Shown: positions 1 through 29,708 of the stretch, piece after piece
Layout of the letters: each line of letters begins with the position of its first letter
Position numbering within the stretch: position 1 is the stretch's first letter
Source of the DNA: an uncultured Pygmaiobacter sp.
Lineage (GTDB): Bacteria; Bacillota; Clostridia; Oscillospirales; Ruminococcaceae
Length of the DNA: 29,708 nt
Direction of reading: 5' to 3'
NCBI GenBank assembly: GCA_944386485.1
Contig: CALXBG010000028.1
Coordinates: forward strand, 1 to 29,708
Notes under the pieces: model-generated
Told to the model about the DNA's origin: nothing
The model's database searches: none
What the model saw: the letters and a program-made list of their open reading frames with translations, nothing else
Position numbers and translations under genes: made by a program

Positions 1-49
1 TGCAGCAGCGGGTGGTGTGAGGCTTTACGATTTTACCTAAGCTTTGCAC

Positions 50-124
50 GGCCCGATGGTCAAGAGGTCAAGACACCACCCTTTCACGGTGGTATCCCGG
101 GTTCGATTCCCGGTCGGGTCACCA
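50..124 (+). tRNA. tRNA-Glu (anticodon TTC), CCA encoded
   Basis: Cloverleaf folded by hand. Acceptor ggcccga/tcgggtc (one G-U), D arm, anticodon stem ccacc/ggtgg with loop cTTTCac, variable loop tatc, T stem ccggg/cccgg with T loop TTCGATT, discriminator A, then CCA. Confidence 0.85.
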
Positions 125-127
125 AAC

Positions 128-176
128 GAAACAAATCCGAACTCAGCAATGGGTTCGGATTTGTTGTTATATTTTG
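128..176 (+). terminator. Rho-independent terminator after tRNA-Glu
   Basis: Stem of about 11 bp, aaacaaatccgaac / gttcggatttgtt, with a 9-10 nt loop, followed by the T-rich tract gttatatttt. Confidence 0.6.
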
Positions 177-183
177 AAATTGA

Positions 184-226
184 AGCAGGGAGCGGATCAG
201 CTGTTGGATCCGCTCCCTGTTTCATA
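184..226 (+). terminator. Second GC-rich hairpin (backup terminator or regulatory hairpin)
   Basis: Stem of 13 bp, cagggagcggatc / gatccgctccctg, with an 8 nt loop, followed by gtttcatat. The T tract is weaker than in the first hairpin. Confidence 0.35.
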
Positions 227-326
227 TCAAGGATTGTACGCGTTGATTGATTCGGGTGTGCGTTTCGCAGAGTCCTTTAATTTTACGCACAGGCGGTTGT
301 TCCAAGGAGAAAATAGAGACAAATGA

Positions 327-355
327 TTGAACTGCATAGAAAATAACGCTATTAT
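327..355 (+). promoter_or_regulatory. Candidate sigma-A promoter for the four-gene operon
   Basis: -35 TTGAAC (327-332), 17 nt spacer, -10 TATTAT (350-355). It lies in an AT-rich island about 60 nt upstream of the ATG at 415. RBS AGGAGG sits 8 nt before the start. Confidence 0.4.
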
Positions 356-414
356 TAAAAAGAACAAAGCATTTTCCAAAAACGCAAAAGCGAGTTTGGC
401 AGGAGGGGAATGAA

Positions 415-1836
415 ATGGCGCTTTTTGATGTAATTGAGTATGAGGGTTCCGGCGAAGTTCTGATCCACCGGGCCGCACAGACCGATTTCAATACCCACAG
501 CACACTGGTGGTGCGGGAGTCCCAGAAGGCGATTTTAATCCGCAATGGACAGCTGGCGGATATCTTTGATCCCGGACGGTATGTGTTGCACACCCAGAAC
601 ATTCCCATCCTCAGCAAGCTGGTCAACCTGCCCACCGGCGGGGTGTCTCCATTTCAGTGCGAGGTCTACTTCATCAACCAGGCAATCTCCCTCAACCGCA
701 AATGGGGAACCAGTAGTCAGGCGCGGGTTTACGACCACACCTATGATCTGATCCTCACCATCGGTGCAAACGGCGCGATGGGGCTGCGGGTGCGGGATCC
801 GCGGCAGGTGCTGCTCTCGGTGGTCGGGACCGAGCCGGATCTGACCGGGGATCAGTTCCTGGACTATTTCCGGGACACCATCTCGATGAAGATCAAGGAG
901 TACATCGCACGGGTTATGCAGCGCCCTGAGATTGACTTTATGGTGCTTGACGCAAATCTCAGCGAGTTTTCAAACCAGGCCAAGGCTTTGCTCAACGAGG
1001 AGCTTGCCGAATACGGGGTGGAGATCTGCAACTTTTCAATCAGCAACATCCAGATTCCAGACGAACAGTATGAGGCGGTCTTGGTGATGCAGAACAAGCG
1101 TCATCTGCAGCGCCAGCGGGAGTTTGAGATGAAAGGCGACCTGAACCTGCAGATGATGAAGGCACAGGGGGATCGCGCCAGCCTGATGGTGGACGCCCAG
1201 GGAGAAAACGAGCGGCGCAAACTACAGGCGCTCACCGACGTCGAGATCGCGAATCTGCAGATCGACGTCGACGCTCACCGCACCGAGCGGATGGCGCAGG
1301 CTGAGGCGCGCGCCCGGGCTGTGCAGGGTTACAACTGGGCAGATCAGCAGCAGGCCGAGGTGGCGAAACTCTACGCTGCATCCGGCAGCCTGCAGAACAA
1401 CCCCGCCAATATGTTGGCGCAGGCGCCGATGGCGCTGGCCTTCGGAGATCTGCTTCGAGACAATGTCGAGCCGGTGATGAATCCCAACTACTCCAATCCC
1501 GGAATGAACTTCGGCAACGGGTTTCCCGGACAGAGCGGCGGGGAACAGCACAGCCCGTCCGGCGGCTTTGGCGCGCCGGAGGATTTCTCCCTGGGCATCG
1601 AGCCGGCCGACCCCACGACACCGGCCGACCCCACCGCACCGGAGGCACCGGCCGAACCGGCGGTGGCAGCGATCTGTCCGAACTGCGGCGCTTCGCTTGC
1701 CGGCAGCCCGAAATTCTGCCCCGAGTGCGGCACCCGACTGGCGCCGGCCGAGCCGGTGCGGTGTGGTTGCGGTCATCTCTTTGGGCCAAAAGAAAAGTTC
1801 TGTCCCGAGTGCGGCAGCCCCCGCCCCGGCGTCTAA
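415..1836 (+). CDS. SPFH/Band-7 family protein (YdjI-like, Band_7_1 type) with a low-complexity P/G/A linker and C-terminal double zinc ribbon
   Basis: 473 aa ORF with a strong RBS. The N-terminal ~330 aa resemble the SPFH 'virion core protein-like' family (MALFDVIEYEG...VLIHR...). The linker is NPNYSNPGMNFGNGFPGQ...PADPTAPEAPAEP. The C-terminus has two CxxC...CPxCG ribbons (CPNCGASL...CPECGTRL and CGCGHLF...CPECGSP). The Pfam assignment is from memory. Confidence 0.6.
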   Translation: MALFDVIEYEGSGEVLIHRAAQTDFNTHSTLVVRESQKAILIRNGQLADIFDPGRYVLHTQNIPILSKLVNLPTGGVSPFQCEVYFINQAISLNRKWGTSSQARVYDHTYDLILTIGANGAMGLRVRDPRQVLLSVVGTEPDLTGDQFLDYFRDTISMKIKEYIARVMQRPEIDFMVLDANLSEFSNQAKALLNEELAEYGVEICNFSISNIQIPDEQYEAVLVMQNKRHLQRQREFEMKGDLNLQMMKAQGDRASLMVDAQGENERRKLQALTDVEIANLQIDVDAHRTERMAQAEARARAVQGYNWADQQQAEVAKLYAASGSLQNNPANMLAQAPMALAFGDLLRDNVEPVMNPNYSNPGMNFGNGFPGQSGGEQHSPSGGFGAPEDFSLGIEPADPTTPADPTAPEAPAEPAVAAICPNCGASLAGSPKFCPECGTRLAPAEPVRCGCGHLFGPKEKFCPECGSPRPGV

Positions 1837-1905
1837 AGATTTCAACAATCCGGCAGCGACGGGTGGAAAACCCGCGGCCCGGAAAGGCAGAGGAGGAAAA
1901 CGGAA

Positions 1906-3849
1906 ATGGCGGTATTCAACTGCAAGATGTGTGGGGGCGACCTCGAGGTGATCGACCCTGAAAACGGATTGGCACAGTGCGAGAGCTGCGGCAAGAAGCA
2001 GACGTTGCCAAATGAACAGGATGAGCGGAAGGCCAATCAGTTCAACCGGGCCAATCACTACCGGCGCAGCAATGAGTTTGACCGGGCGGCGGACGCCTAT
2101 GCCAAGATTCTGGACACCGATCCCGGCGAGGCGGAGGCCTATTGGGGCATCGTGCTCTGCCGGTACGGCATCGAATATGTAGAGGATAAAAAGACGATGC
2201 GCCGGGTGCCGACCTGCCACCGCACCCTGACCCGCTCAATCCTGCAGGACCCCGATTACCTGCAGGCGCTCTCCTGTGCAAAGCCGCTGGCCCGGCTGCA
2301 GTATGAGGAGGAGGCGCAGGAGATCGACCGGCTGCAGAAAGAGATTCTCGCGCTGGCGAGTAAGGAGGAGCCGTTCGATATCTTCATCAGCTACAAGGAG
2401 ACCGACGAGCGCAGCGGTCAGCGCACGCCTGACAGCGTGTTGGCACAGGAGATCTACACCGCGCTGACGCGAGAGGGATACAAGGTCTTTTTCTCCCGCA
2501 TCACGCTGGAAAACCGGCTCGGACAGGATTACGAACCGATCATCTACGCCGCGCTGCGCTCAGCGAAGGTGATGGTGGCGGTGGGTACCCGGCCGGAGTA
2601 CTTTTCGGCTCCCTGGGTGCGCAACGAGTGGAACCGCTATCTCGGGATGATGGAGGAGGCGCAGGGCGGCAAAACCCTGATCCCGGTCTACCGGGAGATG
2701 GACCCTTACGACCTGCCGGAAGAGTTCTCCCATCTGCAAGGGCTTAACGCCGCCAACATCGGCTTTTTGCAGGATCTGCTGCACGGCATCGAGAAGCTGA
2801 TCCGGCAACCCGCGCAGCCGGCCGCAGCCGCAGCGCCGGCTGCGCCGTCGGGTGGAGCCAATGTGGAATCGCTGCTGCAGCGGGTGGATTTCTTCCTCGA
2901 GGACGGCAGGTTTGACAGCGCGCGGGAGTACTGCAACCGGGTGCTGGACATCGCCCCGACCGATTGGCGGCCCTATCTGGATCTGGTGCTCTGTGCGAGA
3001 CAGCAGCGCACCGCCGCGGCCCTTGCCGCGCAGGAGTCCAGCATCCACACCGACGAGAATTTCCAGAAGGCGCTGCGGTTTGCACCAAAGGAAAAAAAGG
3101 AGGAGCTGATCGGCTACGCGGCCGCGGCCTTTGCTGCCGAGCAGAGCAAGGTCGAGGAACTCTGCGCCGCCGAGCAGCAGAAGGAAGAGGGCTTGTTGCG
3201 TGAGTTGAAACCGCTCGAAGAACAGCTCGCACAGCCGCTGGCGCAGCTGCGGGAGAAAAAACAGAAGGCCGACGAGCTCGGGCGCCAGATTGCAGAGGAG
3301 GAAAAAAAGCAGCAGGAAGCGGCGGCGCAGAAGGCCCAGCACTACAATGTCAAACAGGCGCTGTATCAGAAATATAAACAAGAGAACGCAAAGGGCAATG
3401 TGGTCGAGGGCAATCTATTTGGCGATCTGGTCGGCTCTTTGATCCTGGCCGCGATCTGTTTTGTCATCGGGCTGATCGCCGGGGCGCTGTTCTTTCCACT
3501 AGGGGTCATCATCTGGGTACTGGGCGGAATTTCGATTCTTTTTTCGAATGTACAGACATATAGAAACAGGGAACTTCAGACCGACAGAAAAGAATACCAA
3601 AAACAGGGGAAAGAGGCCAAAAAGGCGCTGACGAAAGAGATGTCCAGTAAGCTGAAGGTGCAGTCGCTGGTCAAAGAAAAAAATCGATATGATGTTGAGA
3701 GCAACCAGATTTATCAGGTCAACAAGGCGCCGATGGATCAGCGCGCTGCGCTGATCCGACAGATCAACGACTGCAGAGAGAAGGTGCAGCAGAGCAAGCG
3801 CAGCCAGGAGGAGAATCTCAAATTGGCGCAAAAGATAGGGATTGTCTGA
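1906..3849 (+). CDS. Membrane-anchored TIR-domain protein: N-terminal zinc ribbon, helical (TPR-like) region, TIR domain, two TM helices, C-terminal K/E-rich coiled coil
   Basis: 647 aa. RBS AGGAGG 9 nt upstream. N-terminal ribbon CKMCGG...CESCG. TIR motifs at about aa 155-260: PFDIFISYKETDE, GYKVFFSRITLENRLGQDY, AKVMVAVGT and SAPWVRNEW, the last carrying the conserved Glu. Hydrophobic stretch LILAAICFVIGLIAGALFFPLGVIIWVLGGISILF at about aa 500-545. A lysine-rich coiled coil follows to the end. Confidence 0.75.
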   Translation: MAVFNCKMCGGDLEVIDPENGLAQCESCGKKQTLPNEQDERKANQFNRANHYRRSNEFDRAADAYAKILDTDPGEAEAYWGIVLCRYGIEYVEDKKTMRRVPTCHRTLTRSILQDPDYLQALSCAKPLARLQYEEEAQEIDRLQKEILALASKEEPFDIFISYKETDERSGQRTPDSVLAQEIYTALTREGYKVFFSRITLENRLGQDYEPIIYAALRSAKVMVAVGTRPEYFSAPWVRNEWNRYLGMMEEAQGGKTLIPVYREMDPYDLPEEFSHLQGLNAANIGFLQDLLHGIEKLIRQPAQPAAAAAPAAPSGGANVESLLQRVDFFLEDGRFDSAREYCNRVLDIAPTDWRPYLDLVLCARQQRTAAALAAQESSIHTDENFQKALRFAPKEKKEELIGYAAAAFAAEQSKVEELCAAEQQKEEGLLRELKPLEEQLAQPLAQLREKKQKADELGRQIAEEEKKQQEAAAQKAQHYNVKQALYQKYKQENAKGNVVEGNLFGDLVGSLILAAICFVIGLIAGALFFPLGVIIWVLGGISILFSNVQTYRNRELQTDRKEYQKQGKEAKKALTKEMSSKLKVQSLVKEKNRYDVESNQIYQVNKAPMDQRAALIRQINDCREKVQQSKRSQEENLKLAQKIGIV

Positions 3850-3853
3850 ACCG

Positions 3854-6580
3854 ATGCGCCGTGAGACAGGGGGGCAGCACAAGGCCGAAAACCCTGTGCT
3901 GCCCTTTGAGAAAGGATGTGGGGGAAGGATGCCGCAGTTTGTGCCGATCCCGCTGAAAAACGGGCAGGTTTTGGGCTGTGTCGCCTATGAGATCACCTCG
4001 GTGCCGCAGGCATCGCAGGAGGGCGCAGCGGCGCAGACGGAGAATGAGACCGCTTTTTACAATCTGCTGGGCGAGGTGTACCGCTACTGCGCACCGGATG
4101 CGGCGGTGCTTGAGCTGCTCTGGTCGGCTCAGCCGGTCGAAAACCAGCCCCATGCGGCCCAGCTGCATCTGTACGCGGTGGCGCGGATGCTCTGCGCCGA
4201 CCGCAAGGAGCTGGAAACCCGGCTGCAGGCAGTCTGCGACAACCTGACCACCCGGTTGCAGGCCGGCGGCTTTCGGTTTGCCGAGGCCGACCTCGAGGCG
4301 CTGCGACCCTTTCTGCCTGACGGCGCCGCCTGTGTCAACGCGGTGACCAAAGCGGAACAGTGCACGTTGCACCCGCAGGCCGCCTTCCCTTATTATTATG
4401 CCGAACCGCTGCCCGAGCACGGCACCGACGATTTTGCGATGCTCAGCCGCACGATGGCCGAGCTGCCGGGCAGCGCGGTTTCGTTTCAGCTGTTGCCCAC
4501 CGGCTATACCGCCGCCGAGAGCGCCGCGTTGGAACAGATGCAGTCGCTGCTGGCCCAGGTTGTCGGGGGCACCACGATCGGCGGGCGGGCCTACCGCGAC
4601 CCGCTGGCCCAACCGGCGCTGGACGCGATCGGCCATACCGCCGCCCGGCTGCGCCAACCGGTCTTTCGCTACAACATCCTCGCCTTCGGCAACCAGAGCC
4701 AATGCGCGGCGCTGACCGCGCAGATCATCAGCCTGCTGCGCTGTGGCAGTGCCCGCAGCTTCGTCACCGTCAACCTCAACGCCGAACGGTTGGATCTGCG
4801 CCGCCAGTTCGCCTGGTATCCCTGGCAGATCAACCAAAAATTGTTGCGCGGTTACCGCAATACCCAGCTCTGGAGCCGGGTCAAGCTGCCGCAGGCCCTG
4901 TTTCGACTGCCGATGCTGCTCGGCGCCGAGGAGGCGACCACCTTTTTCCGACTGCCGCTGGGGGGCGACAAGCTCGCCGGATTGCCCAGCCACAGAGCGT
5001 TGCAGAATGCCCAGCAGCTCGACCCGCGGGTGGTTGCGGGGGAGAACCTTCAATTCGGGATACTGGCGGGGGGCGTCGCGCCGATCGGCTGCCCGCCCAA
5101 GAATCTGACCAAGCACATGTTGGTGGTCGGCAAACCCGGTACCGGAAAGACCACCTTTTCGGTCAATCTTCTGTTGCAGCTCTACCAGAAGGGGGTTCCC
5201 TTTCTTGCGATCGAGCCGACCAAAACCGAGTATCGGGCGATGATCGACGCCATCCCGGATCTGCAGATCTTCACCCCCGGCAACAACGGGGTCAGTCCCT
5301 TTGTCATCAATCCGTTCATTCCGCCCAAGGGGATCACCGTCGAGCAGTTTGTGCCCAGCCTTGCCAGCGCATTCAAGGCGGCATTCTCGATGCCGTCCCC
5401 GCTGGACACCATCTTTCAGGCCGCGATTCAGGAGGCGTATGTCCAGTATGGTTGGCGGGATTACAGTACCGCCGCCGACCCGGACGTCACCCCGTTCGGG
5501 CTGCACGAGTTTATCCTCGTGTTCAAGAATCTCATCGCCCGGGAAAAGTACAGCGCCGAGGTCAAGGGCAACCTGCAGAGCGGCGGTGTGTTGCGGCTGC
5601 GCAACCTGATTGAACAGAATGCCAACATCTACGACACCACCCACTCGGTGCCGCTGGAGGATCTGCTGGTGCACCCCACCGTGCTGGAACTCAACGCGAT
5701 CGACAATGAGGAGCAAAAATCGGTGCTGATGGCGCTGCTGCTCATCAATATCTGCGTTTATACCAAGCACAACCATCTGGGAGACGGCAAGCTGAAGAAC
5801 GCGATTTTGATCGATGAAGCGCATGTCCTCTTCAAGGCGGGCGGATCCAGCGAGGGGGCGAACACCACCGTGCGCTCACTCGAAAATATGCTCGCCGAGA
5901 TCCGCTCCTACGGCACCGGCATCATCATCGCCGACCAGTCCCCGGCGGCAGTCGGAGCCGAGGTGGTAAAGAACACCGAGGTCAAGACGGTGTTTCAGCT
6001 GGTTGACGTCGGCGACCGCAAGACCATCGCCGCCACCACCAACATGACCGCGGAACAGGAGGAACAGATTCCCCGGCTCGGGGTCGGCGAGGCGTTTATC
6101 AGCTATGGCCTGCTGGCCGAACCGGCGCTGGTGCAAACCCCCGATGTGCGGGAGGAACAGGGGATCCGGCTGAGTGTCTCGAACGAAGAGGTACACCGCC
6201 GGATGACCTATTGGGACAGCCACGGGCCGCTGTTGATCCCGTTTTACGAGTGTGGACAGTCGACGGTCTGCGCCGGCGGCTGCGATCTGCGGCTGCGCAG
6301 CGATGCGGCCTTCTTCGCGGCGCGGTTTGCCCAGAGCTACGGCGGCAAGATCACCGACGCGAAGAGCCTGTGCGCCTATGCCCGCGCCCTCGACGGCTGG
6401 CTGGATGAGCAGACCCCGCAGAGCGACCCGGAACGGCGGCGCCGGCTGCACAACTGCACCAAGATCCGGCTGATCCGCCGGATGATGCAGCAGCGGGAGA
6501 TTCCGCAGAGCCCCGCCGCCTATCAGAAACTGCTGCAGGCCGCCCTGGCCGAGGGAGCCGCCCCGCAGCCCGAAGCATAA
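3854..6580 (+). CDS. HerA/FtsK/VirB4-superfamily P-loop ATPase (DUF87-like) with a ~420 aa uncharacterised N-terminal region
   Basis: Long ORF abutting the TIR gene stop. Start is uncertain: ATG 3854, ATG 3929 (MPQFVPIPL, preceded by gggggaagg) or the TTG at 3842. Walker A MLVVGKPGTGKTT at about nt 5120-5155. Walker B ILIDEAHVLF at about nt 5800-5830. The following R...GTGIIIADQSP arginine-finger/sensor motif is typical of HerA-like ATPases. No TM segment. Confidence 0.6.
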   Translation: MRRETGGQHKAENPVLPFEKGCGGRMPQFVPIPLKNGQVLGCVAYEITSVPQASQEGAAAQTENETAFYNLLGEVYRYCAPDAAVLELLWSAQPVENQPHAAQLHLYAVARMLCADRKELETRLQAVCDNLTTRLQAGGFRFAEADLEALRPFLPDGAACVNAVTKAEQCTLHPQAAFPYYYAEPLPEHGTDDFAMLSRTMAELPGSAVSFQLLPTGYTAAESAALEQMQSLLAQVVGGTTIGGRAYRDPLAQPALDAIGHTAARLRQPVFRYNILAFGNQSQCAALTAQIISLLRCGSARSFVTVNLNAERLDLRRQFAWYPWQINQKLLRGYRNTQLWSRVKLPQALFRLPMLLGAEEATTFFRLPLGGDKLAGLPSHRALQNAQQLDPRVVAGENLQFGILAGGVAPIGCPPKNLTKHMLVVGKPGTGKTTFSVNLLLQLYQKGVPFLAIEPTKTEYRAMIDAIPDLQIFTPGNNGVSPFVINPFIPPKGITVEQFVPSLASAFKAAFSMPSPLDTIFQAAIQEAYVQYGWRDYSTAADPDVTPFGLHEFILVFKNLIAREKYSAEVKGNLQSGGVLRLRNLIEQNANIYDTTHSVPLEDLLVHPTVLELNAIDNEEQKSVLMALLLINICVYTKHNHLGDGKLKNAILIDEAHVLFKAGGSSEGANTTVRSLENMLAEIRSYGTGIIIADQSPAAVGAEVVKNTEVKTVFQLVDVGDRKTIAATTNMTAEQEEQIPRLGVGEAFISYGLLAEPALVQTPDVREEQGIRLSVSNEEVHRRMTYWDSHGPLLIPFYECGQSTVCAGGCDLRLRSDAAFFAARFAQSYGGKITDAKSLCAYARALDGWLDEQTPQSDPERRRRLHNCTKIRLIRRMMQQREIPQSPAAYQKLLQAALAEGAAPQPEA

Positions 6581-6592
6581 AGGAGAAACGCG

Positions 6593-8167
6593 ATGTGGGA
6601 CGAAGAATTTGACAGCGATCTCGACACCGGAAGCGACGTCGATTGCGATGTCGACGACGGCGGTTATGACCTCGATGACAGCGGATCCGATCTGCAGGTC
6701 AATCTTGACGAGAGCGTGGATTTCGATCTTGCCGATGTCGAACCGGCCGAACCCGCGGATCTCGATCTGGATGCAGAAGACTTTGAGGAACCCGCGGCGG
6801 ATCTGCCGGTGGAGCTCGAGGATGCCGGCGATCTTGCCGACGGCATGGCGCTGGATGAGGTCGAGGTGGCCGACCTCGGCGATCCCGAGGAGGAGCCGTC
6901 CGCCGGCGGCGAAATCAGCGATGAGCTGCTCGAGGCTTGGATGCAGGCTGAGCAGGAGGGGATACAGGAGTCCGGCGAAGAGGACGTCAAGGTACTGCGC
7001 CGGGATCCGGATGAGCTGATGGAGACCGGGATGCAGAATGTCGAGGAAATCCTCGACGTCCGCCGCGACGACATGATGGATAAGGGGATGAGCGAGGAGG
7101 AGATTGAGCAGGCAATCGCACAGGAGCGGGAGGCGCTGCGGTGGGAGTTTGTGCAGGACGCCTTCCCCGAGCGGTTTGAAGCACAGGAGCCCGAAGAGCT
7201 CGAAATGGAAGAGACAGCCGACCTTGCAGTAAAGGAAGAGAACGACACCGAAGAGGTTACCGATCTTGCAGCTGCACAGGATCTCGACCTGGAACAGGAT
7301 GAGGCGGATGCCCTGGAAACAGAATCGGAGGAGCTGGATGAGACGGCGGATACAGGGCTTGAGGGGACTCAGGTGACAGACGCCGATCTAGAGGAGGAAA
7401 CCGAGCCGGAGGACGATCTCGCCGAGCCGCTGGAGGAAGAGGAGATTTCCGAGCCGCTGGCAGAGGAACTGTCAAAAACCGAGCTGGAGGATACGGCGCT
7501 GCCCGAAGACGTTTCGGATGAGGAGGAAGAAGCGCCCGATCTGATGCGGGAGCTGGTGCGGCAGAATGTGCAGGACGTCCGGCTGCCGCGAGAAGGCGGC
7601 ACCTGGGCCGACCCCGCGCAGGCGGGGGAGGGGCTCTGGATACCGGACGACGATGCCGAACTCTTCTGGAAGGAGGAAGCCGGCGGCTCGATGACCGGCG
7701 CCGAGTTCAAACAGCGGTATGGGGTCGAGGGGGTGACCTACCGGGACGGAGAACCGGATTTTGAACCGTTCGAGGACGAACTGTTGGGCCATGTTGAACT
7801 GGAGGAGATGCCGACCGAGCGCACCGGGGCAGAGGGCAGCTATGCCGCCGCAACCCGCGCCGCCGCCGACCGGCTCGGAATCAGCGAGCAGGAGGTCGAG
7901 CAGCGGATGGAGGAGCGGGGGTTGACCTGGCACGAATGTGGCGACCGGCGAACGGTGCGGGCGATTCCGACCGAGGTCAACGCCGCGTTTCCCCACACCG
8001 GCGGAATCAGCATCCAGCGCGGCGTGCGGGCGATGGCGGAAGAACTAGCCGACCGGTATGGAACCGTGCGGCTGGATCGCAACGGCCCTGCCGGAACAAC
8101 CGAAGGGTTGACCGAGGCCCGCGGTGCCGTCCGGAGGGAATACCGTGGACAAAAGCGGAAGCTGTGA
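6593..8167 (+). CDS. Extremely acidic (D/E-rich) low-complexity protein with a small, more ordinary C-terminal region
   Basis: 524 aa. RBS AAGGAG 7 nt upstream. The first ~340 aa are dominated by D, E, L and A (DLDLDAEDFEEP, DEVEVADLGDPEEEP, EEETEPEDDLAEPLEEEE). The C-terminal ~180 aa are of normal composition. Translation is tightly coupled to the ATPase gene, with a 12 nt gap. Confidence 0.6.
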   Translation: MWDEEFDSDLDTGSDVDCDVDDGGYDLDDSGSDLQVNLDESVDFDLADVEPAEPADLDLDAEDFEEPAADLPVELEDAGDLADGMALDEVEVADLGDPEEEPSAGGEISDELLEAWMQAEQEGIQESGEEDVKVLRRDPDELMETGMQNVEEILDVRRDDMMDKGMSEEEIEQAIAQEREALRWEFVQDAFPERFEAQEPEELEMEETADLAVKEENDTEEVTDLAAAQDLDLEQDEADALETESEELDETADTGLEGTQVTDADLEEETEPEDDLAEPLEEEEISEPLAEELSKTELEDTALPEDVSDEEEEAPDLMRELVRQNVQDVRLPREGGTWADPAQAGEGLWIPDDDAELFWKEEAGGSMTGAEFKQRYGVEGVTYRDGEPDFEPFEDELLGHVELEEMPTERTGAEGSYAAATRAAADRLGISEQEVEQRMEERGLTWHECGDRRTVRAIPTEVNAAFPHTGGISIQRGVRAMAEELADRYGTVRLDRNGPAGTTEGLTEARGAVRREYRGQKRKL

Positions 8168-8172
8168 ATAAA

Positions 8173-8220
8173 AAGAGCCGGGATCTTGGACCGTCACGCC
8201 CAAGATCCCGGCTCTTTCTT
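8173..8220. terminator. Bidirectional rho-independent terminator between convergent genes
   Basis: Stem of 17 bp, aagagccgggatcttgg / ccaagatcccggctctt. It is flanked by aataaaa on the left (T-run for the minus strand) and tcttgcgg on the right. Confidence 0.6.
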
Positions 8221-8235
8221 GCGGTTGAGAAAAGA

Positions 8236-9069
8236 TCAGCGGTCGGCGGGGCGGGTCATCCGCACCGCGGCGAAACCGGCCAGCAGCGGCAGAGCCACAC
8301 AGGCCGCGACGCCTGCTGCGTTGCCAACGAACAGAAAGTAGATCAGTCCGACTAGCCCAACCAACATCAACAGTACCGAAAAGAGTGCAAGACCGCGGCG
8401 CAGCCCCTCGGCTCGATTTCGACTAAGTACGGCGGTCAGAACGTCTTCAGGCACGGCTGCGATCTGCTGGGCACCGGCCGCTTCCAGCTCATCGGCGTCT
8501 CGAAAACCCCACAGTACGCCGCAGCTTGCGGTTTTGGCATTCTGGGCGGTGTGGATGTCGACGTTGCTGTCCCCGACATAGAGTACCTGATCGGGATGCA
8601 GCCCAAAGTCAGCGATTACGCGATTGAGTGCGGCGGGATCGGGTTTAACCAGCGTACCCTGCTGGCCCGCAACCGAGTCGAAAATGCCGGGGAAGTATTG
8701 TTCAACGATCTGGGTGACAAATTCATGTGGTTTGTTTGAGACCACGCCGAGCCGAATCCCTTTAGCTTTAAGGGCGGTCAGCAGCTGTGGGATGCCGGGA
8801 TAGGGAACGGTGCAGTCCCGCATATGGGCCTGATAATGGGTGTCAAACAAACCGCTTGCCCGCTCGACGGCGGATTCATCGGTTCGCAGCTGCTCAGGCA
8901 GCATCCGCAGAATCAGATTGCGTCGTCCATCTCCGACAAGGTGCTTGTATTCCTCCACGGTGTAGGTGGGCAGCCCCATCTCGGTCAGCGCAAAATTGCA
9001 GGCATTGGCAAGATCCTCGATGGTGTTGAGCAGAGTGCCGTCGAGGTCGAAAATCACAGCTTTGATCAT
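8236..9069 (-). CDS. HAD-superfamily hydrolase (phosphoglycolate phosphatase-like, HAD-IA) with a C-terminal two-helix transmembrane tail
   Basis: MIKAVIFDLDGTL motif I, SNKP motif II and K...GDSNVD motifs III/IV. True start is ATG 9069 (RBS AAGGAG, 9 nt spacer); the ORF-track start at 9090 is an upstream GTG. The last ~55 aa are hydrophobic: LALFSVLLMLVGLVGLIYFLFVG...VALPLLAGFAAV. Confidence 0.75.
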   Translation of the reverse strand: MIKAVIFDLDGTLLNTIEDLANACNFALTEMGLPTYTVEEYKHLVGDGRRNLILRMLPEQLRTDESAVERASGLFDTHYQAHMRDCTVPYPGIPQLLTALKAKGIRLGVVSNKPHEFVTQIVEQYFPGIFDSVAGQQGTLVKPDPAALNRVIADFGLHPDQVLYVGDSNVDIHTAQNAKTASCGVLWGFRDADELEAAGAQQIAAVPEDVLTAVLSRNRAEGLRRGLALFSVLLMLVGLVGLIYFLFVGNAAGVAACVALPLLAGFAAVRMTRPADR

Positions 9070-9121
9070 AAAAACGTACTCCTTTGGCACAGCCGAACGA
9101 TGTTCGGCCAGAATATTTGGT

Positions 9122-10498
9122 TCAGAGATTGAATTCTAACTCCCGCGCCCGGAAAAACTCGATACCGCGCAGATGATAGGTCCGGCGGGTGGGAGTGAAG
9201 ATCCGCAGATCACATCGCCCAGCAGAGGCAGCGGTCGGGAACCGGGTGATCAAAAGGGAGAGGTCATCGGTATAGAGTGAGACCAGATACCGGGTGAACC
9301 CACGGCAATAGCTGACCGAAAGGGTGCGGTTTTCATTGCGGCAAAACCCCTCACGGAAAAAACCCTCAAGACTGCATAGCAGAGCGCCTAGTGCGAGCAG
9401 AGCCAAAATCCAGAGCAAAAAGCTCACCTGCGGCAGCACCCGCAACGAGACGATTCCCAGCGAGAGAACCAGAATCAGCAGCGAGCCGGGTTTCCACAGA
9501 TACTGCGGCAGGCTTTTGCGGCGGGGATTGCACAGCGGCCGGTCAGGCGGGCAAAACTCGGGCAGCAACTGGCGCAGCTGTGGGACACTTTTTTTGCTCA
9601 GGGTAAAGATTGGCAGGTCCTCACCGCGAAAGCAGCCCGCGCTCAGATAGACCGGGCAGCGGCGCAACAACCGTGCGGCCGGGGTAATTCGCAGACTGCT
9701 GGCGGTAATCGCGTCGACAAAGACCCGCCGTTCGGTATGGGTCAAAAGACCGCCTCGGCTGAGCAGCACACCACCCGAGCGGGCGGCGGTAAATCGGTAG
9801 GTCCGCAAAAGGCTGTTGAAAAGAGAAAGGGCGAAGACCAGCAGCCCTATCGTTACCACAAGCGAAGCGCCTGCCGGCACAAAAGCGGTCAACAGATGCT
9901 CCAGCCGGGTGATCCCGTCGATCGCGAGTGCCCGAAAATCCTCCCCGAGAAGAGAAAAGATTCGGCGGGCGGAAAGAACCGAAAAAAAGGCGGTGGCGAT
10001 CACATTTGCCGACAGCAGCATGAAGAAAAGCCGTTCGGCCCCGACCGGAGTAAAGGCACTCGCCGCAGCGGCATCAGGCACCAGACGGCGGGCAAGCCGA
10101 CGTGCCTGACGGGCGGATAGGGTGATTTTGATTCTGCGCAGACCGCTGCCTGCGCGAAAATAAATGGTCAACACCGAGGCCCCGAACAGGCGGCAGAGAA
10201 GGTTGCGCTGTAACTCCACCGCGCTCACCTGCGCGGTAGAGGTGCGGTTGCAGCGGCGCAGCAGAACACCACTTCGAATCATCAGTACACCGTCGGTCAA
10301 TGAGAGGGAACTGGCTCGATGCATTGCCGCCAAAATCCCACCGCAGGCAAGCAAGATGGCAAACTCCTGCATCAGGGTTCGCCAGGCGGAAAAAAAGGCA
10401 AAATCCAGTACTGCCTGCAAGACCGGCAGCAGGCAGAGCAGCAGAAAGTACTTGACATATTTTAGAAAATGCAGCGGGTGTAATCGAATGGGGTGCAT
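9122..10498 (-). CDS. YdbT-like membrane protein with repeated bacterial PH (bPH_2) domains
   Basis: Start reassigned to the internal ATG at 10498, which overlaps the upstream gene stop (ATGA). The N-terminus MHPIRLHPLHFLKYVKYFLLL carries hydrophobic helices. Repeated units of the type R...L..R......L..DG bPH-like follow. Arrangement matches the B. subtilis ydbS-ydbT pair. Confidence 0.55.
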   Translation of the reverse strand: MHPIRLHPLHFLKYVKYFLLLCLLPVLQAVLDFAFFSAWRTLMQEFAILLACGGILAAMHRASSLSLTDGVLMIRSGVLLRRCNRTSTAQVSAVELQRNLLCRLFGASVLTIYFRAGSGLRRIKITLSARQARRLARRLVPDAAAASAFTPVGAERLFFMLLSANVIATAFFSVLSARRIFSLLGEDFRALAIDGITRLEHLLTAFVPAGASLVVTIGLLVFALSLFNSLLRTYRFTAARSGGVLLSRGGLLTHTERRVFVDAITASSLRITPAARLLRRCPVYLSAGCFRGEDLPIFTLSKKSVPQLRQLLPEFCPPDRPLCNPRRKSLPQYLWKPGSLLILVLSLGIVSLRVLPQVSFLLWILALLALGALLCSLEGFFREGFCRNENRTLSVSYCRGFTRYLVSLYTDDLSLLITRFPTAASAGRCDLRIFTPTRRTYHLRGIEFFRARELEFNL

Positions 10499-10914
10499 CA
10501 ATCCTCGCCTCCCGTCAGCAGTGCGGTTTGCAGCCGCTCGCTGTCCGCAGGTGATAACCCGATCAGAATTACCGTCGCGCCCGAGGTAAAAACGACCATC
10601 CCGCAGGCGCCCAGCAATCGGCCCAGCGGGGTGGAGAAGGTCCACACACCGGTCACGCTCCGCAGCGGAACCCGGCGCAGCGTGCGGTAAAAAAAGCCCC
10701 GCTCAACCGAAAATTCTCGCCCGCTTACCCGCACCCGGTACCCTAACTGGTGCAGTAGTGCGAGTCCCACCGAAGCCAACGTGCCGCAGAGAAAGACAAC
10801 CAATGCCGCTAGCCAGTTCCAAAATAACCAGAGCAGAAAACCGCAAACCCCAAACAGGCCGGTCAGCCAGAGAGCAGCCAGCATCGCGCCTTTTCGGGTT
10901 ACGGTATAATTCAT
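10498..10914 (-). CDS. YdbS-like small membrane PH-domain protein
   Basis: Real start is ATG 10914 (MNYTVTRKG...; RBS GGAG 8 nt upstream). The upstream 120 codons of the track ORF overlap the neighbouring gene and are rejected. The protein has two N-terminal TM helices and then a bPH-like domain (YRVRVSGREFSVERGFFYRTLRRVPLRSV). Confidence 0.55.
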   Translation of the reverse strand: MNYTVTRKGAMLAALWLTGLFGVCGFLLWLFWNWLAALVVFLCGTLASVGLALLHQLGYRVRVSGREFSVERGFFYRTLRRVPLRSVTGVWTFSTPLGRLLGACGMVVFTSGATVILIGLSPADSERLQTALLTGGED

Positions 10915-10945
10915 AAGAAATACTCCATTTAGTATAAAAACTCGG

Positions 10946-12352
10946 TTACCAGGTTGGATCAATTTCCTGCCCGTCCTGCAGATTCGAGAGCACGGAGAGC
11001 AAACGGGAAAGATAACTGCTGCGAACAGCGTACTGTGCGGTTCCATCAATCTCGATCGCATGCCGCTTGACGCCATAGGGGATAAACCGGATGACCTCGG
11101 TACGGTAGCCGGAGTCCGGCAGCTCAGGGCCGGCAAGCGGCTCGTCGTAAACAAAGGTGATGACCGCGTCGGGCGGAATGTTCTGCATCGGGTCTTCCAT
11201 CTCATATTCCGCCCGCAGCGAGCAGAGTAGACGGTAAAACTGCTCGAAGGTCTCCTGTGAGAGAAATTCTCCATTGAAAGAAACGCTGGTTTCGGTCAGG
11301 TCGAACAGATAGGTTTGCCCGGACGCCTCGATCTGAATCTCCCGCAATGTATCCAGCGCGGGTGCCATCAGATACCGGCTCATCAGCGCATAACGGGTCA
11401 CCCCGATCCAATGAGCTTCGCTCAGATTAAGGCGATAGACTGCGGGGACCCCTTCACGATACAGATAGTAGAAATTGCCGGTAAAATTACCAATCCGCAG
11501 GGTGACGCTCTGGCCCAATAAGGTGAAAGAAAGGGTGGAATAATCGCTTTCATCGGACAAGCCATACTCTTTCAGTTCAGGTTCGCTGGGATAAAGGGTC
11601 ACCACACCATCGGCCCGCAGCGTGCTGAGCTGGTCAAAATAGGTCGTAAAGGCATCGGGGTCAACGTAGCTCAGCCGATCCCCAGCCAGCTGATAAGAGT
11701 AGCTCAGTTCCATCCCGTCGGTCTGGGGGATGGGCAGACGGTCCAGCCGCAGCGTCTGACCGTTTGTGGTCCACTCGATACTGCTGGGCAGCGCATTGCC
11801 CGCTTCCTCTACCGGAGAGAGGGAGAGATCCAGATAACTGCTGATATCAGACAGCAGATACCGGATGCTGCTGCGCCCGATCTGGTAGACCGTGTTCCCG
11901 CCGTTGACCCGGATATAGTATTGATCTGTTCCGGTAATCTGTGCACCGACCTCGATGGAGATTCCGCCCCCGTCGGAATAGGTGGCCTGCGCCTGTGCGA
12001 GAGGAAAATCAAATCCGTAGTCGATCGGTGCGTCGGGATCCTGCACCAGCGGGCCGACTGCCGTCAGGCTGGTACACTCCCGCGCCAGCTCGTCGCAGGC
12101 AGACTGCGAGAGAGGAAATCCGGCAAGCCGGTCACAGGAATAGACCCCGTCTTCTGCGGTGACCGAATAGGCGCCGCCGGCATTGATAATCTCGACCGAG
12201 GCGAAGGCGTTCTGTGCCCGGTCCGAGAGGGTGACCTCGGTCGGTGCTTCGCTGCGGGAAGAGGGGAAAAATAGCGATAGCGAGACGGCGAGGACCCCAA
12301 GCACCGTAAAGGCGAGCAGAGAGGTAAAAAATTGTTTGTTGATCTTCATCAA
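10946..12352 (-). CDS. Secreted or membrane-anchored protein of unknown function (DUF4340-like), first gene of the minus-strand operon
   Basis: 468 aa. RBS GGAGG 6 nt upstream. N-terminal signal anchor KQFFTSLLAFTVLGVLAVSLSLFF. The mature part is S/T/Y/D-rich. The domain name is assigned from memory only. Confidence 0.5.
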   Translation of the reverse strand: MMKINKQFFTSLLAFTVLGVLAVSLSLFFPSSRSEAPTEVTLSDRAQNAFASVEIINAGGAYSVTAEDGVYSCDRLAGFPLSQSACDELARECTSLTAVGPLVQDPDAPIDYGFDFPLAQAQATYSDGGGISIEVGAQITGTDQYYIRVNGGNTVYQIGRSSIRYLLSDISSYLDLSLSPVEEAGNALPSSIEWTTNGQTLRLDRLPIPQTDGMELSYSYQLAGDRLSYVDPDAFTTYFDQLSTLRADGVVTLYPSEPELKEYGLSDESDYSTLSFTLLGQSVTLRIGNFTGNFYYLYREGVPAVYRLNLSEAHWIGVTRYALMSRYLMAPALDTLREIQIEASGQTYLFDLTETSVSFNGEFLSQETFEQFYRLLCSLRAEYEMEDPMQNIPPDAVITFVYDEPLAGPELPDSGYRTEVIRFIPYGVKRHAIEIDGTAQYAVRSSYLSRLLSVLSNLQDGQEIDPTW

Positions 12353-12429
12353 ACGCCTCCATGAAAAGCGGATGAGAAGCGCGGGCGCCTACCGGCAAGC
12401 GGATGCATCCCGAACTTATCCTTCCTTTC

Positions 12430-12468
12430 ATTATACAAAATATGCCGTCGGGAGAAAAGCAAAAGCCG
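12430..12468 (-). promoter_or_regulatory. Candidate promoter with extended -10 for the DUF4340/ydbST/HAD operon
   Basis: The minus strand reads ...catattTTGTATAATgaaagg. The -10 TATAAT lies at 12430-12435 with an upstream TG. The -35 is weak (ttttct). It sits about 75 nt upstream of the ATG at 12352. Confidence 0.3.
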
Positions 12469-12475
12469 ATCCGGG

Positions 12476-12505
12476 CCACAAAAAAGGACCGCGCCAGCGC
12501 GGTCC
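12476..12505 (-). terminator. Rho-independent terminator of the trkA-like operon
   Basis: Stem ggaccgcgc / gcgcggtcc with loop cagc. On the minus strand it is followed by ttttt. It lies 15 nt downstream of the stop at 12520. Confidence 0.55.
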
Positions 12506-12519
12506 GAAATCAGAAAACA

Positions 12520-13185
12520 TCAGCGTTCGTCCAGATCCCACAGCCGGGCAAGATCGTGGAAGGCGGTGTTCTTTGCAACACAGACCACCTTGTCTCCGCC
12601 CAACAGTACGGTGTTGCCGCGGGGAATAATCAATTCCTGGCCGCGGGTGAGGAAGACGATGACCACGTCGTGCGGGATCTCCAGCTCGGCAAGGGTGCGC
12701 CCGGAATACTTGAAGTCATCCGGCAGAAAAACCTCGGTCAGCGAAGCGTCCCCGCCTGCAATGCTCATCAGGTGATGGATCGCATCGGTCTCAACCTCTC
12801 GCTCGATCAGCCGCGCGATATTGTCGGTGCTGCTCACCGCAATGTCGACCCCAAGCTCCTTGAGCACCGGGGTATTTTTGGGGTTGTTGACCCGGGCGAT
12901 GGTCTTTTTGACCCCGAAGACTTTTTTAGCCAGCTGGCAGGCGATCAGGTTCGCCTCATCCTTGCCGGTCACTCCGACCAGCGCCTGACAACTGTCCACC
13001 TTGGCGATCTCGAGGATCTCGACCAGCGTGCCGTCCCCGTGGACGACCGGGAAATCCAGATTTTCGGCCAGATGGCTGCAGGTCTGTTCGTCCAGCTCAA
13101 TGATGACCGGCTCGTGGCCATGCTCCATCAGGGTCTTGGACAGATAGTAACCGACCTTTCCGCCGCCGACGATGCAAACGCGCAT
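12520..13185 (-). CDS. trkA: Trk/Ktr potassium uptake regulatory subunit (RCK_N + RCK_C; KtrA/TrkA-like)
   Basis: MRVCIVGGGKVGYYL Rossmann motif, then a C-terminal RCK_C-like segment. 221 aa. RBS AGGAGGAGG. Confidence 0.8.
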   Translation of the reverse strand: MRVCIVGGGKVGYYLSKTLMEHGHEPVIIELDEQTCSHLAENLDFPVVHGDGTLVEILEIAKVDSCQALVGVTGKDEANLIACQLAKKVFGVKKTIARVNNPKNTPVLKELGVDIAVSSTDNIARLIEREVETDAIHHLMSIAGGDASLTEVFLPDDFKYSGRTLAELEIPHDVVIVFLTRGQELIIPRGNTVLLGGDKVVCVAKNTAFHDLARLWDLDER

Positions 13186-13188
13186 GGA

Positions 13189-13611
13189 TCACTCCTCCTC
13201 CTTTAATGCAGTATTGAGCAGGGTGTCCACCGTCAACAGGGTGGGGCAGATGGTATGAATCGCCATCTGTCCGGCAAAGACCTCCTGCCGCGCGGGATCA
13301 TAGATCCGGGCGGTCACGTTTTGGACCCCGAAGACCTTGGTTGCGACCTGTGCGACCATAATATTGGTGTTGTCACTGGGGGTAACCGCAATAACGGCGT
13401 CACAGCTCTCGATGCCCGCGGAGCGCAGGACATCCAGATCAATAGGCTCGCCGCAGACACAAAGACCCGAGAAACCTGCCAGCCGTACATTGTCCGAGGG
13501 ATCCAGCGCCGAGGCGCTCTTGTCCACGATCGAGACATCGTGACCGCGGTTTTCCAGTACCTGTGCCAGATAAGACCCTACCTTGCCGCAGCCGACAATC
13601 AAAACATTCAA
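13189..13611 (-). CDS. Short RCK N-terminal (TrkA-N) domain protein
   Basis: The conserved part begins NVLIVGCGKVGSYLAQ. Proposed start is TTG at 13611, preceded by GAGGTG 6 nt upstream. The longer track ORF runs through the reverse complement of the tRNA-Arg gene and is an artefact. 140 aa. Stop is 3 nt before the trkA start. Confidence 0.65.
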   Translation of the reverse strand: MNVLIVGCGKVGSYLAQVLENRGHDVSIVDKSASALDPSDNVRLAGFSGLCVCGEPIDLDVLRSAGIESCDAVIAVTPSDNTNIMVAQVATKVFGVQNVTARIYDPARQEVFAGQMAIHTICPTLLTVDTLLNTALKEEE

Positions 13612-13683
13612 ACCACACACCTCATTCCAGCGAAAAGCGGTTAAAAGGTACGCCCGGCAAAATACAAATTGCCGAGCAGCTAT

Positions 13684-13712
13684 ATTATAACGCACTTCCT
13701 GTAAAATAGCAA
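13684..13712 (-). promoter_or_regulatory. Near-consensus sigma-A promoter for the RCK operon
   Basis: The minus strand reads TTGCTA, 17 nt spacer, TATAAT (plus-strand coordinates 13707-13712 and 13684-13689). It lies about 70 nt upstream of the TTG start. Confidence 0.5.
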
Positions 13713-13774
13713 TAAACAGATGAATCTTGACCCCGGAAAAGGAAAAGATGATCAGGGAAAAAGCAGACAAAGGC

Positions 13775-13802
13775 TTGCAAAAATGAAAAAATGTGGTATG
13801 AT
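13775..13802 (+). promoter_or_regulatory. Promoter of the stand-alone tRNA-Arg gene
   Basis: -35 TTGCAA (13775-13780), 16 nt spacer, TGg-TATGAT (13797-13802, extended -10). It sits about 25 nt before the tRNA 5' end. Confidence 0.45.
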
Positions 13803-13826
13803 AATAAATGCACTTTAACAGCGCAT

Positions 13827-13903
13827 GCGTCCGTAGCTCAGTTGGATAGAGCGTTCGGCTCCGACCCGGAAGGCCGCAGGTTCGAATCCTGTCGGGCGCA
13901 CCA
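13827..13903 (+). tRNA. tRNA-Arg (anticodon CCG), CCA encoded
   Basis: Hand-folded. Acceptor gcgtccg/cgggcgc, D arm gctc/agagc, anticodon stem ttcgg/ccgga with loop ctCCGac, T arm gcagg-TTCGAAT-cctgt, discriminator A, then CCA. Confidence 0.85.
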
Positions 13904-13948
13904 AAAATCGGCAAGTATCTAAAAGGTACTTGCCGATTTTTATTTTTT
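13904..13948 (+). terminator. Rho-independent terminator after tRNA-Arg
   Basis: Stem aatcggcaagta / tacttgccgatt followed by tttatttttt. Confidence 0.65.
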
Positions 13949-13991
13949 ACATGCCCTTTGGAAAATAGCGGGTAGAATGGCGGGAAGACAG

Positions 13992-14020
13992 TTGTCGCAC
14001 CAGCAGGGACGTGGTATACT
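13992..14020 (+). promoter_or_regulatory. Candidate promoter for the zinc-ribbon membrane protein gene
   Basis: -35 TTGTCG (13992-13997), 17 nt spacer, TGg-TATACT (14015-14020). Confidence 0.4.
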
Positions 14021-14071
14021 GAAGGTACAAAATTCCTCAGAATGAAAACAGGATCAAAAGGAGGGAGTCAG

Positions 14072-15616
14072 ATGAACTGTCCCAATTGTGGCAATCCCGT
14101 TTCAGAGGGAGCTTCTTTCTGCCCGTTGTGTGGGTCAAGGGTGAATGCGGCGTTGTCTGCACAGCACCAGGAACAGTCGGCGCCGGGCAATCCGGTACAG
14201 CCGGTGCAAGGGGAGAGCGGCCCGCAGACGGCCGCGCAGCAGGGCAATGACCAGTCTGGCTATACGCAGCAGAGTTACCCGCAGCAAGGTTACACGCAGC
14301 AGAGCTATGGCCAGCAAAGCTACACCCAGCAGAACTACGGCCAACCGGGGTATGGCTACAATCAGCCGGATATGGGACCGCAGCGGCCGGTCAGTCCCTA
14401 TTATCAGCGGCAGTTTGCCCTGATCGCGCAGGGCCAGCGCAGCCGGTTTAACTGGGCGGCTTTCTTTCTCGGGCCGTATCATGCGGTCTACCGCGGTCAT
14501 ACCAAGCGGTTTCTCGCCCTTTACCTGCCGCTGCTGATCCTGACCTTGGTCAACGAGGTCGCGCTGATTGCGGCATTTGGAGCGAATAACCTTTCTCTGA
14601 TCGGGATCACGGTGATTCTCAGCTGGGTTATCTCCCTGGTTTCCATCGGCCTTGCGATCTATAATGGACTTACCTTTAATAAAAGCTATTTTGCCCTCTG
14701 TGGCGGTGACCCGCGGGTGCCATCCTGCGGCGGACGGCTTGCCGTGACCATCATCACGGTGACGCTGGTCAGCATTGTGGCCGCGGTTGCCCTTTTCGGC
14801 GTCATGATGAACCAGGCGTTCAGCCAGCTGGAAAATTTGGGTGAGTATCCCTTCGATAACTCTTACGTTGAGCAGCTGCCCCCTGACGGTACCGTGCCGC
14901 AGGGCGGACAGCAGGAGCCGCAGACCGGTTCGCAGTCCGCTGTGACCGGCGGTACACAGGATATTACCGGGCTGCTCGTTGATTACGGCGACGTCGTCGC
15001 CGATCAGCTGTACCTGCTGGGCTGGAACGACCCTGATATGACCGAGGCGGAGCAGATTGTCAACAGCGCTTATCTGTTCCGCTCGGATAAGGTGAGCATG
15101 ATTGACGCCCTCAGCACCGCCTCGCAATCGATCTACTGGGAGGAGGTACAGCCCAGCGAAACAGTTTTTGAAGGAGCCAGATATTTTTCCGTCTACTGTA
15201 CGCTGGAAGAGGGAGACATCGTCTTTGACTTCGCCATCGGCGGGGGCAATGTGATGGTTTTCGGCTGCTATGTCTGGGAGGGCGAGAACTATGTCGGGCT
15301 GAATGAGCAGCAAGCTTCTGCGTTGCTGGAAGCTCTGTACAGCCGGGCGGGCGTACCCCAGTCGATTCCCTATCAGGCGCGCGGAAGCTGGCGGACCTCT
15401 GCCGGTGAGGAGTTCGTGCTGGATGGCGAGACTCTCAACGGACAGCCCTATACCCTCTGGTTTATGAGCGAAGATATTCTTGCGGTCTATCTGGACAACG
15501 TCGAGGGAGTAGAGGGCGAGTATTACATGATGATAGAGGGCCCGATCCTCAATGTCTGGCAGTACGACGCGAGCGGGGCGATCATCAACGATCTGTACTA
15601 TACAAAAGCCAACTAA
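14072..15616 (+). CDS. Zinc-ribbon membrane protein: N-terminal ribbon, Q/Y-rich repeats, DUF2628-like TM module, C-terminal extracytoplasmic domain
   Basis: Start at ATG 14072 (RBS AGGAGGGAG). Ribbon CPNCGNPV...CPLCGS. Repeat tract SGYTQQSYPQQGYTQQSYGQQSYTQQNYGQPGYGYNQ. The FNWAAFFLGPYHAVYRG motif is followed by 3-4 TM helices and a ~290 aa C-terminal domain. Confidence 0.6.
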   Translation: MNCPNCGNPVSEGASFCPLCGSRVNAALSAQHQEQSAPGNPVQPVQGESGPQTAAQQGNDQSGYTQQSYPQQGYTQQSYGQQSYTQQNYGQPGYGYNQPDMGPQRPVSPYYQRQFALIAQGQRSRFNWAAFFLGPYHAVYRGHTKRFLALYLPLLILTLVNEVALIAAFGANNLSLIGITVILSWVISLVSIGLAIYNGLTFNKSYFALCGGDPRVPSCGGRLAVTIITVTLVSIVAAVALFGVMMNQAFSQLENLGEYPFDNSYVEQLPPDGTVPQGGQQEPQTGSQSAVTGGTQDITGLLVDYGDVVADQLYLLGWNDPDMTEAEQIVNSAYLFRSDKVSMIDALSTASQSIYWEEVQPSETVFEGARYFSVYCTLEEGDIVFDFAIGGGNVMVFGCYVWEGENYVGLNEQQASALLEALYSRAGVPQSIPYQARGSWRTSAGEEFVLDGETLNGQPYTLWFMSEDILAVYLDNVEGVEGEYYMMIEGPILNVWQYDASGAIINDLYYTKAN

Positions 15617-15703
15617 AACGCAGATACGGCGAATCTTTAAGGTGCGCCGTTTTTTGTCATGGGTACCGGCGAAAGTGGTTAAAAATTTTTTTCTCTCAGG
15701 TGA

Positions 15704-15732
15704 TTGACTTGCCGGCACAGTTGTGCGATACT
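15704..15732 (+). promoter_or_regulatory. Candidate promoter for the MATE transporter gene
   Basis: -35 TTGACT (15704-15709), 17 nt spacer, -10 GATACT (15727-15732). Confidence 0.35.
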
Positions 15733-15788
15733 CCCTTAGGAATTAAAGGGATTTTGGGATAAGCGCAATGCCACAGGGAGGTAGATCA

Positions 15789-17180
15789 ATGGCAAGGAGT
15801 ACGGCGTCGACCAGAGGGCTGACCGAAGGGGTTATCTGGAAACAGCTGCTGGCCTACTTTTTCCCGATTTTATTCGGGACCTTTTTTCAACAGCTTTACA
15901 ACACCGCCGACGCGATGATCGTGGGACAGTTTGTCGGCAAGCAGGCGCTGGCGGCGGTCGGCGGCGCGACCGGCACCCTCGTCAATTTTATCGTCAACCT
16001 GTTTGTCGGACTTTCCTCCGGCACGACGGTCATCGTCGCGCAGCTTTACGGCGCGGGGGAGCATAAGCGGGTGGGGGACGCGGTTCACACCTCGCTGGCG
16101 CTGGCGATCACCGCCGGTTTTGGGATGACCGTCGTCTCGCTGCTGCTGGCACGGCCGGCGCTGACCGCGATGGGTACCCCTGAGGACGTGATGCCCTACG
16201 CGCTGACCTATCTGCGGACAGTACTGCTCGGTGTGGTGCCCTCCTTCCTTTACAATATGGGTTCCGGTGTGCTGCGCGCGGTTGGAGATACCAAGCGCCC
16301 ACTCTACTTCCTGATTGCAGCCTGCCTGACCAACATTGTGCTCGACCTGATTCTGGTTGCCGGACTGGGAATGGGCGTCTTTGGCGCGGCGCTCGCGACC
16401 ATCCTCTCCCAGGCGCTCAGCGCCGTGCTGACCCTGCTCTGCCTTGCGGGCAGCGGAGCCTGTTACCGGTTTGAGCCGGCAAAGCTGCGGTTCACCAAAG
16501 GGATGCTCGGCGGTGTGCTGCGGGTTGGCATTCCGGCCGGGCTGCAGTCCAATATGTACTCGATTTCGAATATCATCATTCAGACCTGCATCAATTCGTT
16601 CGGCACCGATACGATGGCGGCCTGGACCGCCCACGGCAAGATCGACGGCTTTTTCTGGATGATCATGGGTGCGTTCGGCATCTCGATTACGGCATTTGCC
16701 GGGCAAAATTTTGGCGCGCGCAAGTACGACCGGATCCGGAAGAGCGTGCGGGACTGCCTGATCTTCTCGGCGATTACCGCGCTGGTCATCGGCGGGCTGT
16801 ACTACGGGTTCGCCGGGCCGCTGCAGCGGATCTTTACCTCGGATGAAGCGGTATTGGCCATCGGACGGCAGATCGTGGGCCTCACGGTACCGTTCTACTT
16901 CACCTATATCTGTATTGAGATTATGGCCGGTGCAATCCGCGGCTGTGGCGAGGCAATGCCCCCGATGCTGATGGTTGCCGGCGGAGTTTGTGTACTGCGG
17001 ATTGTCTGGATTGCGGTCATGTTGTCTTTCCACCGGCAGCTGTCCACCGTATTGGTCAGCTATCCGCTCAGCTGGGCGGTGACCTCGGTGATCTTTGTGG
17101 TCTATTATCTGCGGGGCAACTGGCTCAAGCGGTGCATCAAAAAATCCTTTGGCTCACAGGAAGAAGAGGCAAAGGCATAA
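15789..17180 (+). CDS. MATE family multidrug/oligosaccharidyl-lipid efflux transporter
   Basis: Twelve-TM profile with MATE signatures (FFQQLYNTADAMIVGQFVGKQALAAVG, two repeated halves). Start at ATG 15789 with RBS GGGAGG. Confidence 0.8.
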   Translation: MARSTASTRGLTEGVIWKQLLAYFFPILFGTFFQQLYNTADAMIVGQFVGKQALAAVGGATGTLVNFIVNLFVGLSSGTTVIVAQLYGAGEHKRVGDAVHTSLALAITAGFGMTVVSLLLARPALTAMGTPEDVMPYALTYLRTVLLGVVPSFLYNMGSGVLRAVGDTKRPLYFLIAACLTNIVLDLILVAGLGMGVFGAALATILSQALSAVLTLLCLAGSGACYRFEPAKLRFTKGMLGGVLRVGIPAGLQSNMYSISNIIIQTCINSFGTDTMAAWTAHGKIDGFFWMIMGAFGISITAFAGQNFGARKYDRIRKSVRDCLIFSAITALVIGGLYYGFAGPLQRIFTSDEAVLAIGRQIVGLTVPFYFTYICIEIMAGAIRGCGEAMPPMLMVAGGVCVLRIVWIAVMLSFHRQLSTVLVSYPLSWAVTSVIFVVYYLRGNWLKRCIKKSFGSQEEEAKA

Positions 17181-17216
17181 AAGAAAGGCACGGAACACAG
17201 GTTCCGTGCCTTTCTT
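17181..17216. terminator. Bidirectional terminator between MATE and gluQ (convergent)
   Basis: Stem aaaggcacggaac / gttccgtgccttt with loop acag. It has an A-run on the left and a T-run on the right. Confidence 0.6.
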
Positions 17217-17220
17217 GATA

Positions 17221-18174
17221 TCAGAACAGCGAGGACGGCAGCCGCACATCCTCCCGCGGTAGCTTGTCCCAGGAAAAGAGCGGGATCAGCTGGTCGGGAG
17301 TTGCCGGTTCAGGCCGCTCGAGCAGACCGGCGGCAAAGCCGAGCGCGCCGGTGATCGCCGCAGGGGAAAGCCCCCGCGCGAGAAGCGCGTCGAGGCTAAG
17401 ATCGTCATCCCGTTTGGAGAGCCGCCGGCCATCCGGGGCGAGCAGCAGCGGCAGATGCCCAAAGCGGGGTGCGGGGAACCCCAGCAGCCGGTAGAGATAG
17501 AGCTGGCGCGGGGTGGAGGCGAGCAGATCCCGCCCGCGCACGACCTCGGTAATTCCCATCTCGGCGTCATCCACAACCACCGCGAGCTGGTAGGCGAAAA
17601 CCCCGTCCGAGCGGCGAAGAATAAAATCGCCGCACGCCTGCGCGAGATTTTGGGTCGTTCTGCCATAGTGCAGGTCCTGAAAAACCATCTCCTCATCTGG
17701 TACCCGCAGCCGCAGCGCCGGTGGACGTACCAGGGTGCGCCGGCGGATTTCCTCATCGGTCAGGTTACGGCAGGTTCCCGCATAGACGACCTCGCCGTCG
17801 GCGGCATGGGGCGCGCTGGCGGCATGTAGCTGTGCGCGGGAACAAAAGCAGGGATAGACCAGCTCCTGTGCGCGCAGCTGCGCCAGGGCCTGCTCATAGA
17901 GCGCGGCCCGGCGGCTCTGCTCATAGGGAGCATGGGGCCCGGCGGCGTCAAGACCGCCCTCGTCCCAGACCAGCCCCAAAAGCGCGAGGTCGCGCTGCAG
18001 CTGCTCGGTGTATTTTCGCTTTGAGCGGGCGGGGTCGAGATCCTCGATCCGCAGAATGATCCGCCCGCCCTGCCGCCGGGCCGAAAGCCAGGCGAGCAGA
18101 AAACAGAACAGATTGCCCAGGTGCAGACGTCCGCTGGGGCTCGGGGCAAACCGCCCAACTGCCTGCTGTGCCAT
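17221..18174 (-). CDS. gluQ: Glutamyl-Q tRNA(Asp) synthetase (GluQ-RS, truncated GluRS paralogue)
   Basis: Class I motifs GRFAPSPSGRLHLGN (HIGH) and RLSKRD (KMSKS). Also RIEDLDP and DFILRRSDGVFAYQLAVVVDD...GITEVVRGRDL, which closely match E. coli YadB. About 317 aa with no anticodon-binding domain. Start is ATG 18174 (RBS GGAGGGAGG). Confidence 0.8.
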   Translation of the reverse strand: MAQQAVGRFAPSPSGRLHLGNLFCFLLAWLSARRQGGRIILRIEDLDPARSKRKYTEQLQRDLALLGLVWDEGGLDAAGPHAPYEQSRRAALYEQALAQLRAQELVYPCFCSRAQLHAASAPHAADGEVVYAGTCRNLTDEEIRRRTLVRPPALRLRVPDEEMVFQDLHYGRTTQNLAQACGDFILRRSDGVFAYQLAVVVDDAEMGITEVVRGRDLLASTPRQLYLYRLLGFPAPRFGHLPLLLAPDGRRLSKRDDDLSLDALLARGLSPAAITGALGFAAGLLERPEPATPDQLIPLFSWDKLPREDVRLPSSLF

Positions 18175-18269
18175 TGTCCGCACCACCTCCCTCCAAAGCT
18201 GTTCTCATTATAGCGAAAATCGGCGGAAAAGCCAATCGCCCTCAAAAGCAAGATTTTCCCGCCGCCGGA

Positions 18270-18298
18270 TTGTAACAGCGCGTAAAATGCGATAAAAT
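18270..18298 (+). promoter_or_regulatory. Candidate promoter for the AI-2E transporter gene
   Basis: -35 TTGTAA (18270-18275), 17 nt spacer, -10 TAAAAT (18293-18298). Confidence 0.4.
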
Positions 18299-18348
18299 AA
18301 AAGAACAGGTGCGGCGTTATGCCGCATAAGCTGCCGGGAGGAAATCGG

Positions 18349-19515
18349 ATGAAGCGGAAAAATAAAATCTGGCTGGAGTTTTTTTTGGCGCTTGCGGCGT
18401 TGATTCTGTTCAACTGGGCGCTGGATAATGGGCGGCTGTTGACCGATCTGCTGCGGACGGTATTGGGCATCCTTGCGCCCTTTTTGATTGGGCTGGTGAT
18501 CGCCTTTGTGATCAATGTGCCGATGCGGGCGCTCGAGCGGTTGCTGCGCCGGATCCCCGGGATGCAGACCAGGCACAAGCTGCTGCGTTCCGCAAGCTTT
18601 CTTGCCACCCTGGTGCTCTTTGTCGCCGGTCTTACGCTGGCGACCCGGATTGTGTTGCCCGAACTGGGCGGCACCATTTCTGCCCTCGGCAAGCAGATTC
18701 CGGCCTTTTTCACCCGGATGCAGCAGCAGGCAAAGCAGCTGGAGGGCTGGGTGCCCCATCTGCGGGAATATATAGCCGAACTGCAGCTGGACTGGAAAGA
18801 GATCGCCGAGCGGGTGATGGGCTTTTTGCAGACCGGCGCAACCTCGCTGCTCGGTTCGACAATGACCATTGCGACCTCGGTTTTCAGCGGAGTTTTCAAC
18901 ACTTTTATGGGCTTCATCTTCGCCGTCTATATCCTGTTCGGCAAGGAGAAGCTCAAGGTACAGGCGCGGCGGGTGCTCTATGCCTGGATGCCGGTTCCCC
19001 GAGCGGATCGATTCATCTATATTGCCGATCTGACCGAGCAGACCTTCTCCCGGTTCCTCACCGGTCAATGCCTTGAGGCGATGATCCTCGGCATGATGTT
19101 CTTTGTCAGCATGACGCTGCTGCGGTTCCCCTATGCGATGCTGGTCGCGGTGCTGGTCGCCATTACCGCCCTGATCCCGATGTTCGGCGCCTTCATCGGC
19201 TGCTTTATCGGCGCGTTTTTGATCCTTGTCGTCAACCCAATGCAGGCGTTCTGGTTTGTACTTCTGTTTATGCTGCTCCAGCAGATTGAAGGCAACCTGA
19301 TCTACCCGCGGGTTGTGGGCAGCTCGATCGGTCTGCCCGCGATGTGGGTGATGGTCGCGGTTACCGTCGGCGGCAGCACGATGGGAATTCTCGGCATGCT
19401 GCTGATGGTGCCTGCCGCCTCGGTGATCTATGCGCTGGCGCGGGAGAACACCGAGCGCCGGCTGCTTCGCCGACAGGTTCCGCCCGACCGGTATGCAGAA
19501 GAACAAGATACCTGA
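18349..19515 (+). CDS. AI-2E family transporter (PerM/YhhT/TqsA-like permease)
   Basis: Start at ATG 18349 (RBS GGGAGG). Eight-TM profile. The conserved C-terminal motif LLQQIEGNLIYPRVVG is typical of the family. Confidence 0.75.
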   Translation: MKRKNKIWLEFFLALAALILFNWALDNGRLLTDLLRTVLGILAPFLIGLVIAFVINVPMRALERLLRRIPGMQTRHKLLRSASFLATLVLFVAGLTLATRIVLPELGGTISALGKQIPAFFTRMQQQAKQLEGWVPHLREYIAELQLDWKEIAERVMGFLQTGATSLLGSTMTIATSVFSGVFNTFMGFIFAVYILFGKEKLKVQARRVLYAWMPVPRADRFIYIADLTEQTFSRFLTGQCLEAMILGMMFFVSMTLLRFPYAMLVAVLVAITALIPMFGAFIGCFIGAFLILVVNPMQAFWFVLLFMLLQQIEGNLIYPRVVGSSIGLPAMWVMVAVTVGGSTMGILGMLLMVPAASVIYALARENTERRLLRRQVPPDRYAEEQDT

Positions 19516-19519
19516 CACA

Positions 19520-19554
19520 GACCCGGCGCAACCGCGCCGGGCTTTGCCGTTTTC
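19520..19554 (+). terminator. Rho-independent terminator after the AI-2E gene
   Basis: Stem cccggcgc / gcgccggg with loop aacc, followed by ctttgccgttttc. Confidence 0.6.
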
Positions 19555-19645
19555 AGCCCTACTTTATGGCGGTGCGCCGAAAAACCATTGTGCCGCCCCG
19601 GTGCAAATCGGCAATTCCACGGTGGAATTTGGCTGGGCGGTGTAG

Positions 19646-19651
19646 TATAAT
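19646..19651 (+). promoter_or_regulatory. Candidate -10 (TATAAT) of the his operon promoter
   Basis: A perfect TATAAT lies about 50 nt before the hisZ ATG. The -35 (TGGAAT at 17 nt) is weak. The leader is too short for a T-box or classical attenuator. Confidence 0.3.
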
Positions 19652-19701
19652 TACTTTAACAATCTACTACTCTACCATAGTAAAGTGAACGGAGGGATCG
19701 A

Positions 19702-20826
19702 ATGCGTTCCGACTATCAGACGCTGACCGCCGTCGAGCGGGCGTCGCTCGCGCTGCGGGAACTGTATGAGCGACTGGGCTACCGCAAGTATCGGATGGGG
19801 CAGTTTGAGGAATACAGCCTTTATATGGACAACAAAAACTTTCTGTCCAGCGAACGGGTGATCTCCTTTACCGACCTCGATGGGCGGCTGCTGGCGCTGC
19901 GCCCGGATGTGACCTTGAGCATTGTGCGGCATGCGTCGGAGCAGCCCCACGCCGCCGAGCGGCTCTATTATACCGAAAGTGTCTACCGGCCCAGCGCCGA
20001 GGGACACGCATTTAAGGAAATCAGCCAGATGGGCATCGAGGTGCTGGGTGAGATCGACCGATATGCGATGACCGAGGTCACGCTGCTGGCGGCCCAGAGC
20101 CTGTGCGCCTTTGGACCAAAAGGATTGCTCGAGCTGAGCGATCTGCGGTTTGCGGTCGGGCTGTTCGATGCGCTGGGATTAAAGGACGGGCTGCGGGTAC
20201 AGGCGCTTGATGCGCTGGGACAGAAGAACCGCCCGGCGCTCGAGACAGTTGCCCGGGCGGCCGGTCTTGGCACGGAGGATGCGGCGGCACTCTGCGCGCT
20301 GGTAGAGCTCTATGGCCCCTGGCAGCCGACGCTGGAGCGGGCGCGGGCGCTCTGCCGCGGAGAGACGATGGCGGCGGCGATAGAGGAGCTCGCGAGCGTC
20401 TGCGCGGCGGCCGCGCAGGGGGACAATCAGCTGGCGATCGATCTCTCGCTGGTGGGACATACTGATTACTATAACGGCCTGTTGCTGCGCGGTTACCTCG
20501 AGGGCCTGCCCCGGGCGGTATTGGTCGGCGGACGGTATGACGGAATCCTCAAAAAACTGGGCAAAGCGGGCGGCGGCATCGGTTTTGCGCTTGACCTGTC
20601 CGAGATCAGCCGGTTGCCGGAACAGAAGGATGACGCAGCGCTCGATCTGCTGGTGCAGTATACCGAAGACGCCGATCCCGCGGTGGTGGCGCGGGCGGTC
20701 GCCGGCGCGGCCCGGCAGGGGCTTCGGGTGCGCGCGCTGCGGCAGGAGGAGGATCCCGGTGAACGCTGCTGGAAAGACGCGCTGCTGATCAGCGGCGCGG
20801 GGGTGCAGAGAGGAGACGGCTGCTGA
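19702..20826 (+). CDS. hisZ: ATP phosphoribosyltransferase regulatory subunit HisZ (HisRS paralogue)
   Basis: HisRS-like catalytic core (LRPDVTLSIVRH, YYTESVYRP, QMGIEVLG) with no anticodon-binding domain. It sits immediately upstream of a short-form hisG, with a TGATG overlap. Confidence 0.8.
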   Translation: MRSDYQTLTAVERASLALRELYERLGYRKYRMGQFEEYSLYMDNKNFLSSERVISFTDLDGRLLALRPDVTLSIVRHASEQPHAAERLYYTESVYRPSAEGHAFKEISQMGIEVLGEIDRYAMTEVTLLAAQSLCAFGPKGLLELSDLRFAVGLFDALGLKDGLRVQALDALGQKNRPALETVARAAGLGTEDAAALCALVELYGPWQPTLERARALCRGETMAAAIEELASVCAAAAQGDNQLAIDLSLVGHTDYYNGLLLRGYLEGLPRAVLVGGRYDGILKKLGKAGGGIGFALDLSEISRLPEQKDDAALDLLVQYTEDADPAVVARAVAGAARQGLRVRALRQEEDPGERCWKDALLISGAGVQRGDGC

Positions 20827-21458
20827 TGAGCGAATATTTGACCGTCGCGCTGCCTAAGGGGCGGCTGGGAGATAAGGTCTATAACCTGCTCGAGCGCGTT
20901 GGCTATGACTGCCGTGAGATCCGGGAGGACGGGCGCAAGCTGGTCTTTGAGAATCCCGCCGCCGGCGTGCGGTATCTGCTGGTCAAGCCCAGCGACGTGG
21001 CGATCTATGTCGAGCATGGGGCTGCCGACGTCGGAATCGTGGGAAAGGATATCCTCGAGGAAAACAGGCCGGATGTCTATGAACTGCTCGACCTGGGCAT
21101 CGGGCGCTGCCGGATGGCGGTGGCCTCCCGCAGCGATTACCGCGAGGATACCAGCCGCACGCTGCGGGTAGCGACCAAGTTTGAGAACATCGCAAAGCAG
21201 TATTACGCTTCTCTCAACCGGGATATCGAGATCATCCGGCTCAACGGCAGCATCGAGCTCGCGCCGCTGCTCGGGCTCTCTGATGTAATTGTCGATATCG
21301 TCGAGAGTGGTACCACCATTCGGGAGAACAATCTCAAGGTGTTTACCGAGTTCATGCAGATCAGCGCCCGGTTTATTGCGAACAAGTCCAGCTTCAAATT
21401 CAAAAACGAGGTCATCACCCGGATGGCCGATAAACTGAACGGAGTGATAAAGGTATGA
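20826..21458 (+). CDS. hisG: ATP phosphoribosyltransferase, short form
   Basis: LTVALPKGRL...DVGIVGKD...VDIVESGTT motifs. 210 aa. Confidence 0.9.
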   Translation: MSEYLTVALPKGRLGDKVYNLLERVGYDCREIREDGRKLVFENPAAGVRYLLVKPSDVAIYVEHGAADVGIVGKDILEENRPDVYELLDLGIGRCRMAVASRSDYREDTSRTLRVATKFENIAKQYYASLNRDIEIIRLNGSIELAPLLGLSDVIVDIVESGTTIRENNLKVFTEFMQISARFIANKSSFKFKNEVITRMADKLNGVIKV

Positions 21459-22735
21459 TTCAGATTATGAGGGCCGACGAGGTATCGACCGATAAGATTC
21501 TCAACCGGGACATCCGGGCGGAGGAAGATGTCTCCCGGATTGTCGATGAGATCATTGCCCGGGTCCGCGCCGGGGGGGATGCGGCGCTGTTCGATTACGC
21601 CGAAAAGCTCGACCGGGCGAAGCTGACCGCGCTGGAGGTAACCGCCGATGAGATCGAGGCCGGTTGGCAGGCGGTGGGGGAGGAGTTCCGCAAGACCCTG
21701 ACCCTCGCACAGCAGAACATCGCCGCGTTTCACCGCCGTCAGCTGCACGATGATTTCGTCATCACCGACCAGCCCGGTATTGTACTGGGCCAGCGGTATA
21801 CCCCGATCGAACGGGTCGGGGTCTATGTGCCGGGCGGGACTGCCAGCTATCCCAGCACCGTGCTGATGGATGTTGTGCCTGCCAAGCTCGCCGGCGTAGG
21901 GGAGATCGTGATGGTCACCCCGCCCGCGCCCGACGGCAGCGTGAAACCCGAGATTCTCGCAGCGGCAAAGGTCGCGGGGGTGGACCGGATCTTCAAGATC
22001 GGCGGGGCCGGCGCGGTGGCCGCCCTCGCCTATGGCACCCAGAGCGTACCGAAGGTGGACAAGATCGTCGGCCCCGGCAACATCTTCGTTGCGACCGCAA
22101 AGCGCAAGGTCTTCGGACTGGTCGACATTGATATGATCGCCGGCCCCAGCGAGATTCTGGTGGTTGCCGACGGCGGCTGCAATCCCGCCTGGGTTGCGGC
22201 GGACCTGCTCAGCCAGGCCGAGCATGATAAGCTGGCCAGCGCGGTGCTGGTCACCGACAGCGAGGAACTGGCCAATGCGGTCGCCGGGGAGCTTGAGCGG
22301 CAGCTCGAGCGGCTGCCACGGCGGGAGATCGCGGCGGCGAGTATTGCTGAAAACGGCAAGATCATCCTGACCGACAGCCTCGATGAGGCGGTCAGAATCG
22401 CCAACCTGATCGCGCCCGAACACCTCGAGCTCTCGGTCGCCGATCCCTTTGCGCTGCTGCCCAGCGTCAAAAACGCCGGCAGCATCTTCCTCGGCCGGCA
22501 TGTGCCTGAGGCGCTGGGAGATTATCTCGCGGGACCGAACCACACGCTGCCCACCAGCGGTACTGCACGGTTCTCCAGCCCGCTGGGGGTGGACGATTTC
22601 GTCAAGCGCAGCAGCTTTTTGTATTACAGTCCCGACGCGCTGGGGCAGGTTGCCGATCGGGTGGTCGACTTCGCGCAGCGGGAGGGCCTGGATGCCCACG
22701 GACGCAGCGTTGCGATTCGGTTTGAGAAGAAATAA
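21455..22735 (+). CDS. hisD: Histidinol dehydrogenase
   Basis: 426 aa. [18 protein letters not shown] and [13 protein letters not shown] motifs. ATGA overlap with hisG. Confidence 0.9.
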
Positions 22736-22776
22736 GGGAGCCGGCAAGATTGCCGGTTGTTGAGGAGGAGTAAGGG

Positions 22777-23847
22777 ATGAGCCGGTTTTTAAGCCAGAGG
22801 TTTGCGTCGATCGAGCCCTATGTGCCGGGCGAACAGCCGCAGGGGCGCAAGTACATCAAGCTGAATACGAATGAAAGTCCCTATCCGCCCGCGCCGGGGG
22901 TGCTCGAAGCGATCAACCGGGAGGAGGTCGCAAAGCTGCGGCTCTACTCCGACCCGGATGCCCGGCCTCTGGTCGCGGCGATTGCCCGCCGGTTTGGGGT
23001 GGGGGAAGACCAGGTCTTTGTCGGCAACGGCAGCGATGAGGTGCTCGCCTTTACCTTTCTCGCATTCGGCGGGGTGGAAAAACGCTTCCGGTTCCCGGCG
23101 CTCAGCTACGGGTTTTACCCCGTATTTGCCCGGCTGCTGGGGGTGACCTACGAGGCGGTGCCGCTGCGGCCGGATTTCACCATTGATCCGGCCGACTACA
23201 TTGGCTGCGGCACCAATATTGTGCTTGCCAATCCGAACGCGCCTACCGGCTACGCGCTGGGGCTGGAGACGATCGGGGAGATCGCCCGCTCCAATCCGGA
23301 CAGCGTTGTCGTGATCGACGAGGCGTACGTTGATTTCGGCGGCGAGAGTGCCGCGGTGCTGCTGGACACCTATGATAATCTGCTGGTTGTTCAGACCTTC
23401 TCAAAATCCCGCTGCCTTGCCGGTATGCGGATCGGTTTTGCGCTGGGCAGCGCAGAACTGATTGCCGACCTGCAGCGGATGAAATTCAGCTTCAATCCCT
23501 ACAACCTCGACCGGCTGGCGATCCTCGCAGGTACCGCGGCGATGGAGGATGAGGCATATCTGAACACGTGCACCGCCAAGATCTGCGCCACCCGCCGCCG
23601 GGTTACCGACCGGCTGCGGGAGATGGGCTTTACCGTGCTCGAGAGCAAGGCGAACTTTGTCTTTGCAAGGCGGGACGGCATCCCCGGCGGCCGGCTGTTC
23701 GCCGCGCTGCGGGAGAAGGGGATTCTGGTGCGGCATTGGGAGGACCCGCTGATCGCGGACTATCTGCGGATCTCGATCGGCAGCGATGAGGAGATGGACG
23801 CCTTTCTCGCGGCCGCAGGACAGATTCTGGAGGAGGAGACAAAATGA
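22777..23847 (+). CDS. hisC: Histidinol-phosphate aminotransferase
   Basis: Class II aminotransferase with DEAY...TFSKS (PLP lysine) and an N-terminal KLNTNESPY motif. Confidence 0.85.
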   Translation: MSRFLSQRFASIEPYVPGEQPQGRKYIKLNTNESPYPPAPGVLEAINREEVAKLRLYSDPDARPLVAAIARRFGVGEDQVFVGNGSDEVLAFTFLAFGGVEKRFRFPALSYGFYPVFARLLGVTYEAVPLRPDFTIDPADYIGCGTNIVLANPNAPTGYALGLETIGEIARSNPDSVVVIDEAYVDFGGESAAVLLDTYDNLLVVQTFSKSRCLAGMRIGFALGSAELIADLQRMKFSFNPYNLDRLAILAGTAAMEDEAYLNTCTAKICATRRRVTDRLREMGFTVLESKANFVFARRDGIPGGRLFAALREKGILVRHWEDPLIADYLRISIGSDEEMDAFLAAAGQILEEETK

Positions 23848-24428
23848 GAGAGGCGACGATTGCGCGCAAGACGACCGAGACCGATATCCGCCTTTCCCTT
23901 GTGCTTGAGGGGGAAGCGTACCGGATTGACACCGGCTGCGGTTTTCTCGACCACATGCTCGAGCTGTTTGCCCGCCACGGCGGGTTCGGGCTGGAGCTGA
24001 GCTGCAAGGGGGATACCCGGGTCGATTACCACCACACGGTGGAGGACATCGGCATCGTGCTGGGCCAGGCGTTCCGGCAGGCACTGGGAGATAAGCGGGG
24101 CATCAACCGGTACGGCAGCTTCCTGCTGCCGATGGACGAGGCGCTGGTGCTGGTCGCGGTCGACCTCTCGGGCCGGGCGACCTGTTGCTGTGAGTTGCAG
24201 CTGCCGGCACAAAAGGTCGGCGATTTTGATACCGAGCTGGCGGAGGAGTTCTTCCTCGGCTTCTGCCGCGGCGGAGAGTTCACGCTCCATCTGCGACAGC
24301 TGGCGGGCAAAAACACCCACCATATTCTTGAGGCGGCCTTCAAGGGCTTCGGTCGGGCGATGGCGATTGCGGTCGCGCCGGACAGCCGGCGCCCCGATGC
24401 GCTGCCCAGCACCAAGGGCGTGCTGTAA
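23844..24428 (+). CDS. hisB: Imidazoleglycerol-phosphate dehydratase
   Basis: GCGFLDHMLELFARHG and DYHHTVEDIGIVLGQA motifs. ATGA overlap with hisC. Confidence 0.9.
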   Translation: MREATIARKTTETDIRLSLVLEGEAYRIDTGCGFLDHMLELFARHGGFGLELSCKGDTRVDYHHTVEDIGIVLGQAFRQALGDKRGINRYGSFLLPMDEALVLVAVDLSGRATCCCELQLPAQKVGDFDTELAEEFFLGFCRGGEFTLHLRQLAGKNTHHILEAAFKGFGRAMAIAVAPDSRRPDALPSTKGVL

Positions 24429-24446
24429 CCGGGAGGAGGAAGAGCG

Positions 24447-25058
24447 ATGATTGCAATTATCGATTACGGGGTCGGCAACCTGTTCAGCCTCTCCTCCAGT
24501 CTGCGCTTCCTCGGGCTGGAGACGACGGTCACCGCAAAGGCGGAGGATCTCGAGCGGGCGGACCGGATTATCCTGCCGGGGGTCGGCGCCTTTGCGGATG
24601 CCATCGAAAAGCTGCGCCGCACCGGGCTGGTTGACACCATCCGGGCACAGGCGGCGGCCGGTAAGCCGCTGCTGGGAATCTGTCTGGGTATGCAGCTGCT
24701 GTTCGACAAGAGCTTTGAATATGGGGAACATGAGGGCCTGGGGCTGGTGCCCGGGCAGGTGGTGCCGCTGGCGGAGAAGCTGCCCGCCGGGCTGAAGGTT
24801 CCTCACATCGGCTGGAACCGGCTGGAGATTCTCAAAAAAGAGGATCCGCTGTTCCGGTATTCCGGTGAGGAGGACTATGTCTATTATGTCCACAGCTACT
24901 ATGCCACCGGCTGCGATGCCAACACCCTCGCGGTCAGCGAATACGGCATCCCGGTCACCGGGGTGGTCCGGTCGGGCAGCGTAGTCGGCACCCAGTTCCA
25001 CCCCGAGAAGAGCGGTGCGGCCGGTCTGCGGCTGCTGCGCGCCTTCAGCGAGCTGTGA
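24447..25058 (+). CDS. hisH: Imidazole glycerol phosphate synthase, glutamine amidotransferase subunit
   Basis: MIAIIDYGVGNL, catalytic GICLGMQLL and HVHSYY motifs. Confidence 0.9.
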   Translation: MIAIIDYGVGNLFSLSSSLRFLGLETTVTAKAEDLERADRIILPGVGAFADAIEKLRRTGLVDTIRAQAAAGKPLLGICLGMQLLFDKSFEYGEHEGLGLVPGQVVPLAEKLPAGLKVPHIGWNRLEILKKEDPLFRYSGEEDYVYYVHSYYATGCDANTLAVSEYGIPVTGVVRSGSVVGTQFHPEKSGAAGLRLLRAFSEL

Positions 25059-25071
25059 GGGGGTGCAGAGC

Positions 25072-25809
25072 ATGGAACTCTTTCCGGCAATCGACCTGCG
25101 GGGCGGCAAAGCGGTGCGGCTGGTGCAGGGCGATTATGACCAGATGACGGTATACAGCGATCAGCCCGAGCAGGTTGCCGAGGAATTTCGGCGGCTGGGC
25201 GGGCGGAATCTGCATCTGGTTGACCTTGACGGCGCAAAAGAGGGCGCGCCGGCAAACTTTGAGACGATTCGGCGGATTGTCTCATCCGGCGGATTTTTCG
25301 TTGAGGTCGGCGGCGGCATCCGTACCGAACAGCGGGTGGCTGATTACCTCGAGATGGGGGTTTCCCGGGTAATCCTCGGCACCGCCGCGGTCACCGACCC
25401 GGCATTTCTTGACCGGATGGTTGCAAAATACGGCGCGCGGATCGCCGTCGGAGTCGATGCGCGGGACGGTAAGGTCGCCACCCACGGCTGGCTCGAGACC
25501 ACCGATCTGGACAGCTTTGACTTCTGCCGCGCGCTGCGCGAGCGGGGGGTTCAGACGGTCATCTACACCGACATCTCCCGCGACGGCAAGCTCGCCGGCA
25601 CCAACCTGGCCGCCTACCGCAGGCTGTGCGGGATTGAGGGACTCGCGGTGGTTGCCAGCGGCGGCATCAGCGCGCTGGAGGAATTGGAACAGCTGAACGC
25701 GATGGGGGCGGCCGGGGCGATCCTCGGCAAGGCGCTCTACACCGGCCGGCTGCGGCTGGATGAGGCGGTCGCGCTGGTGCAGAATCAAGCGGGGAGGAGA
25801 GAGCAATGA
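25072..25809 (+). CDS. hisA: ProFAR isomerase (1-(5-phosphoribosyl)-5-[(5-phosphoribosylamino)methylideneamino]imidazole-4-carboxamide isomerase)
   Basis: Starts MELFPAIDLRGGKAVRLVQGD at ATG 25072. The track ORF start at 25015 is an in-frame upstream extension overlapping hisH. Confidence 0.85.
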   Translation: MELFPAIDLRGGKAVRLVQGDYDQMTVYSDQPEQVAEEFRRLGGRNLHLVDLDGAKEGAPANFETIRRIVSSGGFFVEVGGGIRTEQRVADYLEMGVSRVILGTAAVTDPAFLDRMVAKYGARIAVGVDARDGKVATHGWLETTDLDSFDFCRALRERGVQTVIYTDISRDGKLAGTNLAAYRRLCGIEGLAVVASGGISALEELEQLNAMGAAGAILGKALYTGRLRLDEAVALVQNQAGRREQ

Positions 25810-26564
25810 TCACAAAGCGGATTATCCCCTGCCTCGATGTACGAAACGGCAGGGTGGTCAAAGGGGTCAACTTTGAGGAAGTACAGGACGTCGCCGATCC
25901 GGTCGAGATGGCCCGGTTTTACAACCAGGCCGGCGCGGACGAGCTGGTCTTTTATGACATCACCGCCAGCGTCGAGGAGAGGGGAATCTTCACCGAGGTA
26001 CTGCGCCGGGTCGCGAGCGAGATCTTTATCCCGCTGACCGTCGGCGGCGGCATCCGCACGCTGGACGACTTCGACCGGGTGCTCAAATGCGGCGCCGACA
26101 AGGTCAGCGTCAACAGCGGCGCGATCGATGACCCCGATCTGATCCGACGCGCGGCTCAGCGGTACGGCGATCAGTGCGTCGTGCTGAGCATGGATATCAA
26201 GCGGGTGGACGGCCAGTTCCGGCTCTTTGCCAAGGGCGGCAGGGTGGACACCGGCATCGATGCGCTGGAATGGGCGCAGCGCGGGGTCGCAAACGGCGCG
26301 GGGGAACTCGTTGCCAACAGCATCGACACCGACGGGGTCAAGGGCGGCTTTGACCTCGAGCTGCTCGACGCGCTTGCCGCCCGGGTGGACGTGCCGATCA
26401 TCGCCAGCGGCGGCGCGGGGAAGATGGAGGATTTCGCCGAGCTGTTCTGCAACCATCCCGGCGTGGACGCCGGTCTCGCGGCCAGCATCTTCCACCGCAA
26501 GGAGGTCGAGATCGGCGCGCTCAAGCAGTATCTGCGGGAAATGGGCGTCGAGATGCGGCTGTGA
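25806..26564 (+). CDS. hisF: Imidazole glycerol phosphate synthase, cyclase subunit
   Basis: [17 protein letters not shown]...[11 protein letters not shown] motifs. ATGA overlap with hisA. Confidence 0.9.
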
Positions 26565-26613
26565 GGAACGCAAAACAGAAAATCGCCCCGCGGGGCAGAA
26601 AAGGGAGAAAAAC

Positions 26614-27255
26614 ATGCCTGTGGAACTCAAATTCGATGAGAAGGGTCTGATTCCTGCGATCGTGCAGGATCATTACACGAAAGAGGTGCTCACCCTCGCT
26701 TACATGAACGCCGAGAGCCTTGCGATCAGCATCGCCGAGGGCCGCACCTGCTTTTACAGCCGCAGCCGTCAATGCCTCTGGCGCAAGGGCGAGGCCAGCG
26801 GCAACATCCAGCGGATCGTCTCGATCACCGCGGACTGCGACGCCGACGCGCTGGTTGTCGAGGTTGTCAAGAGCGGGCCGGCCTGTCATACCGGCGCGGA
26901 GAGCTGCTTTTTCCAGCCGGTTTTTGTCAGCGAGGAACTTAAGCCCTTCTGCTATGAAGGGCTTTACCGGCTGATTGCCGGCCGCAAAACCGATCCCAAG
27001 GAGGGCAGCTATACCACCTACCTGTTCGAGAAGGGGATGGACAAGATCCTCAAGAAGGTCGGTGAGGAATGTACCGAGGTCATCGTCGCCGGGGCCAAGC
27101 GGGATCGGGAGGAGACCATTTTCGAGATCGCGGATCTCGCCTACCATGTGATGGTGCTGATGGTTGAGTCGGGCATCTCGATCCAGGAGATCACCGCCGA
27201 ACTGGAAAAGCGCCATGTCGTCGATCACAAGGTCAAACAGGAGCGGATGCAGTGA
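26614..27255 (+). CDS. hisI: Bifunctional phosphoribosyl-AMP cyclohydrolase / phosphoribosyl-ATP pyrophosphatase
   Basis: Start at ATG 26614 (RBS AGGGAG). The first half has the HisI motif ([10 protein letters not shown]...GPACHTG). The second half is a HisE MazG-like segment (LYRLIAGRK...TYLFEKG). The longer track ORF from 26227 is a frame artefact overlapping hisF. Confidence 0.85.
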
Positions 27256-27260
27256 ATGGG

Positions 27261-28097
27261 ATGAATACGGCGCCGCTGCGTACCAGCGTGCATGTCCATA
27301 CCACCTTCTGCGACGGGAGCGACGACCCCGCCGCGATGGCGGCCGCTGCGGAACAGCAGGGGCTGGGAACGCTTGGCTTTTCGGTTCACGGCTATGTCCC
27401 GCAGGAAAAGTTTGGCCTGCCCCCGGCCCGGACGGGGGAGTACTGCGCCGAAATCCACCGCCTGCAAGCCGAATATGCCGGACGGCTTGAGATCCTCTGC
27501 GGTATCGAGCTGGACACCCAAACGCCGCTCGAACAGCTGGAACAGGCAAAAAAGCTGGACTATCGAATCGGCAGCTGCCATGCGGTACGGGATGCCGCCG
27601 GCCGCTTTTGGACGGTGGATGACACCCCCGAGCTGTTCGGGGAAGGGATCCGGGAAGGGTTTGACGGCGACCCGATGGCGCTGGCGCTGGCCTACTATGA
27701 GCAATTCATTCCCTGGGTCTGTGCGCTGCGCCCCGAAATTGTGGGCCACCTGGACCTGATCAGCAAATTCAACCGCAACGCGGAGTTCTTCGACGAAGAC
27801 GCCGCCCGATACCGCTCGCTCTGCCTTGAGGCAGTTGAGGCGGTGCTGCGGGCCGATCTGGTGATAGAGGTCAACACCGGCGCGATCTGCCGCGGTTGGC
27901 GGGACCGGCCCTATCCGTCGGCGCTGCTGCTGCGGCGGATCAATGAGGCGGGCGGCCGGGTCACGGTTACCTCCGACGCCCACAGCGCCGCCGATTTGAC
28001 TTTCGGCTTTGAAAAGGCGCTTGCGCTGCTGCGCTGGGTCGGATTTCGGTCGGTCTGGGAGCTGACCGCAAACGGCTGGGTCGAGCGGGCACTATAA
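27261..28097 (+). CDS. hisK: Histidinol-phosphatase, PHP family (HisK/HisJ type)
   Basis: PHP motif SVHVHTTFCDGS. Conserved H/D positions throughout. About 279 aa. The start is either ATG 27261 or the in-frame GTG 27252 that overlaps the hisIE stop. Confidence 0.7.
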   Translation: MNTAPLRTSVHVHTTFCDGSDDPAAMAAAAEQQGLGTLGFSVHGYVPQEKFGLPPARTGEYCAEIHRLQAEYAGRLEILCGIELDTQTPLEQLEQAKKLDYRIGSCHAVRDAAGRFWTVDDTPELFGEGIREGFDGDPMALALAYYEQFIPWVCALRPEIVGHLDLISKFNRNAEFFDEDAARYRSLCLEAVEAVLRADLVIEVNTGAICRGWRDRPYPSALLLRRINEAGGRVTVTSDAHSAADLTFGFEKALALLRWVGFRSVWELTANGWVERAL

Positions 28098-28099
28098 CA

Positions 28100-28138
28100 A
28101 AGAAAAACGCCGGGATTCAAAATCCCGGCGCTTTTTAT
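28100..28138. terminator. Bidirectional terminator between the his operon and udk (convergent)
   Basis: Stem cgccgggatt / aatcccggcg with loop caaa. It has an A-run on the left and ctttttat on the right. Confidence 0.65.
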
Positions 28139-28146
28139 AAGTAATG

Positions 28147-28767
28147 TCAGTTCGTGCTGTCCAGGTGACGGCGTACCCGCTGGATGATCATGTCCAGCGC
28201 GACCTCGTTGCGCCCGCCCTCGAGCACAATGATGTCCGCCGCCCGCTTGGAGGGCTCGACAAACTGTTCGTGCATCGGCTTGACGGTCGACAGGTACTGG
28301 GTGACCACCGAGTCGAGGCTGCGGTCCCGCTCCTTGACGTCGCGGGAGATCCGGCGCAGCAGCCGCACATCGGCGTCGGTGTCAACGAAGATCTTGATGT
28401 CCATCATGTCCCGCAGCGCGGGGTTCTGGAAGATCAGGATGCCCTCGATGATCAGTACCCGGGAGGGCTCCACATGGATGGTGCGGTCCGAGCGGTTATG
28501 CACGGTAAAATCATAGACCGGGCAATCCACCGCCTCGCCGGCCCGCAGCTTGGCCAGATGCTCAATCAGCAGTTCGGTGTCAAATGCGTCGGGGTGATCG
28601 TAGTTGAGCTTGGAAAGCTCCTCATAGCTCATCCCCTCATGCGCCTTATAATAGTTGTCGTGATAGACAACACTCACATCGTCCCTAAAATACTCCTTGA
28701 GCCGATTGGTCAAGGTCGTCTTCCCGCTGCCGGTACCCCCGGCAATTCCGATTACCATCATCTCCAT
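28147..28767 (-). CDS. udk: Uridine kinase
   Basis: MEMMVIGIAGGTGSGKTT P-loop, DNYYK and IIEGILIF motifs. Start is ATG 28767 (RBS GGAAAGGAAG). The upstream 109 codons of the track ORF are rejected. Confidence 0.85.
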   Translation of the reverse strand: MEMMVIGIAGGTGSGKTTLTNRLKEYFRDDVSVVYHDNYYKAHEGMSYEELSKLNYDHPDAFDTELLIEHLAKLRAGEAVDCPVYDFTVHNRSDRTIHVEPSRVLIIEGILIFQNPALRDMMDIKIFVDTDADVRLLRRISRDVKERDRSLDSVVTQYLSTVKPMHEQFVEPSKRAADIIVLEGGRNEVALDMIIQRVRRHLDSTN

Positions 28768-28969
28768 AGGGACGCTTCCTTTCCGATAAATAAGACCGAT
28801 TTTACAAAAATAGGGTAGAACTGCGAAACCCCGCATCCAAGTATAATATAAAAACGCGGCCGGGTAAAGATGAAATGTCGAAAAAAGGCCAAAAATACTA
28901 CATACTATATTATATAAGGAAGAAAACAAACGCGGCGAAAAAATGGAGGAAGAAATTTGAAAAAAGGTG

Positions 28970-28998
28970 TTGACATTCCTGTAAAGACGTGGTAATAT
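28970..28998 (+). promoter_or_regulatory. rRNA operon promoter P1
   Basis: -35 TTGACA (28970-28975), 17 nt spacer, -10 TAATAT (28993-28998). An A/T-rich UP-like element lies upstream (aaatttgaaaaaagg). Confidence 0.6.
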
Positions 28999-29087
28999 AA
29001 TCAAGCTGTCTCCCACAGAGACGGCAAACAGCCCACCAGGATGTGAGCTGAGCGCCGAAAAGAATTTGAAAAAATTCAAAAAAGTGC

Positions 29088-29116
29088 TTGACAAACAAAA
29101 CCTGATGTGCTAAAAT
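29088..29116 (+). promoter_or_regulatory. rRNA operon promoter P2
   Basis: -35 TTGACA (29088-29093), 17 nt spacer, -10 TAAAAT (29111-29116). The preceding gaatttgaaaaaattcaaaaaag UP-like tract is near-identical to the one before P1. Confidence 0.6.
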
Positions 29117-29216
29117 AAATAAGCTGACCCACGGAAGTGAGCGCAGCGAAACCTCCAAAGATTTGGAGGACAGGACCTTGAAAATTAAACAATATAGAGA
29201 AAAGCTTGAAGGAGCT

Positions 29217-29253
29217 CTAGAGCAGGAGGAAACCTGCTCGTTAAAGCTAAAAA
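29217..29253 (+). promoter_or_regulatory. boxB-like hairpin plus boxA-like antitermination element in the rRNA leader
   Basis: Hairpin gagcagg-aggaaac-cctgctc followed by tgctcgttaaagctaaaaa, which resembles boxA (TGCTCTTTAACAA). A second hairpin cctccaaagatttggagg lies at 29152-29170. Confidence 0.35.
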
Positions 29254-29340
29254 TTCCTTTTAAGTAATTCTACAAGGACGCAAGCGATTGCGTGCTGAGT
29301 AAGAATCGATTAAATTCAGTGTCAACTGATTTTAATATCA

Positions 29341-29708
<368 letters not shown>

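Follow-up and report, generated by a model that had tools for sequence, protein, structure and literature searches.

Several described systems have components that resemble those of the locus studied here. The ATPase of type IV secretion systems (T4SS), VirB4/TrwK (R388; T. pseudethanolicus VirB4), is similar to protein C of this locus in both its N- and C-terminal domains. HerA-type ATPases occur in Sir2-HerA/Nezha, in DUF4297-HerA and as DndH of DndFGH. A further set of ATPases, termed 'EccE3-HerA', adjoins type III-A CoCoNuT loci and is set apart from protein C by its description, which makes no mention of SPFH, TIR or acidic proteins (Bell et al. 2024, PMC11090510). In polymorphic toxin systems (for example T7SSb with EssC and LXG), a conserved N-terminal module precedes exchangeable C-terminal toxins, and an FtsK/HerA-superfamily ATPase is encoded alongside, both as found here; the toxin domains here also come from the same Pfam families (WHH, Colicin-DNase, TNT, Gln_amidase and Endonuclea_NS_2). 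[quoted passage not shown] Thoeris and other TIR defence systems share with protein B a bacterial TIR_2 domain in which the Glu typical of NADase-type TIRs is conserved.

We analyzed a 29,708-nt stretch of DNA (hereafter the window) from contig CALXBG010000028.1 of an uncultured Pygmaiobacter sp. It carries an operon of four genes (A to D) that probably encodes a new bacterial conflict system. Protein C differs from T4SS VirB4/TrwK in having an additional C-terminal helical domain with four conserved Cys, and it is accompanied by an SPFH protein, Zn-ribbon-TPR proteins and acidic-leader toxins; no VirB3, VirB6, VirB8, VirB10, VirD4, relaxase or pilin was found by Pfam, NCBIfam and PADLOC searches of proteins A to D and cluster representatives or in precomputed Pfam annotations of 20+ neighbourhoods. 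Compared with Sir2-HerA, DUF4297-HerA and DndH, the N-terminal domain of C is VirB4-like rather than the classical HerA barrel. The effector here comes via an acidic leader and is an HNH DNase instead of SIR2 or DUF4297, neither of which was detected in the operon with Pfam or PADLOC, and HerA-coupled defence and DndFGH contain nothing equivalent to the membrane and SPFH components. Unlike the leaders of polymorphic toxins, the leader here is low-complexity and polyacidic, not LXG, WXG, RHS or a signal peptide, and the DNase effectors lack an immunity gene; neither a type VIIb EssC-type triple ATPase, with its FHA domains, TM helices and tandem FtsK-type ATPase domains, nor a WXG100 protein is present. 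Finally, in contrast to Thoeris, the TIR domain lies within a membrane protein of the Zn-ribbon-TPR type and is an optional element of the family, no ThsA-like protein (SIR2/Macro-SLOG) is encoded in the operon and PADLOC gave no Thoeris match.

Operon layout and genomic context

The four genes run in one direction on the plus strand and form a compact operon with the following features:

327 to 355, plus strand: candidate sigma-70-like promoter upstream of gene A (TTGAAC-17-TATTAT, 9/12 consensus matches)
415 to 1836, plus strand: gene A (473 aa), SPFH protein with a double zinc ribbon
1906 to 3849, plus strand: gene B (647 aa), zinc ribbon, TPRs, TIR and TM hairpin
3869 to 3907, plus strand: 13-bp GC-rich hairpin in the B-C spacer
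3929 to 6580, plus strand: gene C (883 aa), VirB4-like ATPase
6593 to 8167, plus strand: gene D (524 aa), acidic leader and predicted HNH/colicin-type DNase
8172 to 8217, no strand: bidirectional intrinsic terminator (18-bp stem, A-run before, T-run after)

This layout bears out the first-pass annotation, which had proposed four co-directional genes between a promoter and a bidirectional terminator. The promoter is a weak candidate because the region contains four such sites versus 1.9 expected in shuffles. The terminator hairpin is strong (dG -37.7 kcal/mol, z -7.0, equalled by 0/200 shuffles) and marks the end of the operon; because it lies directly 3' of D, there is no space for an immunity gene after D. 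The A-B and C-D spacers measure 69 and 12 nt, against the 70 and 12 nt given earlier. The B-C gap had been put at about zero and protein C at 900 aa, but the most likely start of C is the ATG at 3929, which is preceded by a GGGGGAAGG ribosome-binding site. The database form of the protein is likewise 883 aa, and homologues align from residue ~7. With this start, the B-C gap is 79 nt. The spacer folds with a dG of -31 kcal/mol and a marginal z of -1.9, and its hairpin is possibly an attenuator or a processing/stability element. As also noted before, a tRNA-Glu gene with its own terminators lies upstream (50-124), and the GC content of the operon (0.617) is close to that of the remaining window (0.593).

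The operon is accessory, not core, because relatives with 76-78% identical ATPases carry the same four-gene order between other flanks, and the operon is missing beside HAD in a relative whose DUF4340-bPH-bPH-HAD synteny is preserved. Membership of a conserved core genome, which the first-pass annotation had named as an alternative, does not fit these data. Across the wider family, loci are flanked mostly by housekeeping genes and not by defence islands; some have defence or mobile neighbours, namely type I-E CRISPR-Cas (L007), HipAB (L005) and a phage capsid-like gene (L056).

Protein C is a VirB4-like ATPase

Three regions were distinguished in protein C:

3929 to 5038, plus strand: N-terminal VirB4-NTD-like domain
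Walker A GKPGTGKT at 5129 to 5152 and Walker B AILIDEAH at 5801 to 5824, plus strand: P-loop domain
6251 to 6457, plus strand: C-terminal helical domain with the four conserved Cys

Protein C had been assigned to the HerA/FtsK superfamily, and its DUF87/HerA_C match and Walker motifs uphold that assignment. Both halves of the protein have a VirB4-like fold, and together they give it the two-domain organisation seen in type IV secretion ATPases. The large N-terminal region that was previously called unknown has the fold of a VirB4 N-terminal domain. At the level of sequence models, matches to NCBIfam VirB4/TraC were far under the cut-offs (25 bits versus 590; 13 versus 567), and the best NCBIfam match, the DNA-translocating ATPase CedD (1.4e-19), was also under its cut-off. 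Identity as a defence-type HerA was rejected: HerA_antiphage scored 27.6 bits against a cut-off of 800, and the N-terminal domain is VirB4-like instead of the classical HerA barrel. PADLOC returned only single-domain matches for C (mad8, DndH and HerA models), of which the HerA models cover only aa ~607-770 (E 1e-8 or weaker). Apart from a PDC-S66 match in protein B, these were the only matches in the PADLOC run, in keeping with the earlier remark that no named defence system corresponds to the operon.

The VirB4-like fold and the CedD match would suit a remnant or minimal conjugative or mobilisable element, in which the ATPase would act in DNA transfer and the acidic proteins would mimic DNA, for instance as anti-restriction cargo. 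Integrase genes flanking two loci (cluster c18) and tRNA genes adjoining 3/13 loci checked point the same way. However, no sampled operon encodes a relaxase, coupling protein, VirB6/VirB8 or pilin, the acidic proteins bear toxin domains with intact active sites, and IMG/VR gave a single match. We regard a mobile element as very improbable.

Proteins A and B

The features of proteins A and B are as follows:

490 to 1080, plus strand: SPFH/Band_7_1 domain of A
1675 to 1815, plus strand: C-terminal double zinc ribbon of A
1915 to 2160 and on to about 2300, plus strand: 'head' of B, an N-terminal CxxC..CxxC zinc ribbon and TPR
2380 to 2748, plus strand: TIR domain of B (DIFISYK at 2377-2397, WVRNEW at 2614-2631, Glu241 codon at 2626-2628)
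2866 to 3003, plus strand: second TPR of B, followed by a coiled coil
3418 to 3570, plus strand: hydrophobic TM hairpin of B (aa 505-555), followed by a charged C-terminal tail

Profile searches recovered the domains already called in both proteins: Band_7_1 (1.2e-45) and a double zinc ribbon (DZR, 1.3e-7) in A, and TIR_2 (3.5e-14, 53.8 bits versus a cut-off of 28) and a zinc ribbon in B. Further matches of B were to PADLOC PDC-S66 (2.8e-5) and NCBIfam FxsC_Nterm (2.1e-5). The middle of A consists of a coiled coil and a P/G/A-rich linker, and a search for a TM helix in A found none. Protein B lacks a signal peptide and is TM-anchored, its hydrophobic hairpin corresponding to the two TM helices proposed earlier; its head is homologous to stand-alone Zn-ribbon-TPR proteins. 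The Glu of WV[KR]NEW, which the earlier reading had singled out as the TIR Glu, is invariant in an alignment of all eight TIR-bearing homologues, and from its fold and this catalytic-type residue the domain is predicted to be an NADase-type TIR.

The zinc-ribbon starts of the membrane partners and the YdjI-like architecture of A, a likeness by description and in architecture only (PMC8581546), bear on a rival already raised in the first-pass annotation, a YdjGHI/PspA-like module for envelope stress or membrane maintenance. In that case, the SPFH protein would bring partners to sites of membrane damage, and the remaining genes would be incidental. YdjG is membrane-bound and starts with CxxC, like the heads found here. 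The likeness extends only halfway, however, with PspA_IM30 matching neither the four proteins nor any sampled neighbourhood. The module here is tied to an ATPase and toxins and is patchily distributed and accessory, not part of a sigma-W stress regulon; its variable core consists of an intact DNase, TIR and other toxin domains, and the ATPase-toxin pair is constant while an SPFH protein is found in only 26/45 loci. Envelope maintenance seems a highly unlikely function.

Protein D is an acidic-leader effector

Protein D comprises:

6593 to 6976, plus strand: acidic leader, starting MWDEEFDSDLDTGSD
6980 to 7171, plus strand: conserved helical module (aa 130-193)
up to about 7540, plus strand: second acidic stretch
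about 7541 to 8092, plus strand: HNH/colicin-type DNase domain (LTWHECGD at 7922-7945, EVNAAFPHTGG at 7973-8005), with a basic tail after it

The polyacidic character originally described for this protein holds for aa 1-328, which are 40% D/E and 4% K/R, but the DNase at the C-terminus had been overlooked. This region matches WHH (3.1e-8, 33.7 bits, cut-off 25.1) and Colicin-DNase (8.5e-7, 30.2 bits, cut-off 25). Across 14 homologues there is no variation at W446, H447, E448, C449, D451, N463 and H468-TGG (LTWHEC.D...N...H-TGG), and the region is predicted to be an intact HNH/colicin-type DNase domain with its catalytic His and Asn/His metal ligands present. Because it carries this toxin domain, D appears to be an effector, not the decoy or regulatory layer previously suggested. 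No immunity gene directly follows the DNase effector in the window, L052, L056 or L065; in L065 the SPFH gene lies directly 3' of it. The lack of an immunity gene suits a cis-acting, regulated effector.

The ATPase is linked to acidic-leader toxins across genomes

The ATPase family comprises 2,660 clusters at 50% identity (E<=1e-30). It is patchily distributed, and the groups that carry it include Firmicutes, Bacteroidota, Verrucomicrobiota, Planctomycetota and Actinomycetota. Most hosts live in the gut or rumen, and the family is common in the Firmicutes and Bacteroidota there. Acidic-leader proteins were found in 31/45 loci, and the gene next after the ATPase encodes one in 26/39 loci with enough downstream sequence; the criterion, an acidic N-terminal half, is also satisfied by 6.4% of background ORFs. 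ATPase-effector gaps range from -17 to +49 nt, often with translational coupling, and the leaders begin MDEEY/F..., with M-[DGS]-[DE]-E-[FY]..D.S as the common start motif across loci. The effectors thus begin with acidic N-termini, and none has a signal peptide, LXG, WXG, PAAR or RHS. The ATPase is therefore linked to an acidic-leader toxin family-wide. A pairing of TIR with HerA analogous to SIR2-HerA, as first proposed, is not borne out: the regular partner is the acidic-leader protein, and the TIR domain, present in only 5/45 loci, is optional in the family.

The C-termini of the effectors vary. WHH/Colicin-DNase domains were found in the window, L052-58 and L065, Endonuclea_NS_2 in L007, Gln_amidase in L012, L019 and L039, and TNT in L022; HExxH metallopeptidases also occur. 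The best explanation is a family in which a VirB4-like ATPase is followed directly by an acidic-leader effector with a swappable C-terminal toxin, the operon in the window being a reduced member. Tightly coupled small ORFs (c14, c10 and ORFs of 74-156 aa) come after the Gln_amidase and metallopeptidase effectors, with spacings from -4 to +14 nt; those after several non-nuclease effectors are conserved and look like immunity genes, and a comparison with known Imm families gave no match. Many loci encode additional small membrane proteins, including a YidD-domain protein, and in L065 TM-hairpin proteins of 301 and 122 aa are encoded just upstream of the ATPase, the position held by B in the window. 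A TM-hairpin gene before the ATPase recalls the VirB3-VirB4 gene order.

Many of these observations would also fit the main rival, a system dedicated to exporting toxins in antagonism between bacteria, which we consider a serious though not a leading possibility. The ATPase, seated on small membrane proteins and scaffolded by SPFH, would read the acidic leader and drive the unfolded toxin across the cytoplasmic membrane, and the acidic-leader proteins would be a new class of polymorphic toxins. The conserved leader with variable toxins from the polymorphic-toxin repertoire, the tightly coupled small ORFs, the hairpin and YidD-domain proteins, and hosts from dense communities all favour export. 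S. aureus offers an example of a flotillin scaffold supporting a secretion machine, FloA and the T7SS. More generally, SPFH/flotillin scaffolds are described as supporting secretion machines (PMC8656257). In the narrower form of an unrecognised protein-translocation system, in which the VirB4-like ATPase threads toxins by their polyacidic, DNA-like leader across the cytoplasmic membrane with help from small TM-hairpin and YidD-like proteins under SPFH organisation, the proposal is conceivable but doubtful.

Against export, the DNase effectors of the window and three other locus types have no immunity gene, so a trans-acting DNase would kill kin, and the small downstream ORFs resemble no known Imm family. 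No VirB6, VirB8, VirB10, VirD4, cell-wall hydrolase or outer-membrane component was detected, though diderms and monoderms share this gene set, and VirB4 sequence models score far under their cut-offs. A cytoplasmic TIR domain that is catalytically intact by motif would also make little sense on a putative structural subunit.

A tentative model of abortive-infection-type defence

The reading that we prefer, although tentatively and at somewhat short of an even chance, is abortive-infection-type defence in which a membrane-docked ATPase controls a toxin through its leader. The ATPase ring would dock at the cytoplasmic membrane via the TM-hairpin protein B and be organised there by the SPFH oligomer A. 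During synthesis of D, the ATPase would seize the acidic leader at the ribosome exit and hold the DNase in a sequestered or inactive state. The polyanionic leader may resemble DNA and serve as a pseudo-substrate for a pore of the DNA-pump type, or it may inhibit the nuclease in cis. An invasion-linked trigger, presumably foreign DNA or membrane perturbation, would lead to ATP-driven threading or release that frees the DNase. The TIR domain would then degrade NAD+ or make a signal, and the cell would be killed or arrested. We infer toxin action inside the producer, the trigger and all physical contacts in this model; the catalytic motifs of C, D and the TIR domain are intact at the sequence level.

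Defence is favoured by the ATPase-effector linkage (26/39 loci versus 6.4% of background ORFs), by variable toxin domains on a common acidic leader, and by a cytoplasmic TIR that has a conserved catalytic-type Glu and belongs to a TM-anchored protein lacking a signal peptide. DNase effectors without immunity genes, a gene set that is shared by monoderm and diderm phyla and includes neither outer-membrane nor cell-wall parts, and accessory status with some defence or mobile neighbours add to this. Weighing against defence are the lack of a PADLOC system match, the mostly housekeeping flanks, the optional TIR (5/45 loci), and a two-domain T4SS-ATPase build whose N-terminal domain docks on a membrane channel complex. 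It also counts against defence that the effectors have the architecture and domain repertoire (TNT, Gln_amidase, WHH) of secreted polymorphic toxins, that immunity-like small ORFs come after several non-nuclease effectors, and that many members have additional small membrane proteins, including a YidD-domain protein.

Significance

Despite the size of the ATPase family (2,660 clusters), PADLOC, Pfam, NCBIfam and literature searches yielded neither a named system nor a curated model or paper covering the gene cluster. The rule of a VirB4-like ATPase followed by a polyacidic-leader toxin points to a new handling of toxic cargo, with a suicide effector held in check or a toxin exported. It opens to experiment the role of VirB4-type ATPases outside conjugation, the organisation of membrane machines by SPFH proteins and the means by which DNases without immunity proteins stay harmless. 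The leader motif would also be a simple handle with which to find many new toxin domains in metagenomes. If the translocation reading is true, the family would represent a new secretion pathway and a new polymorphic-toxin class across Firmicutes, Bacteroidota and other phyla.

Organization of the operon

The arrangement described in the first-pass annotation, four co-directional genes downstream of a tRNA gene with its own terminators, was recovered. The four genes (A to D) and their signals are listed below.

50-124: tRNA-Glu, followed by two terminator-like hairpins
327-355: sigma-70-like site TTGAAC-17-TATTAT, weak (such sites are ~2x as frequent as in shuffles)
415-1836, + strand: gene A, Band_7_1 SPFH domain (1.2e-45), coiled coil plus P/G/A-rich linker, double zinc ribbon
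1906-3849, + strand: gene B, zinc ribbon, TPR, TIR_2 (3.5e-14), second TPR, coiled coil, hydrophobic hairpin
From ATG 3929, + strand: gene C, 883-aa ATPase
6593-8167, + strand: gene D, acidic leader and C-terminal WHH/Colicin-DNase domain
8172-8217: terminator hairpin with an A run and a T run on its flanks (dG -37.7 kcal/mol, z -7.0), operon end

The gene C ORF opens at TTG 3842, but we preferred ATG 3929 as the start; a good ribosome-binding site accompanies this codon, the database entry gives a protein of 883 aa, and alignments with homologues begin at residue ~7. This leaves 79 nt between genes B and C, a spacer with a 13-bp GC-rich hairpin (3869-3907) followed by CCCUUU. The hairpin, with a marginal z of -1.9, could set the stoichiometry of the upstream versus the downstream genes. 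An RNA leader or riboswitch was rejected, as an Rfam scan matched the tRNA and nothing more. Long antisense ORFs opposite genes B to D (such as 3818-5824, - strand, 668 aa) were dismissed as by-products of high GC because they overlap conserved + strand genes and have no support.

Genomic context

The operon is accessory. The rest of the window consists of housekeeping genes (HAD, bPH_2, DUF4340, MatE, a GluQRS-like gene and his genes), and the gene beyond the terminator encodes a HAD hydrolase on the opposite strand. A DUF4340-bPH_2-bPH_2-HAD block (8236-12352, - strand), whose HAD has a C-terminal hydrophobic extension, is syntenic with positions 6701-10831 of L060-L062 at ~65% protein identity. 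This synteny ends exactly at the operon boundary, and the syntenic relative (HAD 65% identical) keeps the block with no operon beside it. Relatives that do carry the operon have it in other contexts. The GC content of the operon is 0.617, compared to 0.593 for the remainder of the window.

Ordinary genes make up most flanks of the family loci, though some loci adjoin an integrase, a phage capsid-like gene, HipAB or type I-E CRISPR-Cas. For the idea of a tRNA-targeted island, tRNA genes adjoin only 3 of the 13 loci checked. We rejected a prophage or phage origin, given a single relative in IMG/VR and no phage genes in the window.

Elsewhere in the window, a 524-aa protein (14042-15616, + strand) encoded after tRNA-Arg (13827-13903) starts with a zinc ribbon (Zn_Ribbon_1, 1.7e-7), continues through a long low-complexity linker rich in Q, Y and G, and also has several TM helices and a globular C-terminal part. 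HMMs of the zinc-ribbon heads from the operon family did not match it.

Distribution and gene content of the family

Relatives of the ATPase number more than 1,200 among 90% clusters, and a full profile search (E<=1e-30) placed 2,660 clusters at 50% identity in the family. Matches in genomes came from Oscillospiraceae, Lachnospiraceae, Bacteroidota, Opitutaceae, Kiritimatiellia, Planctomycetaceae, Thermoanaerobaculia, Anaerolineae and Dactylosporangium, a patchy host spread suggesting horizontal transfer. HMMs were derived from clustered ORFs of 45 non-redundant loci; the resulting counts describe a biased sample, as loci were located with two peptide patterns and ORFs were called by a crude longest-ORF greedy scheme.

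Gene families in the 45 sampled loci
ATPase: 45/45
Acidic-leader protein (strongly acidic N-terminal leader, swappable C-terminal toxin): 31/45
SPFH protein: 26/45
~227-aa 4-TM/coiled-coil protein directly after the SPFH gene (cluster c2): 21/45, absent from the window
Homologues of the B head (Zn-ribbon-TPR proteins): ~20/45
~238-aa protein, unknown fold (cluster c4): 13/45, absent from the window
~168-aa TM protein with a YidD membrane-insertion-factor domain, 9.8e-15 (cluster c7): 7/45, absent from the window
TIR domain: 5/45

The nearest relatives, with ATPases 76-78% identical to that of the window, have exactly the same four genes. A ~197-aa Zn-ribbon-TPR protein (cluster c5) is conserved in many family members and absent from the window, and conserved genes missing from the window lie upstream of the ATPase in L014, L016-L020, L022, L023, L026, L027, L034, L037 and L046. 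A third gene order of the same system is found in L065/L066 (3992-11532), where a 301-aa Zn-ribbon-TPR-coiled coil-TM hairpin protein is followed by a 122-aa TM hairpin protein, the ATPase, a 325-aa acidic DNase and an SPFH protein with zinc ribbons. It is flanked by radical SAM/SPASM genes in one genome and by FHA, ParA-like and Ser/Thr kinase genes in another.

The ATPase is VirB4-like

Gene C encodes a VirB4-like ATPase. Sequence searches gave weak HerA/DUF87 matches, and C scored far below the cut-offs of curated HerA, VirB4, Ced and DndH models, including NCBIfam HerA_antiphage, CedB, CedD and VirB4. Across 82 homologues, the invariant positions include R659 and both Walker motifs (A, GKPGTGKT at aa 401-408; B, AILIDEAH at aa 625-632), along with many others. 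The C-terminal helical domain carries four cysteines (C775, C781, C785 and C843; CX5CX3C...C; nt 6251-6457), of which three are invariant and one is at least 90% conserved in the same homologues; they may form a metal or Fe-S site. This four-Cys site is not known to have a counterpart in VirB4 or HerA. The protein resembles the "EccE3-like domain plus VirB4-like ATPase" protein adjacent to type III-A CoCoNuT loci, the function of which is unsettled (PMC11090510).

Acidic-leader toxins accompany the ATPase

The constant partner of the ATPase is an acidic-leader effector. Of the 39 loci whose downstream sequence was long enough, 26 have a first gene after the ATPase (start -17 to +49 nt) that is acidic in its N-half; only 6.4% of background ORFs pass the same filter. 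These proteins share a related start motif, MDEEY/F..D.S.DTS (MWDEEFDSDLDTGSD in D of the window), and their leaders range from ~50 to ~1,000 residues.

Residues 1-328 of D are 40% D/E and 4% K/R, and its C-terminus matches WHH (3.1e-8) and Colicin-DNase (8.5e-7). In an alignment of D with its relatives, a conserved helical module (aa 130-193) lies between two variable acidic stretches, and the conserved nuclease domain comes last. LTWHEC.D, N463 and H468-TGG are invariant among nuclease homologues, indicating that the HNH site is intact; the proposal that D is a decoy or regulator was therefore abandoned. All 34 of 34 homologues of the nuclease domain are short proteins, those inspected have acidic N-termini, and one again sits between a DUF87 ATPase and an SPFH-DZR gene. 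No sequence relatives of this domain were found in the PDB, even at E<=10. An orphan HNH nuclease of the D type (L063/L064, 8001-8786; 261 aa, from Dorea sp. and annotated as an HNH endonuclease) interrupts a ribosomal/housekeeping operon between trmD and rplS and is followed by a 130-144 aa coiled-coil ORF; more than 100 contigs carry it.

The C-terminal toxins vary between loci: HNH/colicin DNases in the window, L052-58 and L065; Endonuclea_NS_2 in L007; Gln_amidase in L012, L019 and L039, and in L005 two genes downstream of the ATPase; and a TNT NADase in L022. Others end in an HExxH metallopeptidase or lack any domain. Small conserved ORFs come after several of the Gln_amidase and metallopeptidase effectors (gap -4 to +14 nt). 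None of these small ORFs matched Pfam or known immunity families, and one encodes a PqqD-like protein that is probably unrelated. The DNase effectors examined (window, L052, L056 and L065) have no downstream immunity gene.

Export, with the toxin acting in a neighbour cell, is a possible reading that we hold with some doubt. It is favoured by the VirB4 build, including the N-domain through which T4SS ATPases dock to their membrane complex, by the polymorphic-toxin logic of the effectors, by the immunity-like small ORFs in part of the family, by several small membrane proteins, one with a YidD domain, and by the fact that secretion machines are known to use SPFH scaffolds. That the cluster represents a new translocation pathway is less likely than not yet a serious possibility; a conjugation remnant is very improbable.

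The TIR domain is an optional insert

The pairing of TIR with a HerA-like ATPase, put forward in the first-pass annotation as a SIR2-HerA analogue, did not stand as the organizing principle, since a TIR domain occurs in only a few of the sampled loci. At its N-terminus B has a CxxC..CxxC zinc ribbon; its hydrophobic hairpin is ~45 residues long (aa 505-555). Its head (Zn ribbon, TPR and the motif YGIEYVEDP..R.PTCHRT) occurs elsewhere alone or fused to other C-termini, for example DUF6273, and the L065 head-coiled coil-TM hairpin protein has the same build without the TIR, so we regard the TIR as an optional insert. Wherever a TIR is present, D[IV]FI[CS]YK and WV[KR]NEW are invariant, including the Glu that serves as the catalytic residue in NADase-type TIRs. 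From its zinc ribbon, TM hairpin and lack of a signal peptide, B is predicted to hold its TIR in the cytoplasm. In L005 (12722-19893) and L007 (6384-15713), two or three paralogous genes of the Zn-ribbon-TPR-TIR type accompany a head-DUF6273 fusion, which suggests that a second effector position diversifies too.

[quoted passage not shown] Unlike that system, the operon has no PspA, and we give an envelope-stress module very little credence.

A conflict module with a candidate role in defence

No named defence system fits the cluster, as first proposed: PADLOC returned isolated domain matches and no system, and the cluster goes unnamed in all three curated libraries, Pfam, NCBIfam and PADLOC. 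A full-text literature search of incomplete coverage found no description, so an earlier one elsewhere is possible; a Dnd/HerA paper and a domain-centric defence paper do not mention it. We rate the cluster as belonging among ATPase-coupled toxin-effector conflict systems, so far unnamed in the libraries and literature searched.

We conclude firmly that the operon is a module of the conflict type, with a VirB4-like ATPase and an acidic-leader toxin at its core and SPFH scaffolds and Zn-ribbon-TPR membrane proteins as frequent partners. The polyanionic leader might serve as a DNA-like pseudo-substrate for a DNA-pump-type ring or as a cis inhibitor of the nuclease, and the TPR heads could conceivably bind the acidic N-terminal motif. 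We lean tentatively towards defence, in which the toxin would act within its producer in a cis-acting, abortive-infection-type role. The DNase without an immunity gene, the cytoplasmic placement predicted for the TIR, the identical gene set in monoderms and diderms, and closest structural relatives that include defence ATPases point this way, especially for the operon of the window.

Follow-up and report, generated by a model that had tools for sequence, protein, structure and literature searches.

The gene at positions 6593-8167 (+) of a 29,708-nt contig of an uncultured Pygmaiobacter sp., in the following called the window, encodes an effector with an N-terminal polyacidic leader and a C-terminal domain that profile and fold matches assign to the WHH-type nucleases. 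The leader is an N-terminal module that belongs to the system and is joined to interchangeable effector domains; it is not a property of the nuclease. We give a probability of about one half to the reading that the protein is the effector of a four-gene membrane-associated module, in which the leader is engaged by the ATPase and the nuclease is released intracellularly. The original prediction for this DNA had recognised the acidic protein and considered a role as DNA mimic or autoinhibitor, but missed the nuclease identity of the 'WHECGD' domain; the protein is an effector and not merely a decoy or chaperone. It also missed that unrelated effectors of the same system share such an acidic region.

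Effector gene and genomic setting

The ORF codes for 524 amino acids from an ATG start codon. The ribosome-binding site AGGAG was read from the sequence at 6581-6585 (+), directly after the ATPase stop codon (6578-6580) and 7 nt before the ATG at 6593. As predicted, the gene is the last of an operon: it ends a cluster of four genes on the same strand and is followed by a convergent HAD hydrolase gene, 68 nt behind its stop codon. A promoter-like site at 327-355 (+), 60 nt before the SPFH start codon, agrees with the sigma-70-type consensus in 9 of 12 positions and has to be read as a consensus match only. The surroundings in the window are housekeeping genes, not a defence island. Neither a signal peptide nor a transmembrane segment was predicted for the effector protein.

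On the DNA level, the gene had been described as rich in GA(C/T)/GAG repeats, with a long serine-rich antisense ORF as the consequence. The consequence was confirmed. GAN codons account for 40 % of the first 320 codons, and because of these codons on the sense strand serine-rich ORFs appear on the other strand, at 6664-7248 (-) with 41 % Ser and at 7369-7710 (-) with 43 % Ser. The former is an artefact of GAN codons read in the reverse frame and not a gene. As true DNA repeats, the GA(C/T)/GAG stretches were rejected, they reflect codon composition only: Tandem Repeats Finder detected no tandem DNA repeats in the effector gene.

Composition and anatomy of the polyacidic leader

Residues 1-320 contain 54 D and 75 E (D+E 40 %) against 4 K and 8 R, corresponding to a net charge of about -117. 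The expected very low pI was obtained in our own pKa calculation, 3.5 for the whole protein and about 2.9 for residues 1-320, while the Biopython value of 4.05 for the effector is the lower limit of that routine. The first ~340 residues are rich in D/E/L/A/P, however with a share of 63 % not 'almost entirely' composed of them. D+E amounted to 10-15 % in the other operon proteins, and 26 of 1657 six-frame windows of 100 aa had a D+E content of at least 35 %, every one inside the effector ORF. Acidity as an organism-wide trait was rejected in view of 6-15 % D+E in neighbouring proteins.

The N-terminal 320 residues form, in the AlphaFold model, a leader of two disordered tracts around a conserved helical hairpin. 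The suspected intrinsic disorder was supported by pLDDT values below 50. The very acidic sequence is not uniform, the confidently folded hairpin interrupts it. Tract 1 (6593-6973, +; residues 1-127) begins with MWDEEFDSD, has 40 % D/E and no K or R in residues 1-120, and shows a pLDDT below 50 across most of residues 1-107. Its identity to the orthologue in locus L007 is only 29 %, with the composition retained, and M(C)D[DE]xFD-like starts also open the leaders of other effectors. Tract 2 (7172-7546, +; residues 194-318) has 46 % D/E in residues 201-320 and a pLDDT below 50 in residues 198-315. The hairpin module in between (6974-7171, +; residues 128-193; VKVLRRDPDEL...DKGMSE...EFVQDAFP) is modelled with a pLDDT of 93-97 and helices at 139-163 and 168-190, carries 8 of the 12 K/R and is the best-conserved segment of the protein, with 80 % identity to L007. 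Where orthologues in related loci differ in length, the differences lie in the leader. The hairpin module is also present in other acidic-leader nucleases, sometimes in two copies, and in HExxH effectors; a nuclease-specific cis-immunity function of the hairpin was rejected on account of the latter.

C-terminal nuclease domain

The C-terminal part had been predicted to be globular. Its ~200 residues, encoded together with a basic C-terminal tail and the stop codon at 7547-8167 (+), were identified by profile and fold comparison as a WHH-type (WHE variant) HNH/EndoVII nuclease domain. The Pfam models WHH (PF14414; 33.7 bits, cut-off 25.1) and Colicin-DNase (30.2 bits, cut-off 25) both matched, the fold resembled the RhsP-WHH toxin (PDB 8bd1), and the domain has the beta-beta-alpha-metal (His-Me finger) fold. 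Alignment conservation located the active-site motif at W446-H447-E448-C449 (7928-7939, +). The full-length alignment A3 shows no variation at H447 and E448 and hardly any at W446, WHEC is invariant in the nine sequences of alignment A1, and His-Glu was present in every one of the 152 family members whose motif could be detected. H468 of the HTGG motif (7994-7996, +), the 'fourth His' of WHH, and N463 are invariant in A1 and A3, EPDF is near-invariant in these alignments. RhsP and YPO3609 were reported to need the equivalent of the fourth His for their activity (PMC13515810).

With the Tox-WHH toxins (PF14414; Vibrio RhsP-WHH, Yersinia YPO3609) the domain has the motifs W-H, xPDF and H-T-G-G in common, and in both cases the C-terminal toxin domain is interchangeable. 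However, the signature of W plus four His reads W446-H447-E448...N463...H468-T-G-G in our protein, with Glu for the second and Asn for the third His, and the N-terminus is a polyacidic leader rather than Rhs, LXG or PAAR. Judged by these residues, WHE is a sister clade of Tox-WHH and not a canonical member. DNase activity is presumed for the WHE domain; the Glu in the position of the second His of WHH toxins is counted against the module reading.

The domain also occurs on LXG-like, coiled-coil and other toxin N-termini. In L006, a WHE nuclease with an LXG-like N-terminus adjoins an FtsK/SpoIIIE ATPase and two proteins of ~95 aa. The family first appeared to be rare. This was an index artefact: word-indexed homologue searches under-sampled badly (8 matches for the nuclease domain, 2 for the hairpin module), the exhaustive profile search for the nuclease domain yielded 1864 matches.

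Partner proteins

The first gene of the cluster (415-1836, +) encodes a 473-aa SPFH/Band_7_1 protein with a C-terminal double zinc ribbon (Band_7_1 E=1.2e-45, DZR E=1.3e-7), for which no transmembrane segment was predicted. An SPFH homologue shares the cluster with the ATPase in most related loci. The second gene (1906-3849, +) encodes a 647-aa membrane protein with the order zinc ribbon, TPR, TIR, TPR and coiled coil; Pfam TIR_2 matched residues 159-281 (E=3.5e-14), TPR matches were obtained, and a transmembrane hairpin was predicted for residues 502-550. Across 59 distinct homologues, no variation was seen in the TIR motif W-V-x-N-E-W, which includes the canonical catalytic Glu (E240). TIR proteins that bear DUF6273 also occur.

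The third gene (3842-6580, +) is a 912-aa ORF for a DUF87/HerA-like P-loop ATPase (Pfam HerA_C and DUF87). The true start is probably near 3929, giving 883 aa, the length of a database protein 100 % identical to the ATPase. Alignment A4 shows invariant Walker A (GxGKT) and Walker B (DEAH) motifs; together with the TIR catalytic Glu, these residues suggest active partners, an observation we count in favour of the module. The nearest solved relatives are HerA proteins, some of them from anti-phage complexes, with E=1.5e-10 and weaker. All NCBIfam matches stayed far under their cut-offs, HerA_antiphage with 27.7 bits against 800, the PADLOC HerA models matched just the C-terminal half (E ~1e-8), and FtsK_SpoIIIE reached E=0.0025 only. 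A transmembrane segment was not predicted for the ATPase. For the acidic protein, PADLOC and NCBIfam yielded no model, nor was there a match at the level of a system. The lack of a PADLOC system match, the housekeeping setting and the lack of matches on viral contigs are counted against the module reading.

The leader in related loci

The tie to a HerA-like ATPase, suspected in the original prediction, was borne out: a DUF87 ATPase gene is adjacent in 10 of 13 genome loci with the nuclease domain and the four-gene arrangement was seen again in related loci, hence homologues are not always unlinked to the TIR/ATPase genes. A metagenome scan, covering human-gut and other metagenomes, provided 221 confirmed relatives of the ATPase; in all, its homologues number ~900 or more. 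The decisive result came from the gene neighbourhood. Of 70 metagenome loci, 62 had an acidic-leader ORF just downstream, among the next three same-strand ORFs after the ATPase; counted by distinct ATPases, these were 56 of 63. Among control ORFs, 3 of 436 had an acidic leader. The surveyed loci usually hold SPFH and TPR-TIR genes as well. The scan of viral contigs for the ATPase gave zero confirmed matches, a phage-borne system looks unlikely. IS elements, HipAB, other toxin-antitoxin genes and a phage capsid gene were located nearby in several loci, and such neighbours of mobile or conflict type are counted for the module.

The C-terminal domains behind the leader were the WHE nuclease, a zincin peptidase, a NucA-type nuclease, a glutamine deamidase, or none; the leader is combined with four different C-terminal domains, and the WHE domain with several N-termini. 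Examples are Endonuclea_NS_2 in L028, Gln_amidase in L029, HExxH effectors in L027 and L011, and an acidic-only protein in L009. Since the same kind of leader precedes unrelated domains after the same ATPase family, the leader is system-specific. In the literature covered, largely outside the subscription journals, we came across no description of the system.

Acidic-only proteins of 91-157 aa follow the ATPase in L009, L033, L034, L045 and L083, in the first four of these directly succeeded by a TIR gene, and L094-L104 encode the leader in one ORF and the NucA-type nuclease in another. Both arrangements would suit a regulatory plug, the explanation closest to the original prediction: an acidic polypeptide would primarily occupy or inhibit the channel in which the HerA-like ATPase binds DNA, to be displaced by foreign DNA, with the TIR protein as the main effector and the nuclease as an optional add-on. 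A DNA mimic acting on the translocase is plausible as such, and the charge density of the leader fits, yet the acidic tracts are predicted to be disordered. In the known DNA mimics, by contrast, a folded protein presents an ordered array of charges. Moreover, most leaders are fused to toxin domains under clear purifying selection, and DNA binding by the ATPase is assumed. Overall, we regard the plug as improbable.

WHE nucleases beside another ATPase clade have no acidic leader; in L019, L020 and L023 such a leaderless nuclease is followed by a DUF6985 ORF, whereas no immunity gene was recognised after the acidic-leader nucleases. The absence of the leader beside the other clade is counted for the module. 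The difference in following genes could speak for a leader that acts in cis only, neutralising or solubilising its own nuclease as intramolecular immunity, without interaction with the ATPase. Colicin DNases are neutralised by immunity proteins that are acidic. However, the same kind of leader, hairpin included, is present on peptidase and deamidase effectors without DNA binding, and in the loci examined the leader is restricted to neighbours of one ATPase clade. A cis-acting inhibitor is therefore considered very improbable.

Immunity genes and the site of effector action

No immunity candidate was recognised after the acidic-leader nucleases of the window, L007, L015, L017, L030 and L056-L071, and no gene of the SUKH, Imm28 or Imm37 type is adjacent to the effector. 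The HExxH and deamidase effectors precede small conserved ORFs (96-115 aa and 75 aa) that look like immunity genes by their position only. Of the characteristics of polymorphic toxins (Zhang et al. 2012, PMC3482391), the system displays domain shuffling, while a downstream immunity gene is lacking in the window, L015 and L017 and is present by position only in the HExxH/deamidase sister loci.

The module would consist of an SPFH scaffold, a TPR-TIR membrane protein, a HerA/DUF87-type ATPase and the nuclease effector. The HerA-type ring ATPase would engage the unfolded polyanionic leader as a DNA-like substrate or plug, keeping the nuclease tethered to the membrane complex and electrostatically masked. 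Tethering and masking by the leader would account for the lack of an immunity gene behind the nuclease. ATP-driven threading, triggered via the TIR/SPFH membrane components, may then release or translocate the nuclease. For the nuclease version, release within the producer, in the sense of an abortive-infection or anti-invader response, is preferred to export; of all steps this one is the least certain. The evidence that ties the leader to the ATPase is adjacency and co-variation. The small ORFs after the HExxH/deamidase effectors suit exported antibacterial toxins better than an intracellular model, and the fusion of the nuclease domain to LXG-like secretion domains elsewhere is also counted against intracellular release.

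In the case of export, SPFH protein, membrane protein and HerA-like ATPase would together form a new T7SS-like machine by which Gram-positive gut bacteria export toxins. As secretion signal would serve the leader, through its M(C)D[DE]xFD start and hairpin; it would hold the toxin unfolded for translocation, and the nuclease would kill competitors. The hairpin with its conserved Gly in the turn presumably resembles the substrate hairpin of WXG100/LXG proteins. A constant N-terminus with swappable C-terminal toxins, the small conserved ORFs behind the HExxH/deamidase versions, and the LXG-like N-termini of the nuclease domain, including the neighbourhood in L006, agree with export, as does the fact that T7SS are driven by FtsK/HerA-family ATPases (PMC3482391). 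On the other hand, a toxin delivered to kin would be self-destructive for the acidic-leader nucleases without a recognised immunity candidate. An obvious channel protein was not seen in the window system: the TIR protein offers a transmembrane hairpin only, and a 4-TM protein of other loci is missing. We know of no secretion role for a catalytically intact cytosolic TIR domain. Overall, export is a possible, but rather doubtful explanation.

Comparison with known systems

The loci resemble SIR2-HerA and DUF4297-HerA in that a HerA-superfamily ATPase is encoded with an NADase-type domain and a nuclease, the NADase-type domain being TIR here and SIR2 in SIR2-HerA. Unlike in these HerA-effector systems, the ATPase has ~880 aa with an uncharacterised N-terminal region of 400 aa, and by its HerA_antiphage score it is placed outside the curated anti-phage HerA family. 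SPFH, the membrane components and polyacidic effector leaders have no counterpart in HerA-effector anti-phage systems. With T7SSb/LXG (EssC), the system shares an FtsK/HerA-superfamily ATPase, a constant targeting N-terminus with variable C-termini, adjacent small ORFs for some effectors, and the WHE domain itself. However, genes for WXG100, EssA/EssB, EsaA or an EssC-type ATPase are not part of the window operon, in contrast to EssC only one DUF87-type domain and no transmembrane segment were recognised in the ATPase, and the polyacidic leader is predicted to be disordered where LXG proteins have a long helical domain. Colicin immunity proteins, Ocr and ArdA likewise combine a very low pI with dense negative charge beside a DNA-acting enzyme. 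They are separate folded proteins, whereas the acidic part here is fused in cis, predicted to be disordered and found on non-nuclease effectors too.

Should the ATPase recognise the leader, the loci would represent a conflict system of gut bacteria that is unannotated and apparently undescribed, and a polyacidic N-terminus after the ATPase gene would become a simple sequence rule for finding effectors. A DNA-pump ATPase would have been redirected to protein substrates by charge mimicry, and a testable account would exist for a cell that has a DNase toxin but lacks the immunity gene. The effector set is small, modular and open to experiment; it includes an uncharacterised clade of WHH-type nucleases with a putative His-Glu active-site dyad. 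As a tentative generalisation, less probable than not, a HerA ring ATPase derived from a DNA pump might recognise and thread polyanionic, DNA-like leaders and in this way control or translocate interchangeable toxins in a membrane platform of SPFH proteins and TIR receptors. Effectors would then be recognised by a new principle, and the platform might be a secretion or immune machine new to Gram-positive bacteria and widespread in gut Clostridia. Some TIR receptors of the proposed platform have the topology of Toll-like receptors.

Results and discussion

The fourth gene of the cluster (6593-8167, forward strand; 524 codons) starts with ATG, 7 nt behind an AGGAG motif that abuts the stop codon of the upstream ATPase gene. 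Residues 1-320 of its product contain 129 D/E versus 12 K/R, a D+E share of 40 % and a net charge of -117. Own pKa calculations gave a pI of ~2.9 for this leader and of ~3.5 for the entire protein; the Biopython value of 4.05 for the protein is the lower bound of that routine. Neighbouring proteins have 6-15 % D/E, and the 26 six-frame windows of 100 aa with at least 35 % D/E in the 29.7 kb were all located inside this ORF. The very acidic, low-pI N-terminal part of the original prediction was thus confirmed, as was acidic-codon bias as the source of the serine-rich antisense ORFs: the reverse-strand frames 6664-7248 (41 % Ser) and 7369-7710 (43 % Ser) are by-products opposite GAN codons, which account for 40 % of codons 1-320. 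Tandem DNA repeats were absent from the gene.

The gene product is a nuclease effector of the WHH type whose leader is polyacidic and disordered. Alignment to the 526-aa orthologue of the related loci L007/L008, situated in an identical four-gene cluster, divided it into acidic tract 1 (residues 1-127, 29 % identity to L007), a conserved module (128-193, 80 %), acidic tract 2 (194-318, 43 %) and the C-terminal domain (319-524, 61 %). In the full-length AlphaFold model, based on an alignment of 19 sequences, the pLDDT was below 50 for most of residues 1-107 and for 198-315, the helices 139-163 and 168-190 formed a hairpin (pLDDT 93-97), and residues 330-490 were modelled with high confidence. 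Model and alignment thus resolve the acidic part into two disordered tracts flanking a small folded module; the anticipated disorder held for both tracts, but the anticipated uniform low complexity did not. The hairpin module is common to the nuclease and HExxH (zincin peptidase) effectors, and many leaders start with M(C)D[DE]xFD or similar (here MWDEEFDSD). Among loci with the same 902-aa ATPase (L056-L071) the nuclease effector has 530-631 aa, with length differences and indels within the leader, a pattern that suggests rapid expansion and contraction of leaders in acidic nucleases. The leader of the related locus L017 has EELEEEEDIPEEL-type repeats.

The acidic nuclease matched the Pfam families WHH (33.7 bits, cut-off 25.1) and Colicin-DNase (30.2 bits, cut-off 25). 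Its modelled nuclease domain contains a beta-beta-alpha element (core pLDDT ~90), and a profile search matched the domain to an RhsP-WHH toxin chain (E=7e-4), WHEC...N...HTGG aligning with WHHH...H...HTGG and EPDF with FPDF. Canonical WHH domains are described with a single W plus four H, of which the last is reported as necessary for activity (PMC13515810). The window domain has Glu in place of the second and Asn in place of the third H and was therefore treated as a sister clade (WHE) of Tox-WHH. H468, the equivalent of the fourth His, is invariant in the nuclease-domain alignments, and on the grounds of conservation the domain is presumed to be catalytically active. An exhaustive profile search yielded 1864 cluster representatives; all 152 members with a detectable motif had His-Glu instead of His-His, 144 of them as WHE. 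Of the 80 WHE-domain members whose N-terminal region spans 80 aa or more, 21 are polyacidic there; others are LXG-like or coiled-coil or have other domains. One toxin domain on varied N-termini is a hallmark of polymorphic toxin domains (PMC3482391). The nuclease domain (7547-8164) is itself acidic (pI ~4.6, net charge -13), unusual in a non-specific DNase domain, and basic only in the C-terminal tail RREYRGQKRKL. In Dorea (L001-L004, 10001-11472) a WHE nuclease of 261 aa, whose N-terminus is mildly acidic, sits as an insertion between trmD and rplS. The variable ORF behind it (105-144 aa) is possibly an immunity gene, and no ATPase lies nearby.

Behind a promoter-like site, the cluster begins with an SPFH/Band_7_1 protein with zinc ribbons (415-1836), a Zn-ribbon-TPR-TIR-TPR protein with a TM hairpin (1906-3849) and the DUF87/HerA-like ATPase (3842-6580). 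The TTG at 3842 is probably too early a start: the identical database protein of 883 aa places it near 3929, so that the TIR and ATPase genes would lie ~79 nt apart without overlap. Walker A and B are invariant in the window-type ATPase alignment; the closest solved or curated relatives are HerA, CedD and VirB4-type ATPases, all with scores far below the family cut-offs. The TIR motif W-x-x-N-E-W, including the canonical catalytic Glu, was found in 59 of 59 distinct homologues, and the domain is, by its sequence, probably enzymatically active. Two to three TIR paralogues per locus are common. DUF6273, a C-type-lectin-like domain described in DGR targets and in phage receptor-binding proteins (PMC10743442), forms the C-terminal end of some of the system's TPR-TIR proteins and occurs as an ORF of its own in L028 and L029 (regions concerned: L011:1344-3860; L029:12737-14703; L028:13589-14521 and 14590-14676). 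With the catalytic Glu invariant, DUF6273-TIR proteins would resemble Toll-like receptors in topology if a window-like TM hairpin is present.

The linkage to the TIR/ATPase genes expected in the original prediction held, since homologues were not unlinked: a DUF87 ATPase adjoined the nuclease in 10 of 13 genome loci recovered via the WHEC motif, usually immediately upstream. Hosts included Ruminococcus, Lachnospiraceae, Acetatifactor, Eubacterium, Campylobacter, Paenibacillus and Selenomonadaceae. In the window, L007, L014, L015 and L017 the adjoining ATPase is of the window-type clade (~880-900 aa, as a rule accompanied by SPFH and TIR) and the N-terminal region of the nuclease is polyacidic. 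Nucleases beside ATPases of the other clade (~1030-1140 aa) have a short, non-acidic N-terminus, and in L019 (1757-5908), L020 (680-9500) and L023 (2213-10900) a DUF6985 ORF occupies the position of an immunity gene behind the leaderless nuclease. Two dynamin-like GTPase genes (LeoA/LeoBC-like) lie upstream in L023; in L005 (1889-10993) genes for Big_2, patatin and Mbeg1-like lipase proteins come between the ATPase and the nuclease downstream of it. These second-clade loci look like a sister system whose membrane-remodelling partners differ.

The leader is a feature of the system rather than of the nuclease and marks interchangeable effectors downstream of one ATPase family. Window-type ATPase loci share a core of SPFH, ATPase, one to three TPR-TIR proteins and often a 4-TM protein of ~195-240 aa with a conserved YSDPMS motif. 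The gene for this 4-TM protein sits between those for SPFH and ATPase in most loci (L028:5314-6000; L029:5282-5974; L027:4495-5082; L017:1545-2270) and is missing in the window, L007 and L030; the protein had no family match in Pfam, PADLOC or NCBIfam. The gene behind the ATPase varies, always with a polyacidic start in the examples: an Endonuclea_NS_2 (NS2) effector in L028, a Gln_amidase effector (deamidase) followed by a 75-aa ORF in L029, HExxH/DUF6782-like zincins with a homologous 98-104-aa ORF nearby in L027 and L011, and only an acidic 128-aa protein in L009. A metagenome scan with the ATPase alignment confirmed 221 relatives; among the best 80 of these 221 loci, the 70 with a downstream same-strand ORF were surveyed. 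An acidic leader (50-aa N-terminal window with at least 30 % D/E and at most 4 % K/R, in the next three ORFs after the ATPase) was present in 62 of 70 loci, corresponding to 56 of 63 distinct ATPase sequences, versus 3 of 436 other ORFs of these same loci. At 36 % D/E the figures were 50 of 70 and 2 of 436; the 50 comprised 14 WHE nucleases, 14 HExxH, one NS2, one deamidase, 16 acidic-only proteins below 200 aa (several redundant) and four unidentified or cut. In ~ten near-identical human-gut contigs (L094-L104, e.g., L094:10579-10917 and the next ORF) a 112-aa acidic leader and a 150-aa Endonuclea_NS_2-like nuclease are consecutive separate ORFs, through a natural split or through a frameshift that recurs.

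A well-conserved ORF of 96-115, mostly 98 aa (L011:10127-10423; L027:10515-10829; many of L032-L109) goes with almost all HExxH (DUF6782-like) effectors that have an acidic leader. It had no family match; its product may act in immunity or as a chaperone. Such immunity-like ORFs beside HExxH and deamidase effectors, together with the nuclease domain on LXG-like proteins, speak for a toxin exported by a T7SS-like machine, but no immunity candidate was recognised behind the acidic-leader nucleases; in the window the convergent HAD hydrolase gene downstream leaves no space for one. Export is a possible but less probable reading. The lacking immunity candidate argues for a nuclease that is inactive in the producer through masking or sequestration, and for its use inside the producer, with which the probably active cytosolic TIR agrees. 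A leader serving solely as cis-inhibitor is very improbable. The leader would be what the ATPase, or a different component of the core, recognises; the pairing of an unfolded polyanion with a ring ATPase from the DNA-pump superfamily suggests DNA-like engagement, plugging or threading, though a main role as regulator or plug is unlikely. We favour, with a probability of about one half, an ATPase-coupled leader, intracellular release being the preferred option for the nuclease.

HerA-plus-effector and polymorphic-toxin logic are known, and so is the toxin family within which the effector domain forms a new clade. No model in PADLOC, NCBIfam or Pfam describes the leader or the system, nor did the full-text literature searched, whose scope excluded most subscription-journal papers. 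What appears to be new is the polyacidic leader as an address common to the effectors, and likewise the association of SPFH and TIR with a HerA-like ATPase; there is a substantial chance that the system is more distinct than a variation on known ones.

The remainder of the window is housekeeping (his operon, MatE, TrkA, tRNA synthetase-like genes). Two overlapping reverse-strand ORFs with bacterial PH (bPH_2) domains (9122-10645 and 10498-11274), the 507-aa product being strongly basic (pI ~11, 60 Arg), appear unrelated to the four-gene operon. Zinc-ribbon accessory proteins recur in related loci; a second 524-aa ORF (14042-15616, forward strand), with an N-terminal zinc ribbon and no further family match, lies 6 kb off, amid housekeeping genes.
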